Positions 1 through 64,000 of a stretch of 64,000 bases of DNA are shown here, piece by piece. This DNA is from Bacteroidales bacterium (GTDB lineage Bacteria; Bacteroidota; Bacteroidia; Bacteroidales; UBA12077). The notes below the pieces were generated by a model. The model searched no databases. It had not been told where the DNA came from and saw nothing but the letters and a program-made list of their open reading frames with translations. The position numbers and the translations under genes are program-made. How positions within the stretch are numbered: position 1 is the first letter of the stretch; each line of letters opens with the position of its first letter. The stretch spans positions 19,905 through 83,904 of the forward strand of contig JANQHR010000021.1 of NCBI GenBank assembly GCA_028282585.1, given 5' to 3'.

Positions 1-884
1 ATAGGGGTATTGATTTTTATATCAGGTAAAGAAGAAAAGGTTAATTCAACAACTTGGCCTTTTTTGATTTTCCCCACAAATGCCTCAGAGACATCCGTTG
101 TAATTGTAAGTTTGCTTAAGTTTACAAATTCGATAACGGGAAATCCCGGGCTTGCAATTTCGCCTTCTTTAGGGAATATTTTGTCAACAATACCTGAAAA
201 AGGTGCAATAATTTGAGACATTTCCTTTTGGGCAATAAGGCCTTCTAATTGTGCTTCTAATCCTTCTTTTGTATTTTTTGATGTTAAATACTCGATTTCA
301 GAACCAATACCTTGTTCCCATAAATTATTTTGTTTTTCAAATGTTGTCGTGGCAAGCTCCAAACTACTTTTTGTACCTTTTATTTGCTTGTCAACAGCAT
401 CCGTATTAAGTGTTACCAATAAGTCTCCTTTCTTAACACGTTGGCCTTCTTTAACAAATATTTTTTCAATACGGCCATTCATTTCAGGGCTTATGTTTGC
501 ATAATTTTTAGCCTCTACTTCACCGTATGTGATTATGTAATGATTGAAAACTTCGGGTTGAATATCTTTAACAGCAACGGAAATTAAATTTTTTTCTTCC
601 CGTGCAGTCATTTGATTTTCAATCTTTTTAATCGCAGATTCTATTCCTACAATTCTATTTTTCTGTGCCGCAATTTGTTTAATAAGTTTTAAATCGTTTG
701 GATTAACGCTTGAATCTGCTTCTGCAATTTCAGCATCAATATTATTAAGTTGTTTTTCAATATCGAATTGTACTTTTTGTAAAGAGTCTCGTTTAGCATG
801 TAATTTAGCTAAATCTTTATTTCCTGTCTGTGGGCTGCAAGCCGCTAGCGCAGCAATAACTGCGAATACAATTAACTTTCTCAT
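1..884 (-). CDS. RND efflux periplasmic adaptor (MFP) lipoprotein; 3' end runs off the window
   Basis: Not in ORF track. Translated from ATG at 884: MRKLIVFAVIAALAAC (lipobox), coiled coil, then ISPEMNGRIEKIFVKEGQRVKKGDLL (biotinyl-lipoyl-like MFP motif); directly downstream of the TolC gene. Confidence 0.9.
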   Translation of the reverse strand, partial: MRKLIVFAVIAALAACSPQTGNKDLAKLHAKRDSLQKVQFDIEKQLNNIDAEIAEADSSVNPNDLKLIKQIAAQKNRIVGIESAIKKIENQMTAREEKNLISVAVKDIQPEVFNHYIITYGEVEAKNYANISPEMNGRIEKIFVKEGQRVKKGDLLVTLNTDAVDKQIKGTKSSLELATTTFEKQNNLWEQGIGSEIEYLTSKNTKEGLEAQLEGLIAQKEMSQIIAPFSGIVDKIFPKEGEIASPGFPVIEFVNLSKLTITTDVSEAFVGKIKKGQVVELTFSSLPDIKINTP

Positions 885-885
885 T

Positions 886-2235
886 TTATATTTCGTTTAA
901 TATTTTTTCTAATTCAATTTTAGCGTTTAATAAATTTACAACTGCTTGCGTATAATCATTTATAGTTGTTAAATAATCGGTGTTGGCTTGAGTTAGTTCA
1001 AAGCTTGAAGCCATTCCCTCTTTATGTTTTATACTTATTTCATCTAATACCTTCTTAGAAACTTCCATGTTTTCTCTTGAGTTAACCAATATTTCCTGGT
1101 TAGTAATAAAATCGCTTCTTGTCTGGATTAATGATGTATATAGGGAAGAACCAACAAACTCTTTTGTATTTGTCGATTTTTCAAGCTCTAACCTGGCTTG
1201 TTGGACTTTTGACCTTTTTTCTCCACTATTAAAAATCGGAATGGCGAGTTGGAATCCTAACATGGAGGATTCAAACCATGCCTCACTTCCATCAAATGGA
1301 TTAAATTCATCTCTATATGCATCTTCATTAAAATTATAGAATGCGGATAAAGTAGGTAAATACTCAGATTTATATCTTTTAAGATCTAATGCCATTAACT
1401 CTTCCTGAACTACTATTAATTGATAATCAGCGTGTTCTTCTAAAACAAATTCTTTTTTAAATAAGGCATCTACATCAATATCTAAAAGGATATCACTCAG
1501 GTTATCAGTTAGTTCAACTTTGGTTTCTTTATCTGCACCAATTTGCAAATTTAATAAAGCATACAAAAACTCGATTTGGCGTTCCATTTGCTTAACAGAA
1601 TTCTCCAATGAACCAAGCGTAACCTTTAATTTATCAGCTTCAATATTTTCTGTAAAACCAGCTTCAGCCATTGCTTTGGTTTGATTATATAAATCTTGTA
1701 AATATTCAAAATTACTTTGTAATGTAATTAATGTTTCCTCTGCCATTAAAATGGTATAGTAAGTTGAAGCAACATCAGCTTTTGTGTCAATTTCAGTTTT
1801 ATTTAAAGTTTTTTCCGATAAACTTCTATAGACTCTTGCCGCTTGTAAGCCAACAATATAAGAACCACTAAAAATAAGTTGAGATACGCTTAAAGTAGCA
1901 TTAAAAGTATGTTTAGTTCCAAATTGTACTTCAGCGAATTCACCAGGTTCGCCACCAAAAAATTCAGCGGGGATTAATTGGGTGGCTAAGCTTAAATTGT
2001 TAAAGTATGAACCGGATGCACTTATTTGAGGTAACCCAATTGTTGTTGTTTCCCAAACTTGCTTATCGGCAATAATAACATCAAGCTGAGCATTTTTTAC
2101 ATCTGTATTATTCTGAAGTGCATATTCCATTGCTTCATTTACCGATAAATTTAATGATTCGTTATTTTCTTGCCCTCTAATTATATACGGTAAAATGATT
2201 AATGTCAGAACTGTAATTGTTAGTTTATGTTTCAT
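886..2235 (-). CDS. TolC-family outer membrane efflux protein
   Basis: Signal peptide, LSVNEAMEYALQNN start, OEP repeats (LPQISASG, LPTLSAFY, LAIPIFNSG), MFP neighbour. Confidence 0.92.
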   Translation of the reverse strand: MKHKLTITVLTLIILPYIIRGQENNESLNLSVNEAMEYALQNNTDVKNAQLDVIIADKQVWETTTIGLPQISASGSYFNNLSLATQLIPAEFFGGEPGEFAEVQFGTKHTFNATLSVSQLIFSGSYIVGLQAARVYRSLSEKTLNKTEIDTKADVASTYYTILMAEETLITLQSNFEYLQDLYNQTKAMAEAGFTENIEADKLKVTLGSLENSVKQMERQIEFLYALLNLQIGADKETKVELTDNLSDILLDIDVDALFKKEFVLEEHADYQLIVVQEELMALDLKRYKSEYLPTLSAFYNFNEDAYRDEFNPFDGSEAWFESSMLGFQLAIPIFNSGEKRSKVQQARLELEKSTNTKEFVGSSLYTSLIQTRSDFITNQEILVNSRENMEVSKKVLDEISIKHKEGMASSFELTQANTDYLTTINDYTQAVVNLLNAKIELEKILNEI

Positions 2236-2256
2236 TTTCTAATTTGAGTTTATATG

Positions 2257-2886
2257 TTATTGTAAATAATCTTTAATATCTATTCTTTCCAATGTTTTGT
2301 CTAAAACTTCAATTCCTTTTTCATTTGCGATGCCTCTAATGTGGTAAATAAAAAGCTCCAGAATAAATTGTGGATTAAGCATTTCATCGGTACCGTAAAA
2401 GTCATCAGTGTTCATGCTTAAAAATCTATTAGTCTGAAACTTAGCAATTATATCTTCGTCCAAATCTTCACGGAATAATCCTTCAATTTTGCCTTTTTTA
2501 ATATTTGCTAAGGTTGATTTATACATTCTTTCTTTTCTTATATTTTGAAGGTTGTCATAAACTTTTGGATAATATTTTTTTAAATCATATTCCGTTGCTG
2601 GGTTAAAATCTCTAAGAGCCTTAATAATATAAATTCCAACTTCCAATAATTCTTCAATTGCATTTTGCTTTTTTGATAATATTTCCCTGAATTTTGTGTT
2701 TTTATGATCCAGAAAGTAATCAATAACTTTTGAAACTAAATCGTTTTTATTTTCTACATGCAGGTAAAGAGTTTTTTTAGACATACCTAACTCACGGGCA
2801 ACATCATCCATGGTAACACTCTTTATTCCATATTTATTATAAAGTTGACCTACTTTAATAAGGATATTTTCTAATTCTTTATTCAT
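2257..2886 (-). CDS. TetR/AcrR family transcriptional regulator
   Basis: HTH motif GIKSVTMDDVARELGMSKKTLYLHVENK. Confidence 0.95.
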   Translation of the reverse strand: MNKELENILIKVGQLYNKYGIKSVTMDDVARELGMSKKTLYLHVENKNDLVSKVIDYFLDHKNTKFREILSKKQNAIEELLEVGIYIIKALRDFNPATEYDLKKYYPKVYDNLQNIRKERMYKSTLANIKKGKIEGLFREDLDEDIIAKFQTNRFLSMNTDDFYGTDEMLNPQFILELFIYHIRGIANEKGIEVLDKTLERIDIKDYLQ

Positions 2887-2890
2887 GCCG

Positions 2891-2922
2891 CAAAATTAAA
2901 ACAAAAAAACCAAGGAAACAAA
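2891..2922 (-). promoter_or_regulatory. Bacteroidota sigma-A promoter of tetR-tolC-mfp
   Basis: Minus strand TTTG (2922-2919)-N20-TAATTTTG (2898-2891) matches the TTTG-N19-21-TAnnTTTG consensus. Confidence 0.7.
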
Positions 2923-2945
2923 AAACATAAAAAAAGTTTCCGATG
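2914..2945. promoter_or_regulatory. Putative TetR operator, copy 1 (GGAAAC-N16-GTTTCC)
   Basis: Palindrome overlapping the -33 element; near-identical second copy at 3036-3067. Confidence 0.6.
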
Positions 2946-3035
2946 TTTATCTGAAACAAATTTCTAATTAATAATGTTCACTTTGGTTAAGAATAGATTA
3001 ATTCTTAGTGTAAAAATTATAAACAAAGGAACTTC

Positions 3036-3067
3036 GGAAACAAAAATCATGCAAAAGTTTTCTGATG
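3036..3067. promoter_or_regulatory. Putative TetR operator, copy 2
   Basis: GGAAACAAAAATCATGCAAAAGTTTTCTGATG aligns without gaps to GGAAACAAAAAACATAAAAAAAGTTTCCGATG. Confidence 0.5.
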
Positions 3068-3182
3068 AATAAGCTTATTTTAGGAATGAATATGACAAAT
3101 TAGAGAATAAATAAATTCTTTGATTTATCTGAACAATCATAATCATTCTTTGTCTAAATCTTAAGAAAAATAAATAGACAAA

Positions 3183-3776
3183 ATGAATCAGTTAATTATT
3201 ATAGCACATCCTAAGAAAGATAGTTTTAGCCATAAAGTAAAGACAGAATTAGAGAAGGAATTTATGAACAATCAGAATGCTGTTAAGGTTAGGGATTTGT
3301 ATGATATAGATTTTAAACCTATTCTTACCGAAAGCGAACTTAAGTATAACAAAGAAGGTAATATTCGCACAGATGTAGTAGTTGAACAAAGTTATATTGA
3401 ATGGGCAGATAAATTAACTTTTATATATCCACTCTGGTGGAATGGTTTTCCAGCAATTTTAAAGGGTTATATTGATAGGGTATTTATTAATGGTTTTGCT
3501 TTTAAAATCAATGGAAATAGGCCCGAGGGATTGTTAAAAAATAAAAAGGTACGATTAATTACAACTGCTGGAATGAAAGAGGAATCATTAATGAAGTCTC
3601 GTGTTTTTGAGGGATTAAAAATTACACAAGAACATGGATTATTTCAATTTTGTGGAATGAAAGTAATTGATCATTTGTTTGTAACAAATAGTGCTTCGTT
3701 AACAAAAGAACAGAAGGAAGATGAAATGAAAAATTTAATAAAAAAAGTTTTAGTTAAAGAAAAAACAAGAATTTAG
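3183..3776 (+). CDS. NAD(P)H-dependent oxidoreductase, flavodoxin-like fold (MdaB/KefF type)
   Basis: IIAHP..SFS, VRDLY, YPLWWNGFPAILKGYIDRVF motifs. Confidence 0.9.
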   Translation: MNQLIIIAHPKKDSFSHKVKTELEKEFMNNQNAVKVRDLYDIDFKPILTESELKYNKEGNIRTDVVVEQSYIEWADKLTFIYPLWWNGFPAILKGYIDRVFINGFAFKINGNRPEGLLKNKKVRLITTAGMKEESLMKSRVFEGLKITQEHGLFQFCGMKVIDHLFVTNSASLTKEQKEDEMKNLIKKVLVKEKTRI

Positions 3777-5395
3777 AAACCAAAATTTGCACCAAAAGAA
3801 ATCGTGTTTTGTTTTCCATGAAACACTGAAGCAGTATACTTATCCAAATCTCCGGAAATATTACTATTTAGGTAATTAAAAAAAACATAGCCATCGTTTA
3901 CAATTTGATAACTAGCACGGAAAGCAATTGTCTTGTTTTCCCATTCGACTGAATCCATAAAAGGGTTTCCAAGGCGAGAACCACCTAAATCATCATAATC
4001 TTTTCCTTTTTGTGCATGTAAATAAGAGAGTTTTAACGATAGAGTTTTAAAAGGTTTAATTAAAACAGAAAAATATATTTCTTGAGAATTATCCATTAAA
4101 TAGTGACCTAAATTATATCCATTACTTTCAAAGGTTGTTGTAGGAATGTTATGTTTGTAAGTTAATGGCATGGACTTAGTATATTCGGTAGTAATAAAAG
4201 TGTTTGGGATTAGCCCGGAAATTTTCATACTTGCCTTTATACTCCAGAAATTCCAGACAGTATCTTCAAAAAACCTACTTGTAGATAGCTCATCTATAAA
4301 TAAGGTTGCTGATAAATGAACTTTTTTAATATTTCTTGAACTAATATCAAAAAACATTTGTGAATTCTGACCAACATTTCTTCCTGCATTGTCTGTTGCA
4401 TTGTAAGTGTGGTCAACTGATTTATAAAACATCACTGGAATTAAGTATTGCAATTGTGGTCCATCACTGCTATAAATAATTGAATTACCAGCTGAAATGT
4501 AAAGGTTTTTGAATGGCTTAAACGTAAATAAATTAGCAGCCAAATATTTATCAAACATTTGATCACGCTGATCGGTGCCATAAGCATTCGTAAATACCAT
4601 TGTTGATGCACTATCTATAACTTCAGAAACCAACCAACCATGAACCCAATTGAATTCAAACCAACTAACCGGCTTTAGGTTCAACGTAATATGTGCAAAC
4701 GATGGAGCCCGCCCCGAAAATATATTAGCTCCATTATAATTATTTCCCCATTCGAAATGATCTTTTATTATTCCAAAACTACCCCAATTCCAAGCGTACG
4801 TAAGGCCGCCACGCATTTCGCTATAGTCTCCGCCACCCTCATTGTCTTTATAATTAGCGCCTATTCTTTGCGTAATATAGTCCTCACGGGATAAAATATC
4901 GCTTTCGTGATTATCCCTTAAGCTAGCATAAAAACCCCAATGATTACCTACATAGGAAAATGCTTCCAAGCCATTCCAACGATGATAGAAGTTCATGCTG
5001 TCATTTATAAAATACTCTGTACCTAAAATGGGATTTACAGAAAACGTAAATAAGGTGTCCTTATAAAATAAAATGTCAAAACGTTTATCAAACGTTTTAT
5101 CCTTTCTTTTATAGGATGTATAAAGTTCTTTATTAAAATCTTTTAAATAAAAGTTCAGTTCATCTGATTGGCGTTTATTAAGAGAATGTTCTGTTGCTTT
5201 AACTTCCTTAAGTTTGTTAGCTATAAAATTTCTAGAATAAGGTTTAACAGCTGTGTTAAGTTCAATGATTCCAAGGTTTGCAAATTCATCTAATAACTCA
5301 TATACCGTTTGATTTGATGTATGATAATATACCTCTTGAGCAATAATTAAACTATGAATAATTAATAAAGCGAGTACTAAACAATACTTTTTCAT
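3773..5395 (-). CDS. wzi: Capsule assembly Wzi-family outer membrane protein
   Basis: Signal peptide, aromatic-rich barrel-like sequence ending in Phe, WGNNYNG and NSQMFFD motifs, last gene of the capsule locus. Confidence 0.7.
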   Translation of the reverse strand: MKKYCLVLALLIIHSLIIAQEVYYHTSNQTVYELLDEFANLGIIELNTAVKPYSRNFIANKLKEVKATEHSLNKRQSDELNFYLKDFNKELYTSYKRKDKTFDKRFDILFYKDTLFTFSVNPILGTEYFINDSMNFYHRWNGLEAFSYVGNHWGFYASLRDNHESDILSREDYITQRIGANYKDNEGGGDYSEMRGGLTYAWNWGSFGIIKDHFEWGNNYNGANIFSGRAPSFAHITLNLKPVSWFEFNWVHGWLVSEVIDSASTMVFTNAYGTDQRDQMFDKYLAANLFTFKPFKNLYISAGNSIIYSSDGPQLQYLIPVMFYKSVDHTYNATDNAGRNVGQNSQMFFDISSRNIKKVHLSATLFIDELSTSRFFEDTVWNFWSIKASMKISGLIPNTFITTEYTKSMPLTYKHNIPTTTFESNGYNLGHYLMDNSQEIYFSVLIKPFKTLSLKLSYLHAQKGKDYDDLGGSRLGNPFMDSVEWENKTIAFRASYQIVNDGYVFFNYLNSNISGDLDKYTASVFHGKQNTISFGANFGF

Positions 5396-5405
5396 TGTAT
5401 ATCGG

Positions 5406-6944
5406 TTAACTGCTTCTGGCTTTTTTAAAAATGATATTCCAACCTGCTTTCCAAAAATATTTCCAGTCGGTAATAAAAGGGCGTTTTAAGTAGGCATCCA
5501 GGTACTTGTGCTCCGATGCTTGTATTTCTTCCAGTGTTTTCGGCAAATCAACATAAAATGGTGGAATAAGCCCAGGTTTTGTTTTAATTCTTTTTTCTTG
5601 TAAGTCTTTAGTATACAAACTAAAATAGTGTTCACTTAACGGGCGGACTCCCACAATTTTTAAATCTCCCTTCAATAAGTTTATTAACATTGGTAATTCA
5701 TCAATCCAAAATTTTCTAAATACTTTACCTGCAGTTGTAATTCTAAAATCATCCTTAAATTTACCACCTTCTTCTAAATTGGACTTATCATAGATGTATT
5801 CTTGCAAATACTCTGCATAAGGATGCATTGTTCGTAATTTGTAGACATTAATAATTTTCCCATTTTTACCAACACGGTGTAATTTTACAAATGGTCCATA
5901 GGTTGGTTCCATATCATAAAAAGGATCTTGACTCTTTCTTGCTACAAAATATAACCAACCATGTATCTCGCTTTCATTTATTATTTTAAAACCACAAGAG
6001 TATAACCTACCAAAAGTTTCCGCTTTTGAGACAACACGATTCTCTCCTCTAGTTAAAAAGAAATAAATCCGTTTCGTTAAATTAAATTTTGGGAAAACTC
6101 TTTTTAGAATAAAATCAAAGAAATAATAAAATCTGTTTAAAATTGGAGGAAATTTTCTTAGTATTCGTTTTTTACGTTGATCTTTAGTTTCTACACACCC
6201 TATAAAAAAACCTCCATCAACTAATTTTCTATTTACGGATTCAAAGAACTTATTGATGAAACGAATATCATTAATACGCTTAAGATTAACTATTTTAAGG
6301 TATATCTTTTCGGGTAACTTGTCTACATTAAATCTTGTTGTTGTTGATAATAAGGAATAATTTGGGATATTTAAATCGATATTTTCTGAAAGAAACTCAA
6401 AAGTTTTTTCGCTAGATTCCTCAATAATAGTGTCCTTTATGTTTTCCGGAACAGGGTCTAATGTATATTCTACCGGATATACCTCAGCTTCAGGAATAAT
6501 ATTTAAATGCCCTACAATTTTTTGATACCTCTCAAATACAACGGAAGTGTCTGTACCCTTTTTTGCTTGTTTAATGAAATACTCACTGATTGCAAAGACT
6601 ATTTCAAAAATGGTAGTAAATCCAATTGTACCAAAAACTACTAAGCGTGAATATTCCAGGGTACGCAGTAAATACATCAGAATTGCAAGAATACCTGCAA
6701 TTAACAGGTTAACTAATATTTGGTATAAAACAGAGTTGGAGAGGCTTGTTCTTTTAGGTGTAGTGTACTTTTGTGATATAATTGAAATAAATAACCAAAT
6801 AAAGGTAAATACAATTAATCCGATGGCATATTTAGTAAAATAAGGTTCAGCTTCGCCGGGCTTTATCCATAGAATCAATATAAACGCTAGCAAGATGGCA
6901 AGGATATCAAATAAAATATGAATGAAGAGAGAGCGTTTGGTCAT
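5406..6944 (-). CDS. Initiating sugar (phosphoglycosyl) transferase
   Basis: 4 N-terminal TMs; C-terminal RVGKNGK..YKLRTM, DFRITTAGKVFRKFWIDELPML, IVGVRP, KPGL motifs. Confidence 0.88.
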   Translation of the reverse strand: MTKRSLFIHILFDILAILLAFILILWIKPGEAEPYFTKYAIGLIVFTFIWLFISIISQKYTTPKRTSLSNSVLYQILVNLLIAGILAILMYLLRTLEYSRLVVFGTIGFTTIFEIVFAISEYFIKQAKKGTDTSVVFERYQKIVGHLNIIPEAEVYPVEYTLDPVPENIKDTIIEESSEKTFEFLSENIDLNIPNYSLLSTTTRFNVDKLPEKIYLKIVNLKRINDIRFINKFFESVNRKLVDGGFFIGCVETKDQRKKRILRKFPPILNRFYYFFDFILKRVFPKFNLTKRIYFFLTRGENRVVSKAETFGRLYSCGFKIINESEIHGWLYFVARKSQDPFYDMEPTYGPFVKLHRVGKNGKIINVYKLRTMHPYAEYLQEYIYDKSNLEEGGKFKDDFRITTAGKVFRKFWIDELPMLINLLKGDLKIVGVRPLSEHYFSLYTKDLQEKRIKTKPGLIPPFYVDLPKTLEEIQASEHKYLDAYLKRPFITDWKYFWKAGWNIIFKKARSS

Positions 6945-7125
6945 TGGATTGTTTAACTAATTAACTGTTTTGATTGTAAACTTAAAAATATATGAAATAA
7001 CATATTTACAATATTGTCGGTTATGTAAAGTTAGATTTTTCATAATAAAAGGAAAAAAGAATAGGCATTTAATATTTACAAATAGGGCAATACGTGTTAA
7101 AATTTTTGCTATTTGAAGTTAAATA

Positions 7126-7941
7126 TCAGGATCTTATAATATTCAAAAAGTACTTTGCTAAATTTTTCGTGTTTTGCCAGATTAGTTCCAGTATCCAGGG
7201 AAATAGCCTATCTGTCCAACGTTGCGGGTGAAAAGTAAACATGATTTGATTAGGTAGGTTTTTACTTTCTGCTGTAGAAATGATATCGTGGGTTTTCTTA
7301 AAACTTTGTATGTATCTGGTGTTTGCTTCTTTCGTTATAGGGGCACTCAGGTTAAATACTTTGTCTCTTATACTTACTTTTTCGCCGTTCCACCTACGCC
7401 CTGTATCGGTCAAGTACAAAACTTTGGAAAAATCAATATCGAAGTAAGGTTCTCCTATAATGCCATAATCTTTATAATTGTAATATTTCCATAGAAGTTT
7501 ATTATCATATCTTGAAAGAGGGCTACCGTGCATACAAATCGTTTTAACAGGGAAAAATTTTCTTAATTCATTGAGGTTTTTATCAAATAGCTTTATCGCT
7601 TCTTTCGCAACCTCTTTTTCTGTTAATTTTGGATTTTTTTCTACCAGGCTAACATCTTCATAATGATAACCAATTTCATGGCCTAATTCTACTATTTTTT
7701 CAATTACCACAGGGTTAAAGCTCTCTGAAACGATTCTGAAATAATAACTTCCTTTTATTCCCAATTCATTTTGTATTTCGGCAAATTGCAAAGAATTAAA
7801 TGGTAGTTTATCTACGTCATGGCGAAGAATGATTGTTCTGTCTTTGGGACTGTTAATGTACTCCTGAAAAGTTTGAAAAGAATAGTTTAGGTTTTGAAGT
7901 TTATATAGTAGGGCTTTATACGTTTTTAGGGTGAAATCCAT
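7126..7941 (-). CDS. Polysaccharide deacetylase-like protein
   Basis: ILRHDVD, GHEIGYHYE, HGSP, FHPQRW NodB-like motifs. Confidence 0.7.
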   Translation of the reverse strand: MDFTLKTYKALLYKLQNLNYSFQTFQEYINSPKDRTIILRHDVDKLPFNSLQFAEIQNELGIKGSYYFRIVSESFNPVVIEKIVELGHEIGYHYEDVSLVEKNPKLTEKEVAKEAIKLFDKNLNELRKFFPVKTICMHGSPLSRYDNKLLWKYYNYKDYGIIGEPYFDIDFSKVLYLTDTGRRWNGEKVSIRDKVFNLSAPITKEANTRYIQSFKKTHDIISTAESKNLPNQIMFTFHPQRWTDRLFPWILELIWQNTKNLAKYFLNIIRS

Positions 7942-8000
7942 AAAGTTTGAATTAATTTTATCTAATTATTCTAAGTTAAAAATTTAAATTTAAAATTTTC

Positions 8001-9059
8001 TCACTTTCTTTTTATGCATTTAAGATATTGGAGAATAAACTTTGTCCAATATTCTGTAACATTATTGGTATCTTCTAACATTTTATCTCTTTTTTTGTTC
8101 CAAATTTCTGATAAATTTTCACATGCTAACAATTCTTTTAACTTTAATAAAAAATTGTCAAAATCTTCTGGCAAATAGGAATAGCACAATTCATATTTTT
8201 CTTCAATCTCATTTGGAACAGATAATTTTCCTGCAAAAGAATTACATTTAACTGCAGGAATGCCCAAAATAGCAGATTCAGATATCATAGTTTGACTATC
8301 TCCAACAAAAATTGTAGCATAACACATAAGCGAATGTATTTTTTCGGGTTGGATTTTTATCTGATATTTGGCTAATACCGGTTCGATTCTTCTTTCTGTC
8401 GTTATAAAAATTTTTCCATATGGTTTTAAAAGTTCAACAATTTTAAGTTTCTGACCTAAACTTATTCCTTTTATTCCCAAGTCGTGATGAGCTTTGAAAA
8501 CATTAAACCTCATTATGAAAAACTTTTCTCCAAGTTTTAATCCAACATCTTCTAAAACGCTTGGATCTGGATCAAAAACAGAAGGGTGCAAATACGCAAG
8601 TTCATGGTATCCATTGTAAAATACTGTATCTTTTCTTTTGCGTTTTCCTTTAATTGCTTCAGGTGAAATTAATACATCTGCAAAGGGATGTACAAATTTT
8701 GTAACGAATGGTTGAATATGATCATCATCATCGTCAAACATAATTGATTTAACTTTTGTAAATCTGGATATATGAACAATTGATACAGATGTGCCAAGAG
8801 CTAAATCAATTTTCTCTCTTTTACATATTCTCCATATTGATATATTATATATAATTTGGTTGAATATTTTGAAAATTAATGAATCTGATTTTGCTGAAAG
8901 CACATAATAATTATAACCAAAAAAATCTAATAAATGCCTCGCAACTGGCATATCTTTCACGCTCCAAATTACCTTATGCCCCTTTTCTTCAAGGTTCTTA
9001 GCAAGGTTTCTAAAATTATGTACATGGGCCGGATGGCCAATATCTATTAAAATATTCAT
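8001..9059 (-). CDS. DUF354-family protein (GT-B-like)
   Basis: DIGHPAHVH N-terminus, YNGYHELAYLHP, GDSQTMISESAILGIP. Confidence 0.8.
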   Translation of the reverse strand: MNILIDIGHPAHVHNFRNLAKNLEEKGHKVIWSVKDMPVARHLLDFFGYNYYVLSAKSDSLIFKIFNQIIYNISIWRICKREKIDLALGTSVSIVHISRFTKVKSIMFDDDDDHIQPFVTKFVHPFADVLISPEAIKGKRKRKDTVFYNGYHELAYLHPSVFDPDPSVLEDVGLKLGEKFFIMRFNVFKAHHDLGIKGISLGQKLKIVELLKPYGKIFITTERRIEPVLAKYQIKIQPEKIHSLMCYATIFVGDSQTMISESAILGIPAVKCNSFAGKLSVPNEIEEKYELCYSYLPEDFDNFLLKLKELLACENLSEIWNKKRDKMLEDTNNVTEYWTKFILQYLKCIKRK

Positions 9060-10054
9060 TTAAATCTTGCCAAAATTTTCAATCCTACTTTTCCAAACTT
9101 AAAAAGTAGAGGTTTTAATACTTTTATATACCTTCCATATTCAACTAATTCACCACCAAAAGCTTTTTTATAAGAACGCACACCGTATTCTTCTTCCTTA
9201 AGCCCAGCTCCCATGAAATCAAATATTGGTATTTTTTTTTTAATAGCATATTCTATTGCTGCAAGTACTGCCAGGTGTGTTGGGAAAATACTTTTATGAT
9301 AATTTCTTAAACCACAATAATAAAACGTGTATATTCCTTTGTTTTTTAAAACCGGGCAAAATGACCCACCAATTACTTTTTGATTATGTTCAACTAAAAA
9401 TACTTTAATTATCCCATTTACGATTTGCTTTTCGAAAAACCTAAATGGCGGAATAGGTAATTTCACTCGATTTTTGTATAAATCTTCAAGAATTGTGTAA
9501 ATACTTTTAGCTTTATTCAAATTATTAGTTTTAGCGTAAAATGCATTTTGAGATATAGATTGTTTTATTTCTCGACGTCGGTTATATTTGAACTTTTTAA
9601 GTAAACTTTCTGCGGTTTCTCCTTGAAGGTATAAATGAAAATTCACATAGGGTAAATAATTCCATTTTTGTCCAATAAAAGTTTCTTTATGATTAGAGTA
9701 ATCAAAGAAATTCCTCGATTCAACGTAAATTATTTTATTGGATAACATTTTATTTACTGATTTCAAAAAATATTCAATTTCATCGCTTGTTTCATTATTA
9801 GTAACTGGACCTCCATAGATTATACCTCTTCTCGAAAAAAAAGATTGCAATCCAGGCTCTTTGTAAATAGTTACAACAGCTAGAACTTTTATTTCATTTT
9901 GATCAACTAATGCAAAAGAATAAGCATAATATCCTTCAATTTCGTTGATAGTATTATAATATTCTGGAGTTTGGAATGGAGAACTTTGTTTAGATTTAAT
10001 CAACAATTCATACCATTCATGAATATTTATTTCTTCATTAACAAGAACTTTCAT
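9056..10054 (-). CDS. FemAB-like/GNAT aminoacyl transferase
   Basis: PFQTPEY, IYGGP, RRREIKQS, FDFMGAG, YGVRSYKKAFGG motifs. Confidence 0.8.
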   Translation of the reverse strand: MKVLVNEEINIHEWYELLIKSKQSSPFQTPEYYNTINEIEGYYAYSFALVDQNEIKVLAVVTIYKEPGLQSFFSRRGIIYGGPVTNNETSDEIEYFLKSVNKMLSNKIIYVESRNFFDYSNHKETFIGQKWNYLPYVNFHLYLQGETAESLLKKFKYNRRREIKQSISQNAFYAKTNNLNKAKSIYTILEDLYKNRVKLPIPPFRFFEKQIVNGIIKVFLVEHNQKVIGGSFCPVLKNKGIYTFYYCGLRNYHKSIFPTHLAVLAAIEYAIKKKIPIFDFMGAGLKEEEYGVRSYKKAFGGELVEYGRYIKVLKPLLFKFGKVGLKILARFK

Positions 10055-10986
10055 TTAAGAATTAATTTATAAACTTTATAGATTTCCCTTGCAATTGTTT
10101 CAGAATCAATTCCAAGTTGAATTATTCTTTTTTGGCCTTTTGTTTTTCCATATTCTTTTGAGAATTCAACAGCTTTTTTTAAGTTTGTCATAAAATCCGC
10201 CGTTTCAAAAGATGCTAGGAAATGCCCAGGTGCATTTCCAAATAGCCACTCGACATCACCTACTTTTGTGGAAAGAATTGGACGATTGCAGGCCATAGCT
10301 TCTTTTATAACATTTGGGCTTCCTTCCCATAAACTTGAAAGTATAATAACATCTGCCGCGTTATAATACATGGGTACGTTGGTATTTCCAATATTTTGCA
10401 AGCTGTGTAATTCAGAATTTTCCAGTTTTATTGCTTCAAAAACATTTAATGCCAATTTATAATTCTTTTCGAACCTTTCTGGATTAGCAGCAAATAAGAA
10501 ATGAAATTTATCTATATTCCATCCTACTGCTTTTTGTGCAGTTTCTTTAGAAACAGGCCTAAAAAGATTAATATTAACTCCATTTGGAATAACATGTAAA
10601 GATCTTAATCCTAGAGTTTTTTGCATATCTTTTGACTTCACTATGCATGCATCCCAGAAAAAAAAGTAGAAGAAATATAATATAATCTTGTACCATTTTT
10701 TTGCCTTCACATCACTTCCCATTAAAGAAACGACAATAGGTGATGATTTTGCGAAAGCAGCTACAATACCTGAAAGAGAATAATGCGCATGGACAATATC
10801 ATAATTTTCTTTAGCCATATGTGTTTTTAATTTTTTAATTGCTTTAAAATAACCATAGAATCCTTTTTCTGTAATTGTGAAATGATTAATTTCTATATTA
10901 ATATTTTTCAAAGACTTTCCTTGATTTTCAATCACTGGAGAAATGCCAGAAAAATTGTTACCTGAACTGATAAAAAGAACTTTCAT
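10051..10986 (-). CDS. GT4 glycosyltransferase
   Basis: DIVHAHY, IPNGV, SLWEGSPNVIKEAMAC (EX7E). Confidence 0.93.
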   Translation of the reverse strand: MKVLFISSGNNFSGISPVIENQGKSLKNINIEINHFTITEKGFYGYFKAIKKLKTHMAKENYDIVHAHYSLSGIVAAFAKSSPIVVSLMGSDVKAKKWYKIILYFFYFFFWDACIVKSKDMQKTLGLRSLHVIPNGVNINLFRPVSKETAQKAVGWNIDKFHFLFAANPERFEKNYKLALNVFEAIKLENSELHSLQNIGNTNVPMYYNAADVIILSSLWEGSPNVIKEAMACNRPILSTKVGDVEWLFGNAPGHFLASFETADFMTNLKKAVEFSKEYGKTKGQKRIIQLGIDSETIAREIYKVYKLILK

Positions 10987-12041
10987 TTGAAGTTATCAAG
11001 TATTGTTTCTAACCGTATATTGTAGGATTGATTTTTATTAAAATCACCTTCTTCAAAAATCCAATTACCATTTAAATAAACATATCTGCCAGGTTTCCCA
11101 TTTACGAGCATTTGGTAGGGATCGGATTGTCCAAATATACATTGGATTTCGTTGACTAAATATTCGCCACTTTGTATTTCAAATAGATCAATAGCAACCG
11201 ACTGAAAATCAAATTGATTAGATAATTCTTTTACGAAATCAAGTAATTGAAGGGGTGGATTATTATAATTTTTTAATAAAGACCCACTGGACTTTTCATT
11301 TTCCTTCATTTTTTTGTGGGCAAAATATGAATTTCCAATTTTAACTGCCCGCCACTCAAAATCATGTGGGATAAATTCCTGTAAAATTACAAGGCCAACC
11401 TGCTTGTCTGAGGCAATTTCCCTATATGTTCTTAGCCTATTTACCAATTCTTTTGGATGGAACAATTTTTGAATAATTCTTTGAATGATTTTGCCTTTTT
11501 TCAATTTAGGGCCTGTTTTTGAAGCAATACCTTTACTAAATGCTTGATGAATATAATTGCTTAAGGATTCTTTTGATTTAATAATTTCAACTCCTTTTCC
11601 CGATGCACCAATATTTATTTTACCAACAATAGGTAAACTTGCTTTTTTAGCTTTATGTAAAGCTTCTTTTTTGTTATAATAAACCCATGTTCTGGGATGA
11701 GGAATTTCATTTGCTCTTGCCCAATAAGCAAAAAATCTTTTATTTTCATATATACGAACTTCATTATATGAAGGAAATGTTTTGTAATGTAAGTCGTTTA
11801 CCAAAATATCCAATCTTTCCTGATAAAGCGAACGGAATGCACTCGTTTTTCCAGATGGTTTTAATAATAAAATATCTGGTTTAAAACTAATAATCTCATA
11901 AAGCCAGTTTTCTTTTGTTAAGTCTATTACTATATAATTAAAAAATTTTTTAAAATCAGTGCAGGCTATTACCCAAGGTTCATGATCGAAAGGATCTTCA
12001 TTTTTTAGAATTGCAGCACTAATTTTTTTTATATCGTTCAT
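10983..12041 (-). CDS. ATP-grasp (RimK-like) ligase
   Basis: IPHPRT, PIVGKINIGASGKGV, ILQEFIP, AIDLF...YLVNEI. Confidence 0.8.
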   Translation of the reverse strand: MNDIKKISAAILKNEDPFDHEPWVIACTDFKKFFNYIVIDLTKENWLYEIISFKPDILLLKPSGKTSAFRSLYQERLDILVNDLHYKTFPSYNEVRIYENKRFFAYWARANEIPHPRTWVYYNKKEALHKAKKASLPIVGKINIGASGKGVEIIKSKESLSNYIHQAFSKGIASKTGPKLKKGKIIQRIIQKLFHPKELVNRLRTYREIASDKQVGLVILQEFIPHDFEWRAVKIGNSYFAHKKMKENEKSSGSLLKNYNNPPLQLLDFVKELSNQFDFQSVAIDLFEIQSGEYLVNEIQCIFGQSDPYQMLVNGKPGRYVYLNGNWIFEEGDFNKNQSYNIRLETILDNFK

Positions 12042-13737
12042 ATATTAAATTCAAATTAATTGGATTAGTTAATGGGTGCCAGCTTTTTTCAGTTTTTTTG
12101 TTTTTGGCTTGAATTAATAAATTTGCTAAATGGTTATAATTATGAAGAGCCTTCATTTTAGGTAAAAATCTTTCCAATTCATCTACACAAAAGTGATAAA
12201 GCCATTCTCCCATAGGAAAATTAGGAGGATAAGTGTCTCTATCGTTAGTAATTAAATAGGATAATCGTTTTATTAAATATTTCATCTTATTATTTACGAT
12301 ATCATTTGCGGTATAACTACCCTTTTTAGCGTATGGAATATCTGACAATTCAGATGCTAAATAATGCGTAATTGATATAAAAAACTCTGAATGAAAAAAA
12401 CGATTAAAAAAATTCGACTTTTTATTACCATACCAATTACTGTGATTTATCATTATTTCAATGAAATCAATATCCATAAATGGATTAACTACATATTTAA
12501 TATTTTTAGCAAAAACGTTAGAGTCTTGGGAGTGATGGGAGCATCCATAAAACAAAAAAGTGTATACAAATTTCATTTCTTTTGGTTTTAAACTTTTACC
12601 ATTATCAAGAAAAACTTTAATTATTTCATAAACTTTTTCCAGATTAATAGTGTCTATATTTACTCCCTTCTGGATCAACTCCTTTGATAAAATATGGATA
12701 CACTCAACTTTTGGATTTTTTAGAATTACTTCAAATATTTTCGGAATGGATACATCATCAAAATAAGTTTCTTTGAAGTATTCACCACCAACTAGCCCGG
12801 TAATAATCATTTCAATGTTAGGCTCTTGCTCTAATTCGCTTTTTATAGCATCATTACGATGAGAACGGTGGATATTTATCAAACCATGCCCATACTCAAT
12901 TATATCTTGTGCATGATTTTCAAACCAATACCTAGTTGGATTTTCAACGTGATGAAAATGATGTTTTAATTTTATTCTATCTTTAATAATTGATGAAATG
13001 ACACCATCGTATGATTTTGGGTTTCCAAAAGTAAAGGAATGAAACTTACGCTTTAACGATAATAAAGCGCTAAGGACCAGTCTACTATCATTGCCGCCGG
13101 TTAATGTAAGAGAAATATTCTTAGGTTCTAAAAAATCGATATATGAGTTAATGATTTGTTTCCATTTGTTAGCGTAGAATTGCGTGGTTTGTTTTAAGAT
13201 TCTCCTATTTTTTATTTCGCGAGGAGACCAATAATATTTTATTTCAAACTGACCATTGCTTAATTTTACATATTGAGCAGATTTATTTGTTTCAAGATTT
13301 TTAAATAAAGTATTGCCATTAAAAAAATGGGATGTTAAAGAAAAAACAGCGACCTGTTCATTATCAATTTCAAGGTTATATTTTTTAGAGATAATGGATA
13401 AGGAATTACTGATGAAAAAATGTTTTCTGTCTCTGTAAATAAAATATTTTCTAATTCCATGACGATCAGAAAATAACTTAAATCCTGTGTCATAAAAAAG
13501 AATAACTACAAAGCTTCCCTTTATATAATTAACAAAATTTTCCTGATATTGATTATATAATTTATGAATTAAATTTTCTTGGCTATAATGCTTAAACTGA
13601 TTATAATACTCTAATCTTGGAACTATGTATCCATCAATAAAAACAGTTGATTTTATATTCGAAGAATACTTCTTAGCGTATGAACCAATTTTATTTTCGC
13701 AACTAGTAATGTACCAATCCATAAAATTAAAAAGCAA
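12019..13737 (-). CDS. Asparagine-synthetase-like protein lacking the N-terminal catalytic Cys (likely start ATG 13722)
   Basis: Remnant Ntn domain (IKGSF...SDRHGIRKYF), PP-loop LTGGNDSR, NPFMD. Confidence 0.72.
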   Translation of the reverse strand: MLFNFMDWYITSCENKIGSYAKKYSSNIKSTVFIDGYIVPRLEYYNQFKHYSQENLIHKLYNQYQENFVNYIKGSFVVILFYDTGFKLFSDRHGIRKYFIYRDRKHFFISNSLSIISKKYNLEIDNEQVAVFSLTSHFFNGNTLFKNLETNKSAQYVKLSNGQFEIKYYWSPREIKNRRILKQTTQFYANKWKQIINSYIDFLEPKNISLTLTGGNDSRLVLSALLSLKRKFHSFTFGNPKSYDGVISSIIKDRIKLKHHFHHVENPTRYWFENHAQDIIEYGHGLINIHRSHRNDAIKSELEQEPNIEMIITGLVGGEYFKETYFDDVSIPKIFEVILKNPKVECIHILSKELIQKGVNIDTINLEKVYEIIKVFLDNGKSLKPKEMKFVYTFLFYGCSHHSQDSNVFAKNIKYVVNPFMDIDFIEIMINHSNWYGNKKSNFFNRFFHSEFFISITHYLASELSDIPYAKKGSYTANDIVNNKMKYLIKRLSYLITNDRDTYPPNFPMGEWLYHFCVDELERFLPKMKALHNYNHLANLLIQAKNKKTEKSWHPLTNPINLNLIYERYKKN

Positions 13738-13742
13738 TGGAA

Positions 13743-14978
13743 TTAATTTTGGAATTTTTCAAAGACTATTTGACGTTTTATTCTAATTATAGCTCCGAAT
13801 AAAAGAAATAGAAATGACCTGAAACCTATAGAATATATTGATCCAGAGATAGATATTATTAATGATGCAATTAAAACTGACCAAAATGTCGAATTAAGAA
13901 GCCTCATTGCTTTATTCCTGAAATAAAAATCATATTTTATTACTTTTAAGGTTATTGTTAGAAAAAGAATAAAATACAATATACTTCCAACTAAACCTGA
14001 TCCATTCAAAATTATACTATAATCCATATGTAGCATTCGCTTGGTATTAAAAAATGCCCTATCATTAAACATTTCACTTCCAAACAGTATATGTCTGGTT
14101 GATCCATTTAAAAATGCATTTTTAACGGATAAAAACTCCCAGTATCTTCCTTCCTTTTCAAGATCTTCTTCCTCATCAATACGAATAAATTCTTCTCTTG
14201 CACGAAATCTATCAGTTAAAACATTTCTATAAATAGGAAGCAACAAGATAAGAAATAATGTTCCATAGATTAGAAACTTTGAGTATTTTAATTTATATGG
14301 AGTAAGAATGTAGTAGATAAACAATCCAATAAATAAAGCACCAATGGCGGTTCTTTTCAAACCTATAAGGATGACTAAAACTCCAATAAAAAATAAATAA
14401 TAGTAAAATCTGTGAATCCTTGTTTTCGAAAAATGCAATAAAATTGGAAATACAAGTATAATCTGTACAATGTATTTTGTTATATTTACTTTTGCCGACC
14501 CAAAATAGAAAGAATCTTCTAAATATGTAGATCCCCCCAGCTTAAATATATTTGCAATAAGAATATTAACAAAAATTAATACTAATGTAAAGTAATAAAC
14601 TTTAGTAAGATGGACTAATTTTTCAATTTGATTAATAAAAATATAACCAATCGGGAACATTAGTAATGATATCAAATATTTTAAATACAGATTTAAAGAA
14701 CTAATAAAATCGGTAGAAAATAATAAGATAATAAGCAATATATAGATTGAATAGAACAGTATATAAACTGAAATACGCTCTCTGGTATAATAATGAGTTA
14801 TAACGTATAATTGAAAACCAAGTAAAAACAATGCTCTTAACCCTCCAGGACTTAATATTCCTGGAGAAAAATAATTTGTGGTCAGATCAACTATTATGTT
14901 GATAATAGGAATTGCAAAAACAATATTATTTAGTCTTTTAGTCACTTGATTGATATATTTTATTGTATAGCGTATCAA
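13743..14978 (-). CDS. wzy: Wzy polymerase / O-antigen-ligase-like membrane protein
   Basis: About 10 TM segments, KRTA motif, GR..E / LFG / HMDY Wzy_C-like loop. Confidence 0.75.
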   Translation of the reverse strand: MIRYTIKYINQVTKRLNNIVFAIPIINIIVDLTTNYFSPGILSPGGLRALFLLGFQLYVITHYYTRERISVYILFYSIYILLIILLFSTDFISSLNLYLKYLISLLMFPIGYIFINQIEKLVHLTKVYYFTLVLIFVNILIANIFKLGGSTYLEDSFYFGSAKVNITKYIVQIILVFPILLHFSKTRIHRFYYYLFFIGVLVILIGLKRTAIGALFIGLFIYYILTPYKLKYSKFLIYGTLFLILLLPIYRNVLTDRFRAREEFIRIDEEEDLEKEGRYWEFLSVKNAFLNGSTRHILFGSEMFNDRAFFNTKRMLHMDYSIILNGSGLVGSILYFILFLTITLKVIKYDFYFRNKAMRLLNSTFWSVLIASLIISISGSIYSIGFRSFLFLLFGAIIRIKRQIVFEKFQN

Positions 14979-16152
14979 TTTTTATATCAGAATATTGTTC
15001 CTCAATCGTAATTCTGCTCTGCGATGAAATCAAATCCTTTTTTTTATTATCATGTTCTATTTCATCAATAATTTTGACATATTCTTGAACATTATTATTC
15101 TTTATCAGAAAACCATTTACTTTATGGTTAATTATTTTATTTGTAACATCATCAATTAAATTCACTAAGCAAATTAAAGAACATGACATTGCTTCTAATA
15201 ATGCATTTGGCATTCCTTCTCTTCGAGAAGGGAATATAAAATAGTCAGCGATTTGCATATATTCGTATATAGCATCAGAATAATCAATTATTTTTATAGA
15301 CCTTTTATTAAAATTTCTTTCAAACTTTTTATGAAAGTGCTTTCCCTCTTCGGTATTAGTATTTCCGATTATTATGAATTGGGCTTTATCAAAGTCTTTA
15401 GCCAATAAAGAGTATACATCAAAAAGAACATCTGCTCCTTTTCTTTTTCTTAAAGCTCCAACAAATAAAAAGATTGGTTTCTTATTAAAAGAAATCCCCA
15501 ATTTTTCCTTCAAATTTTTTTTGTCAAATTCATTTAGCATTTTGAATTTTTGTGTGTTGATTGAAGATGGTATTATTAAAACCTTTTCATTATTTAATCC
15601 AGCTAAATCAAAACTATTATACAATTGTTGGGAGTTTACTAAAATTTGATCGGCATTTTTTATTTGCCAAAGCCAGATTTTCCTCTTAAAAGTATTGTAT
15701 ACTTTTTTTTTTCTTATCGTGTATGGATCATCATGCCCATTTAAAGTTAAACTAAGAATTATTTTCTTATTGAGGATTTTACTATATAACATAGTATAAA
15801 AAGTAGTCCAATTTATTGAAAACAAATGAATAATATCAAATTTGTTTTTCTTAAAAAGCAATATAAAAAAAATAGTTATTATTAAGTGGATATTCTCTAA
15901 AATAAATGATATTACACTAATCAAAGATTTTGTATGCTTATCTTTTTTTATAGCTTCTTCTTTAATTGGGGCTATCGGGATGATTTTACTCCCTAATACT
16001 GATTTTTTTGTATCCAACTTGGTTCTTGTCAAAAGAAAGGCAAGCCTATCATTTTTATTAAGCCTTAACGCAAGATTGTAAGCTCTTCTTCCGGCTCCAC
16101 TGGGATAAGGTGGGATAGCAATACTCAAAATGCAAACTCTTCCATGTGCCAT
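14938..16152 (-). CDS. GT4 glycosyltransferase
   Basis: FVGALRKRKG, PSRREGMPNALLEAMS. Confidence 0.92.
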   Translation of the reverse strand: MAHGRVCILSIAIPPYPSGAGRRAYNLALRLNKNDRLAFLLTRTKLDTKKSVLGSKIIPIAPIKEEAIKKDKHTKSLISVISFILENIHLIITIFFILLFKKNKFDIIHLFSINWTTFYTMLYSKILNKKIILSLTLNGHDDPYTIRKKKVYNTFKRKIWLWQIKNADQILVNSQQLYNSFDLAGLNNEKVLIIPSSINTQKFKMLNEFDKKNLKEKLGISFNKKPIFLFVGALRKRKGADVLFDVYSLLAKDFDKAQFIIIGNTNTEEGKHFHKKFERNFNKRSIKIIDYSDAIYEYMQIADYFIFPSRREGMPNALLEAMSCSLICLVNLIDDVTNKIINHKVNGFLIKNNNVQEYVKIIDEIEHDNKKKDLISSQSRITIEEQYSDIKIDTLYNKIYQSSD

Positions 16153-16154
16153 AG

Positions 16155-17618
16155 TTATTCTTTAAGCTTAACTTTATTTAATTTACTAATCCCTTTTTTT
16201 ATTTGTAATAATGTAGGAATCGAAAATAGTATATATACTAAAAGACTAATTATTGAATAACCAATAATTTGTGATTTCGAAGGATTATTCACAATGTACT
16301 TTGAAAAAAACAAAAAGTAATAAAATTGAAGTAACAATAAATGATAAATTGGGAACAGATTTAGCCTTAAAGTAATTTTTGATTTTTCCTTTATGTTAAA
16401 AATCTTAAGATTATAAACCGTATTTGTCAAATACAACAAGAAGAAAGAAATAAGAGTGCTATATGCGATTCCATTAATTCCATAATACTCAGAAAGAAAA
16501 AAATTCAATAAAATATTAAAAACTAAAAAGAAAACCATTATTTTCAAAAGCAGATGATGCTTATTTATAGTATTTAATGTATTAATTACTCCAAAAATTT
16601 GACTTGCAATAATTATAAAGGAAATTTGAATTGAATCCATATACTCCGGAAGGAAAATAACAATTACAACCGAAAAAGGTATTAAAATTAATCCAGAAAA
16701 GAAACTTGTTGCATCACTTGCAAATCTTGAAGCGTCATAGGTTATCTCAAATAATTTCGAATAATCTGATCTGTCTCTTCCAAAAATAAAATGTTGCCTT
16801 TGAAATAATACTCCTTCAATAGTTTTTCTTATACCTACAAAAACGGTAACAAGAGTAAAAGCAAAAGCATAATAACCAACGTCTTCTAAATGCAACTTTA
16901 TACTGGCAATAATTCTATCGGTATTAAAAAAGCTAGTGTATATAAAACCTTGAATTGCTAAAGGAATACCAAGTTTAATAATGCTAATTAATAGAGGTTT
17001 ATTGAAAGAAAACTTAAATTTGAATTTTGATAAAATAACAGTTATTAAACTAATTAATATGGCTACCGCTAATGCTGCAAAAATTCTACCATTTAATTTA
17101 AAAAGATAAACCAATGGTATGATAATAATAAATGAAATGATAGATTTAATTATTGTTATTCTCGCATTTAATTTATGTTTTTCATATGCATTATTAATTC
17201 TAATCAAATAGATCTGATATGCTTGAAAAAATCCTATAAGCCCGGCAATCGGAACAAGGAATGAATATGGTTTGTTTAAAAATAGGCTTGTAATTAAGAT
17301 TAGAATTAGTATTGCCAGTGGTAAAAAAAATTGTATTAAATGAACGTTTTCTATTATCTTTTTGGACCTGTAATAATCTTTTGCTCCTAATGAATTTCCT
17401 AATTCTTTTGTTAAAGCTAGTGATGAACCTAAACTTGTATATGGAAAATAGCTAAGAACAATTTTAATTATTACCCAAATTCCCAGTAGTTCTGGCCCAA
17501 GAAGTTTTGATACAATAACGGCCGTAGCAAAACCTAGCAATTCCATTACGATATGGCTCAAATATTTATGGAATGTAGCCTGTAAAAATGAGTTGGAATT
17601 TATTGTGATGTTTTTCAA
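16155..17618 (-). CDS. wzx: Wzx flippase
   Basis: About 13 TMs, LLGPELLG, VGYYAFA, YGINGIAYSTL. Confidence 0.85.
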   Translation of the reverse strand: MKNITINSNSFLQATFHKYLSHIVMELLGFATAVIVSKLLGPELLGIWVIIKIVLSYFPYTSLGSSLALTKELGNSLGAKDYYRSKKIIENVHLIQFFLPLAILILILITSLFLNKPYSFLVPIAGLIGFFQAYQIYLIRINNAYEKHKLNARITIIKSIISFIIIIPLVYLFKLNGRIFAALAVAILISLITVILSKFKFKFSFNKPLLISIIKLGIPLAIQGFIYTSFFNTDRIIASIKLHLEDVGYYAFAFTLVTVFVGIRKTIEGVLFQRQHFIFGRDRSDYSKLFEITYDASRFASDATSFFSGLILIPFSVVIVIFLPEYMDSIQISFIIIASQIFGVINTLNTINKHHLLLKIMVFFLVFNILLNFFLSEYYGINGIAYSTLISFFLLYLTNTVYNLKIFNIKEKSKITLRLNLFPIYHLLLLQFYYFLFFSKYIVNNPSKSQIIGYSIISLLVYILFSIPTLLQIKKGISKLNKVKLKE

Positions 17619-17628
17619 TTACTTATTT

Positions 17629-19476
17629 TTAAAAGATAAAGTTTTTAAACCATAGTACCAGTTGAAACAAGTTCCAAATTTGCGAAGAATAATTCTTGTT
17701 GCTTAGAAAATGCTGGTTTTTAAGAAAATCTATTGCACCAATATTAAAAATCTCAGTTTTTGATAACATTTCATAATTTAGAACTGAATCAATTTGTTTT
17801 TTAAAATCATTCTGAAACCACGCATTTATTGGAACATTAAAACCATGTTGTTTTTTATTCAAAGTTTCGGCTGGTAGGATATCTTTAAATGCCTCTCGCA
17901 ATAATATTTTAGAAGAATTTTTGTTAACTTTATATTGATAGGGTATAGATGCGGTTAATTCTATTAACTCATGATCTAAATATGGAACTCTTGCTTCTAG
18001 GCTACTTCCCATTGTTGTTTTATCAACTTTTAAAAGAAGGTCTTCTAACATCCAAGTATTCATATCATAATAGAACCTACTATCCATTCGGTCAAAGCTT
18101 TTCGCATTATCCAGAATCAATTTCTTTTTTGATTCAATTTTTGAAAAACTCAATTTATTGTTAATATTTTCGACAAGCAGTTTCTCTTTTGTGATAGTTG
18201 AATCAAAAAAACTATAATTGAAAAGATTAATCAGGTCAAGATCGTTTTTACAACTTAATAAACGTTTAGTTTTTTTTAATTTCCTGTTTAAAGGGGGAAG
18301 TAGATTCGAAATAAAACCGTATTTACCAACATACTTAGAATATTTAAGAAATTTGATATAAGATTTATAACCCCCATTTGTTTCATCAGAACCTTCACCA
18401 GTAAGCACAACTGTAGTAAATTGCTTTGCTTTCTCTGATAATAAAAATGTTGGAATTACCGCTGGATCATGTATAGGTTCTTCTAAATGCCATAAAATAT
18501 CTTCTAACTTCTCAATATTAATTGGATCTACTTGAAAGCTATGATGATTACTATTAAAGTGTTTTGAAACAACCTCTGCATCATGATTTTCATCGATAGG
18601 CTTACCTATCCCAAAATGAACATTAAAGGTTTCAACTGGATTTGTAACAAGTTTACTTATAACACCAAGTAATATAGATGAATCCAATCCACCACTTAAA
18701 TATAATCCCAACGGAACATCACTATTAAGGTGTAAATTTATTGTTTCGGTTATTTTTTTTCTAAGAATTTTAGCACTTTCTTCAAAACTGATATTACTTT
18801 TCTTTGAAAAATCATAATCCCAGTATTTACAAATTTTAAATTTATTGTCTTTAATGAGAATAAAACTTCCAGCATTCAATTTGTAAATATTTTCAAATAC
18901 AGTTTCTGGCCCAAGTACATATCTGTTTGCGATATATTCAAATATTTCCTGAAAATTTGGCATTGCTGAAATTTCAGGATGTTTTAAAAGAGATTTTATT
19001 TCAGAAGCAAATACTAGCGAATTATTGTTTTTATAATAATAAAGAGGCTTAATGCCAACTCGGTCTCGGGCAACGATTAATTGTCTTAAGTTATTATCCC
19101 ATAATGCAAAAGCAAACATTCCCCTCAATTTCGCTATACAATCTAATCCATACTTCTCATATAAAAATAAGACAACCTCAACGTCAGACTTGGTTTTAAA
19201 AATATACCCATCTTTAATAAGTTCATCTTTTAAAAGTTTGTAGTTATAAATTTCTCCATTAAGTATGATACATTTATCTTTTTTTTCATTGTATATAGGT
19301 TGATCACCTGTATTCAAGTCAATTATGCTTAATCTTCTAAAACCAAGGCTTACATTCTCATTTTGATAGAAACCAGATGAATCAGGGCCACGATGCACTA
19401 TTTCATCTGTCATTCTTTTAACAACAGCAGGTTCTATATATCCTGAAAATTTGTATTCTCCTACAATACCGCACAT
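17629..19476 (-). CDS. asnB: Glutamine-hydrolysing asparagine synthase-family amidotransferase
   Basis: MCGI start, HRGPD, RRLSIID, NGEIYN, LSGGLDSS, LTGEGSDE, SLEARVPYLD. Confidence 0.95.
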   Translation of the reverse strand: MCGIVGEYKFSGYIEPAVVKRMTDEIVHRGPDSSGFYQNENVSLGFRRLSIIDLNTGDQPIYNEKKDKCIILNGEIYNYKLLKDELIKDGYIFKTKSDVEVVLFLYEKYGLDCIAKLRGMFAFALWDNNLRQLIVARDRVGIKPLYYYKNNNSLVFASEIKSLLKHPEISAMPNFQEIFEYIANRYVLGPETVFENIYKLNAGSFILIKDNKFKICKYWDYDFSKKSNISFEESAKILRKKITETINLHLNSDVPLGLYLSGGLDSSILLGVISKLVTNPVETFNVHFGIGKPIDENHDAEVVSKHFNSNHHSFQVDPINIEKLEDILWHLEEPIHDPAVIPTFLLSEKAKQFTTVVLTGEGSDETNGGYKSYIKFLKYSKYVGKYGFISNLLPPLNRKLKKTKRLLSCKNDLDLINLFNYSFFDSTITKEKLLVENINNKLSFSKIESKKKLILDNAKSFDRMDSRFYYDMNTWMLEDLLLKVDKTTMGSSLEARVPYLDHELIELTASIPYQYKVNKNSSKILLREAFKDILPAETLNKKQHGFNVPINAWFQNDFKKQIDSVLNYEMLSKTEIFNIGAIDFLKNQHFLSNKNYSSQIWNLFQLVLWFKNFIF

Positions 19477-21276
19477 TTAAGTATTATTTAAAAGTTTTTT
19501 CCAATGATTAATTGATTCTTCGCCCTTATAATTAAAAGCATCATTTAAAAATTTTTGTTTAGTTTCATTTGGTATTTTTTTACCACCTCGAATATCTTTA
19601 ATACACATTAATATTTCCTCAATACTTTCAGTATAGTGTGCTACATTATGTTTTGCATAGTCAGTAAATATCCATTCAAATATATCATTCGTGAACAAAT
19701 TATACTGAATTATTTCAAGATCCAAAGATAAAGCATCAAGGCCTATCGAAGATGTTGAAAAAATTAATATATCAGATTCGATTAAATTCTTAATACTATC
19801 TCTTTGGGAAATACTAATATTTTTATTTTTAAAACAATTTTTCCAGAAGCCAATTTCATGAGCAGGGTGGACTTGTAAATGAATTTTATAGCCTAATTTA
19901 TACAATTCATTAATTAGATCATTAATAAAATAATACTCTTCATAGCCCATAAAATTATTTTGTAGATGGCTCCAGAAATATTCATCAGTTGGATTTTTTA
20001 ATGCAGGAGGGTAGTAAGGTGTTGCAATTACAATTTGTTCAGAATTTTCATCCGAAGGGCTTTTATTGGTTGATGGAATTAATGCATTTCCTAAAACATG
20101 AATTTTTGATTTATTCAAATCATCTATATACAACCTTTTAGTTAATGTTCCCCAAGCTGCATATATATCGGAGTAAATAATGTCATTTTTATATCTTATT
20201 TTATTAAATACACCATGCTCAACTACAATTGATTTACAGTTATTTATACGCGCAAGTGCAATTAATAATTGCTGGCTAAAAGATAAATAATTATTTAGAA
20301 TGATTATATCAGGAGAAATTTTTTTAAAAATATATCTATAATAAACTATATCAATTAACTGTATTTTGATTCGATTCAATGTTTTATTAATAAAAACCGA
20401 GGATAGGCCCGAAATTAATTCTTTCGGTAAATTCAGGTCATTAGCAATAAAATTGATTAGATCTTGCTTAATATTCCTGATGATTTCCTTGTAATCATTA
20501 TTAGCTTTTCTTTTATATAAATTCAAGAACAAGAATTTGATAAGATTTGGTTCAATACTCAAAATGTTTTTATACGTCCTTGAAGCACTTGATCCAATTA
20601 AAATTCCTTTGTGATTTGAATCTACTAGCTTATTTACTATTGGTGTTGTGTTTCTATGATCTTGAAAAAGGATTCTTTTTCTTTTTGTTATTTTAAGTAT
20701 TAAAAATAGAAAGTTAAATGTGTTTCGAAGGATTTTAAGTACAGCATTAATTTTTCTGAGGAAATTGTCCTTAAAAGTATTTTCAAAACTATTTTTTAAC
20801 TCAACATTTTGAAATAAAAATTCAATTTTATTCTTTAATAAAAACTCTTGTAAACTTGCAGAAAAGTTATCTTTATTTGAGACATAATGTATAGAAGCAT
20901 CACTGTTTGTTTTATCAATTATATATTGAAATAATAGAGCTCGTGATATTATATGCGAGATGGCTGGTGCAAAATAAACTTCATTTAATTCCAATAAATT
21001 AAAGTTTTTATAAATGGCTTTTTGATATTGTGAATAAAAAATCCGCAATCTATTCCAAGCATAATCAGGGTCAACATTTCTATTAGAATCTTTAAGAATT
21101 TCTTCGAAGCTAATTTTACGATTATATTTTATTCCAATTTTATCAAATGTACTTGCGTCGGTTGGACTAAAATATATTATAGCCTCATAAGTTTTTCTTA
21201 ATAGATTCTTTGAAAGTAGATTTAAATAGTGCTTAAATGAAATATTAGGGTCAATTATAAGGTATTGCATTATCAA
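19477..21276 (-). CDS. Hypothetical GT-B-like protein, candidate nonulosonate transferase
   Basis: EHG, YAAWG, VHP and STSSIGLDAL motifs; adjacent to NulO genes. Confidence 0.5.
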   Translation of the reverse strand: MIMQYLIIDPNISFKHYLNLLSKNLLRKTYEAIIYFSPTDASTFDKIGIKYNRKISFEEILKDSNRNVDPDYAWNRLRIFYSQYQKAIYKNFNLLELNEVYFAPAISHIISRALLFQYIIDKTNSDASIHYVSNKDNFSASLQEFLLKNKIEFLFQNVELKNSFENTFKDNFLRKINAVLKILRNTFNFLFLILKITKRKRILFQDHRNTTPIVNKLVDSNHKGILIGSSASRTYKNILSIEPNLIKFLFLNLYKRKANNDYKEIIRNIKQDLINFIANDLNLPKELISGLSSVFINKTLNRIKIQLIDIVYYRYIFKKISPDIIILNNYLSFSQQLLIALARINNCKSIVVEHGVFNKIRYKNDIIYSDIYAAWGTLTKRLYIDDLNKSKIHVLGNALIPSTNKSPSDENSEQIVIATPYYPPALKNPTDEYFWSHLQNNFMGYEEYYFINDLINELYKLGYKIHLQVHPAHEIGFWKNCFKNKNISISQRDSIKNLIESDILIFSTSSIGLDALSLDLEIIQYNLFTNDIFEWIFTDYAKHNVAHYTESIEEILMCIKDIRGGKKIPNETKQKFLNDAFNYKGEESINHWKKLLNNT

Positions 21277-21280
21277 TATC

Positions 21281-22183
21281 TTATGTTCTTAGCAAAGTCA
21301 ATAATCTTGATAAAAAAACCTTGAAGAAGTTCTTGATAGAACCCAAATTGTATGCAAGAAAATATTTTATTATTGAAACGAAATTTCCAACCTTCTGTTG
21401 TTCATAATTTAGGTGGGCAATTTCTTTTCTACAAATTAGGCTAGCAAGTTTCACTTCAGGTATATTAAGGTTCTTTTTCCATCTATAAATTGGTGCTGGG
21501 TCAAAAATTTTTTTGACATCACCAAATGATGAATTATCAATATATTTAGAGTCTTTTCTTGCCTTTAATTCTTGTAAATTCGTGTTAAGGTTTAATCCCA
21601 GAAAACTATTTAACGAATTAATGGTTTCTTGATTTTGGCTAATCAAATCTTCATATCTTAGCATTAATACGTTTTTATGATTTTGCAAATTCATTATTTT
21701 TTTATACCCAGTTTTCCAATATCTTATAAAAGACTGGATGTTGTAGTTGCTAAATCTATTTTTAGATGATAAAAGTACATCTCTGGGATCTCTAACTAAA
21801 TATATAAACTTAATGCCATGTTCCAATAACTGAATGGAATAAAAATATTCACTTGTAATTTTTAATCCTATCATTTTATCATCACTTTTTCCTATACTCA
21901 TCAATGAATAGGAAAAAATGTCATACCAACTGTTTAAAAATTGCCTATCGGCTTTAATGTCTAATCCTAAGCTTAAAGCTTCCGCCTCAATACCAGAAAC
22001 AAGGATATTTTTTTGGAAAGAAAAAAGAGTCTCATTTATATCTTTTATTCTGAGTTTTTTAGCATCAGTAAATAATGACCTGAAAGTATCGTAATAAATA
22101 CTACAGTTACTTTGACTATTTAATAAATTTGACAAAAAGGTTGTTCCTGAACGCCTCTGGCCAGAAATAATAATTTTCTTCAT
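21281..22183 (-). CDS. PAPS-dependent sulfotransferase
   Basis: GQRRSGTT 5'-PSB loop, LVRDPRDVLLS 3'-PB motif, RYEDL. Confidence 0.9.
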   Translation of the reverse strand: MKKIIISGQRRSGTTFLSNLLNSQSNCSIYYDTFRSLFTDAKKLRIKDINETLFSFQKNILVSGIEAEALSLGLDIKADRQFLNSWYDIFSYSLMSIGKSDDKMIGLKITSEYFYSIQLLEHGIKFIYLVRDPRDVLLSSKNRFSNYNIQSFIRYWKTGYKKIMNLQNHKNVLMLRYEDLISQNQETINSLNSFLGLNLNTNLQELKARKDSKYIDNSSFGDVKKIFDPAPIYRWKKNLNIPEVKLASLICRKEIAHLNYEQQKVGNFVSIIKYFLAYNLGSIKNFFKVFLSRLLTLLRT

Positions 22184-22186
22184 TAC

Positions 22187-23233
22187 TTATTTTAGTTTAT
22201 GCAAATTCTTTTTATACTCACTCCACTGGCCTATATCAATCCATGATTTTTCAGAAACCGGATATACACCAATTTTTTTACCAAGTTTTTGAACATCTGA
22301 AATTAAGTGTGTGATATGATAAAATGTATCATTAGGAATTAAAGAGATTAGATCAGGGTTTAGTATATACATCCCCGTATTTACTAAGAAATCGTATTCC
22401 GGTTTTTCATCAATTTTTTTTAAGCTTCCATCTTTATTCAAATCACAAATTCCGTAAGGGATTTGAAAATGCTGCATTGAAGCTATAAGAGTAATGTCAA
22501 ATTTCCCTTTTTCGTGAAAAGTTAAAATATTATTATAATCTTCATCTATAATAATATCACAATTTGATATAAAAAGAGGCTCTGTGAATTTACCTTGAAG
22601 ATATTTTATAGAACCAGCTGTACCTAAAGGTTTATCCTCATCAATATAATGAATATTATAATCGACATTTGTTTCCTCAAAATAAGCCTTGATGATTTTT
22701 GCTTTATGGTTTACCGTAATATAGAATTCATTGAGGTTGTACTTTACATATTCATCGATTATTGTCTCGATCATAGTTTTTTCTCCAACAGGAATCAACG
22801 GTTTAGGAAGGATATTTGTAAATGGTTCCAACCTTGTTCCTCTTCCACCAGCCATAATTATCACAGGATTATTTAACTTTTTATACTCCTTTTTATTTTC
22901 TTGAAAGAAAGAATTCCAATAGATAATGTTTTTTAATGATGAATTTTCATCAACTATAGGAATAGCTTCAAATCGTTTTTCTAGGAAAATTCTTTTAACT
23001 TCTTCCGGTTTATAATTCTCTGTGAGCATAGTAGGAGATGTATTAGTTATTGAAGATATCGGATCAGTAAGATTTATCTCCTGTAATATAGCTCTTCTAA
23101 TATCACCATCTGAAACAGAACCAATAAGCTTTTCATTTTTAACAACAAACAACGTTTTATGAGCTGTTTTATCCATTACCTTTAATGCTTGTTTTATCTG
23201 AGTATCAGGCGAGATTAATGTTCTTTTATCCAT
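22187..23233 (-). CDS. CBS-domain nucleotidyltransferase (PtmE/LegX-like)
   Basis: SDGDIRR CBS pair; MAGGRGTRL..T...PKPL, PLGTAG, WIDIG. Confidence 0.9.
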   Translation of the reverse strand: MDKRTLISPDTQIKQALKVMDKTAHKTLFVVKNEKLIGSVSDGDIRRAILQEINLTDPISSITNTSPTMLTENYKPEEVKRIFLEKRFEAIPIVDENSSLKNIIYWNSFFQENKKEYKKLNNPVIIMAGGRGTRLEPFTNILPKPLIPVGEKTMIETIIDEYVKYNLNEFYITVNHKAKIIKAYFEETNVDYNIHYIDEDKPLGTAGSIKYLQGKFTEPLFISNCDIIIDEDYNNILTFHEKGKFDITLIASMQHFQIPYGICDLNKDGSLKKIDEKPEYDFLVNTGMYILNPDLISLIPNDTFYHITHLISDVQKLGKKIGVYPVSEKSWIDIGQWSEYKKNLHKLK

Positions 23234-23235
23234 AA

Positions 23236-24069
23236 TTAGATATCTAACTCTATAATTGTTAAATTGGCATGTAGTGGAATTTTATTTCGCACTGCAAACT
23301 CTTTTCCTTTTATTAAATTTTGGTTGAAAGTAGATTGAATTTTTAAGAGAACTTCACTTGGAATACTTCGCTGGATTATATTCTTATTAAGATCCCATAT
23401 TGATGTGTCATTTTTAAAAATTGAAAATACGTCTGTAAGATCTGCTAAATTAGATTTTAACTTTGAAAAAAGAGTTTTAAATAATTCATAATCCTCTTTT
23501 ACATCACAGGTTAGTCTTTTATCTTCTTTAAAAGGACTATTTTTAACATGAATCTCAGCAATATTGAAAAAATCGGGTCTATTTACAAATGGACCCCATA
23601 TTTCGGTATCAGTTTCCTTCTTCATATAATTTGCCACACTTAGAGCATCAGTCTTTATAAAATAAGGAGCAATTCCAATTGGTAATCCTTTAGTAAAAAT
23701 AAAATCATAGTTACCATTTTCATAAGCTTCAATTAGCATTTGAGCAATATGTATAGAATGTATGGGATTGTCTGCTGTTATACTTACAAATGCATCATAA
23801 CCATAATATTTTGCAGCATCTTCCAAGCGTGATAATACATCATCTTCCGATCCAGAATAGAACTTAATTTTATGATTCAGGGCATAATTGTATAACTCGG
23901 AATCTTGAGGATTTGTTGATGTGCATAAAACCACTCCATCAATACCTTCAACAGCTTTACATCTTTGTATAACATGACCTAAAACAGTTTGGTTTTCTAA
24001 TGGTAATAAAATTTTTTCTTTTAATCTTGTGCTTTTTAACCTTGCAGTAATAAAATAACCTATTCTCAT
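23236..24069 (-). CDS. CMP-nonulosonate synthetase, SpsF-type cytidylyltransferase
   Basis: ARLKSTRLKEK, GSEDDVLSR, ITADNP, RLTCDVKED. Confidence 0.85.
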   Translation of the reverse strand: MRIGYFITARLKSTRLKEKILLPLENQTVLGHVIQRCKAVEGIDGVVLCTSTNPQDSELYNYALNHKIKFYSGSEDDVLSRLEDAAKYYGYDAFVSITADNPIHSIHIAQMLIEAYENGNYDFIFTKGLPIGIAPYFIKTDALSVANYMKKETDTEIWGPFVNRPDFFNIAEIHVKNSPFKEDKRLTCDVKEDYELFKTLFSKLKSNLADLTDVFSIFKNDTSIWDLNKNIIQRSIPSEVLLKIQSTFNQNLIKGKEFAVRNKIPLHANLTIIELDI

Positions 24070-25070
24070 TGTTTCTTGAAGTGTTCGTTTAAAACTAAAT
24101 CTCCTTTCTTTTGATCAGAATCGATTTCTGAACCCATTTTATTTAATACATCAATTTGAGAAAGGTTAGAAATAAGTTTCGAACGTTTGAATTCTATCAT
24201 ATCTTTCTTTAGTAGTTCACCGACTTTAATATTTTTTTTATAAAATGCGGCTTTTTTCATTGGTCCGTATTTAGAATATTCTTTTTCAGCAGAATTTAAT
24301 TCTAATTTACCATTACCCATACATTTATTAAGAATAGCTAGTTTATTTTCTAAATTATTAAACATCTCAATCGATATTGCAGAGTTCCAATCGGGAAAAT
24401 TTTTATTTCCATATTCAGTGGTAACGTGTTTTTCAATATATTCCATTCCAAGAGAAGCTGCAAATAGAGTTATTAAAATATTATTCTTTTCGTTCCAAGC
24501 TGAATGGTCTGCGTAACCATGTTTAAAATTTGGATATAGATCAATAATTTTCTTAATCTTTTTCAGATTAATATCTTCATATAATGTTGGATAATTTTGA
24601 AAGCCATGCATTAAAACAATATTATTGGATTGAATTGTGTTTATTGCGCTTTCAACTTCGTATAATGTGCTACCTCCAATACCTAAAACAACTTGAGTAT
24701 TTGAATCTATATTCGATTTTAAAGCCTCTAATAAGTGAATATCGTTTAAACAAACAGAATGAATTTCCACAATTTCGGGATCATAATACATTCCAAATTC
24801 AATTGAGTCAATATCATTTAAAAGAAGCATTACTTTTTTTTCTGATTTAGCAATTTTCTTTAAAAAATAATCCCACTGTTCTTTATCAAAAGTTAAGTCT
24901 TTAACGTTTGTTTCCTTCAAAATATCATCATGGAAATACTCTTTCTCATTTAATAAAAAATGAAGTTTAATATAGTCCGTATTTGTGGCATCTATCAAAG
25001 CAGATATTAATTTATCCATAAAATTAAAACTTCCTTTATGATGCCAAGCTGTTTCAGCGATAAGTTTCAT
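24066..25070 (-). CDS. Divergent NeuB-family nonulosonate synthase
   Basis: IAETAWHH (cf. IAEIGxNH), HGFQNYPT, GYADHS, IEKHVT, C-terminal SAF-like domain. Confidence 0.8.
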   Translation of the reverse strand: MKLIAETAWHHKGSFNFMDKLISALIDATNTDYIKLHFLLNEKEYFHDDILKETNVKDLTFDKEQWDYFLKKIAKSEKKVMLLLNDIDSIEFGMYYDPEIVEIHSVCLNDIHLLEALKSNIDSNTQVVLGIGGSTLYEVESAINTIQSNNIVLMHGFQNYPTLYEDINLKKIKKIIDLYPNFKHGYADHSAWNEKNNILITLFAASLGMEYIEKHVTTEYGNKNFPDWNSAISIEMFNNLENKLAILNKCMGNGKLELNSAEKEYSKYGPMKKAAFYKKNIKVGELLKKDMIEFKRSKLISNLSQIDVLNKMGSEIDSDQKKGDLVLNEHFKKQ

Positions 25071-25109
25071 TATTATTGTGATAATTTAAAATAATTTTTC
25101 TTTCTTGAT

Positions 25110-26228
25110 TTAGTAGTTTTTTTGACTGATTTTCATTATGATATTAAAGATTTTTACTGACGCATCCCCTTTACCGTATATTTTTATTTTATTAGGTAAA
25201 TCTAATTCTTCAATTTTCTGAATCTGTTTTAGAATTTTTTCTTCATTAAAATCAACAGAAAATATATTTGGGGTAAGTATCCTTCCTTTTTGTCTTTCTC
25301 CTAAATTAATAACCCATTTAGGAAAAAATGAAGCATCAACAAAACCGCTGGAGGAGTTTCCAATTACAAAAGAACAATGCTTCATGAAAGATAAGTAACC
25401 TTTTGAACCTAAAGATTCAAATAAATAAATATTTTTTATTTTATGAGCAAAATTTTCTATTTCCTTACGGATTAATAATCCATTTGTATCAGCATTTGGC
25501 ATGGTAAAAACAATTTGGTATTTATTAATTATTTTACTTAAAGCAGATAAAAATTCTTTAATAAAAAAACTATTTTTTTGATAGGAAACAGTTTCTGGAT
25601 GTACAGTTGAAAGTACTGTTGGTTTTGTTAGATCAATATTATATGTTTTTTTAATTTCTTTTATTGAAAAGAATTCTATCTCTTTCAAATGATCAATACT
25701 AAGTGCTCCAACATTAAATATGTTAATGTCATTCCCTTTTAATTGAATACTTCTATCTAGGTATTTTTTAGTTGATACAAAGAGATAGTTAGATATAATT
25801 GAAATTGAATGTCTGAAAATATTATCTATAGCTCCAAGAGTAGTTTCACCAGCATGTAAATGAGCAAAATTTATGTTTAGGGGAATTCCAGCTGTTACAG
25901 CAGCAAACATTTCATATCTGTCACCAATTGCTAAAACAAGATCGAAAGGATTCTTTTCCCAGAAATTAGAGAAACTTTGAATAGTTTTACCTATGGAGTT
26001 GGATATGTCACTAGCATTATCAGAATTAGGAGTAGTATTAATTTTGTGTTTTTTAAAGTTAAATCCGTAATTATCAATTTCAGTAATGGTATTTCCGAAT
26101 ATAATTGATAAGTGAGTACCGAAAATTATCAGTTCTGTAGTTAAAGAGGGTTCTTTGTTTAACAACTTAAGTAATGGAACATAAACTCCGAAATCTGCTC
26201 TACTGCTTGTAAGTATTCCTAATTTCAT
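25110..26228 (-). CDS. neuC: Hydrolysing nucleotide-sugar 2-epimerase (NeuC/LegG)
   Basis: TSSRAD, GTHLS, GDRYE, HLHAGE, HPET, GNSSSG, GERQKGR. Confidence 0.93.
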   Translation of the reverse strand: MKLGILTSSRADFGVYVPLLKLLNKEPSLTTELIIFGTHLSIIFGNTITEIDNYGFNFKKHKINTTPNSDNASDISNSIGKTIQSFSNFWEKNPFDLVLAIGDRYEMFAAVTAGIPLNINFAHLHAGETTLGAIDNIFRHSISIISNYLFVSTKKYLDRSIQLKGNDINIFNVGALSIDHLKEIEFFSIKEIKKTYNIDLTKPTVLSTVHPETVSYQKNSFFIKEFLSALSKIINKYQIVFTMPNADTNGLLIRKEIENFAHKIKNIYLFESLGSKGYLSFMKHCSFVIGNSSSGFVDASFFPKWVINLGERQKGRILTPNIFSVDFNEEKILKQIQKIEELDLPNKIKIYGKGDASVKIFNIIMKISQKNY

Positions 26229-26230
26229 AA

Positions 26231-27247
26231 TTACATTTCAATTAAATCTTCAATGTCATATTCCCTATTAGCTGTTTTCCCAACAATCTGGTACCAATTC
26301 ATAGGAGATATACCGTTACCAGGTCTTTTAACCGTTAAATTATTTTCGGTAAAAAGTTCTCCTTTTTTTATTTTTTCTTTTGCGATTATACTTTTCCTGG
26401 CTATAGAAATATTTTTAATTTCAGATGGTGATGCTTTTTTTATTCCATCTCCAAGTGCTTTTTCAATATTTCTAATAGATTTAACCATTTCAATAAGTTC
26501 AGTCGGTTCAATTGATGCTTTATGATCAGGCCCTTCCATTTCTCTGTTAAGCGTTATATGTTTTTCTATTATTGATGCTCCGAGTGCTACTGCTGCTATT
26601 GGAATTTCAATACCTAAGGTATGATCTGAATACCCAACATTAATATCGAATTTCTTTGCGATTGTCTTCATTGCGGTTAAGTTTACATCATAAAATGGTG
26701 TAGGATATTCTGTATTTGCATGGAGAATTGTTATCATTTTTTTATTTAATCCACAGCGAATAAGCACGCTTAAAGCTTCTTCTATTTCAACAATATCAGA
26801 CATACCAGTAGACAGAATAACAGGTTTACGTTTACTTGCAATTTTTTCAAGGTAAGGTAGATTGGTGATTTCACCTGACGGTATTTTAAAGAGATCAACA
26901 TTTAATTCATCCAATAAATCAATACTTTCAAGGTCAAACGGAGATGAAAGAAATTTAACGTCTTTTTGCTGACAATATTGTTTCAACTCATAATGATCTT
27001 GAACGCTAAGCTCAAGATTTTTAACAAGTTCTAATTGATTGGCATATTTATGTTCACCTACATTACGTTTCTGATATTCTGCTAATAAAGCATGTTTTGA
27101 AATAACCTGATCTAACTTAGCAGTTTGAAATTTAACGTAATCAACGCCCGCAAATGAAGCAATATCTATTAATTTTTTAGCAATTAAAATATCACCGTTG
27201 TGATTTACACCTATTTCAGCTATAATTATTGTTTTATTTAAATTCAT
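26231..27247 (-). CDS. neuB: Nonulosonate synthase (NeuB/LegI)
   Basis: IAEIGVNHNG, KFQT, KIPSGEITNLP, LSTGM, GYSDHTLG, IEKH, KRPGNGISP. Confidence 0.95.
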   Translation of the reverse strand: MNLNKTIIIAEIGVNHNGDILIAKKLIDIASFAGVDYVKFQTAKLDQVISKHALLAEYQKRNVGEHKYANQLELVKNLELSVQDHYELKQYCQQKDVKFLSSPFDLESIDLLDELNVDLFKIPSGEITNLPYLEKIASKRKPVILSTGMSDIVEIEEALSVLIRCGLNKKMITILHANTEYPTPFYDVNLTAMKTIAKKFDINVGYSDHTLGIEIPIAAVALGASIIEKHITLNREMEGPDHKASIEPTELIEMVKSIRNIEKALGDGIKKASPSEIKNISIARKSIIAKEKIKKGELFTENNLTVKRPGNGISPMNWYQIVGKTANREYDIEDLIEM

Positions 27248-27277
27248 ATTTACAACATTGATTGATAAATTGATGTG

Positions 27278-27943
27278 TTATTCATCTCTTGAGATGCTTT
27301 TGTTTGGCCTACCTTCTTTAAGAACTTTTGCAGGGACTCCAACTACAACAACATTTGATTTGACATCTTTAGTAACACAAGAGCTTGCGCCTACTGTGGA
27401 ATTATCACCAACCGATACATTTTTAATGAAGGAATTTGCACCTATTTGACACGCCTCCCCAATAATACCCTCGCCATTAATTGTTACATTCGGGCTAACT
27501 ATACTGTACTTCCCAATCTTAACTTTATGGCCTAATACAACATGGATGTTTAACATTACAAAATCGTCAATTTCGCAACCAACTGTAAGGTCTGTGTATC
27601 TTCCAATAATTACTCCTTTACCTATTTTATTTGATTTATGAATATATACTGTCGGTGAATAAAGGTTTGCCCATTTTAACTCAAACTGATTAAGGGATTC
27701 AACAACTTTTTTTCTAAATGATGATGAACCATACGCAATTGTAAAATGTGAGTCTAAATAATTAACCACTTGGTCCAGTTTTCCTAAAATAGGATATCCA
27801 AGAATGGTTTCAATTTTTTCATAAGCATAATCATCTAAAAATCCTAATAAATTCCATTCTGGTTTATTGTTGTTAATTTCTTCAATTAACCATGCAACTT
27901 CTGCACCTAGGGCCCCAGAGCCAATAATAATTATATTTTTCAT
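27278..27943 (-). CDS. NeuD/PglD/LegH-like hexapeptide acetyltransferase
   Basis: IIGSGALG, GFLDD, hexapeptide repeats, VGVPAK. Confidence 0.9.
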   Translation of the reverse strand: MKNIIIIGSGALGAEVAWLIEEINNNKPEWNLLGFLDDYAYEKIETILGYPILGKLDQVVNYLDSHFTIAYGSSSFRKKVVESLNQFELKWANLYSPTVYIHKSNKIGKGVIIGRYTDLTVGCEIDDFVMLNIHVVLGHKVKIGKYSIVSPNVTINGEGIIGEACQIGANSFIKNVSVGDNSTVGASSCVTKDVKSNVVVVGVPAKVLKEGRPNKSISRDE

Positions 27944-27954
27944 GAGAATTTTGT

Positions 27955-29109
27955 TTATAACGACTTAAAGTTCACACTACTTGGAATGTTTACAATTCTG
28001 TTTTCCAACCATTCTGAATTTGTAAGATCGCCAGTTTGGCATTTTTTAAACATTTCAAGCTTACTAATTAAATGCCAAACGGGTCTGGTCATAACGTTGT
28101 TTTTATTTGTAAATTCAAGAAAACGGTCGCGTTCTTTTCTGTCTTTTAAAATAATTGCATTTAACCAATAATTAGCAATTGAACCTAATGGTTCATTAAT
28201 AAATCTAATATCTGAATTACTGAAAAAATTACTATAACTTTTAGCAATTAGTCGTTTATTCTTAATAATTTCGGATAATGATTCCATTTGTGCACAACCT
28301 AATGCAGCATTTATATTTGGTAGCCTGTAGTTATATCCAATATTATCGTGGACATAATTCCACGGATGGGGAACTTTGGCCTGTGTTGTAAGGTGTTTTG
28401 CTTTTTTTGCTAATGATGCATCATTAGTAATTATCATTCCACCACCTCCGGTAGTAATAACTTTATTTCCATTATAACTAATGATGCCTACACGTCCAAA
28501 AGTTGCTGTATGCTTATCTTTAAAAAAACTACCTAAAGATTCCGCAGAATCTTCAATTAGTTCAATATTATATTTTAAACAAATTTCTGCAATTTGATCT
28601 ATTTTACATGGAAATCCAAATGTATGCATGGGCACACATGCTTTTATTCTTCTGCCAGTTTGTTTGTTTATACAAAAGCCGTTATTATCTAATTTAGTGT
28701 TTTGAGATAGAAATGATTCTAACTTTTCGGGAGATAATCCAAGTGTAGAGTTCTCAATATCAATAAAAATAGGCTTTGCATTGCAATATATTATTGCATT
28801 TACAGTTGAAATGAAAGTTATAGGTTGAGTTATAACTTCATCTTCTGGGTTGACACCACATATTAATAATGCAATATGTAAGGCTGCTGTCCCATTTACG
28901 GTAGCAATTGCATATTTAGAACCTGTATAGTCTAATGTTAGATCTTCAAATTGATGGACAAACTTTCCAATGCTCGAAACGAAGGTTGAATCAATACATT
29001 CTTCTAAATACTTTTTTTCATTATTAATAAATACAGGGGCATGTAGTGGAATAAATTCATTACTATCGTATAAATTTCTTACAAATAATACAAAATCATT
29101 AAAGTCCAT
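27955..29109 (-). CDS. legC: LegC-family PLP aminotransferase
   Basis: FIPLHAP, STFVSSIG, EDSAESLGS, SYNGNKVITTGGGG, GYNYRLPNINAALG, NIPSS. Confidence 0.9.
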   Translation of the reverse strand: MDFNDFVLFVRNLYDSNEFIPLHAPVFINNEKKYLEECIDSTFVSSIGKFVHQFEDLTLDYTGSKYAIATVNGTAALHIALLICGVNPEDEVITQPITFISTVNAIIYCNAKPIFIDIENSTLGLSPEKLESFLSQNTKLDNNGFCINKQTGRRIKACVPMHTFGFPCKIDQIAEICLKYNIELIEDSAESLGSFFKDKHTATFGRVGIISYNGNKVITTGGGGMIITNDASLAKKAKHLTTQAKVPHPWNYVHDNIGYNYRLPNINAALGCAQMESLSEIIKNKRLIAKSYSNFFSNSDIRFINEPLGSIANYWLNAIILKDRKERDRFLEFTNKNNVMTRPVWHLISKLEMFKKCQTGDLTNSEWLENRIVNIPSSVNFKSL

Positions 29110-29110
29110 T

Positions 29111-29770
29111 TTATTTCTTAATAATATAACTAGGTATATGGGAAAAAGGAAATTTATTTATAATGTAATCTTTATCCTTAAAAAACTCATCGACAGCCTT
29201 AACCTCACCTTCTACAGTTGGATAATCATCTAAAACAATAACACCATTTTTAACAATCCTATCATAGCATAATTCCAATATCAATTTAGCAGGAGAATAT
29301 ACATCTGTATCAATATGCAGAAAAGAAATTTTTAACTGAGGATTTTGTTCAATATATAATGGTAAAGTTTCCAATATATTTCCCTGAATTAATTCGTAGT
29401 TTTTAAATGATTTGAAATTAAGCACTTTTTCGAACTCAGGTTTTTCAATACCTGTACCGGCTGCTGTTTCAAAATAATCAATATATTTATTATCATTTTT
29501 AACATTACTTTTAGGAAATTTTCCAAAAGCATCAAAACCTATAATTTTTCGAGAAGAATGAAACTCTAGCATTTCTCTAAAGGTCAATAAACGAATAAAC
29601 GAAGTACCTTTAAATATTCCGAACTCAATAACTTCTCCAGGAAGGTTTATAATTTTTTTATAAAGTTCATATTGGGCGATAATTTTACTTATTCTGTTGG
29701 GATTGCTTGTAAGAAAATATCCATTTTCATAATCCCAGCATTTATCGGTATCGAAATTAAATAGTTTCAT
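29111..29770 (-). CDS. TylF/MycF/NovP-like O-methyltransferase
   Basis: PGEVIEFGIFKG, GFDAFGKFP, LHIDTDVY, GVIVLDDY. Confidence 0.85.
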   Translation of the reverse strand: MKLFNFDTDKCWDYENGYFLTSNPNRISKIIAQYELYKKIINLPGEVIEFGIFKGTSFIRLLTFREMLEFHSSRKIIGFDAFGKFPKSNVKNDNKYIDYFETAAGTGIEKPEFEKVLNFKSFKNYELIQGNILETLPLYIEQNPQLKISFLHIDTDVYSPAKLILELCYDRIVKNGVIVLDDYPTVEGEVKAVDEFFKDKDYIINKFPFSHIPSYIIKK

Positions 29771-29783
29771 GTTTTAACTTGAT

Positions 29784-30770
29784 TTAAGTATTTCTATATT
29801 TTTTGTCATCAGGATTGTAAAGAAATTCTTCATTAATTATTTTGATTATTTGCTCTATTCCGTCCGAAATGGTTTTAGTTATTTTAAAACCGAGCCTATC
29901 TGAAATCTTTGAAAAATCTACTCTGTAATCTCTAGGATCTTCATCTTTTTTTACAAATTTAATTTTAGAATCTGGGAGTTGTTTTAAAATTTCGTTTACA
30001 ATCATTTTTTTCTGATAGTTTTCATTTGTATCTCCAACATTAAAAACATCAAATTCAACCTTTTCTATAGTTGCTTCTAATACATTAATAACACTATTAG
30101 CTAAATCTTCAACATGACAATAAGGCCTCCAGAATTGCTCACCAAAAATAATTAGTTCACGTTTTAAAGCTAAGTCCTTTGTGAACTCATTTACTGTAAG
30201 ATCAAATCTTACCCGGGAACTTAAACCATATACAGTTGAAAATCTTAAACAAGTAGGTTTACAATTATTTTTTTTATTTTGCTCAAGTAGAAATTCCTCT
30301 GCAGCTACTTTTGTTTTTGCATATAAAGAAACTGGAGCAAGAGGAGAATCTTCATTGACAAATTTTTCAGGATCAGACATTTTGCCATAATTTGAACATG
30401 TTGAAGCAAATATAAAACGTTCTATACCAAGCAAATTGGCTTCATTATACATCATTTTAGTCGCATCCAAGTTTGTTTGTATAGCTAATTCTGGTTCTTT
30501 GGAACAAGCAGGGTCACCAACAATAGCTGCTAAATTTATAACTGCATCAATACCCTGAAAGGCTTTTTTGACTATTTCGTTATCTCTTATATCTCCTTTT
30601 ATAAAATAAAATGAAGGATTATTTAGTAGCTCAATAATTGATTCTCCACCATAACGTAAATTATCAAGAACAGTAACTTTATATTTTTTAGATAAAAGCG
30701 TTTTTACCAGGATACTTCCTATATAACCAGCCCCGCCAGTAACTAGAATGTTTTTTATTGATTTCTTCAT
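29784..30770 (-). CDS. NAD-dependent epimerase/dehydratase (extended SDR)
   Basis: TGGAGYIG, LAAIVGDPAC, ASTCSNY, YAKTK, RFDLTVN. Confidence 0.9.
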   Translation of the reverse strand: MKKSIKNILVTGGAGYIGSILVKTLLSKKYKVTVLDNLRYGGESIIELLNNPSFYFIKGDIRDNEIVKKAFQGIDAVINLAAIVGDPACSKEPELAIQTNLDATKMMYNEANLLGIERFIFASTCSNYGKMSDPEKFVNEDSPLAPVSLYAKTKVAAEEFLLEQNKKNNCKPTCLRFSTVYGLSSRVRFDLTVNEFTKDLALKRELIIFGEQFWRPYCHVEDLANSVINVLEATIEKVEFDVFNVGDTNENYQKKMIVNEILKQLPDSKIKFVKKDEDPRDYRVDFSKISDRLGFKITKTISDGIEQIIKIINEEFLYNPDDKKYRNT

Positions 30771-33127
30771 TATTTTAATTCTTTATTATAATTATATCCA
30801 TATCCGTACCCATATCCATAATTGTATCCATAATTGTATCCATAATATTTAGAAATTTTCAAATCATTTACTAGAATGTTCATATTTTTTATTTTTTGTT
30901 CCTGTTCCAGTTTGTTGATTAGTTCAAATACCTGTTTATGGCTATACTTTTGACGTATCATAAAAATATTTGCATCACTATACTTACTTACCAGCATTGC
31001 ATCTGTAACCATTGCTAATGGGGGGGTGTCAATTATAATGTAGTCAAAATCCTTTTTACATTGCTCAAAGAATTGATTCATTTCTTGTGTTTCTATTAGT
31101 TCGGCCGGATTGGGAGGCACGGGCCCAGATGGGGCCAAGGACAAATTTTCTATATAAGTTTCTTTAATGCTATCTTTATAGTTACTTTGTTGGCTAAGAT
31201 AGTTACTAATTCCTATTTCATTAGGTATGTCAAAAATCTTATGCAAACTGGGTTTACGAAGATCTAATCCCACTAAAAGTACCTTTTTACTAGCCATTGC
31301 AATAATAACGGCTAGGTTTACGGCAGCAAATGTTTTTCCTTCACCACTTAAAGTAGATGTAATCATAATCACTTTTTGGTCTTTTTCTCGTAATATGTAT
31401 TGTAAATTTGTTCTTAAACTACGGAAAGATTCAGATAGGGCTGATTTAGGATCTATATAAACCGGGATTTCATGGTTCGAATCATTATGGCCTATTGCAC
31501 CTAATAATGGTACATTAGTATTATGTTCAACATCTTTTTTATCTTCTATTTTTGTATTCATAAAATTCGATAAAAGTATTATTGAACAAGGGATTCCCAA
31601 CCCTAATACTAAAGCGATCATATAATTTTTGGAACGTTTTGGTGTAAGCATACTAGCATTTTCAGGTATCGCATGGTCTAATATTTTATTATTAGATACG
31701 TTTGAAGCTTTGGTAATTCCTGCTTCAGCTCTTTTTTCAAGTAAAAAGGTATAAAGTCCGTTATTAAGTTTATATTCTCGCTCTATATTTACCAAATTAC
31801 GTTCACTTATTGGTAATTTGCTTATTTCTTGCTCAATTAATATTATTTTCTCTTGCAATTTTCGTTGGTTAATCTGATTAAGGTTTTTACCAACAGCCAC
31901 TTGTTCTAATATATTTATTTTGAGTGCATCTAATTCTTTTTTTAGAATTGTTTTGTTTGGTGTGGGTTCGTTTGTAACAGAATTAATACGATTAAGTTTA
32001 GAAATAGATTTATTAAAATCCTCAACAAGTTTTTCCAGGTTTAAGTTATTTATACTTAATGAGGAAGGATTAACAAGAAATTCAAAAGCTTCTTTTTGAG
32101 ATAGATAATCCAACATATAATTGTAATAATGATTATGAATTTCGTACTCCATTTTTCTATTTTCTAAATCATTTAAGTCATTTATTAAAATGGAACCTTT
32201 TTGACTTAAGTCAAATATCTGATTGTCAGAACGAAATTTTTGTAAGCGATGTTCTACTTTGTTTAAAGAATCAAGGATTACTTGTAGTTGATCATCAATA
32301 AAATCAATTGTATTTTGCGCTTGTTTGTTTTTTTGCATTAAATCTGTTTGAATATATACTTCGGAAAGTTTATTCAGATATGCTGCCATTTTAGCAGGAA
32401 CAAAACCATTAATTTTTAAGGTTAAAACAGATCCTCTTTGCTCATTAGGTTCAATTATTAACTTTCCTCTATATTTTTTCGCAAGAGTATTAACCTCGTT
32501 AAAAAAGAAATAATACTTGTTAGATAAATTATTATTAAAGTTTGTAGTATCTCTTAATTGTAATTTGAAATTAAAATTTTTATGTATAAATGACTCACCA
32601 AACTTTAATTTTTGTTTTACGCTGTATTTATCATTAATTTCTAGTATATACTCATGATTATTTAAAATTTTTATATGGATCGGATAATTATTTTTTTGTT
32701 TAAAATTACTATCAACAATCACGATAAATGGATTTGTTTGATACATTTTACTTTCTGCAATTTCTCTTCTCCCAACACTTACATAAGTGATCTCAAAATC
32801 TAACTGTTCGATAGCTTGACGTGCCATGGAATAAGATTTTAAGATTGCGATTTCATTTACAACCTCAGTACGCATCCTCCTGCGATTCATTCCTAAATCA
32901 GAAATGAGAGCATTAATACTTCCCATCTCCATTTCATTGCTTCCAATTATTACTGAAGAACTTATGGTATAAGTGGGTTCGGAATAACGATTTACCATGT
33001 AGGCAATTGTTAATGTTATGGAAAGGCAAATGACATACCAATACCAGTTGGCTAAGAATTTAAATAGGTACTTTTTAAAATCAATGGATTCTTCTTTATA
33101 TAATTTATTTTCAGTCTCGGTAAGCAT
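30770..33127 (-). CDS. wzc: Wzc polysaccharide co-polymerase / BY-kinase
   Basis: Two TMs, ESFRSLRTN, GEGKT, DLRKP, IIDTPP, C-terminal YGY tyrosine cluster. Confidence 0.95.
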   Translation of the reverse strand: MLTETENKLYKEESIDFKKYLFKFLANWYWYVICLSITLTIAYMVNRYSEPTYTISSSVIIGSNEMEMGSINALISDLGMNRRRMRTEVVNEIAILKSYSMARQAIEQLDFEITYVSVGRREIAESKMYQTNPFIVIVDSNFKQKNNYPIHIKILNNHEYILEINDKYSVKQKLKFGESFIHKNFNFKLQLRDTTNFNNNLSNKYYFFFNEVNTLAKKYRGKLIIEPNEQRGSVLTLKINGFVPAKMAAYLNKLSEVYIQTDLMQKNKQAQNTIDFIDDQLQVILDSLNKVEHRLQKFRSDNQIFDLSQKGSILINDLNDLENRKMEYEIHNHYYNYMLDYLSQKEAFEFLVNPSSLSINNLNLEKLVEDFNKSISKLNRINSVTNEPTPNKTILKKELDALKINILEQVAVGKNLNQINQRKLQEKIILIEQEISKLPISERNLVNIEREYKLNNGLYTFLLEKRAEAGITKASNVSNNKILDHAIPENASMLTPKRSKNYMIALVLGLGIPCSIILLSNFMNTKIEDKKDVEHNTNVPLLGAIGHNDSNHEIPVYIDPKSALSESFRSLRTNLQYILREKDQKVIMITSTLSGEGKTFAAVNLAVIIAMASKKVLLVGLDLRKPSLHKIFDIPNEIGISNYLSQQSNYKDSIKETYIENLSLAPSGPVPPNPAELIETQEMNQFFEQCKKDFDYIIIDTPPLAMVTDAMLVSKYSDANIFMIRQKYSHKQVFELINKLEQEQKIKNMNILVNDLKISKYYGYNYGYNYGYGYGYGYNYNKELK

Positions 33128-33181
33128 TTTTAGTTGATTTTATGCATATATTTAGGGTTGTCACGTTTTAACTTCTTTTAA

Positions 33182-33964
33182 TTATTGAATAATGGTTAAT
33201 ATCAGGGCTAATGCTGTTAGTGTAGATGAAATCGCGCTAATCACAAAAACATAATCGGAAGCTTGTTCTCTAAAAAGTGCGGAATTTAATGGTTCTACAT
33301 AAATAATATCGTTGGGCATGATATAATATAGATTGGAAGCTACAATATTACCTTTGGCAAGGTTTATTCTGTATGATTGCGTTCCTTTTTCAGTTTGCCT
33401 TAATAAGAGTATCTTTTTTCGATTTCCATTATAAGTAATATCGCCTGCATAAGCTAAGGCTTCCATTATATTTACCTGGTTGGCTGTAACTTGCTTTACA
33501 CCGGGAGATGAAACCTCTCCAAGCACAGTAAATTTAAAATTAGCCAGTTTAACTATTACCTGAGGATTTTTTAGAAACTTAAAAGCCCTTTGCTTAATTG
33601 AATCTTGCAATAGATCTATATTTAGGCCGGATACATGGACTTTTTCTAATAACGGCATTTCAATATATCCTGAATCACTAACCAAATATCCTGTATAGAA
33701 CAAACTCTCTGGTCGAAGGTTTTGTGATGAGCTAGCTGACATCAACGGATTAAACAATTGATTAATTTCCTGGTTTTCAGTTATGATGTGTACATAAAGT
33801 AGATCGCCTGCTTGTATTTTATATCCGGGTTTGTTCTTTTCAAAGATGTTTTGATCTTCGGTTATTTCAATATCTTGTAAATAAGTTAGTTTTTCGTAGG
33901 AGTTGCAGGATGCTAAAAGCAAAGAAATCGCTATTATTATTGGGTGCTTTAGAATTGGTTTCAT
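33182..33964 (-). CDS. wza: Wza polysaccharide export lipoprotein
   Basis: LASC lipobox, YKIQAGD, VLGEVSSPG, EALAYAGD, PNDIIYVEP. Confidence 0.92.
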   Translation of the reverse strand: MKPILKHPIIIAISLLLASCNSYEKLTYLQDIEITEDQNIFEKNKPGYKIQAGDLLYVHIITENQEINQLFNPLMSASSSQNLRPESLFYTGYLVSDSGYIEMPLLEKVHVSGLNIDLLQDSIKQRAFKFLKNPQVIVKLANFKFTVLGEVSSPGVKQVTANQVNIMEALAYAGDITYNGNRKKILLLRQTEKGTQSYRINLAKGNIVASNLYYIMPNDIIYVEPLNSALFREQASDYVFVISAISSTLTALALILTIIQ

Positions 33965-34093
33965 TCTTATAATTTTTAAACTTCAAGCTACATGTCGAAA
34001 GTTATAATATTTTATCCATATCCTAAATTCCCTTTTCCAAGGGGAAAACAGTTTTTATTGATCGTTGATTATTGTAGATTGGATCTGGATTTA

Positions 34094-34132
34094 GAGACAG
34101 CTCCGCTTCCTCAGTCACAATTAGTTGTGGCC
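34094..34132 (-). promoter_or_regulatory. Candidate pause hairpin plus ops-like UpxY recruitment site
   Basis: Minus strand GGCCACAA-CTAA-TTGTGACT hairpin followed by GAGGAAGCGGAGCTGTCTC, a GC-rich island in the AT-rich wza leader resembling ops GGCGGTAGCGTG. Confidence 0.55.
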
Positions 34133-34167
34133 AAATAAGCATAAAAAATGTATTGAAACGTTGTAAT

Positions 34168-34175
34168 CAAATATA
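34168..34175 (-). promoter_or_regulatory. Candidate -7 element (TATATTTG) for the wza-wzc operon
   Basis: TAnnTTTG immediately after the upxY stop; no clear -33. Confidence 0.45.
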
Positions 34176-34176
34176 C

Positions 34177-34671
34177 TTAATCCTTCTTTAAAAAAGAAGG
34201 ATTTAAGCGCACTAAAATATTCTGATTAATTGATTCTATTCTTATTAGTACCTTATATTTATTTAAATGGTATATTAACTCACCAAATAAACCTTTTAAA
34301 CTACCTCTTATAACTTCCACTTTTTCGCCAGGCTCGAAATGGCCTGCGCTTAACTCGTATTCTTCTTCACTTGATAATATGGACTCTATCATTTTTATAT
34401 GTTCTTCTCTAACAGAAGCAGGTTTCCCTCCAAAACGAATAACAGTTACTACGCCTGGTGTATTTAATGCTTTTTGTAATTCAGATTCTTCAACATGTAT
34501 GAATATATATGACCGAATAAAAGGTTCTTCAACCCATTTTTTTCGGTCGCTCCATAGTTTGAGTTTTTTTTCCAAGGGCAAATAGCAACAAATGCTTTTA
34601 TCTATAAGTGCTTGATGTACTTTTTTTTCAGCCCTTGATTTAGTATAAAGTGCAAACCATTTTTTGGACAT
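34177..34671 (-). CDS. upxY: UpxY-family (NusG paralogue) antiterminator; start moved to ATG 34671
   Basis: WFALYTKSRAEKKV, WSDRKKWVEEP, KOW PGEKVEVIRGSLKG; a TATTTTTG -7 box at 34707-34700 lies inside the longer called ORF. Confidence 0.93.
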   Translation of the reverse strand: MSKKWFALYTKSRAEKKVHQALIDKSICCYLPLEKKLKLWSDRKKWVEEPFIRSYIFIHVEESELQKALNTPGVVTVIRFGGKPASVREEHIKMIESILSSEEEYELSAGHFEPGEKVEVIRGSLKGLFGELIYHLNKYKVLIRIESINQNILVRLNPSFLKKD

Positions 34672-34708
34672 GATAAATCTATGTTCCCAATCTATGGGGC
34701 AAAAATAG

Positions 34709-34736
34709 CAATTAACATTTAACAATTAACAATAAA
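34709..34736. repeat. 4x 7-bp tandem repeat CAwTwAA upstream of the upxY promoter
   Basis: caattaa catttaa caattaa caataaa. Confidence 0.6.
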
Positions 34737-34786
34737 TGGGAATTTATCTATTTAAATATTACTAATAAATTTTTATTAAATGAAAC

Positions 34787-34820
34787 AATACAGCCTTGCT
34801 CAAAAGAGCAAGGCTGTATT
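34787..34820 (-). terminator. Intrinsic terminator downstream of metK
   Basis: Perfect 15-bp stem aatacagccttgctc-aaaa-gagcaaggctgtatt. Confidence 0.85.
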
Positions 34821-34847
34821 TATTATATTTATTGCTTTTAGGCTTAG

Positions 34848-36113
34848 TTATATATTAAAACTAGTTCTAATTTTTTCAACATAGTCTAACTTTTCCCATG
34901 CAAAAAAATCTACTTCTTTTTCAAAGGTTTTTTCTTCATAGCCATTACCGTTTTCAATAATTTGAACTTTGCCGGTTTTAAAATCACGGCCCATATGACC
35001 ATAAGCTGCTGTTTCTTCAAAGATTGGGTTCTTTAATCCAAAGCGTTTCACAATTGCTGCAGGCCGCATGTCAAATATTTCATTGATTTTTTCTGCAATT
35101 GCCCCATCTGTAATATCAATATTTGCAGTTCCATATGTGTTAACATATAATCCTACCGGTTCTGCTACTCCAATTGCATAAGCTACTTGGACTAATACTT
35201 CATCAGCAATTCCGGCAGCCACAATGTTTTTTGCTATATGACGGGCCGCATATGCTGCGGAGCGGTCAACTTTCGAAGAATCTTTACCAGAAAAAGCACC
35301 TCCACCATGAGCTCCTTTACCTCCGTATGTATCAACAATAATTTTACGTCCGGTTAGCCCCGTATCTCCATGAGGCCCTCCAATTACAAATTTACCTGTT
35401 GGATTAACATGAAGAATGTAATCATCCGTAAATAATTTTTGGACTCTTTCCGGGAAACGTGATTTTGCTCTTGGTATAAGTATATTTCTAACGTCATTTT
35501 TGATTTTTTCAAGCATTGCTTTTTCTTCATCGAAATCATCGTGTTGCGTAGAAACAACTATTGTATGAACTTTTACAGGCTCATTGTTGTCGTTATACTC
35601 AATAGTAACCTGAGACTTTGAATCCGGACGAAGATATGTCATTTCCTTTTTTTCTCTTCTAATTTTAGCAAGTTCTTGTAATAAAACATGCGATAAAACT
35701 AGAGCCAAAGGCATGTAGTCATCAGTTTCTTTGTTTGCATAGCCAAACATCATTCCCTGATCACCTGCACCTTGATCTTCTTCTTTTTCTCGTACAACTC
35801 CCTGATTAATGTCCGGAGATTGTTCGTGAATGGTAGAAATAACACCGCAGGATTCTGAATCAAATCGATACTCTTGCTTGGTATAACCAATTCGTTTAAT
35901 AACTCTTCGGGCAATTTCCTGAACATCAACATATGCTTTTGTGCGAACTTCGCCACTTAATACAACTAAACCAGTAGTTACAAGAGTTTCACAAGCAACC
36001 TTTGATTCAGGATCACGACGTAAAAATTCATCTAATAAAGCATCCGAAATTTGATCAGAAACTTTGTCAGGATGTCCTTCAGAGACAGATTCAGATGTGA
36101 ATAAATATCCCAT
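34848..36113 (-). CDS. metK: S-adenosylmethionine synthetase
   Basis: [40 protein letters not shown]. Confidence 0.99.
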
Positions 36114-36233
36114 AATTAAAATTATTTATAAAGGTTAAAAAATAAGAAAAATCAAAAATAGTCATTTATATTAAAATATTAAGAATGAAAATTCTTAATA
36201 AAATAATATTAATCTTTTTTTTAATATAAAAAG

Positions 36234-37145
36234 TTATTTAGTTAATTCCTGAAAAACTTCCTCAAGACTTTTTTCCTTTTTCTGCATGGATAATACAGCT
36301 AATCCAGTATCTACAGCAAACTTAAAAATGTCTTGGCGAATATCCTTTCGTGATGAGCTTTCAATTAGCCAATTTTTATCATCAATCTTGGCAACTTTTT
36401 CTACGAGTTCTATTTTTTCCAATTCTTGTTGTTGAGGTTCTGTATCAAATTCTACAATTACTGTTATATGGTCTTCTTTTTTTAGAGAAGTAATTGAATC
36501 AATAGAGTCGTCAGCAACGATCTTACCTTTATTAATAATAATGATTCTGTCACAGATAGCTTCAACCTCTTGCATAATATGCGTTGAAAGCATAACTGTT
36601 TTTTCTTTTCCTACTTCGGAAATTAAGTTTCGAATTTCAATGATCTGGTTGGGATCTAACCCGGAAGTCGGCTCATCAAGAATCAGAATAGAAGGGTCAT
36701 GAATTAGTGCCTGGGCTAAACCAACCCTTTGCCGGTAACCTTTAGAAAGAGCTCCGATTTTCTTTTTTCTTTCATCTGTCAAACCGGTTTGTTCGATGAT
36801 TTCTTCAATCCTAAACCGAGCCTTAGATCCCAATTTGTAAATTCCAGCTATAAATTCAAGGTATTCCTTAACATACATTTCCAGGTATAAGGGATTATGC
36901 TCAGGTAAATAACCAATATGTTTTCTAATCTCAAGAGAATGGTCAAATAAATTCAATTTGTTGATATTTGCTTCTCCTGAAGTTGGTGGTATAAAGCCAG
37001 TAAGGATTTTCATAGTAGTTGATTTACCAGCCCCATTAGGACCAACAAATCCAACAATTTCGCCGGTTTTTATTTCAAAACTTATGGAGTCAAGGGCTTT
37101 TTGTTCACCATATACCTTGGTTAAGTTTGCTACATGTATAGACAT
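36234..37145 (-). CDS. gldA: Gliding-motility-associated ABC ATPase GldA-like
   Basis: GPNGAGKST, GYLPEHNPLY, LSKGYRQRVGLAQA, LSTHIMQEVEAICDR, LEEVFQELT. Confidence 0.85.
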   Translation of the reverse strand: MSIHVANLTKVYGEQKALDSISFEIKTGEIVGFVGPNGAGKSTTMKILTGFIPPTSGEANINKLNLFDHSLEIRKHIGYLPEHNPLYLEMYVKEYLEFIAGIYKLGSKARFRIEEIIEQTGLTDERKKKIGALSKGYRQRVGLAQALIHDPSILILDEPTSGLDPNQIIEIRNLISEVGKEKTVMLSTHIMQEVEAICDRIIIINKGKIVADDSIDSITSLKKEDHITVIVEFDTEPQQQELEKIELVEKVAKIDDKNWLIESSSRKDIRQDIFKFAVDTGLAVLSMQKKEKSLEEVFQELTK

Positions 37146-37194
37146 ATTATAAATGGGTGGTTTATTAATTTTACGAAAATAGATATTTTTTTTT

Positions 37195-37273
37195 AAAGCT
37201 GCGAGCTATAAACCAATAGCTTTGAGCAATGTGTATTTAGCTTGTGGCTCGAAGCAGAAAGCTCATGGCTTTT
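37195..37273. repeat. 7-nt-periodic imperfect palindrome (RGC heptads)
   Basis: RGC/AAC cores at exact 7-nt phase from 37197 to 37267; arms are mutually complementary. Confidence 0.8.
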
Positions 37274-37276
37274 TAT

Positions 37277-37284
37277 TACTTTTG
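37277..37284 (+). promoter_or_regulatory. -7 element TACTTTTG for ispG
   Basis: TAnnTTTG 20 nt upstream of the ATG. Confidence 0.55.
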
Positions 37285-37304
37285 TTCCATTATCAGTCTA
37301 AAAA

Positions 37305-39164
37305 ATGAAATACGAAGATATTATCAATTTATTTAAATATAAACGACTAAAAACTAGAGAAGTTAAGGTTGGAGATCTTAAAATAGGAGGAGAAAATCCT
37401 ATTCGTGTTCAATCTATGACAAGTACGAATACATTAAATACCGAAGAAACATTTGAACAGTCGCTTAAAATTATCAAAGCAGGAGGTGAATTAGTCAGAA
37501 TTACAGCACAAGCTGTAATAGAGGCAGAAAACCTAAAAAAAATAAAAGAAAAAATAAGAAGTGAAGGATTTAAAACACCCTTAGCTGCTGATATTCATTT
37601 TAATCCTAAAGCTGCTTTTGCAGCAGCAACATTAGTAGAAAAAGTAAGAATAAATCCGGGAAATTTTGTTGATAAAAGAGCGAAATTTATTAAAGCAGAA
37701 TTTACAGAAGAAGAATATATTGACGAATTAAAAAAAATTGAAGAAAAGCTAATCCCTCTCCTAGATATATGCAATGAGAAAAATACGGCACTTCGTATTG
37801 GAGTGAATCACGGTTCATTGTCTGGTAGAATAATGAGTCGATATGGTGATACTCCCAAAGGAATGGTTGAATCTGCAATGGAATTTCTTCGAATATGTAT
37901 TCAGGAAAACTTTTATAATGTTTTAGTTTCTCTCAAATCAAGCAATACAAGAATAATGGTACAGGCTAATCGCTTGATGCTATCAAAAATGATAGAAGAA
38001 AACATGAACTTCCCCTTTCATTTAGGTGTAACAGAAGCGGGTGAAGGAGAAGACGGTAGAATAAAATCAGCAGTTGGAATTGGAGCCTTACTGGCTGATG
38101 GTATTGGCGACACAATTCGTATTTCATTAACAGAACCACCCGAAGACGAAATTCCAGTTGCCAGAAAATTGGTAAACTATTTTTCTAAAAGAGACAATCA
38201 TAAGGAAGTTAAATTAGATGAAAATATTCCGTTAGATTTTTTTGATTATAAAAAATGGAAAACAAATAAGGTATTTAATATTGGTGGTGATTCTATGCCT
38301 GTAGTAATATCAGGTATGGAAAGGAAAAATGATTTAATGCCGGAATTTATTTATTTAAAAGATAAATTTATCATTGACTCATCAAATAAAAACTCTAATT
38401 ATATTTTAGATGCAGAGGCTTGGGACCAACATATTTTTTATGGAGACAACGTTTTTCCTTTGTTTAATTCAATAAATGATTTCTATTTGTCTGAAAATCA
38501 ATCAAAAAATCTTAATTTTTTGCAGATAAGATGTCCTGAGATCAATGAAGAAAACCTTCTGAAAATCAAAAATCAAAAAAAATTAGTCCTGATCCTAAAA
38601 ACAACCAATAAAAATGGATTTGCCGACCAGCGAGCAGCTTTTATAAGATTAATAAATGCCGATTGTCGATTGCCGGTTATTATAAAAAGAGAGTACAAAG
38701 AAAACGGATTAGAAAACTTACAGTTAAAGTCAGCATGTGATATAGGAGGACTATTTTTAGATGGTTTAGGAGATGGGATATGGATACATAATACAGGAAG
38801 CATCGACGAAAAAGAAATTATTAACACTTCATTTGGAATATTACAAGCAAGCAGGGTACGCGTAACAAAAACAGAGTATATTTCTTGTCCTGGTTGTGGT
38901 AGAACTCTTTTTAATTTACACGAAACCACTCAAAAAATAAGAGCGAAAACATCTCATCTTAAACATTTAAAGATTGGAATCATGGGGTGTATTGTAAATG
39001 GGCCGGGGGAAATGGCTGATGCAGATTATGGTTATGTAGGAGCAGGGCCAGGAAAAATTACACTATATAAAAATAAAGAAATTGTAAAGAAAAATGTCTC
39101 GGAAGAAAATGCTGTTGAAGAACTGATACAATTAATTAAAGATTCAGGAGATTGGACAGAATAA
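37305..39164 (+). CDS. ispG: HMBPP synthase IspG, long Bacteroidota form
   Basis: IRVQSMT, ADIHF, RINPGN, RIGVNHGSL, HLGVTEAG, SCPGCGRT, MGCIVNGPGE. Confidence 0.98.
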   Translation: MKYEDIINLFKYKRLKTREVKVGDLKIGGENPIRVQSMTSTNTLNTEETFEQSLKIIKAGGELVRITAQAVIEAENLKKIKEKIRSEGFKTPLAADIHFNPKAAFAAATLVEKVRINPGNFVDKRAKFIKAEFTEEEYIDELKKIEEKLIPLLDICNEKNTALRIGVNHGSLSGRIMSRYGDTPKGMVESAMEFLRICIQENFYNVLVSLKSSNTRIMVQANRLMLSKMIEENMNFPFHLGVTEAGEGEDGRIKSAVGIGALLADGIGDTIRISLTEPPEDEIPVARKLVNYFSKRDNHKEVKLDENIPLDFFDYKKWKTNKVFNIGGDSMPVVISGMERKNDLMPEFIYLKDKFIIDSSNKNSNYILDAEAWDQHIFYGDNVFPLFNSINDFYLSENQSKNLNFLQIRCPEINEENLLKIKNQKKLVLILKTTNKNGFADQRAAFIRLINADCRLPVIIKREYKENGLENLQLKSACDIGGLFLDGLGDGIWIHNTGSIDEKEIINTSFGILQASRVRVTKTEYISCPGCGRTLFNLHETTQKIRAKTSHLKHLKIGIMGCIVNGPGEMADADYGYVGAGPGKITLYKNKEIVKKNVSEENAVEELIQLIKDSGDWTE

Positions 39165-39396
39165 ATCTTTTTAATCTAAAGTCTAAAACTTTTCATTCAA
39201 CTTATATTCAGAAACTTATTTAACCAAAAGAATTTTCACTTTTTTGTGGGGTTTTTTATATTGCTCATTTACAGTAATAAAAATTAGTATTATTTAAAGT
39301 AATAATAAACGAAATGCGGATGCGATTTTGTGGATTTAAGAAAATAACATATTATTGCCTGCGTTTGCATTTAAATAACTTTTTAAACTAAACCAG

Positions 39397-40944
39397 ATGA
39401 GACAATTTATTGAAAAAATCCGAAGAAAAATAAATAAGATTTTTGCGCGTTCGCTTGATTATGTTGAAATTATTGGAAACAAGTTGCCTCATCCTGCAAC
39501 TCTTTTTGCTATACTTGCATTGATAGTTGTTTTGATTTCTTGGCTAGGTTATGCTTTTAATGCTCACGCTATACATCCTGTTGACGGCTCTTTAATTGAA
39601 GCCCGAAATTTAATTAGCGCAGATGGTATCCGATGGATGTATACCAATCTTATAGAGAACTTTTTAAAATTTCCGCCGCTGGGTTATGTTCTTGTGGTTA
39701 TGATTGGTATTGGAGTTGCTGAAGGTTCGGGTTTATTTACTACTATGATACGGGCACTGGTTTTAAGTGCTCCTCCAAAATTAGTAACCGGAGCTATCGT
39801 ATTGGCAGGTATCCTTTCTCATTTAGCATCCGAAGCAGGCTATGTTGTTCTTATTCCTTTAGGTGCAATGATTTTTCACGCACTCGGGAGGCATCCTATG
39901 GCCGGACTGGCAGCAGCATTTTGTGGGGTAAGTGGAGGATTTGGAGCCAACTTTTTTATAGGTTCTATTGATCCGATATTAGCAGGTATTTCCGAATCGG
40001 CAGCACAGATGATTTTGCCTGAAATGAGAGTGAATCCTGCTGTAAACTATTATTTTATGTTTGTTTCCAGTTTTTTAGTGGTAATTGTTGGAACATGGGT
40101 TACCGAGAAAATAGTCGAACCCAGGTTAGGAAAATATGAGGGTAATGCAGAAAAGCTTCCGATTGATCAGTTAACAGTTAAAGAAAAGAAGGGTTTAAGA
40201 TATGCCGGATGGGGTTTATTGGCAACACTTATTGCTCTTGCTTTTACTATTATTCCAGAAAATGGAATTTTTAGAGATCCCGAAACAGGATCTGTACTTC
40301 ACTCTCCTTTTTTTAATGGAATTATCATAGCAATTTTGGTCATGTTTTTTATTCCGGGTATAATTTATGGAATTACTGTAGGAACAATTAAGAACGATAA
40401 AGATGTTGCCAAATACCTGGGTCAATCGATGAGTGGGATGGGAGGTTATATTGTACTGGTATTTTTTGCTGCGCAGTTTGTTTATTTTTTCAATCACAGT
40501 AACTTGGGAATTATTTTTGCAATTAAGGGAGCTCAAACACTTCAAAGTATAGGATTAACTGGCATATCGCTGATTGTAGCTTTTGTTCTTTTATCGGCCT
40601 TCATTAATATGTTTATGGGGAGTGCTTCGGCGAAATGGGCTATTATGGCTCCGGTATTTATACCGATGCTTATGCTAATAGACCCTGCATATCATCCGGG
40701 CTTAACACAAGCAGCATTTCGTATTGGCGACTCTGTTACAAACTTGATTACTCCTATGATGAGTTATTTCGCGTTAATTGTAACATTTGCTCAGAAATAC
40801 GATGAGAAATATGGCGTAGGTACAATTATATCATCTATGTTACCATATACGGTTATGTTAACGATTGGCTGGATCATATTACTTGTTATATGGATGTTAT
40901 TGGGAATTCCATTAGGGCCAGATGGACCATTGTACATTAATTGA
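39397..40944 (+). CDS. abgT: AbgT-family transporter
   Basis: GNKLPHP, GRHPMAGLAAAF, GSASAKWAIMAP, AFRIGDS.TN.ITPM. Confidence 0.93.
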   Translation: MRQFIEKIRRKINKIFARSLDYVEIIGNKLPHPATLFAILALIVVLISWLGYAFNAHAIHPVDGSLIEARNLISADGIRWMYTNLIENFLKFPPLGYVLVVMIGIGVAEGSGLFTTMIRALVLSAPPKLVTGAIVLAGILSHLASEAGYVVLIPLGAMIFHALGRHPMAGLAAAFCGVSGGFGANFFIGSIDPILAGISESAAQMILPEMRVNPAVNYYFMFVSSFLVVIVGTWVTEKIVEPRLGKYEGNAEKLPIDQLTVKEKKGLRYAGWGLLATLIALAFTIIPENGIFRDPETGSVLHSPFFNGIIIAILVMFFIPGIIYGITVGTIKNDKDVAKYLGQSMSGMGGYIVLVFFAAQFVYFFNHSNLGIIFAIKGAQTLQSIGLTGISLIVAFVLLSAFINMFMGSASAKWAIMAPVFIPMLMLIDPAYHPGLTQAAFRIGDSVTNLITPMMSYFALIVTFAQKYDEKYGVGTIISSMLPYTVMLTIGWIILLVIWMLLGIPLGPDGPLYIN

Positions 40945-40959
40945 TCATAAAAATTATAT

Positions 40960-40998
40960 AAGAGGCTTCTATCACATAAAATGGAAGCCTCTTTTTTT
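40960..40998. terminator. Terminator between convergent abgT and TBDR genes
   Basis: AAGAGGCTTCTAT/ATGGAAGCCTCTT stem plus T-tract. Confidence 0.8.
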
Positions 40999-41001
40999 AC
41001 T

Positions 41002-43371
41002 CTAGAACTGTATTGTATAAATTACTGTTGGAAAAATTGGTAACTGATAACCTTTTTCTACTTCCTGGCTAAAGTCGTCATAATATTCCATTACAAAGGC
41101 CTTGTTATTGGTTGCATTTTGAAAATCCAACTTAAATTCATGCGTTGTTTTTTCTCTGTTTCTGCGATAAGTTACAGCTAGGTTCATGATGAAAATATCA
41201 TCTGCTTTTTTACCATAATAATCTGTCTCATCATACGCGGTGTATCCTTTAGCAGTTGATTCATCCAGATCGACCGGATTATATCGGTGGCCACCGATAT
41301 AAGAAACTTTTGTATTAAATCCGAGTGTCCTATTTTTAGAGGCTTTACCTACTTTCCACTCTTTACCAAATAAAACATTGGTTGCGTAATTTCCGTTAAA
41401 TCTTGAGTTTCTTAATTCACCATCAAGAGCCTTAATTTTAGAATCATACAATGATCCCGTTACTAGGAAATAGTAATTATTGGAAAAAAATCGTTCCAGG
41501 GTAAGTTCTAAACCGTAATTATATCCTGTTCCTTCATTAACTAAATAGCGATTGGTATAACCACCTCTAATATTATTTAATGCAAACATACTATTAGGGT
41601 CGTTTTCGACTGCCAAATTATATAGGTATTGGTAGTAAACTTCGGCTTTTAAGTTTACGTTTTTGCTTATTCTGTTTGAATAACCGACTACATAGTGCAT
41701 AGATTTTGATAATCCCAGATTTTCATTAGGAATGGTAATTTCTCCTGTTGTTTCATCCTCAACTGAAGCAAAATAAGTAGATATACTTTCCACTTTACTA
41801 TGGATTCCAAAACCAAAACTCAAGGATTGTTTCGGTGTAAATCTCCAGTCTAAACCTATTCTGGGCTCAATAGAACTGCTATTATTTAATAAAAATTGCA
41901 TATAATGTAAACCGGAAACTAAAGTTAAATCTTCTGAGATACGATATTTCCAATTAGCATAAGCTTGAATTAACCCTGCTCTTCCGTCGGTATCTAATTC
42001 CGTAAAAAATGATCCGGAACCAAGAGCATCTTCTCGTGCAAACATATCGTAACCTAGGTCAGAATAAATTACACCAGCTTTAATTCTGTGTTTAGCATTT
42101 ATTTTAGTATTGATATTTGTTGAAGCACGTAAGTTTGTGTTCAAAAATTCATCATAATAAGCTAGATACCAATCACCATTATCATAACGTTTTTTATATT
42201 CATTATCATTTCTGGTTCCTGAAGCGGAAACATAAGTTGTGATAAATGTTTTATCATTAACTGGGTATATATGTTTGATAGCTCCAAAACCAACATCTGC
42301 ACCAAAATCAGAAGTTCGCGTTAAAGAATCTTCATTTTCTTCTGCAAAATCTTCCTGGAATATACTGCTTATTCCACCAAAACCTAAGATTTGAAAAGTC
42401 CCTGCTTTTTTAGTTGGTAAATGAAATTTGAAAGCAATATCCTGGTATTTAGGTACACCGTAATAATCTACAATACCAGCTTGGTCTAAGAGGTCTAAAG
42501 AAGAGTATCTATAATTTATTAAGTATGATCCTTTATAATTCTTGCTAAAAGGTCCTTCAAGTGTTGCTTCCATACCGATTACTCCTAATGAAGCAGAGTA
42601 TTCTCTTTTTTCGTTATTACCATTGCGTAATTTCATATCAAAAACACCAGAATAGGCATTACCATATTCCGGAGCAAATGCACCCGAAAAGAAATCAGAA
42701 TTATTTAGCATTGCACTGTTTAGAGCATTAATGGGTCCTCCTGTTGATCCCTCATCAGCAAAGTGATTTGGATTTGGAATATCCATACCGTCTAATTTCC
42801 ATAATATTCCCTTTGGAGAATTTCCTCTTACTACAATATCATTGTTTCCCATAGCATCACCTGTAACACCGGCATATCCGGAAACCATTCTAGCCGGATC
42901 ATTGAAAGAGCCGGCATATCTTTTTGTTTCTTCAACTGAAAAGGCTTTAGCACTAACCATGGCCATTTCATTTAATGGCTCAGATTTATGACCATTGGCT
43001 ATAATTACAACATCTTCCAATTGTATTAATGATTCAGCTAACTCAATTTCAAGTACAATTTCTTTTCCTGAACCAACAAGGATATTGGGAATTACTTTTT
43101 CTTCATAACCAAGACACGTTACTTTAAGATCAACTCGACCAACATGAACATGATCTATTCTGAAGTAACCATCAACATCTGAACTTGTTCCCTGAATCGG
43201 GTCACTATTTACAAGAATGATATTTGCTCCAACCAAAGGTGCTTTAGAGTCCTGGTCAATTATCTGACCACGAATAGTTTGTGTTTGCATGTTGGTACTA
43301 GTTGCAAAACTTCCAACAGTAATTATTAATAGCAGTAAAGTTGCTGTTATTTTGTTTTTTAATTTTTTCAT
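41002..43371 (-). CDS. TonB-dependent receptor with carboxypeptidase-regulatory-like N-domain (no STN, no SusD)
   Basis: Signal peptide, IRGQIID..PLVGA, plug NDIVVRGNSP..PNPNHF, EPRIG, ends in Phe. Confidence 0.9.
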   Translation of the reverse strand: MKKLKNKITATLLLLIITVGSFATSTNMQTQTIRGQIIDQDSKAPLVGANIILVNSDPIQGTSSDVDGYFRIDHVHVGRVDLKVTCLGYEEKVIPNILVGSGKEIVLEIELAESLIQLEDVVIIANGHKSEPLNEMAMVSAKAFSVEETKRYAGSFNDPARMVSGYAGVTGDAMGNNDIVVRGNSPKGILWKLDGMDIPNPNHFADEGSTGGPINALNSAMLNNSDFFSGAFAPEYGNAYSGVFDMKLRNGNNEKREYSASLGVIGMEATLEGPFSKNYKGSYLINYRYSSLDLLDQAGIVDYYGVPKYQDIAFKFHLPTKKAGTFQILGFGGISSIFQEDFAEENEDSLTRTSDFGADVGFGAIKHIYPVNDKTFITTYVSASGTRNDNEYKKRYDNGDWYLAYYDEFLNTNLRASTNINTKINAKHRIKAGVIYSDLGYDMFAREDALGSGSFFTELDTDGRAGLIQAYANWKYRISEDLTLVSGLHYMQFLLNNSSSIEPRIGLDWRFTPKQSLSFGFGIHSKVESISTYFASVEDETTGEITIPNENLGLSKSMHYVVGYSNRISKNVNLKAEVYYQYLYNLAVENDPNSMFALNNIRGGYTNRYLVNEGTGYNYGLELTLERFFSNNYYFLVTGSLYDSKIKALDGELRNSRFNGNYATNVLFGKEWKVGKASKNRTLGFNTKVSYIGGHRYNPVDLDESTAKGYTAYDETDYYGKKADDIFIMNLAVTYRRNREKTTHEFKLDFQNATNNKAFVMEYYDDFSQEVEKGYQLPIFPTVIYTIQF

Positions 43372-43442
43372 TTTCTTAATTATTAAATTTTTGATTTCTT
43401 GATTTACTCACTCACATGTGCCTTCGCGCGTGCCTGTTCGTG

Positions 43443-43528
43443 AACTTCCATGCCTTATTTCTAAACTAGTAGCTTATTAATTATTTGTTTTGTTTCATTT
43501 GCTATTGATCTCTGTTTGCATGGAAGTT
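43443..43528. repeat. 11-bp inverted repeat pair in the TBDR leader
   Basis: AACTTCCATGC (43443-43453) / GCATGGAAGTT (43518-43528). Confidence 0.7.
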
Positions 43529-43569
43529 TCATGATTCCTAAAAATTTTATAGTTCGATATTTTATTTGA

Positions 43570-44892
43570 TTAAAATCTTATACCTGCTGTGAAACCTGGA
43601 TACATTTTTACATTGGTTTCGGCATCATAAGTTTTGTTAAATGTATAATATGGTGAAATTGAAGATTTAAATGTATGTCCATCATTATCTTCCAATTCAG
43701 AAACATTTACATTCCAGCTTGCACCTCCAAATACTTCTATATTTTCAGAAACTTTTTTTGATGCAGTTATCTGAAGTTTATTGTTTAGGTTTAGCACTTC
43801 GGTAAACCACTCATCTTCATTAATGTGATAGGATAGAAGTTCGATCGCAACATTCCATTCTTCTTTCACCGGTATTATGGTTCCAATACCATAACCCCAA
43901 CCCCAATAAATTTTATTATTGTGAATGCTTGAACCTACGGAAATAATGTTGTAGAACCTTTTAACTCCGGTTTTAAAGCTGAATACGCCATATAAAGTTT
44001 CGTTTGCACTAATTTCAAATGCTCTATAACCATTTCTTACAATACTAAAAACTCCTATTGGTATACCATTTTCTAAAGTGTCAACATAGTTAAAAGGAGC
44101 AATTTGTATACCATTTAGTTTTTTGGTATAGTTTGAAAACCCAGCTAATTGGATACCTTTTAATCTTCCAACATTAACATTAGAAAATCCTGTAATCTGT
44201 CCTATATCACTACCTTTAGAATAGTTGGTAAAGGCAGATATTTGCATTTTATTGATTTTTTCAACCGATATATTTGCGAATCCAGCGAATTGTAAACCAT
44301 TCAGTGAGTCTAAAGCAACATTGGCGAAACCTGCAGCTTGTAATCCTTTATAGGTATTGTTAGCATAGTTTAAGAAACCGGCAATTTGAACTCCATTTCC
44401 TTTTCCCATTATTAAATTACCAAAACCTGCAATTTGGGTTCCTATCATATCATTTTTTAACATACTTCCAAAACCTGAAACCTCCACACCATCTAATCCG
44501 CCATTATATCCAGCATATAAGTTGATAGAAACATTGTTTGCAGTATTCCAGGCTTCCAGGCCATTTGTTCCTAAAGGAGTTACTAATGTGATTTGGAATG
44601 GTCGTATTTTAGTTTCTTGGTTTTCTTCTTGTCCCTGAACATTAAATCCAAGAGTTGTTAAATAAATTAATGCTAATAACATTCCTAGTGATTTCATATT
44701 CCCCGTCTGCCAACGAGAAGATTTTGTATTTTTTTTATGATATTCTTCTGCACGTTTAGCCATCATTGCGAACTGTGCAAACAGAAATAAGCTTCTGGGG
44801 AAAAATCCCAAAGTGAATTCCGTTTCTTTGATTTGTTTCTTATTTGTTTTCATTTTTATTCTGTTTTGAAAATTGTTATTGCGTTTAATCAT
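43570..44892 (-). CDS. LA_2272-like GxQxxGFxN repeat outer-membrane protein (true start probably 44853 or 44697)
   Basis: About 9 repeats of 15-16 aa, C-terminal amphipathic strands ending GIRF, signal-peptide-like MKSLGMLLALIYL. Confidence 0.75.
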   Translation of the reverse strand: MIKRNNNFQNRIKMKTNKKQIKETEFTLGFFPRSLFLFAQFAMMAKRAEEYHKKNTKSSRWQTGNMKSLGMLLALIYLTTLGFNVQGQEENQETKIRPFQITLVTPLGTNGLEAWNTANNVSINLYAGYNGGLDGVEVSGFGSMLKNDMIGTQIAGFGNLIMGKGNGVQIAGFLNYANNTYKGLQAAGFANVALDSLNGLQFAGFANISVEKINKMQISAFTNYSKGSDIGQITGFSNVNVGRLKGIQLAGFSNYTKKLNGIQIAPFNYVDTLENGIPIGVFSIVRNGYRAFEISANETLYGVFSFKTGVKRFYNIISVGSSIHNNKIYWGWGYGIGTIIPVKEEWNVAIELLSYHINEDEWFTEVLNLNNKLQITASKKVSENIEVFGGASWNVNVSELEDNDGHTFKSSISPYYTFNKTYDAETNVKMYPGFTAGIRF

Positions 44893-44896
44893 AAGG

Positions 44897-44927
44897 ATGA
44901 CAACCCGGTTTTGAGTTACCTCTATCC
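44897..44927 (-). promoter_or_regulatory. Candidate ECF sigma promoter GGATAGAGG-N14-GTTGTCAT
   Basis: Both boxes and the spacing are identical to 48564-48594. Confidence 0.75.
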
Positions 44928-45021
44928 GAAAGCAAAAAAAATTGAAAAAAATTCAATGAATTTGACAAACGTCAAAAAATCAGAATGTTGAGAAATATAT
45001 TTTCTAAAAAAAAGTTGAGTT

Positions 45022-47052
45022 TTATAGGGTAAGTGAAGCTCCGAAAACGCCACCTATCCACATTTTAATTTGGGTATTAGAAATTGTTTCGTTGTAAAAG
45101 GAGTAAGGTGCCAGATTTTTGAAAATACCGTTTTCTGAATAAACATTGGAAACATTTAATGATGGACCGGCAAATAATGAGAGGTAATTACCTAAATTTA
45201 TATCAAGTTTGGAAGTAAGTTTATTGATGTTTCCAACATAATTAAAAGAATCATTCAAGTCAACCATTAAATCAGATGATAATTCGAGATTCAGTTTATA
45301 TTTTTCTCCAAATTTCCATTGTGTTCCCATACCGTAACCTGCCGAAACAAATTCGTTAAAACCATAACCGATTTGGATCATATTGTAAAATTTAGGTATA
45401 CCCATTTTATAAGAAGTTCGGATCATCAAAAGTTCATCGGTTGAAACCTCAAAACGATGTAAACCCTTTTTTACAAAAGAAAAAACTCCAATTGGTAATC
45501 CGCTTTCGACAGTGTCAGAAACATTTAAAATTGCTAACTGATACCCATTAACCTTGTTAGCATAATTAAAATATCCTGCTAATTGAATTCCGTTTAAATC
45601 TTCGATGGCTATATTTACAGCACCTGCTAATTGATATTTACCTCCTGTTTTTCCATAGTTAATACCTCCTGCAATTTGTCCACCTGAAACTTCATTTTGA
45701 GATACATTCGCAAATCCTGCAACTTGAAAACCTTTTACAGATTTTCCATAATTTGCAAATCCAGACATTTGTCCCCAGTTTACATCACCCATAGCAAAAT
45801 TAGCAAAACCTGCCGCTTGCCCTCCATCTACATTATTACAATAATTTGCAAAACCTGCTAATTGTCCCAATTTAACATCTTTAATTGCAACATTTACAAA
45901 TCCTGTTAATTGAATACCATCAACATTTTGGGTTGTAACATTATTGAATCCGGAGATTTGGATTCCATTCATGTAACCATGAAGTGTATTGTTAAATCCA
46001 GCTAACTGAACACCAGTAAGAGTGTCCAATACAACATTACTCATTCCTCCAATTTGTGTTCCAGTTACAGATCCACTATTTAAATTAAAGAATCCAGCTA
46101 ATTGGAAAGGATTGGTATTTCCACCTACAATGTTGGCAAAACCTCCAATTTGAGCACCATAAACATCTCGGCGTACAATATTAACTAATCCGCCAATTTC
46201 GGTACCATTAATTCCTCCAGAATATCCAGCTAAAACATTAAATGAAAATGTATTGTCAACAGAACCACTTAATTTCCTATTAGTTCCTAAATAAGGTACA
46301 AATGAAACTTGGAAAATCCTTTTATCATAAATGACGAGGTTATCTGAAATGATTTTAGATTCATCAGGAACAAGGATATCTACCAATGCGCGGTTATGCA
46401 TGTCTTCCATTTTTACATGAACTGATTTCATCTTTTCCAATCGAGCATCATTTGGGTTTAAATAAATGTTAAAACTTTTCCTGTAAGCTGGTTCAACCAT
46501 GATAACCGTGTCAAGGTATCCTTTTTTACTATAGCTTAATCCGTGTATTTCTTTTTCATAAGGGATTTTGATAGAATAATAGCCCTCTGAATTTGATAAT
46601 GCCACTACTCTTCCTTCTACTTCATAAATGGTTGCTTCTTGAATTTTTTTTCCTGTTTGCGAATCGATTATATATCCTGTAATTATATACTCATTAGGTT
46701 GATTATTTGCCAATGCCCGTTTTGGAGGGTTCTTTTTATTTAGTATTACATGAGACCCTACGATTTTGTAATTGACCGAGTTATCAAAAAGTATATCTAA
46801 TGTTTTAGCAAGTGATTTATTTTCTGATTGTAGAGAAACCAACCTTTGTTCATCAAAGTTTTTTGAATTGTAAGAAAAGGTGAAACCTCCCTTTTCTGAA
46901 ATTTCAGCAAGTGCCTTTTCCAAGGGGATATCTGAAAAGGAAACAGAAATTCTTTTATATAGATAATTGGATTGTGAGAAAGAAGTATTACTAGAAAGAA
47001 TAAATAAAACGATTACTATATAAAACTTAGATATTTTTCTCCGTGCACCCAT
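45022..47052 (-). CDS. STN + carboxypeptidase-regulatory-like + LA_2272-like repeat outer-membrane protein
   Basis: STN-like PLEKALAEIS...FSYNS...LDILF..YKIVGSHVIL, ITGYIIDSQTG..ATIY, about 15 GxQxxGFxN repeats. Confidence 0.8.
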   Translation of the reverse strand: MGARRKISKFYIVIVLFILSSNTSFSQSNYLYKRISVSFSDIPLEKALAEISEKGGFTFSYNSKNFDEQRLVSLQSENKSLAKTLDILFDNSVNYKIVGSHVILNKKNPPKRALANNQPNEYIITGYIIDSQTGKKIQEATIYEVEGRVVALSNSEGYYSIKIPYEKEIHGLSYSKKGYLDTVIMVEPAYRKSFNIYLNPNDARLEKMKSVHVKMEDMHNRALVDILVPDESKIISDNLVIYDKRIFQVSFVPYLGTNRKLSGSVDNTFSFNVLAGYSGGINGTEIGGLVNIVRRDVYGAQIGGFANIVGGNTNPFQLAGFFNLNSGSVTGTQIGGMSNVVLDTLTGVQLAGFNNTLHGYMNGIQISGFNNVTTQNVDGIQLTGFVNVAIKDVKLGQLAGFANYCNNVDGGQAAGFANFAMGDVNWGQMSGFANYGKSVKGFQVAGFANVSQNEVSGGQIAGGINYGKTGGKYQLAGAVNIAIEDLNGIQLAGYFNYANKVNGYQLAILNVSDTVESGLPIGVFSFVKKGLHRFEVSTDELLMIRTSYKMGIPKFYNMIQIGYGFNEFVSAGYGMGTQWKFGEKYKLNLELSSDLMVDLNDSFNYVGNINKLTSKLDINLGNYLSLFAGPSLNVSNVYSENGIFKNLAPYSFYNETISNTQIKMWIGGVFGASLTL

Positions 47053-48058
47053 TTCCTTTTATTGTAAATGTGTTGTTTTCTTTGGTATATTCAAATTCGA
47101 AGGTTGCTGCTATTACTTCAATAATATCATCAATTGAATTATTTGAGAATGTTGTTGATAAACGGCACTCATAAATGCGTTCATCACTCACCTTGATTTC
47201 AATATTATAGTAATTCTCAAGTAAGCCAAATACTTTCTTAAGGTCCGTATCTGTAAATATCAATGTGTAATCCATCCAGAATAATTCATCTGGAATGCTT
47301 TCAGTTACATATATTGGTTCACGCTTTTCTTTTGACACTTTACCTTTTTCACCAGCCTTAAGCAGAATAGAAGTTGTATCCATGGTTTCAGAGTTAACCG
47401 TAAATAGTTGAACTAAACCATCTGTTACAATTACTTCAATTTCTGAATTTTCGTAAGCTTTAACGTTAAATGAAGTACCCAAGACTTTTACAAAAGCATT
47501 TTCAGCTTCAATTATAAATGGTTTTTCAGGATTATGCTCAACCTCGAAATATGCCTCACCCTTAAGTTTAACCCGTCTTTCGTTTTTAGCGAATTTTTCA
47601 GGATAAGTTATGTTTGTATTTGAATTTAATGCAATATTTGAACCATCTGGCAACGTTTCACGTAGGACTTCTTCTGCACTTGCAACTATAAGTTGTTGAG
47701 GTTGTTTAATAAGTAATTGGTAAACCCCAAATAAGACAACAATTGCAGCTGCGATGCCCGAAGAAATTAAAGTAAATCTTGATTTGAGAGAAATTGTTTT
47801 AGTTGACTTTTGTCCTTCTTCGTACTGGTCAATCCTATCAGACATTTTTTTCCATACCGACGGTGTATCAACAGCAACAGGATTGGGAGTAAGTTTTCCG
47901 GCTTCCGCCCAAACAGCTTCGTAGCTATCTAACAATTTTCGATTCTCATCAGACATTTCAATCCAGTCCTGAACTTGCAACAATTCATCTTTACTTGCTT
48001 CTCCAAGTAAGAATCTTAGAAGTAGCTTATCATCAATATGTCCAGAGTTTTTATTCAA
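47027..48058 (-). CDS. fecR: FecR-family anti-sigma factor
   Basis: One TM, LPDGS.IALN, RRVKLKGEAYFEV, VKVLGTSFNV. Confidence 0.95.
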   Translation of the reverse strand: MNKNSGHIDDKLLLRFLLGEASKDELLQVQDWIEMSDENRKLLDSYEAVWAEAGKLTPNPVAVDTPSVWKKMSDRIDQYEEGQKSTKTISLKSRFTLISSGIAAAIVVLFGVYQLLIKQPQQLIVASAEEVLRETLPDGSNIALNSNTNITYPEKFAKNERRVKLKGEAYFEVEHNPEKPFIIEAENAFVKVLGTSFNVKAYENSEIEVIVTDGLVQLFTVNSETMDTTSILLKAGEKGKVSKEKREPIYVTESIPDELFWMDYTLIFTDTDLKKVFGLLENYYNIEIKVSDERIYECRLSTTFSNNSIDDIIEVIAATFEFEYTKENNTFTIKGNGCTEKNI

Positions 48059-48092
48059 GGGCTTTTCTTATAATTTTAATTTTACTTTTTAT

Positions 48093-48129
48093 GATTTCAG
48101 ATTATGTGATTAACGTTGATGATTTTTGA
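48093..48129. repeat. Downstream periodic inverted-repeat arm of the four-helix-bundle cassette
   Basis: GATTTCAGA (48093), GATTAACG (48108), GATTTTTGA (48121); complementary to the upstream arm. Confidence 0.7.
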
Positions 48130-48495
48130 TTTGTTACGTTCAATATTCTTTTGAGCCGTTTCAGCACTTTTTACGAATATCGAAATTAACTCATCATTTT
48201 CTTTTAATGCCTTTTGTAACTTGTCTTCTGTTTTATACAATTGGGTCCTATGAATCAATTTTAAGCAAACAAAAGTTTCTCTTAATTCCTTAAGTACGAC
48301 TTTTATTTTATGTATAAAATCTTTTCTTGATTCTCCACTTTGCGCTTCTCCATAATTTAGTGCAGGTGAAGTTCCAGAGCGAACCAATTGACCCGATAGA
48401 TGATTACCTGCTTTTGTATTAGGCATTTCATTTACAATTTCTATAATTAAAACTGCAAAATTTATTAATCGTTCTTCTGGTTCAAATCTATTCAT
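48097..48495 (-). CDS. Four helix bundle protein (23S-IVS/Avd-like family)
   Basis: QLVRSGTSPALNYGEAQSGESRKDFIHK...KELRET signature. Confidence 0.92.
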   Translation of the reverse strand: MNRFEPEERLINFAVLIIEIVNEMPNTKAGNHLSGQLVRSGTSPALNYGEAQSGESRKDFIHKIKVVLKELRETFVCLKLIHRTQLYKTEDKLQKALKENDELISIFVKSAETAQKNIERNKSKIINVNHII

Positions 48496-48504
48496 CTGAT
48501 TTAT

Positions 48505-48541
48505 TCTAAAATCTTTATTCGTTAATCCTTGTTCTTAAATC
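48505..48541. repeat. Upstream 14-nt-periodic repeat arm of the four-helix-bundle cassette
   Basis: TCTAAAATC, CGTTAATC, TCTTAAATC ending at 48513, 48527, 48541. Confidence 0.7.
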
Positions 48542-48563
48542 ATTTACATAACTATCCATTATT

Positions 48564-48594
48564 ATGACAACTCAAATTTGATTTGCCTCTATCC
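48564..48594 (-). promoter_or_regulatory. Candidate ECF sigma promoter overlapping the sigma stop codon
   Basis: GGATAGAGG-N14-GTTGTCAT; the TAG in the -35 box is the sigma stop. Confidence 0.75.
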
Positions 48595-49191
48595 ATTTTT
48601 AAAAAAATCACTAAAAAACAATATAATCCATGGTAGATAATCCTTTAGCTCTTCCCGCAAAAACTTCAAAGCTTTTACCATTTGGTTTTCCACCGTACTT
48701 ACTGAAATGTTTAACTTATCAGCTATTTCTTTGTATTTTAATCCATCATATCGGCTAAGTATGAATACTTTTTTTCTTTCAATGGGTAATTGATCAATTG
48801 CCGCACGAATTCTCTGATCGAGTTCAGAAACAATCATTTCATCTTCTGAAGAAAGCTCATCAGCACGTTCGTATTCGTTCTGAACTTTATAATCTTCTCG
48901 AATATTTACATGTTTTAATACATTGAGGCTAGCATTTCTAATAGCTCTAAAAAGATAACTCTGAATTGATGAAGTTATAATGATTGATTCCCGATTAGTC
49001 CAGAGTTTAAATAATACTTCCTGTACTACCTCTTCAGATGCATCAGCGTCTTTAAGGAAATTATTCGCATATGCACATAAAATACTGTAATGAGCATTGA
49101 AAATTTTTTCAAAATCGGTTTTCGACTCAATCTTGCCTTTCGGCAGACAGATCTTTATTCCTTTATGTGTTGCTGTTTCGCCCAATGTCAT
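48589..49191 (-). CDS. ECF sigma-70 factor (Bacteroidota FecI-like)
   Basis: SEEVVQEVLFKLW, SYLFRAIRN, LP..RKKVFILSRYDGLKYKEIA..LNISVSTVENQM. Confidence 0.95.
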   Translation of the reverse strand: MTLGETATHKGIKICLPKGKIESKTDFEKIFNAHYSILCAYANNFLKDADASEEVVQEVLFKLWTNRESIIITSSIQSYLFRAIRNASLNVLKHVNIREDYKVQNEYERADELSSEDEMIVSELDQRIRAAIDQLPIERKKVFILSRYDGLKYKEIADKLNISVSTVENQMVKALKFLREELKDYLPWIILFFSDFFKNG

Positions 49192-49193
49192 AT

Positions 49194-49218
49194 AAAAATC
49201 CCCCTAGTGAAAGGGGGA
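49194..49218 (-). terminator. Intrinsic terminator after metG
   Basis: TCCCCCT-TTCACT-AGGGGGA followed by TTTTT on the minus strand. Confidence 0.7.
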
Positions 49219-49225
49219 AGTTGAA

Positions 49226-51274
49226 TTATTTAATTCCAGCGCCATTACTTGTTTTATCGCTCGGAACGACAAAATTTAATTTGCCACTGGCATCTTCGGC
49301 CATTAATATCATTCCTTGCGATTCAATACCCCTTATTTTTCTAGGCTCTAAGTTAACCAAAATACTAACTTGTTTGCCAATAATATCTTCAGGTTTGTGA
49401 TCGACGGCAATTCCCGAGACTACTGTTCGTTGATCAATTCCTGTGTCTATTTTAAGTTTTAATAATTTATCTGTTTTTGGCACTCGCTCAGCTTCAAGAA
49501 TTGTACCAACACGAACATCCATTTTTACAAAATCATCGTAAGTTATATTATCTTTTGCTGGCTCAGCCGAACTTTTCTCCATTTCGTTTTCCTTTTTTGA
49601 GTTCTTTAATTTTTGAAGCTGCTTTTCAATTTCTTCATCTTCAATTTTTTCAAAAAGTAAGCTTGCTTTATTTATAGTATGCCCAACATCGAGTAAATCT
49701 GGTTTGCCGGCTAAATCCCAGTTTAATTTTTCAATATTCAGGAACTCTCTCAATTTAGCTGTTGTGAAAGGTAAGAAAGGTTCTAAAATAATCGATAATG
49801 CAGCTGTAATCTGAATTGAAATGTTCATGATTGTTTTAACTCGGTCTTCATCTGTTTTGATTACTTTCCAAGGTTCGGTATCTGCTAAATATTTATTACC
49901 TAACCGGGCTAAATCCATAGCTATCTTAACTGCTTCGCGAAACCGGAAATTTTCAATACTTTTCTCTAAGTTTGTTTTTATAACTGAGATTTCAGCTAGA
50001 GTTTCTTTATCAAAAGTTGTCAAATCACCACAGGCAGGAATTTTACCTTCATAATATTTATGAGTTAGCACTAATGTACGATTAACAAAATTCCCTAAAA
50101 TGGCTACAAGCTCACTATTATTACGAGATTGGAAATCTTTCCATGTAAAATCATTATCCTTTTGTTCAGGCGAATTAGCACAAATTGTATAACGCAACAC
50201 ATCCTGTTTTCCAGGAAAATCCTGTAAGTATTCATGAATCCAAACTGCCCAGTTTCTTGAAGTAGAAAGTTTATCTCCTTCTAAATTTAAAAATTCATTG
50301 GCAGGAACGTTATCTGGTAAAATGTAATCACCGTGGGCTTTTAACATTGAAGGAAAAATCAAACAGTGAAATACAATGTTATCTTTTCCTATAAAATGAA
50401 TTAAACTAGATTCTTCACTTTGCCAGTAATCTTTCCAGTCTTTTCCATTTTCTTTGGCCCACGCTTTTGTAGCCGATACATAACCAATAGGAGCATCGAA
50501 CCATACGTAAAGTACCTTTCCTTCAGCTCCTTCAACAGGAACAGGTACACCCCAATCCAAATCGCGAGTAACGGCGCGTGGTTGTAAACCAGCATTTAAC
50601 CAAGATTTGCATTGCCCGTAAACATTCGATTTCCAATCCTTCTTATGGCCATCAATCCATTTTTCAATCCATTCTTTTTGGTATTTTTCTAAATCCAAAT
50701 ACCAGTGTTTTGTTTTTTTTAATATGGGAACATTTCCACTAAGTTTAGACTTTGGATTGATTAATTCTCTTGGGCTTAAACTTGACCCACACTTTTCACA
50801 CTGATCACCATAAGCTTCCTCGTATCCGCATTTTGGACAGGTTCCAACGATATATCTGTCGGCAAGGAATTGTTGTTCCTGTTCATCAAAAAATTGCTCT
50901 TCTTCTTTTTCAATGAATTCGCCTTTTTCATTCATGGTTTTGAAAAAATCCGAAGCAGTTTCATGGTGTAAAGGGTCTGAGGTACGATGATAAATATCAA
51001 AAGCAATACCAAATTCTTTGAATGCTTTTTTAATCATTTCATGGTACTTATCAACAATATCTTGTGGTGAAACACCTTCTTTTCTTGCACGTAAGGTTAT
51101 TGGTACTCCGTGCTCATCCGATCCGCAAATATAAGCAACATCGTTTCCTTTTAGTTTTAGATATCTCACATAAATATCAGCAGGTAAATATGCTCCGGCA
51201 ATATGGCCTAAATGTAATGGACCATTAGCATATGGTAATGCTGATGTAATTAAATAACGCCTTGGATTTTCCAT
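49226..51274 (-). CDS. metG: Methionine--tRNA ligase
   Basis: [14 protein letters not shown], zinc knuckle, YVWFDA, KLSTS, C-terminal tRNA-binding domain. Confidence 0.99.
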
Positions 51275-51384
51275 TTCAATTCTCTCTTTTCTTAATTTTC
51301 ACGAATTTCAGACAAATATACAAAGGAATATTTTTTTTCATCAATTAAATAATACTTAGTTTTACGTTAATAAATAACATAAAT

Positions 51385-52287
51385 ATGTTTATTCCAGAGA
51401 GTTTAAAAATTGGTGATAAAATTGGTTTTGTAGCACCTGCAAGGAAAATTGAGTTACAAGAAATAGAAGCATCGATATCTGTGTTTGAAAGTTGGGGGCT
51501 AAAAGTAGAATGTGGTAAAAGCTTATTTCAACAAGACAGACAGTTTGCTGGAACTGATCATCAACGAGCCAGGGACTTACAGTATATGATGGATAATCCA
51601 GCGATTAAAGCCATTGTTTGTGTACGCGGTGGGTATGGAACAATTAGGTTATTGCCACTACTAGATTTTACGAACTTTTTAAAATCACCAAAATGGATCG
51701 TAGGTTACAGCGATATTACAGCTTTACATGCGCATTTAAATCAAAATCTGGGGGTGCAATCTTTACATGGTATAATGCCATTAAATTTCCCAAAAAATAA
51801 ATCAGAAAATCGAGCTATTATATCTTTAAAAAAAGCGTTGTTTGGAGAACAGAATTTTTATGAAATTAATAATTATAGGTTAAATAGATCGGGAAAAGCA
51901 GAAGGGGAAATAATTGGGGGGAACCTATCGGTTTTGTATAGTATAACAGGAACAAAGTATGATATTAATACTAATGGAAAAATATTGATTTTAGAGGATT
52001 TAGATGAATACCTCTATCATATTGATCGAATGATGATGAGTTTAAAATTGGGGGGAAAGCTTCATAATCTAAAAGCGCTGATTATAGGTGGAATGAATGA
52101 TATGAATGATAATAAAATACCATTTGGAAAAACTGCATATGAAATAATTTATGAAGTGGTTAATGAATACAGATATCCTGTTTGTTTTAACTTTCCTGTT
52201 GGTCATATTGAAAATAATTATACAATAATATTAGGAAGTACGATAAAATTGGAAGTTAATGAAAAGGGAGTAGAATTTATGAATTAA
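51385..52287 (+). CDS. ldcA: LD-carboxypeptidase (peptidase S66)
   Basis: RGGYG, GYSDIT, GGNLS, LED..E, FPVGH. Confidence 0.93.
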   Translation: MFIPESLKIGDKIGFVAPARKIELQEIEASISVFESWGLKVECGKSLFQQDRQFAGTDHQRARDLQYMMDNPAIKAIVCVRGGYGTIRLLPLLDFTNFLKSPKWIVGYSDITALHAHLNQNLGVQSLHGIMPLNFPKNKSENRAIISLKKALFGEQNFYEINNYRLNRSGKAEGEIIGGNLSVLYSITGTKYDINTNGKILILEDLDEYLYHIDRMMMSLKLGGKLHNLKALIIGGMNDMNDNKIPFGKTAYEIIYEVVNEYRYPVCFNFPVGHIENNYTIILGSTIKLEVNEKGVEFMN

Positions 52288-52916
52288 TGAAGCATTAACT
52301 CATAATCGGCAGGTATTATAAAAAGGTCCTTATTCATTTTCTTATTGCTTATTTCAACAACGTAAGTTCTTGATTTTTCTTTTCTTAAAAGAGTTCTTTC
52401 AACACTTAACATTGGAAAAAAACCTTGAGTTTCCGGGATCTTTTCGAAAAATTCGTAAGTGTGATCTGCACTATTTATTAATTTTACAAGTTCTTCAAAA
52501 AAATAAAAATTATTTTGAGTTACCCAATAAGCAATTTCCGTATTTCTATCTTTATTTTTTACCCTCCATTGATAGCACTTATACTCACCAAACATTCTTG
52601 AATTTTCTGTTTTCAAGATTGAAAAGTTTTCGTTATTTGACAAAGAATTTGAATTAACTTCTAGTTTTTTATAAAGTTTTCTTTTAGGGCATAAAGCAAA
52701 AACTTCTTTACTTTCTAAATTTATTAAAAGCGAACGTAATAAAATCTCATTGCTATCAAATTTATCTATGCGAACTTTATCTTTTTTTATAAAATAAGAA
52801 AAGTAGTAAGTATCATAATATGATTCATGAACTAATTGTATACTTCCTTCAAATGCGTCAATATTTGGGCTAAAGAAAGTTACTAACACTAAGAAACTTA
52901 GCAGATAGTTTATCAT
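52284..52916 (-). CDS. DUF4412-like exported protein
   Basis: Signal peptide, FEG, GEYKCYQWRV, YWVT, GFFPM, LFIIPADY. Confidence 0.65.
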   Translation of the reverse strand: MINYLLSFLVLVTFFSPNIDAFEGSIQLVHESYYDTYYFSYFIKKDKVRIDKFDSNEILLRSLLINLESKEVFALCPKRKLYKKLEVNSNSLSNNENFSILKTENSRMFGEYKCYQWRVKNKDRNTEIAYWVTQNNFYFFEELVKLINSADHTYEFFEKIPETQGFFPMLSVERTLLRKEKSRTYVVEISNKKMNKDLFIIPADYELMLH

Positions 52917-53012
52917 AACTAAAAATCAGTTATCTTTGATAATATTATTAGTATTTAACCTGTTTAATATTACAACTTAAATTATAAAAAGGTTACAAAT
53001 GTATGTAAAAAA

Positions 53013-53378
53013 ATGGCTGAGCATAATGATTTAGGAAAAAAGGGAGAGGAGTTAGCAAAAGGATATCTTTTTGAAAATGAGTATATAATTAGAGATATAA
53101 ATTGGCGATTTAAAAAAAATGAATTAGATATTATAGCTGAAAAAAATAACCTTTTGGTGGTTGTAGAAGTAAAAACCCGAACAAATACCTATTTTGAAAA
53201 CCCTAAAGAAGCAGTAACCAAATCAAAACAAAAATATATTGTCAAAGCAACTGAAGCTTATATAATGGAAAAAGACATCAAATTTGAAACAAGGTTTGAT
53301 ATTATTTCTGTATTAATTGAAAACAATAAAGTTAATATTGAACATATTATGGATGCTTTCCAACCAAGTTTATTATGA
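53013..53378 (+). CDS. yraN: YraN family protein
   Basis: HNDLGKKGEE, ELDIIA, VEVKTR, RFDIISV. Confidence 0.93.
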   Translation: MAEHNDLGKKGEELAKGYLFENEYIIRDINWRFKKNELDIIAEKNNLLVVVEVKTRTNTYFENPKEAVTKSKQKYIVKATEAYIMEKDIKFETRFDIISVLIENNKVNIEHIMDAFQPSLL

Positions 53379-53746
53379 AAAAAGATATTATGAATATAGA
53401 AGAATTTAGAGACTACTGTTTAAGAAAAAAAGCCGTTACGGAAGGATTTCCATTCGATGAAACAACTTTGGTATTCAAGGTAATGGATAAAATGTTTGCC
53501 CTTACAGATGTTGAGAGTGAGTTTAGCATAAATTTAAAATGTGATCCTGAAAAAGCAATTAACCGTAGAGAGCAATATCCGGATCATGTTTTACCAGGAT
53601 ACCATATGAGCAAAAAACACTGGAATACTGTGTTTGTTAATGGACCTGTTCCGGATAAATTGATATATGAATGGATTGATGAATCATATGATTTAATCGT
53701 GTCATCATTACCAAAGAAGAAAAAACAAGAATTAGAAAAAAGTTAG
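53375..53746 (+). CDS. MmcQ/YjbR family DNA-binding protein
   Basis: FPFDETTLVFKV..KMFAL, NLKCDPE, PGYHMSKKHWNT. Confidence 0.92.
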   Translation: MKKDIMNIEEFRDYCLRKKAVTEGFPFDETTLVFKVMDKMFALTDVESEFSINLKCDPEKAINRREQYPDHVLPGYHMSKKHWNTVFVNGPVPDKLIYEWIDESYDLIVSSLPKKKKQELEKS

Positions 53747-53810
53747 ATGTTTTTTAAACCGCTATAAAATAAAAGAATCAAAAATTTAAATCAAATATTG
53801 GTAAATTGAA

Positions 53811-54932
53811 ATGAAAACAAGAAAGTTAATTGCATTAGTTATTACTTTGGTAATAACAAATATTGCTATAGCCCAGGAAAAACCCAATGGTTATAAGTTC
53901 AAAGATTTAACAAACATTAAAGTAACACCTGTAAAGAATCAACAAAAAACCGGAACTTGCTGGAGCTTTTCAACAACTTCATTTATTGAAGCTGAGCTAT
54001 TACGAATGAATAACACTGAATATGATTTGTCGGAAATGTACTTTGCGCGATATGCGTATGAAGAAAAAGCACAAGACTTCGTAAGGTATCATGGTAAAAT
54101 TAATTTTGGTGAAGGAGGTCAGGCTCATGATGTTATGAATCAGATTAATAAATATGGATTTGTAACTCAAGAAGCTTACCAAGGAAATGAATATGACCCC
54201 GGAAATTATCGTCATTCTGAAATGAGCAAGATATTAAAAGCATTACTAGAGGTAGTAATTACTAAACCAAATAAGAAATTGACACCAGTTTGGTTTGATG
54301 CGTATAAAGCAATTTTAGATACCTATATGGGAGAAGTACCGGAAGATTTCGATTTAAATGGTGAAGTGATTACTCCTAAAAGGTTTGTTCAAAAAGAAGG
54401 CTTTAATGCTAATGATTATGTTGAACTTACTTCTTTTACTCATCATCCTTTTTATGAAGAAATAATTTTGGAAGTTCCGGACAATTGGTCAAATGATCCA
54501 TACTATAATATTCCTTTGGAAGAATTTATGGAAATAATGAACTATTCATTAAACGAGGGCTATACTTTTGTTTGGGATGGAGACGTTGGTTTTGATGGAT
54601 TTTCGCATAAAAAAGGGGTAGCAATTGTTCCGGTTGGAGATTTTGAATTTACAGAACCTAAAGAAGAAAAAAAGATCGAGGAAACATATCGACAGCAGGA
54701 ATTTGATAATTTAACAACTACAGACGATCATTTAATGCATATAACAGGATTGGCTAAGGACCAAAATGGCACAGTCTATTACAAAACAAAAAATTCCTGG
54801 AGTGATGATAGTAATGAGATGGGGGGCTATTTGTATATGTCAGAGAGTTATATGCGTTTAAATACAATTGCTATAATGGTGCATAAAGATGTAATACCTA
54901 AAAAGATAAAAGAAAAATTAGGACTTAATTAA
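53811..54932 (+). CDS. C1-family cysteine aminopeptidase (exported)
   Basis: VKNQQKTGTCWSF, DDHLMHITG, KNSW catalytic motifs. Confidence 0.92.
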   Translation: MKTRKLIALVITLVITNIAIAQEKPNGYKFKDLTNIKVTPVKNQQKTGTCWSFSTTSFIEAELLRMNNTEYDLSEMYFARYAYEEKAQDFVRYHGKINFGEGGQAHDVMNQINKYGFVTQEAYQGNEYDPGNYRHSEMSKILKALLEVVITKPNKKLTPVWFDAYKAILDTYMGEVPEDFDLNGEVITPKRFVQKEGFNANDYVELTSFTHHPFYEEIILEVPDNWSNDPYYNIPLEEFMEIMNYSLNEGYTFVWDGDVGFDGFSHKKGVAIVPVGDFEFTEPKEEKKIEETYRQQEFDNLTTTDDHLMHITGLAKDQNGTVYYKTKNSWSDDSNEMGGYLYMSESYMRLNTIAIMVHKDVIPKKIKEKLGLN

Positions 54933-54940
54933 TAATATTC

Positions 54941-55024
54941 ACAATTATGAGCAGAAGCGAAGTAATCTTTTGAGAAGGGATTGCTTCATTTTCTGCTGCC
55001 TTTAAGTATCACGTTCGTAATGAC
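54941..55024. repeat. Degenerate REP-like palindromic element
   Basis: GAAGTAATCTT/GGGATTGCTTC inner stem, AGCAGAA/TTCTGCT, terminal TTCGTAATGAC. Confidence 0.55.
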
Positions 55025-55040
55025 GACGCTAATCATAAAA

Positions 55041-56045
55041 TTATTCTGTAACTAAAAGGTTACATCCCCGAATATCACTATAATCAAATCTTCCGATAAT
55101 TTCAAAACTATTATCAGAATTGATTTTTCCAAGATCTTTTGTTTCGATGAACGAACACGAGTAAATATTAGCTAAATCAATAATATTTATTCCTCCTGAT
55201 TTACCCTTTTCCAAATATGAAAAAGGATCGTAAGTATCCCTTATATAAACCTTCATCCAGGGAGGAGCATAGAATTGCCCATTATTGGTAGAGTAAGCTT
55301 GTGATAAAAGTTCTGTCATACCGTATTCAGAATGGACAGATTTTACACCGAATTTAGTGCAAAGAAAATTATGCAATTCTTTTTTGGTAAGTTCTTTTCT
55401 TTTTCCTTTCATTCCTCCAGTTTCCATAACTATCGTATTGGAAAGACTCATTGGATGTTTTTCTGCCAGATCAATTAAAGCATATGATACTCCAATAAGA
55501 ATAGTTTTTGAATTAGTTTTTTGCAATGAATCTAATTTAAAAGCAAGTTCATCTATATTATCTAGGTAAAATCCACTATCCGGATGATTAGATTTTTTAA
55601 TTAAATGATCTATCATATAAACCAGAGATGAACTTTCGTTTTCAAGATAGCTTGGAAGTAATGCTAAAATGCAGGTATTATCCAATTTTCCATATTGATT
55701 TTCGAATGAAGCATAAAAACTTTTTTCATAAATACTGATATCATGAATAAAATGTGTGCTTCTTTGTCCGGTGGTGCCGCTACTATAAAATTCCTTTTGT
55801 ATTTCTTTTTTATCTATGTGAACTTTATGGGTTTTGAAAAATTCAATCGGAAGAAATGGAATATCATTAATTTTTTTCACAATGGAAGCATTAATTCCCA
55901 AATGGAAAAGATATTCTTTGTAAATAGAATTATCTTCGGCCTGATAATTGAATATTTCCAGTGCAATCTGTTCGAATTGCTCAAAGCTTTTAATAGAAAA
56001 AATATTGTCAATCGAAAAGTTGTGCATACAAGATTGAATATGCAC
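55041..56045 (-). CDS. LuxE-like acyl-protein synthetase / acyl transferase
   Basis: IPFLPIEFFK, SSGTTG, METGGMKG, SEYGMTELLSQAY, RGCNLL. Confidence 0.85.
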   Translation of the reverse strand: MHIQSCMHNFSIDNIFSIKSFEQFEQIALEIFNYQAEDNSIYKEYLFHLGINASIVKKINDIPFLPIEFFKTHKVHIDKKEIQKEFYSSGTTGQRSTHFIHDISIYEKSFYASFENQYGKLDNTCILALLPSYLENESSSLVYMIDHLIKKSNHPDSGFYLDNIDELAFKLDSLQKTNSKTILIGVSYALIDLAEKHPMSLSNTIVMETGGMKGKRKELTKKELHNFLCTKFGVKSVHSEYGMTELLSQAYSTNNGQFYAPPWMKVYIRDTYDPFSYLEKGKSGGINIIDLANIYSCSFIETKDLGKINSDNSFEIIGRFDYSDIRGCNLLVTE

Positions 56046-56081
56046 GCAATTTAAAGAAAATATTGATTGTTAAAAAGTCAG

Positions 56082-56114
56082 AAAATAAAACTGCCGCAAA
56101 ACTCTGCGACAGTT
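56082..56114 (-). terminator. Intrinsic terminator
   Basis: AACTGTCGCA-GAGTTT-TGCGGCAGTT followed by TTATTTT. Confidence 0.75.
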
Positions 56115-56154
56115 GAGGATATATAGTGTTTTTTGGAGAATTAAACTTTTTGTT

Positions 56155-56709
56155 TTATAAGATTGGAAATGCATACTTTTTCATCCATTGTTCTTCTCTA
56201 AAATTGTGAAAGTATTTGGCACTTTTTTTCTTTACTATTTCTAAATTTTTCATCCAGTCTTCAACTTCTTTTTCTTCTTCAATAACTTCTTCATTCCAAA
56301 CATTTGTTTTAACTTTCCAAAAGGATTCATCAAACATCCATTCTTCTAAATATCTTTCTTCATTAAGATTTTCGTTTTTAAGATCCAGGTTCAACATCCA
56401 GTCTTCAACTTCTCTTTCTTCTTCAATAACTTCTTCTTCCCATACATTGGATTGAATTTCCCAAAAATTTTCATCATGCATCCAGTTTTCTATTTGTTTT
56501 TGATCCTCTATAATTTCAGCGTCATTAAAAATAGAAAGTTTGGTTGTGTTAAGATTAGTTTTCATAGGTAATGTCTTATATTTAGTCCTGCTATCATTCG
56601 AAGCCAATATATTTTCATATCTGCTTTGAGCGTATGATCCAAACACTAAACATGAAAGTAGAATAGAAAGACTCAAGACTTTTACGATTGTTGTAACACC
56701 TGATTTCAT
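56155..56709 (-). CDS. Secreted acidic hypothetical protein with five E-x-W-M motifs and a 48-aa duplication
   Basis: Signal peptide; 144-bp-period DNA duplication (56251 vs 56395); flanked by terminators. Confidence 0.75.
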   Translation of the reverse strand: MKSGVTTIVKVLSLSILLSCLVFGSYAQSRYENILASNDSRTKYKTLPMKTNLNTTKLSIFNDAEIIEDQKQIENWMHDENFWEIQSNVWEEEVIEEEREVEDWMLNLDLKNENLNEERYLEEWMFDESFWKVKTNVWNEEVIEEEKEVEDWMKNLEIVKKKSAKYFHNFREEQWMKKYAFPIL

Positions 56710-56868
56710 AATTAACTCCTTTCTTTTTAAACACTTGTAGTAATTTAATTACATTCATTATGCCAAAACAGTCAATTAGTTTTAAATCAGACATTTGTAA
56801 TGATTTGTAGGGAGCGTTATATTGCCTTTTTTGAACGATTATATTACATAGGGTGTACGAAAACGAAC

Positions 56869-56895
56869 AAAAAAGCAGTGAATTTATCACTGCTT
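56869..56895 (-). terminator. Intrinsic terminator after cysS
   Basis: AAGCAGTGA/TCACTGCTT stem plus T-tract. Confidence 0.8.
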
Positions 56896-56918
56896 AGTTT
56901 ACATTTGATTTTATTTAA

Positions 56919-58391
56919 TTAATCAATTTCCCACTCAAAACCTTCTTTGGTATCTTTAATTTTAATTCCTTTTTGAGTTAATTCATCTCGAATTTTATCA
57001 GAAGTTGCAAAATCCTTATTTTTCTTTGCTTCTAACCTCAAATTAAGAATAAAATCAATTAGTTCGCCCGTTAATTCGTTTTCTTTTGATGCTACGGAAT
57101 CATCTTCTTTTAAACCCAATATATCAAACACAAAATGGTTATAAAGAGTTTTTAAATCTTCCAGATTGTTTTGAGTTAACTTCTCTTTTCCATCATTTGC
57201 AGAATTAATAACTCTTACTACTTCAAATAAATGCGCAATTAAAACGGGTGTATTAAAATCGTCATTCATTGCGTGGTAGCAATTGTTCTTTAATTCTTCT
57301 ACATTAACAGTTGATTCATTATATGGACTTAATTTATTAAGAGTTTGCCCGGCTTTCATTAATTTTTGAAAACCTTTTTCTGCAGCTTGTAAAGCGTCAT
57401 TAGAAAAATCCAATGTGCTCCTGTAATGAGATTGAGCCATAAAAAACCGAACAACCATAGGTGAATATCCTCTTTCAAGTAATGGATGATCACCGGTGAA
57501 TAATTCATGAGGTAAAAATCCATTTCCTGCACTTTTTGACATGCGCGTTCCATTAACCGTTAACATATTGGTGTGCATCCAATATTTAACTGGTGAAATT
57601 TTATTGGCCGCCTGTGATTGTGCTATTTCATTTGTATGATGTGTTGCTTGTAAATCCATCCCGCCGCCATGTATGTCAAATCTATCACCTAAATATTTTG
57701 CGCTCATTGCAGAACATTCGATATGCCATCCCGGGAATCCTACTCCCCAGGGCGAATCCCATTTCATTAATGTTTCAGGTTTAGCTTTTATCCATAATGC
57801 AAAATCCAAACGTCCTTTTTTCTCGTCCTGACCGCTTAATTCTCTGGTTCCTTCCAATAAATCCTCTATTTTTCGGTTTGTTAAAATACCGTAATCATTT
57901 TTTTTATTATATTTCTCAACATCAAAATATACCGTACCATTTTTAACATAGGTATAGTTCCTTTTAGATATTTTTTTAATCATTTCTTGTTGCTCAAGAA
58001 TATGTCCAGTCGCAGTTGGTTCAACACTTGGGGGAAGAGTGTTAAATATTCGCATAACATCATGAAAACCAAGAGTATATTTTTGAACTACCTCCATAGG
58101 TTCCAACTGCTCAAGTTTTGCTTTTTTAGCAAATTTATCATCTCCTTCATCGCGGTCCCCTTCTAAGTGCCCTGCATCAGTTATGTTTCTCACATACCTT
58201 ACTTTATAACCTAAATGAGAAAGATACCTGTATATTATATCAAAAGAAATAAAAGTTCTGCTATTCCCTAAATGTACATCGCTATATACTGTCGGTCCGC
58301 AAACATACATTCCGACAAATGGCGGATTTATTGGCTCGAACTTTTCTTTTTTTCTGGTTAACGTATTGTAAATAATCAAATTTTGATCCAT
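56919..58391 (-). CDS. cysS: Cysteine--tRNA ligase
   Basis: MYVCGPTVY..VHLGN, DFALW, PGWHIECSAM, MSKSAGN. Confidence 0.99.
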   Translation of the reverse strand: MDQNLIIYNTLTRKKEKFEPINPPFVGMYVCGPTVYSDVHLGNSRTFISFDIIYRYLSHLGYKVRYVRNITDAGHLEGDRDEGDDKFAKKAKLEQLEPMEVVQKYTLGFHDVMRIFNTLPPSVEPTATGHILEQQEMIKKISKRNYTYVKNGTVYFDVEKYNKKNDYGILTNRKIEDLLEGTRELSGQDEKKGRLDFALWIKAKPETLMKWDSPWGVGFPGWHIECSAMSAKYLGDRFDIHGGGMDLQATHHTNEIAQSQAANKISPVKYWMHTNMLTVNGTRMSKSAGNGFLPHELFTGDHPLLERGYSPMVVRFFMAQSHYRSTLDFSNDALQAAEKGFQKLMKAGQTLNKLSPYNESTVNVEELKNNCYHAMNDDFNTPVLIAHLFEVVRVINSANDGKEKLTQNNLEDLKTLYNHFVFDILGLKEDDSVASKENELTGELIDFILNLRLEAKKNKDFATSDKIRDELTQKGIKIKDTKEGFEWEID

Positions 58392-58467
58392 CCCGGCAAA
58401 GTTTTGAGTTTCCGATCAGCAAAAATAAAGAATTATATTGTCTTGGTACAATGAATTGGGCATCAAT

Positions 58468-59277
58468 TTAAAAAGGATTGTTTTTTTCAAGAATTTTCAT
58501 AGTTGTTTCATAACCAGTGTCAAATATTTCTTTTCCTTTTGATAAACCTAAAATGCCATAATTTATTAACTTTTCTGGTTCTATAAATAAATCGCATCGA
58601 GCTTTTTTCGCTTTTATATTAGCCCCGATAGCTAATTGAAATGTACGTTCTGCTATTTTTATTATATTGTCCAGTTCATTTGTTTTTCCAAGCGGATTTA
58701 CATGCGAAGCTATTAATTTCTCACAATTACTTTGTATTGGATCAATAGGAAGATTATCAAATATTCCTCCATCAACATACGTATTTCCATTTATTAAAAC
58801 AGGTTTAAAAACTACTGGAACACTTGCTGAAGCTATAACTTTTTCAATTATGTCTCCTGAATTGAAATATTGAATAATACCATCGTTTAAGTTAGACGTT
58901 GCTACGTATAGTGATTTTTTAAGATCTTCAAAACGTTCAGCTTTAATGTTTTCTTCAAGAATTTTTTTAACCTTTTGCATAGATAAAAGACCTTTTCGAG
59001 GAAATGATATTTGGGCAAACGTGAATAAATTTGTATCCTCGAATATTTCATAGGCATCATCAGGAGTATAACCATCAGCGTAAAATAATCCGGCCAACGC
59101 TCCAGCGCTGGTACCAGATATTATATCAGGAAAAATTTGATTTTCGTTTAGTGCTTTTAATACTCCAAGGTGTGCTAAACCTCGGACACCACCACCGCTT
59201 AAAGCAATGCCAACTTTGTAATTTTTTTTCGTTTTGTACTTTAAAATTTTGGTTATAAAACCCATATAAATTATCAA
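58468..59277 (-). CDS. Patatin-like phospholipase
   Basis: LSGGGVRG, GTSAG, DGG. Confidence 0.95.
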   Translation of the reverse strand: MIIYMGFITKILKYKTKKNYKVGIALSGGGVRGLAHLGVLKALNENQIFPDIISGTSAGALAGLFYADGYTPDDAYEIFEDTNLFTFAQISFPRKGLLSMQKVKKILEENIKAERFEDLKKSLYVATSNLNDGIIQYFNSGDIIEKVIASASVPVVFKPVLINGNTYVDGGIFDNLPIDPIQSNCEKLIASHVNPLGKTNELDNIIKIAERTFQLAIGANIKAKKARCDLFIEPEKLINYGILGLSKGKEIFDTGYETTMKILEKNNPF

Positions 59278-59400
59278 TTTAAGAGTAAAAAGAACGAAAT
59301 TTAAATAATAATTGTGGTTCGAAGCTATAATATTTAAACTAATTCACATATTTTCGTTAAACTTCACTAATTTTGAGCACTTAAAATAAATAGAAAGAAG

Positions 59401-59736
59401 ATGAGTTCAACAAGGCAAAATAAGATAGAAAGATTATTACAGAGGGATTTAGGAGATATTTTCCAAAAAGGAACAGCTAGTTTATTTCGTGGTAAAATGA
59501 TTACTGTTACAACAGTAAGAGTTTCACCCGATTTATCAAACGCCAAGGTTTATTTAAGCTTATTTCCTGTTGAAAATAAAAAAGAATTTATAGATTACAT
59601 AAATGGAATGGAGGGGCAAATTCGTTTTGATCTTGGGAAACGAGTTCGACACCAGTTAAGAAAAGTTCCTGAACTAACTTTTTTCCTTGACGATTCTCTT
59701 GATTATATTGATAACATTGATAATCTTTTAAAATAA
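59401..59736 (+). CDS. rbfA: Ribosome-binding factor A
   Basis: VRVSPDLSNAKVY, LRKVPELTFFLDDS. Confidence 0.97.
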   Translation: MSSTRQNKIERLLQRDLGDIFQKGTASLFRGKMITVTTVRVSPDLSNAKVYLSLFPVENKKEFIDYINGMEGQIRFDLGKRVRHQLRKVPELTFFLDDSLDYIDNIDNLLK

Positions 59737-59779
59737 ATTTTGAACCGCAAGATAGTTAATTACTAAAAATTAAGAGTTA

Positions 59780-60589
59780 ATGAAATACGATCCGATCAAA
59801 AGAAGCTTGGGAGTAGTTTTTAATAAGAGACCTTTTTTACGAAAAATATTTTATCAACTTCTTGATTTACTATTGTTAAGAGCATGGCACATAAAAAAAG
59901 CGATTCGAAAATGGAAAGTAAATTATAAAAATGATACATCTATTTTGGATGCCGGTTCCGGATTTGGACAATATACATATCATTTATCAAAGCAATCAAA
60001 GAGCTGGAAAATACTAGGAGTTGACGTTAAAAAAGAGCAAATAGAGGATTGTAATAATTTCTTTTCAAAAATAGGAAGAACAGAACAGGTGAAATTTGAA
60101 TATGCTGATCTTACTAAATTTATAAAACCTCAAGAATACGATTTAATTTTAAGTGTTGATGTAATGGAACACATTTTGGAGGATGTTACTGTATTTAAAA
60201 ATTTTCATCAATCTTTAAAGGAAAATGGTATGGTATTAATTTCTACACCATCAGATCAAGGTGGCTCTGACGTTCATGATGAAGATGATCATTCATTTAT
60301 CGATGAGCATGTTCGAGATGGTTATAATATACAGGAAATTGAGGAAAAATTGAGAAGTGCAGGGTTTTCTGATGTGGAGACTCAATATTCATATGGAGTA
60401 CCAGGTAAAATATCCTGGAAACTTTCTATGAAGTATCCTATTTTAATGATCAATGCAAGCAAGCTGTTTTTTATACTTTTACCTATATATTATATTGTAG
60501 TTTATCCATTTGCGTTTTTATTGAATTATTTTGACGTGAACACTAAACACAAAACAGGCACGGGATTAATAGTTAAAGCATATAAATAA
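59780..60589 (+). CDS. Class I SAM-dependent methyltransferase
   Basis: ILDAGSGFG, DVMEHI..D, LKENG..LISTP. Confidence 0.9.
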   Translation: MKYDPIKRSLGVVFNKRPFLRKIFYQLLDLLLLRAWHIKKAIRKWKVNYKNDTSILDAGSGFGQYTYHLSKQSKSWKILGVDVKKEQIEDCNNFFSKIGRTEQVKFEYADLTKFIKPQEYDLILSVDVMEHILEDVTVFKNFHQSLKENGMVLISTPSDQGGSDVHDEDDHSFIDEHVRDGYNIQEIEEKLRSAGFSDVETQYSYGVPGKISWKLSMKYPILMINASKLFFILLPIYYIVVYPFAFLLNYFDVNTKHKTGTGLIVKAYK

Positions 60590-60592
60590 ACA

Positions 60593-61825
60593 TTGAATTT
60601 CCCATTTTACATATCAAAAAGATATTTGATTGCTAAAAAATCAAAGAATGTAATTAATATAGTTTCATTGATTTCTGTAATTGGTGTAACCGTTGGCACC
60701 GCTGCCCTGATAATAGTTTTATCAGCATTTAATGGTTTAGATAACCTTTTGAAATCCATGAACGATTCCTTCGATCCGGACTTAAAAATAGTACCGGCAA
60801 AAGGAAAAGTTTTTTCTGCAAATGATCCGGTGCTTAAGAGAGTAAAAAATCATGAATCGATTTTTGATATTGCTGAAACGTTGGAAGAAAATGCTTTGTT
60901 AAAATATGATGATCAACAATATATAGCAACAGTTAAAGGAGTGAGTTCGAATTTTGCAAATATTTCGGGAGTTGATACAATGTTATATGTTGGAGAATTT
61001 ATTTTGGAACACAACAATCAATCTTATGCGATAGTTGGTCAGGGAGTTGCATATTATCTTTCACTTAACATAAATTATATTGATCCAATCGTAATTTATG
61101 TACTTAAACAAGATGCTAAAATAAATATGAATCCTGAAAGTGCTATTAACAGGGATTATATTTTTCCTTCGGCGGTTTTTGCAATTCAGCAGGAGTTTGA
61201 TTTAAAGTACATATTGGTACCGTTGGATTATGCTCAAGAACTATTTGAATATGACGATAAATTAAGTGCGTTAGAACTAAAGATAAATAAAGGATATAAT
61301 ATTGATAAAGTTCAAGCAGAATTTCAAGAAATCTTAGGAAAAGATTATCTGGTTAAAAACCGTTATCAATTACATGAGGCTTTTTATAAAATCATGAAAT
61401 CGGAAAAGTTCTATATATATCTAATACTCACATTTATACTTATAGTAGCTTCCTTTAATATAATAGGGTCACTAACCATGCTGATAATTGATAAGAAAGA
61501 AGATATAGCAACATTTAGAAGTTTAGGAGCAAATTTGGGAACAATTCGTAAAATATTTTTAACGGAAGGTTGGATGATTACTATAGTTGGAGCCGTTTTC
61601 GGATTAATTATCGGTTTCATTATTTGTTGGGTTCAAATGGAGTTTGAACTAATTAAGTTAAAAGGTTCAGCATCTTTTATTGTTGATGCTTATCCAATAA
61701 AGATTGTTTGGACCGATTTTATTATCATTTTTCTTACAGTTGTGTCAATAGGTTATTTTGCAGCTTGGTACCCGGTACGCTACATTACTAAACGCTTTGT
61801 TATTCAGGAGCTTGAAAGCGCCTAG
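60593..61825 (+). CDS. LolC/E (FtsX-like) ABC permease
   Basis: ISKRYL, VLSAFNG, FNIIGSLTMLIIDKK.DI, IFLTEG. Confidence 0.88.
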   Translation: MNFPFYISKRYLIAKKSKNVINIVSLISVIGVTVGTAALIIVLSAFNGLDNLLKSMNDSFDPDLKIVPAKGKVFSANDPVLKRVKNHESIFDIAETLEENALLKYDDQQYIATVKGVSSNFANISGVDTMLYVGEFILEHNNQSYAIVGQGVAYYLSLNINYIDPIVIYVLKQDAKINMNPESAINRDYIFPSAVFAIQQEFDLKYILVPLDYAQELFEYDDKLSALELKINKGYNIDKVQAEFQEILGKDYLVKNRYQLHEAFYKIMKSEKFYIYLILTFILIVASFNIIGSLTMLIIDKKEDIATFRSLGANLGTIRKIFLTEGWMITIVGAVFGLIIGFIICWVQMEFELIKLKGSASFIVDAYPIKIVWTDFIIIFLTVVSIGYFAAWYPVRYITKRFVIQELESA

Positions 61826-62027
61826 TGCTTCCTTTTTGTAACATGCTATATCCCAAGTTATTAACACATAGCTTTTTTTGCTTAAAATCGATTTATCCAG
61901 ATGTTAATAAAAAAACAACTCTTTAAAGCTTTAGTAACAATATTTTTGAAACAAAAATACTAGCCAGGCGTAAAAAATTATTAACATTGCAAGTATTTTA
62001 TTAACATTTGGCCAAAAACTTACACCT

Positions 62028-64000
62028 ATGTCGACAAATTTGAGACATTTATTTTTTTTATTTCTGACCTTATTTATAGTTGGAATAACAACCAATAACG
62101 GTATTGCCCAGGAAAGATATTGGGTAAATGGTTCCGGATCATGGAATGATTCAAATCATTGGGCGCTAAGCTCCGGTGGTAAACCTGGGGCGTCGGTTCC
62201 TACTTCAAAAACTGATGTAATATTTGATGATAATTCATTCAGTGCATATGGTCAGTATATAGAAATTAAAGATAAAGTAGAGTGTAATAATTTTAAATGG
62301 CAGATAAAAAAATACAACCCATCTTTAAAAAGCAAATCATTTCTTATAAAATCTTTAACTAAGGCTCAAATTGTAATAAATGGCGATCTGATTATACATA
62401 ATAAAATACAAGATAAGTTTTATGGTGATTTTATTTTGAATGGTAATGAAAATGCTGTACTAAATATTAAACCCGAAATAAATGGAAATATTATATTAGA
62501 AAAGGAAGGGGACGTTACTTTATTAACTAATTTAAAAACAAACGGACAAATTGTTCATAACAAAGGATACTTTAATTTAAACAAAAAGAGCATTGAAAGT
62601 TACTCATTTTCTAGTTCAAGTAGCGAACCTAGAAGATTAGATTATAGCGATGCAAAGATTATTACAAATAATGTAGATTTTTCCAACACCAGAAATTTGG
62701 TATTTCCAACTGAACCACTAAACATAGAAGTTAAAGATAGTTATAGTAGTAAAAATTTCGAATTAGGAAGTATCCCTGTAAATTTAAAGAAATCAGGGGC
62801 AAAGGCTGCTTCTTTGGCAATTGAAAGTATTGTTCCAAATGATGCGGTTTGTTACGGAGATACTGGTAGCTTATATATTTCGGTTTCCGGTGGTGTTAAG
62901 GATTATACCTATACCTTATATGATTATAATACTCCTCCAACTAGAATATTTCTTACGGATTTTACTACTTCTGATACCACACATAGGTTTCAAAATTTAT
63001 TGGCAGGTGACTATGTAATAAGAGTAGAAGATTCAGGAGTTGATTTAATACAACAGGGACCATATACAGTTGATGAACCTGGTGAGTTTTTTGCAGGCAC
63101 TATATTTGTAAACCAAGGATTATCATGTTATGATGCTAGTGATGCTGAGTTGGAAGCTAATCCTACCGGTGGAACCGGGCCATATTCTTATCAATGGTAT
63201 AAAGCAGAAAAAGTTACTGATCCATTTACTCCCGTTCTTGGAGAAAACTCAAAGATAATTAGTGGAATATCAAAAGGTTTTTATCGTGTTTGGATTAAAG
63301 ATGCATATAGTTGTAAAGATTCACTTTCGGCTGCATGGTATTTAGAAAGAGGATATGACGATGTTAATGTTCCAGATTCGATTAGTTTTGATAGTTATAG
63401 CTCTACAAATTCATGTGCTGGATCGGATAATGGTACAATTACCATAGAAGCTTCCGGTGGAACAGGAGATATCGATTATTATTTAATTCGACAAAGTGAC
63501 GCATTGGTAATCCCAGCAGGCCCTCCTTACGATGAGGATGGAATATTTACAGGATTACAACCTGATACTTATGAAACCTATGCGATAGATGAAAATGATT
63601 GCGTAAAACAAGGTAATGATATTGTTATTGCAAGTGATCCCAGCCCGGTAGCCGATGCCGGTTCCGATGCTAATATCTGCGAGACGAGCTTTTACACCGT
63701 TAATGATGCATCAGTCAACAATGGCAATGGTACCTACTTATGGACCCATAATGGTACAGGAGTATTAACCAATGGAACAACATTAACCCCGACTTATACA
63801 GCAGCAGCAGGTGATGCGGGCAATACAGTAACATTAACCTTAACTGCAGATGGAATAGGTAATTGCCCACAGGATATTGACCAGATGGATATAACGGTTG
63901 TAGCCGCAGTGGTAGCCGATGCCGGCTCCGATGCTGATATCTGTGAGACAAGTTTTTACACCGTTAACGATGCTTCAGTCAACAATGGCAATGGCACATA
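62028..64000 (+). CDS. Large secreted SprB-repeat/Ig-like adhesin; 3' end runs off the window
   Basis: Not in ORF track. Translated from ATG 62028: signal peptide, RYWVNGSGSWNDSNHW..SGG..GASVP, SprB-like CY...GG..PYSYQW repeats, then ADAGSD.ICE repeats in the same frame. Confidence 0.85.
   Translation, partial: MSTNLRHLFFLFLTLFIVGITTNNGIAQERYWVNGSGSWNDSNHWALSSGGKPGASVPTSKTDVIFDDNSFSAYGQYIEIKDKVECNNFKWQIKKYNPSLKSKSFLIKSLTKAQIVINGDLIIHNKIQDKFYGDFILNGNENAVLNIKPEINGNIILEKEGDVTLLTNLKTNGQIVHNKGYFNLNKKSIESYSFSSSSSEPRRLDYSDAKIITNNVDFSNTRNLVFPTEPLNIEVKDSYSSKNFELGSIPVNLKKSGAKAASLAIESIVPNDAVCYGDTGSLYISVSGGVKDYTYTLYDYNTPPTRIFLTDFTTSDTTHRFQNLLAGDYVIRVEDSGVDLIQQGPYTVDEPGEFFAGTIFVNQGLSCYDASDAELEANPTGGTGPYSYQWYKAEKVTDPFTPVLGENSKIISGISKGFYRVWIKDAYSCKDSLSAAWYLERGYDDVNVPDSISFDSYSSTNSCAGSDNGTITIEASGGTGDIDYYLIRQSDALVIPAGPPYDEDGIFTGLQPDTYETYAIDENDCVKQGNDIVIASDPSPVADAGSDANICETSFYTVNDASVNNGNGTYLWTHNGTGVLTNGTTLTPTYTAAAGDAGNTVTLTLTADGIGNCPQDIDQMDITVVAAVVADAGSDADICETSFYTVNDASVNNGNGT
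63647..64000 (+). repeat. 264-bp (88-aa) tandem coding repeat
   Basis: ggtagccgatgccgg... at 63647 recurs near-identically at 63911. Confidence 0.9.

Follow-up and report, generated by a model that had tools for sequence, protein, structure and literature searches.

The window analysed here, a stretch of 64,000 nt from contig JANQHR010000021.1 of the Bacteroidales genome assembly GCA_028282585.1, contains an operon of which the first gene encodes an ECF sigma factor. This gene and metG lie upstream of a small cassette, while a fecR-type anti-sigma gene, followed by a gene encoding an STN domain, lies downstream. The cassette is contained within an inserted segment of approximately 491 nt, in which the only ORF is a four-helix-bundle gene of 132 codons; an earlier sequence-only reading of this DNA had proposed a transposase-free cassette, and this gene content agrees with it. 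The GC content of the host genome is 32%. The features of the locus, in the order in which they occur along the minus strand, are as follows:

49199-49218: terminator-like hairpin of the upstream metG gene
48589..49191, minus strand: ECF sigma factor gene, first of the operon (Pfam Sigma70_r2, Sigma70_r4_2 and Sigma70_ECF)
48544..48549, minus strand: left junction, with the relic of the ancestral fecR start (ATG, 48549-48547) and a TAA directly after it, identified through comparison with congeners
48056..48546, minus strand: inserted segment of about 491 nt, consisting of the TAA, the cassette proper (48091-48543) and a 35 nt A-rich tail, delimited using eight empty loci and the filled locus of the congener G046
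48496..48543, minus strand: 5' arm, built of GAnnnnn heptamers in an array that includes the three upstream blocks, defined by the subfamily motif, autocorrelation and identity with G046
48097..48495, minus strand: four-helix-bundle gene (132 aa), of which the last 11 codons and the stop run into the 3' arm
48091..48132, minus strand: 3' arm, an inverted and partly decayed heptamer array including the three downstream blocks, paired with the 5' arm in the MFE and centroid predictions of RNAfold
48056..48090, minus strand: A-rich tail supplying the TTG start of fecR, without counterpart in the cassettes of relatives
47027..48058, minus strand: fecR-type anti-sigma gene with a TTG start (Pfam FecR and FecR_C)

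No terminator-like site was found inside the cassette, no Rfam match was returned between 47900 and 48750 (E <= 1) and no match to PADLOC was found (E <= 0.01). Likewise, no long direct repeat fit to represent a template/variable pair was reported in the region 47950-48700.

On the minus (mRNA) strand, three blocks upstream of the four-helix-bundle gene, GATTTAAGA (48541-48533), GATTAACG (48527-48520) and GATTTTAGA (48513-48505), have starts at 48541, 48527 and 48513, and hence a spacing of exactly 14 nt. These exhibit nested complementarity, at 8/9, 8/8 and 8/9 positions, to three blocks downstream, TCAAAAATC (48129-48121), CGTTAATC (48115-48108) and TCTGAAATC (48101-48093), the 5' starts of which are also spaced at 14 nt, with the ATC at their 3' ends, which anchors the pairing, recurring after 13 and then 15 nt. 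The stop codon of the gene (TGA, 48099-48097) falls inside the last of the downstream blocks and the ORF spans the other two. The blocks, their upstream period, their pairing and their overlap with the last codons and stop are all as the sequence-only reading had described, and the stem it had proposed to loop out the ORF was predicted by RNAfold: when 48085-48550 was folded, the MFE structure and the centroid structure each contained all three helices, which close off the whole ORF, with a z-score of -4.11 and none of 100 shuffles folding equally well. These remnants of a stem are three short, imperfect helices of about 10, 8 and 6 bp. The 5' arm also gives stop codons in all three frames.

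The complementarity of the flanks was compared with that of dinucleotide-preserving shuffles of 60 nt and 50 nt flanks. The duplex energy was -20.1, as opposed to -8.1 +/- 2.4 in the shuffles, of which 1/1000 were as good, and the local alignment score was 28, as opposed to 15.7 +/- 2.9, with 2/1000 as good; the arms thus withstood the shuffled controls against which it had been suggested they be set. Using tight windows, which were picked once the arms were known, the pairing was matched by 34 (1.1%) and 27 (0.9%) of 3096 control genes from the same genome, whereas with wider windows fixed in advance the locus ranked at 8.5% by duplex energy (1500 controls) and 12.9% by alignment (3096 controls). 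Taken by itself, the locus is only suggestive, and the decisive evidence, at the level of sequence comparison, is the homology of the arms in relatives.

Autocorrelation of the region upstream of the gene was elevated at a lag of 14 nt (0.64, p = 0.002), but also at lags of 7 nt (0.49, p = 0.04) and 21 nt (0.52, p = 0.037), when judged against 3096 control upstream regions. Downstream, the signal at a lag of 7 nt was 0.49 (p = 0.025), with that at 14 nt (0.36) not being significant. When pooled over the 12 intact paralogues in the same genome, autocorrelation was strongest at a lag of 7 nt (0.44, relative to 0.33 in 3096 controls). As all three multiples are raised upstream and the pooled signal peaks at 7 nt, the base period of the arms is taken to be 7 nt, with the 14 nt spacing of the blocks corresponding to two heptamers.

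A scan of species-representative genomes identified 80 loci encoding proteins 58-87% identical to that of the cassette, in metagenome-assembled genomes whose labels span no fewer than eight phyla or classes (Bacteroidota, Ignavibacteria, Neomarinimicrobiota, Armatimonadota, Cloacimonadota, Calditrichota, Victivallales and Chlorobiota), with the cassettes sitting in unrelated operons across these many phyla. An intact cassette is also present in a culturable species, Perlabentimonas gracilis (locus L060). A 16 nt motif of the 5' arm, GAACAAGGATTAACGA, was found upstream of the gene in 61 of these 80 relatives (allowing <= 3 mismatches within 200 nt), its reverse complement downstream in 52 and both in 46, such that the layout of the arms is not universal. 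The focal 5' arm holds this motif with 0 mismatches, this being the sole exact copy in the 4.89 Mb genome, and the neighbouring words follow a GAnnnnn heptamer phase, with the two positions of the GA the best preserved. Relatives show the motif and its complement without a break. At the focal locus, the 3' arm still has the two ends typical of the subfamily, whereas the part that should pair with GAACAAGG of the 5' arm has been lost. Hence the apparent internal loops at this locus are places where a longer stem has decayed, and a 14 nt lattice with regular internal loops is not supported as a design feature of the element. The arms of a given locus pair better with one another than with those of other loci (mean 38.2 versus 31.3, permutation p = 2e-4), with the own arm being the single best partner in just 7 of 79 loci. 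Beyond the 3' arm, the sequence is different in each relative.

Similar arrangements are found elsewhere in the host genome, which contains 20 matches to PF05635, 12 of them intact ORFs of at least 100 aa. Each of these 12 paralogues has short words of its own upstream and the complements of these at or after the stop codon, and as a group their arms are more complementary than the flanks of control genes, whether assessed by alignment (Mann-Whitney p = 1.3e-5) or by duplex energy (p = 1e-5 for the sense and 5e-5 for the antisense strand). Considered singly, p <= 0.05 was reached by 7/12 on the basis of sense duplex energy and by 3/12 on the basis of alignment score; the arm layout is frequent, not universal, among the paralogues. 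Periodic flanks and complementary arms, which the sequence-only reading had suggested seeking at other members of the family, are therefore present in both paralogues and relatives, with a period of 7 nt. In addition, hairpins composed of the focal arm words, with no gene between them, occur at three other sites in the genome.

The history of the insertion can be read from FecR orthologues (65-89% identical) in 10 congeners, in which the order metG-sigma-fecR-STN is constant as far as the DNA extends. In eight of these 10 loci the sigma factor and fecR genes are separated by a spacer of 41-45 nt that lacks the cassette; such pairs had been said usually to be adjacent, and it had been suggested that orthologous loci without the cassette would define its ends, as these eight do, while also demonstrating that the gene is not kept in place in all relatives. 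The cassette is carried only by G046, the closest congener sampled (FecR 88.6% and sigma factor 92% identical), where its junctions coincide with those in the focal genome. The remaining locus, L030, has 250 nt of unrelated filler in the spacer; this was considered as a remnant of the cassette and dropped, as its only inverted repeat is one 21 nt palindrome, 71% complementary, near its end, and its fold is no better than that of shuffles (z = 0.36).

Seven of the eight empty loci share a conserved TAATG (CTATTG in L025) followed by 7 nt and the ATG of fecR, the intervening distance being 6 nt in L023. The focal genome retains this TAATG, 7 nt and ATG (48549-48547), after which come the TAA, the cassette and the 35 nt tail, the last three bases of which, TTG, form the present start of fecR; in G046, TAATG and 7 nt are followed by ATA, and a tail of similar length, identical to that of the focal genome at 18/32 nt, again ends in TTG. 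Correspondingly, fecR starts with TTG in both genomes with the cassette and with ATG in the eight empty loci and in L030. Comparison of filled with empty loci therefore places an insert of approximately 491 nt (48546-48056) directly after the ATG of fecR, and the aligned sequences show this insertion to date to the common ancestor of the focal genome and G046. At this one junction pair, neither a target-site duplication nor a direct repeat was seen between filled and empty sites. The sequencing runs listed for this DNA comprised three DNA runs of one study, one of which may be its source, and no RNA run. Among the contigs of these DNA runs, one spans the locus, with no joint lacking the cassette, and in further contigs of these runs the match is confined to the 5' arm stretch 48503-48545, with unrelated flanks.

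The protein encoded by the cassette matches PF05635 (E = 4.5e-12; 46.6 bits relative to a cut-off of 33.8) and TIGR02436 (E = 9.7e-22; 77.3 bits relative to a cut-off of 24); no function is known for genes of these families outside diversity-generating retroelements (DGRs). Bacteroides thetaiotaomicron is another carrier of PF05635. Its nearest solved relative is BT_0352 (PDB 2RLD; E = 1.5e-12), to which it is 30-32% identical, as opposed to 11-14% identity to Avd. An AlphaFold2 model (pLDDT 91.9) comprises helices at residues 4-22, 28-51, 57-84 and 90-131, and when compared using Foldseek has TM scores of 0.71-0.89 to 2RLD and 2GSC and of 0.66-0.82 to Avd chains (4DWL and 8UB7). Both the domain matches and the model accord with the kinship that the sequence-only reading had stated, to the family first described in 23S rRNA intervening sequences (IVSs) and sharing the fold of Avd. 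The available text of PMC3936711 gives the conserved motif of the family as GxxRxxxSxxxNxxE; the stretch RSGTSPALNYGE in the translated ORF satisfies RxxxSxxxNxxE, with the leading G one residue farther away than in this motif. Among 46 aligned sequences, Q36, G41, N47 and E50 are invariant and R39 and S43 are present in at least 90%. As 2RLD contains five chains of one sequence, the protein is probably, by analogy with its solved relatives, a pentameric barrel.

Between the focal genome and G046, the four-helix-bundle gene has a dN/dS of 0.10 and a dS of 1.27, estimated over 129 codons read across two 1 nt indels in G046, and across 52 relatives the mean amino acid identity is 0.72, as opposed to 0.48 at third codon positions. 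On this sequence evidence, the gene is under purifying selection, although the one +1 and one -1 indel in the G046 copy indicate that it can be lost. While synonymous sites are only 39% identical between these two genomes (pS 0.61), the 5' arm through the ATG is identical at 41/47 positions and the 3' arm at 26/42. There looks, from these alignments, to be constraint both on pairing and on the sequence of the 5' arm itself: the much better preservation of the 5' arm relative to the 3' arm argues for a sequence-specific role of the former, rather than for selection on pairing alone.

Two further properties bear on whether the arms function as RNA or as DNA. The first is orientation. Using a crude open-frame call of the neighbours of the 80 relatives, both flanking genes were on the same strand as the cassette in 34 cases and both were on the opposite strand in two; for the left neighbour, 59 were co-directional and nine opposite, and for the right these figures were 47 and 11, with the rest uncallable. 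In the focal genome itself, 8/12 paralogues are co-directional with the genes on both sides. This bias, along with the lack of an internal terminator, fits reliance on read-through transcription from the host. Strand-specific insertion of DNA could yield the same bias. The second is the strand on which pairing is best: the 12 paralogues showed no difference between sense and antisense pairing, and among the 80 relatives the sense strand paired better at 47 loci and the antisense strand at 33 (Wilcoxon p = 0.011, the loci not being independent). Such near-equality of the two strands means that pairing could matter in DNA rather than RNA.

The reading we favour is that the locus probably holds an old copy of an IVS-like selfish cassette, with worn arms, that is still coding and is transcribed along with its operon. 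Such a cassette consists of a gene of the S23p/Avd fold between two inverted arrays of 7 nt words. It would be co-transcribed with fecR from the sigma factor promoter, with fecR translated from the TTG the insert supplies, and its arms would pair in the RNA, leaving the ORF in the loop. Where the arms are well kept, as in some relatives, the motif and its complement would form a long stem and, by analogy with ORF-bearing 23S rRNA IVSs, be a likely substrate for RNase III, the cut releasing the mRNA of the small protein as a hairpin-closed unit. The focal genome does encode RNase III (G000:C37:8997-9362). At the focal copy itself such cutting is doubtful, as only three short helices are left, and these, being AU-rich and separated by loops of 5-6 nt, would be a poor substrate for the enzyme. 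The protein retained by selection most likely acts on the RNA of the arms, as Avd does on its stem-loop, and the class of cassettes as a whole would behave as a selfish unit spreading horizontally by means of a mechanism supplied in trans.

The alternative that survives best, though we regard it as unlikely, is that the arms act as DNA. The cassette would then be a MITE-like, non-autonomous hairpin transposon, excised and inserted as a folded single strand by a single-strand-specific HUH/Y1 transposase of the IS200/IS605 or RAYT type whose gene lies elsewhere in the genome, with the protein as cargo or helper. The genome does contain three Y1_Tnp genes, one of which (C116:72100-72534) is around 1.3 kb from two sister cassettes; the hairpins with the same arms but no gene are as would be expected of non-autonomous derivatives; and the two strands pair about equally well. 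Furthermore, IS200/IS605 elements insert strand-specifically into the template of the lagging strand, which could also give rise to the observed bias in orientation. Against this, a search of 1.5 kb around the cassettes gave no Y1_Tnp homologue at any of the 80 loci of relatives, and among 98 loci searched the only hits were this sister-cassette locus of the focal genome and its orthologue in G046. Neither a target-site duplication nor a conserved target is evident at the one readable junction pair, and the arms, as AT-rich heptamer arrays, do not resemble the REP-type hairpins, rich in GC, found beside the Y1 genes in this genome. The strong conservation of the protein would also be left unexplained.

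Less probable again is domestication, with the stem and spacer now setting the ratio of sigma factor to anti-sigma factor expression through RNA processing or stability within the operon. This would account for the retention of the insert, which two genomes have kept despite their divergence (dS about 1.3), whose 5' arm is strongly conserved, which has no terminator-like site within it and on whose TTG the translation of fecR now relies. Eight of 10 orthologous operons, however, manage without it, and the tail adjacent to fecR is poorly conserved (18/32); moreover, the presence of the cassette in unrelated operons of many phyla implies that any local role is secondary. A very improbable reading is that the small gene is an ordinary one and that the blocks on either side match by chance, in intergenic DNA that is AT-rich and of low complexity. 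Although the genome is 32% GC and the focal locus stands at only 8.5-12.9% of control genes in wide windows, just 1-2/1000 shuffles and, in tight windows, around 1% of control genes do as well, the paralogues and gene-less hairpins share the layout, and the homology of the arms already contradicts a chance origin, the motif of the focal 5' arm recurring in 61/80 relatives and its complement downstream in 52/80. That the gene is an avd stranded by the decay of a DGR is scarcely credible, for while its product resembles Avd in fold and PF05635 is, in the portion of PMC10053308 available, the accessory family most often encountered beside reverse transcriptases of DGRs, the 98.35% complete genome has no RVT_1 match (E <= 1e-5), which counts against such a role, the neighbours are metG, sigma factor, fecR and STN-domain genes, and no long direct repeat of the template/variable type was reported in 47950-48700.

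Extending the IVS-like reading beyond the focal locus, it may be conjectured, with considerable reserve, that armed cassettes constitute a single cross-phylum class of autonomous selfish elements working through RNA, in which a pentamer reads the heptamer stem of its own transcript and RNase III releases the unit; 23S rRNA IVSs would be the rRNA niche of this class, and scattered heptamer arrays and gene-less hairpins its footprints. rRNA intervening sequences have remained a curiosity without explanation since the 1990s. Should a stem-gene-stem unit colonise ordinary operons across phyla, three puzzles would become one testable system: what the four-helix-bundle protein is for, where rRNA IVSs came from and what gives rise to intergenic heptamer repeats. 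The locus described here would be a natural experiment within it, offering dated filled and empty sites and an insertion at a start codon repaired by a TTG in the host, with a pair of genomes in which strong constraint on the protein and 5' arm contrasts with drift of the 3' arm and tail.

A number of known systems share some of these properties. MITEs and REP/BIME elements are short, transposase-free units with inverted repeats, mobilised in trans by RAYT/Y1 transposases. The cassette is likewise a short, transposase-free unit with inverted repeats, in a genome with scattered gene-less hairpins and Y1 genes; it differs in having a conserved protein gene and arms made up of AT-rich heptamers, in that no target-site duplication was seen and in the absence of linked Y1 genes at the 80 loci of relatives.

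Intergenic direct repeats of heptamers, for example TAACTGA, are described in the available text of PMC4679880 from Beggiatoaceae, Cyanobacteria and five Bacteroidetes. As far as that text goes, these resemble the focal arms in being tandem 7 nt words just upstream of start codons, with stops in all frames, and in their patchy, apparently horizontal distribution. By contrast, the arrays reported there are direct (169 sets, one indirect), whereas the focal arrays are an inverted pair around a four-helix-bundle gene and consist of other words; the same text contains neither '23S' nor 'helix bundle'. The literature found, to the extent that its text was accessible, covers rRNA intervening sequences, Avd, PF05635 genes near cas loci and the intergenic heptamer repeats of PMC4679880, and a search with subscription journals outside its coverage found no paper tying armed four-helix-bundle cassettes to ordinary operons.

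In the case of Avd (4DWL and 8UB7), the similarity lies in the four-helix-bundle fold (TM 0.66-0.82). The accessible part of 10.1101/2023.10.23.563531 describes an Avd pentamer gripping an 11 bp RNA stem-loop, bases of which are flipped out and seated between protomers, and this pentameric basic barrel on an RNA stem-loop is a precedent for such a fold reading a hairpin beside its own gene. Unlike in the Avd system, the genome yielded no reverse transcriptase, and the stretch examined no template/variable repeats.

The closest parallel is with the ORF-bearing IVSs of 23S rRNA, such as those of Leptospira and of helix 45 in Coxiella burnetii. In the sections of PMC4990558 available, the Coxiella IVS has a 28 bp terminal stem that encloses the S23p ORF and is cut by RNase III at its middle. 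The focal cassette differs in lying in an mRNA operon, between ECF sigma factor and fecR genes, rather than in a 23S rRNA helix; in having, instead of a plain 28 bp stem, arms that are arrays of 7 nt words decayed to three short helices; and in that its excision is hypothetical, that of the rRNA elements by RNase III being reported in the same account. In all other respects compared, to judge from that text, the two are alike: each is a unit of around 430-500 nt, with one small S23p/PF05635 ORF in the loop of a stem formed by terminal inverted repeats, without a transposase and in the sense orientation relative to the host transcript, the rRNA elements being regarded, as the cassette is here, as selfish.

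The arms, inverted arrays of 7-nt words (heptamers) that bracket the four-helix-bundle gene (PF05635), vary in copy number and arrangement among relatives. Upstream of the gene, three to four tandem copies of the 5'-arm motif, a 16-nt word common in relatives, are present at four loci (L076, L067, L093 and L056), spaced by 34, 48, 57 and 59 nt; evidently, arms are capable of amplification as larger units. Downstream of the gene, a 5'-arm-type array either replaces or follows the 3' arm at five loci (L047, L055, L087, L105 and L109), and at L087 the same stretch of approximately 33 nt lies on both sides of the gene. Such downstream arrays suggest tandem cassettes, or genes situated between two complete hairpins.

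Hairpins with the arm words of the focal cassette also occur without a gene, at three further sites in the same genome (G000):

G000:C45:2320-2398, outside the window, gene-less hairpin
G000:C120:11193-11280, outside the window, gene-less hairpin
G000:C131:2218-2298, outside the window, gene-less hairpin

Each is around 80-100 nt in length, carries the 5'-arm motif with two to three mismatches and the motif's complement 62-71 nt downstream, and is predicted by RNAfold to form a single hairpin. The arm word is likewise dispersed in other DNA of the habitat, since contigs from two additional sequencing runs within the same study match the window solely at 48503-48545, the 5'-arm stretch, with 90-95% identity and unrelated flanks.

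In a congener, G019, the sigma-fecR spacer that holds the focal insertion is occupied by an unrelated 250-nt filler (L030:1250-1500), whose only inverted repeat is a 21-nt palindrome, 71% complementary, close to one end, and which folds no better than shuffles.

Bacteroidetes promoters have the -7 word TAnnTTTG. The sequence TAGATTTG (48486-48493, minus strand), four bases into the focal ORF, fits this consensus. The stretch from the 3' arm to the start of fecR contains no such word.

One Y1 (HUH family) transposase gene shares an operon-like stretch with several four-helix-bundle cassettes:

G000:C116:72100-72534, Y1 (IS200/RAYT-type) transposase gene, 144 aa

Three GAAAAT-type heptamers precede it and a GC-rich hairpin follows. 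Separately, a 20-nt GC-rich palindrome is nested within one arm, between two heptamers, in the orthologous cassette of the closest congener, G046 (L137:1420-2030), and in L048, L054, L123 and L134. GC-rich hairpins flank the Y1 genes of G000, on C116 and C9, and, judged by eye, resemble these nested palindromes, which could be mobile hairpins of a second, smaller type that land in the arms.
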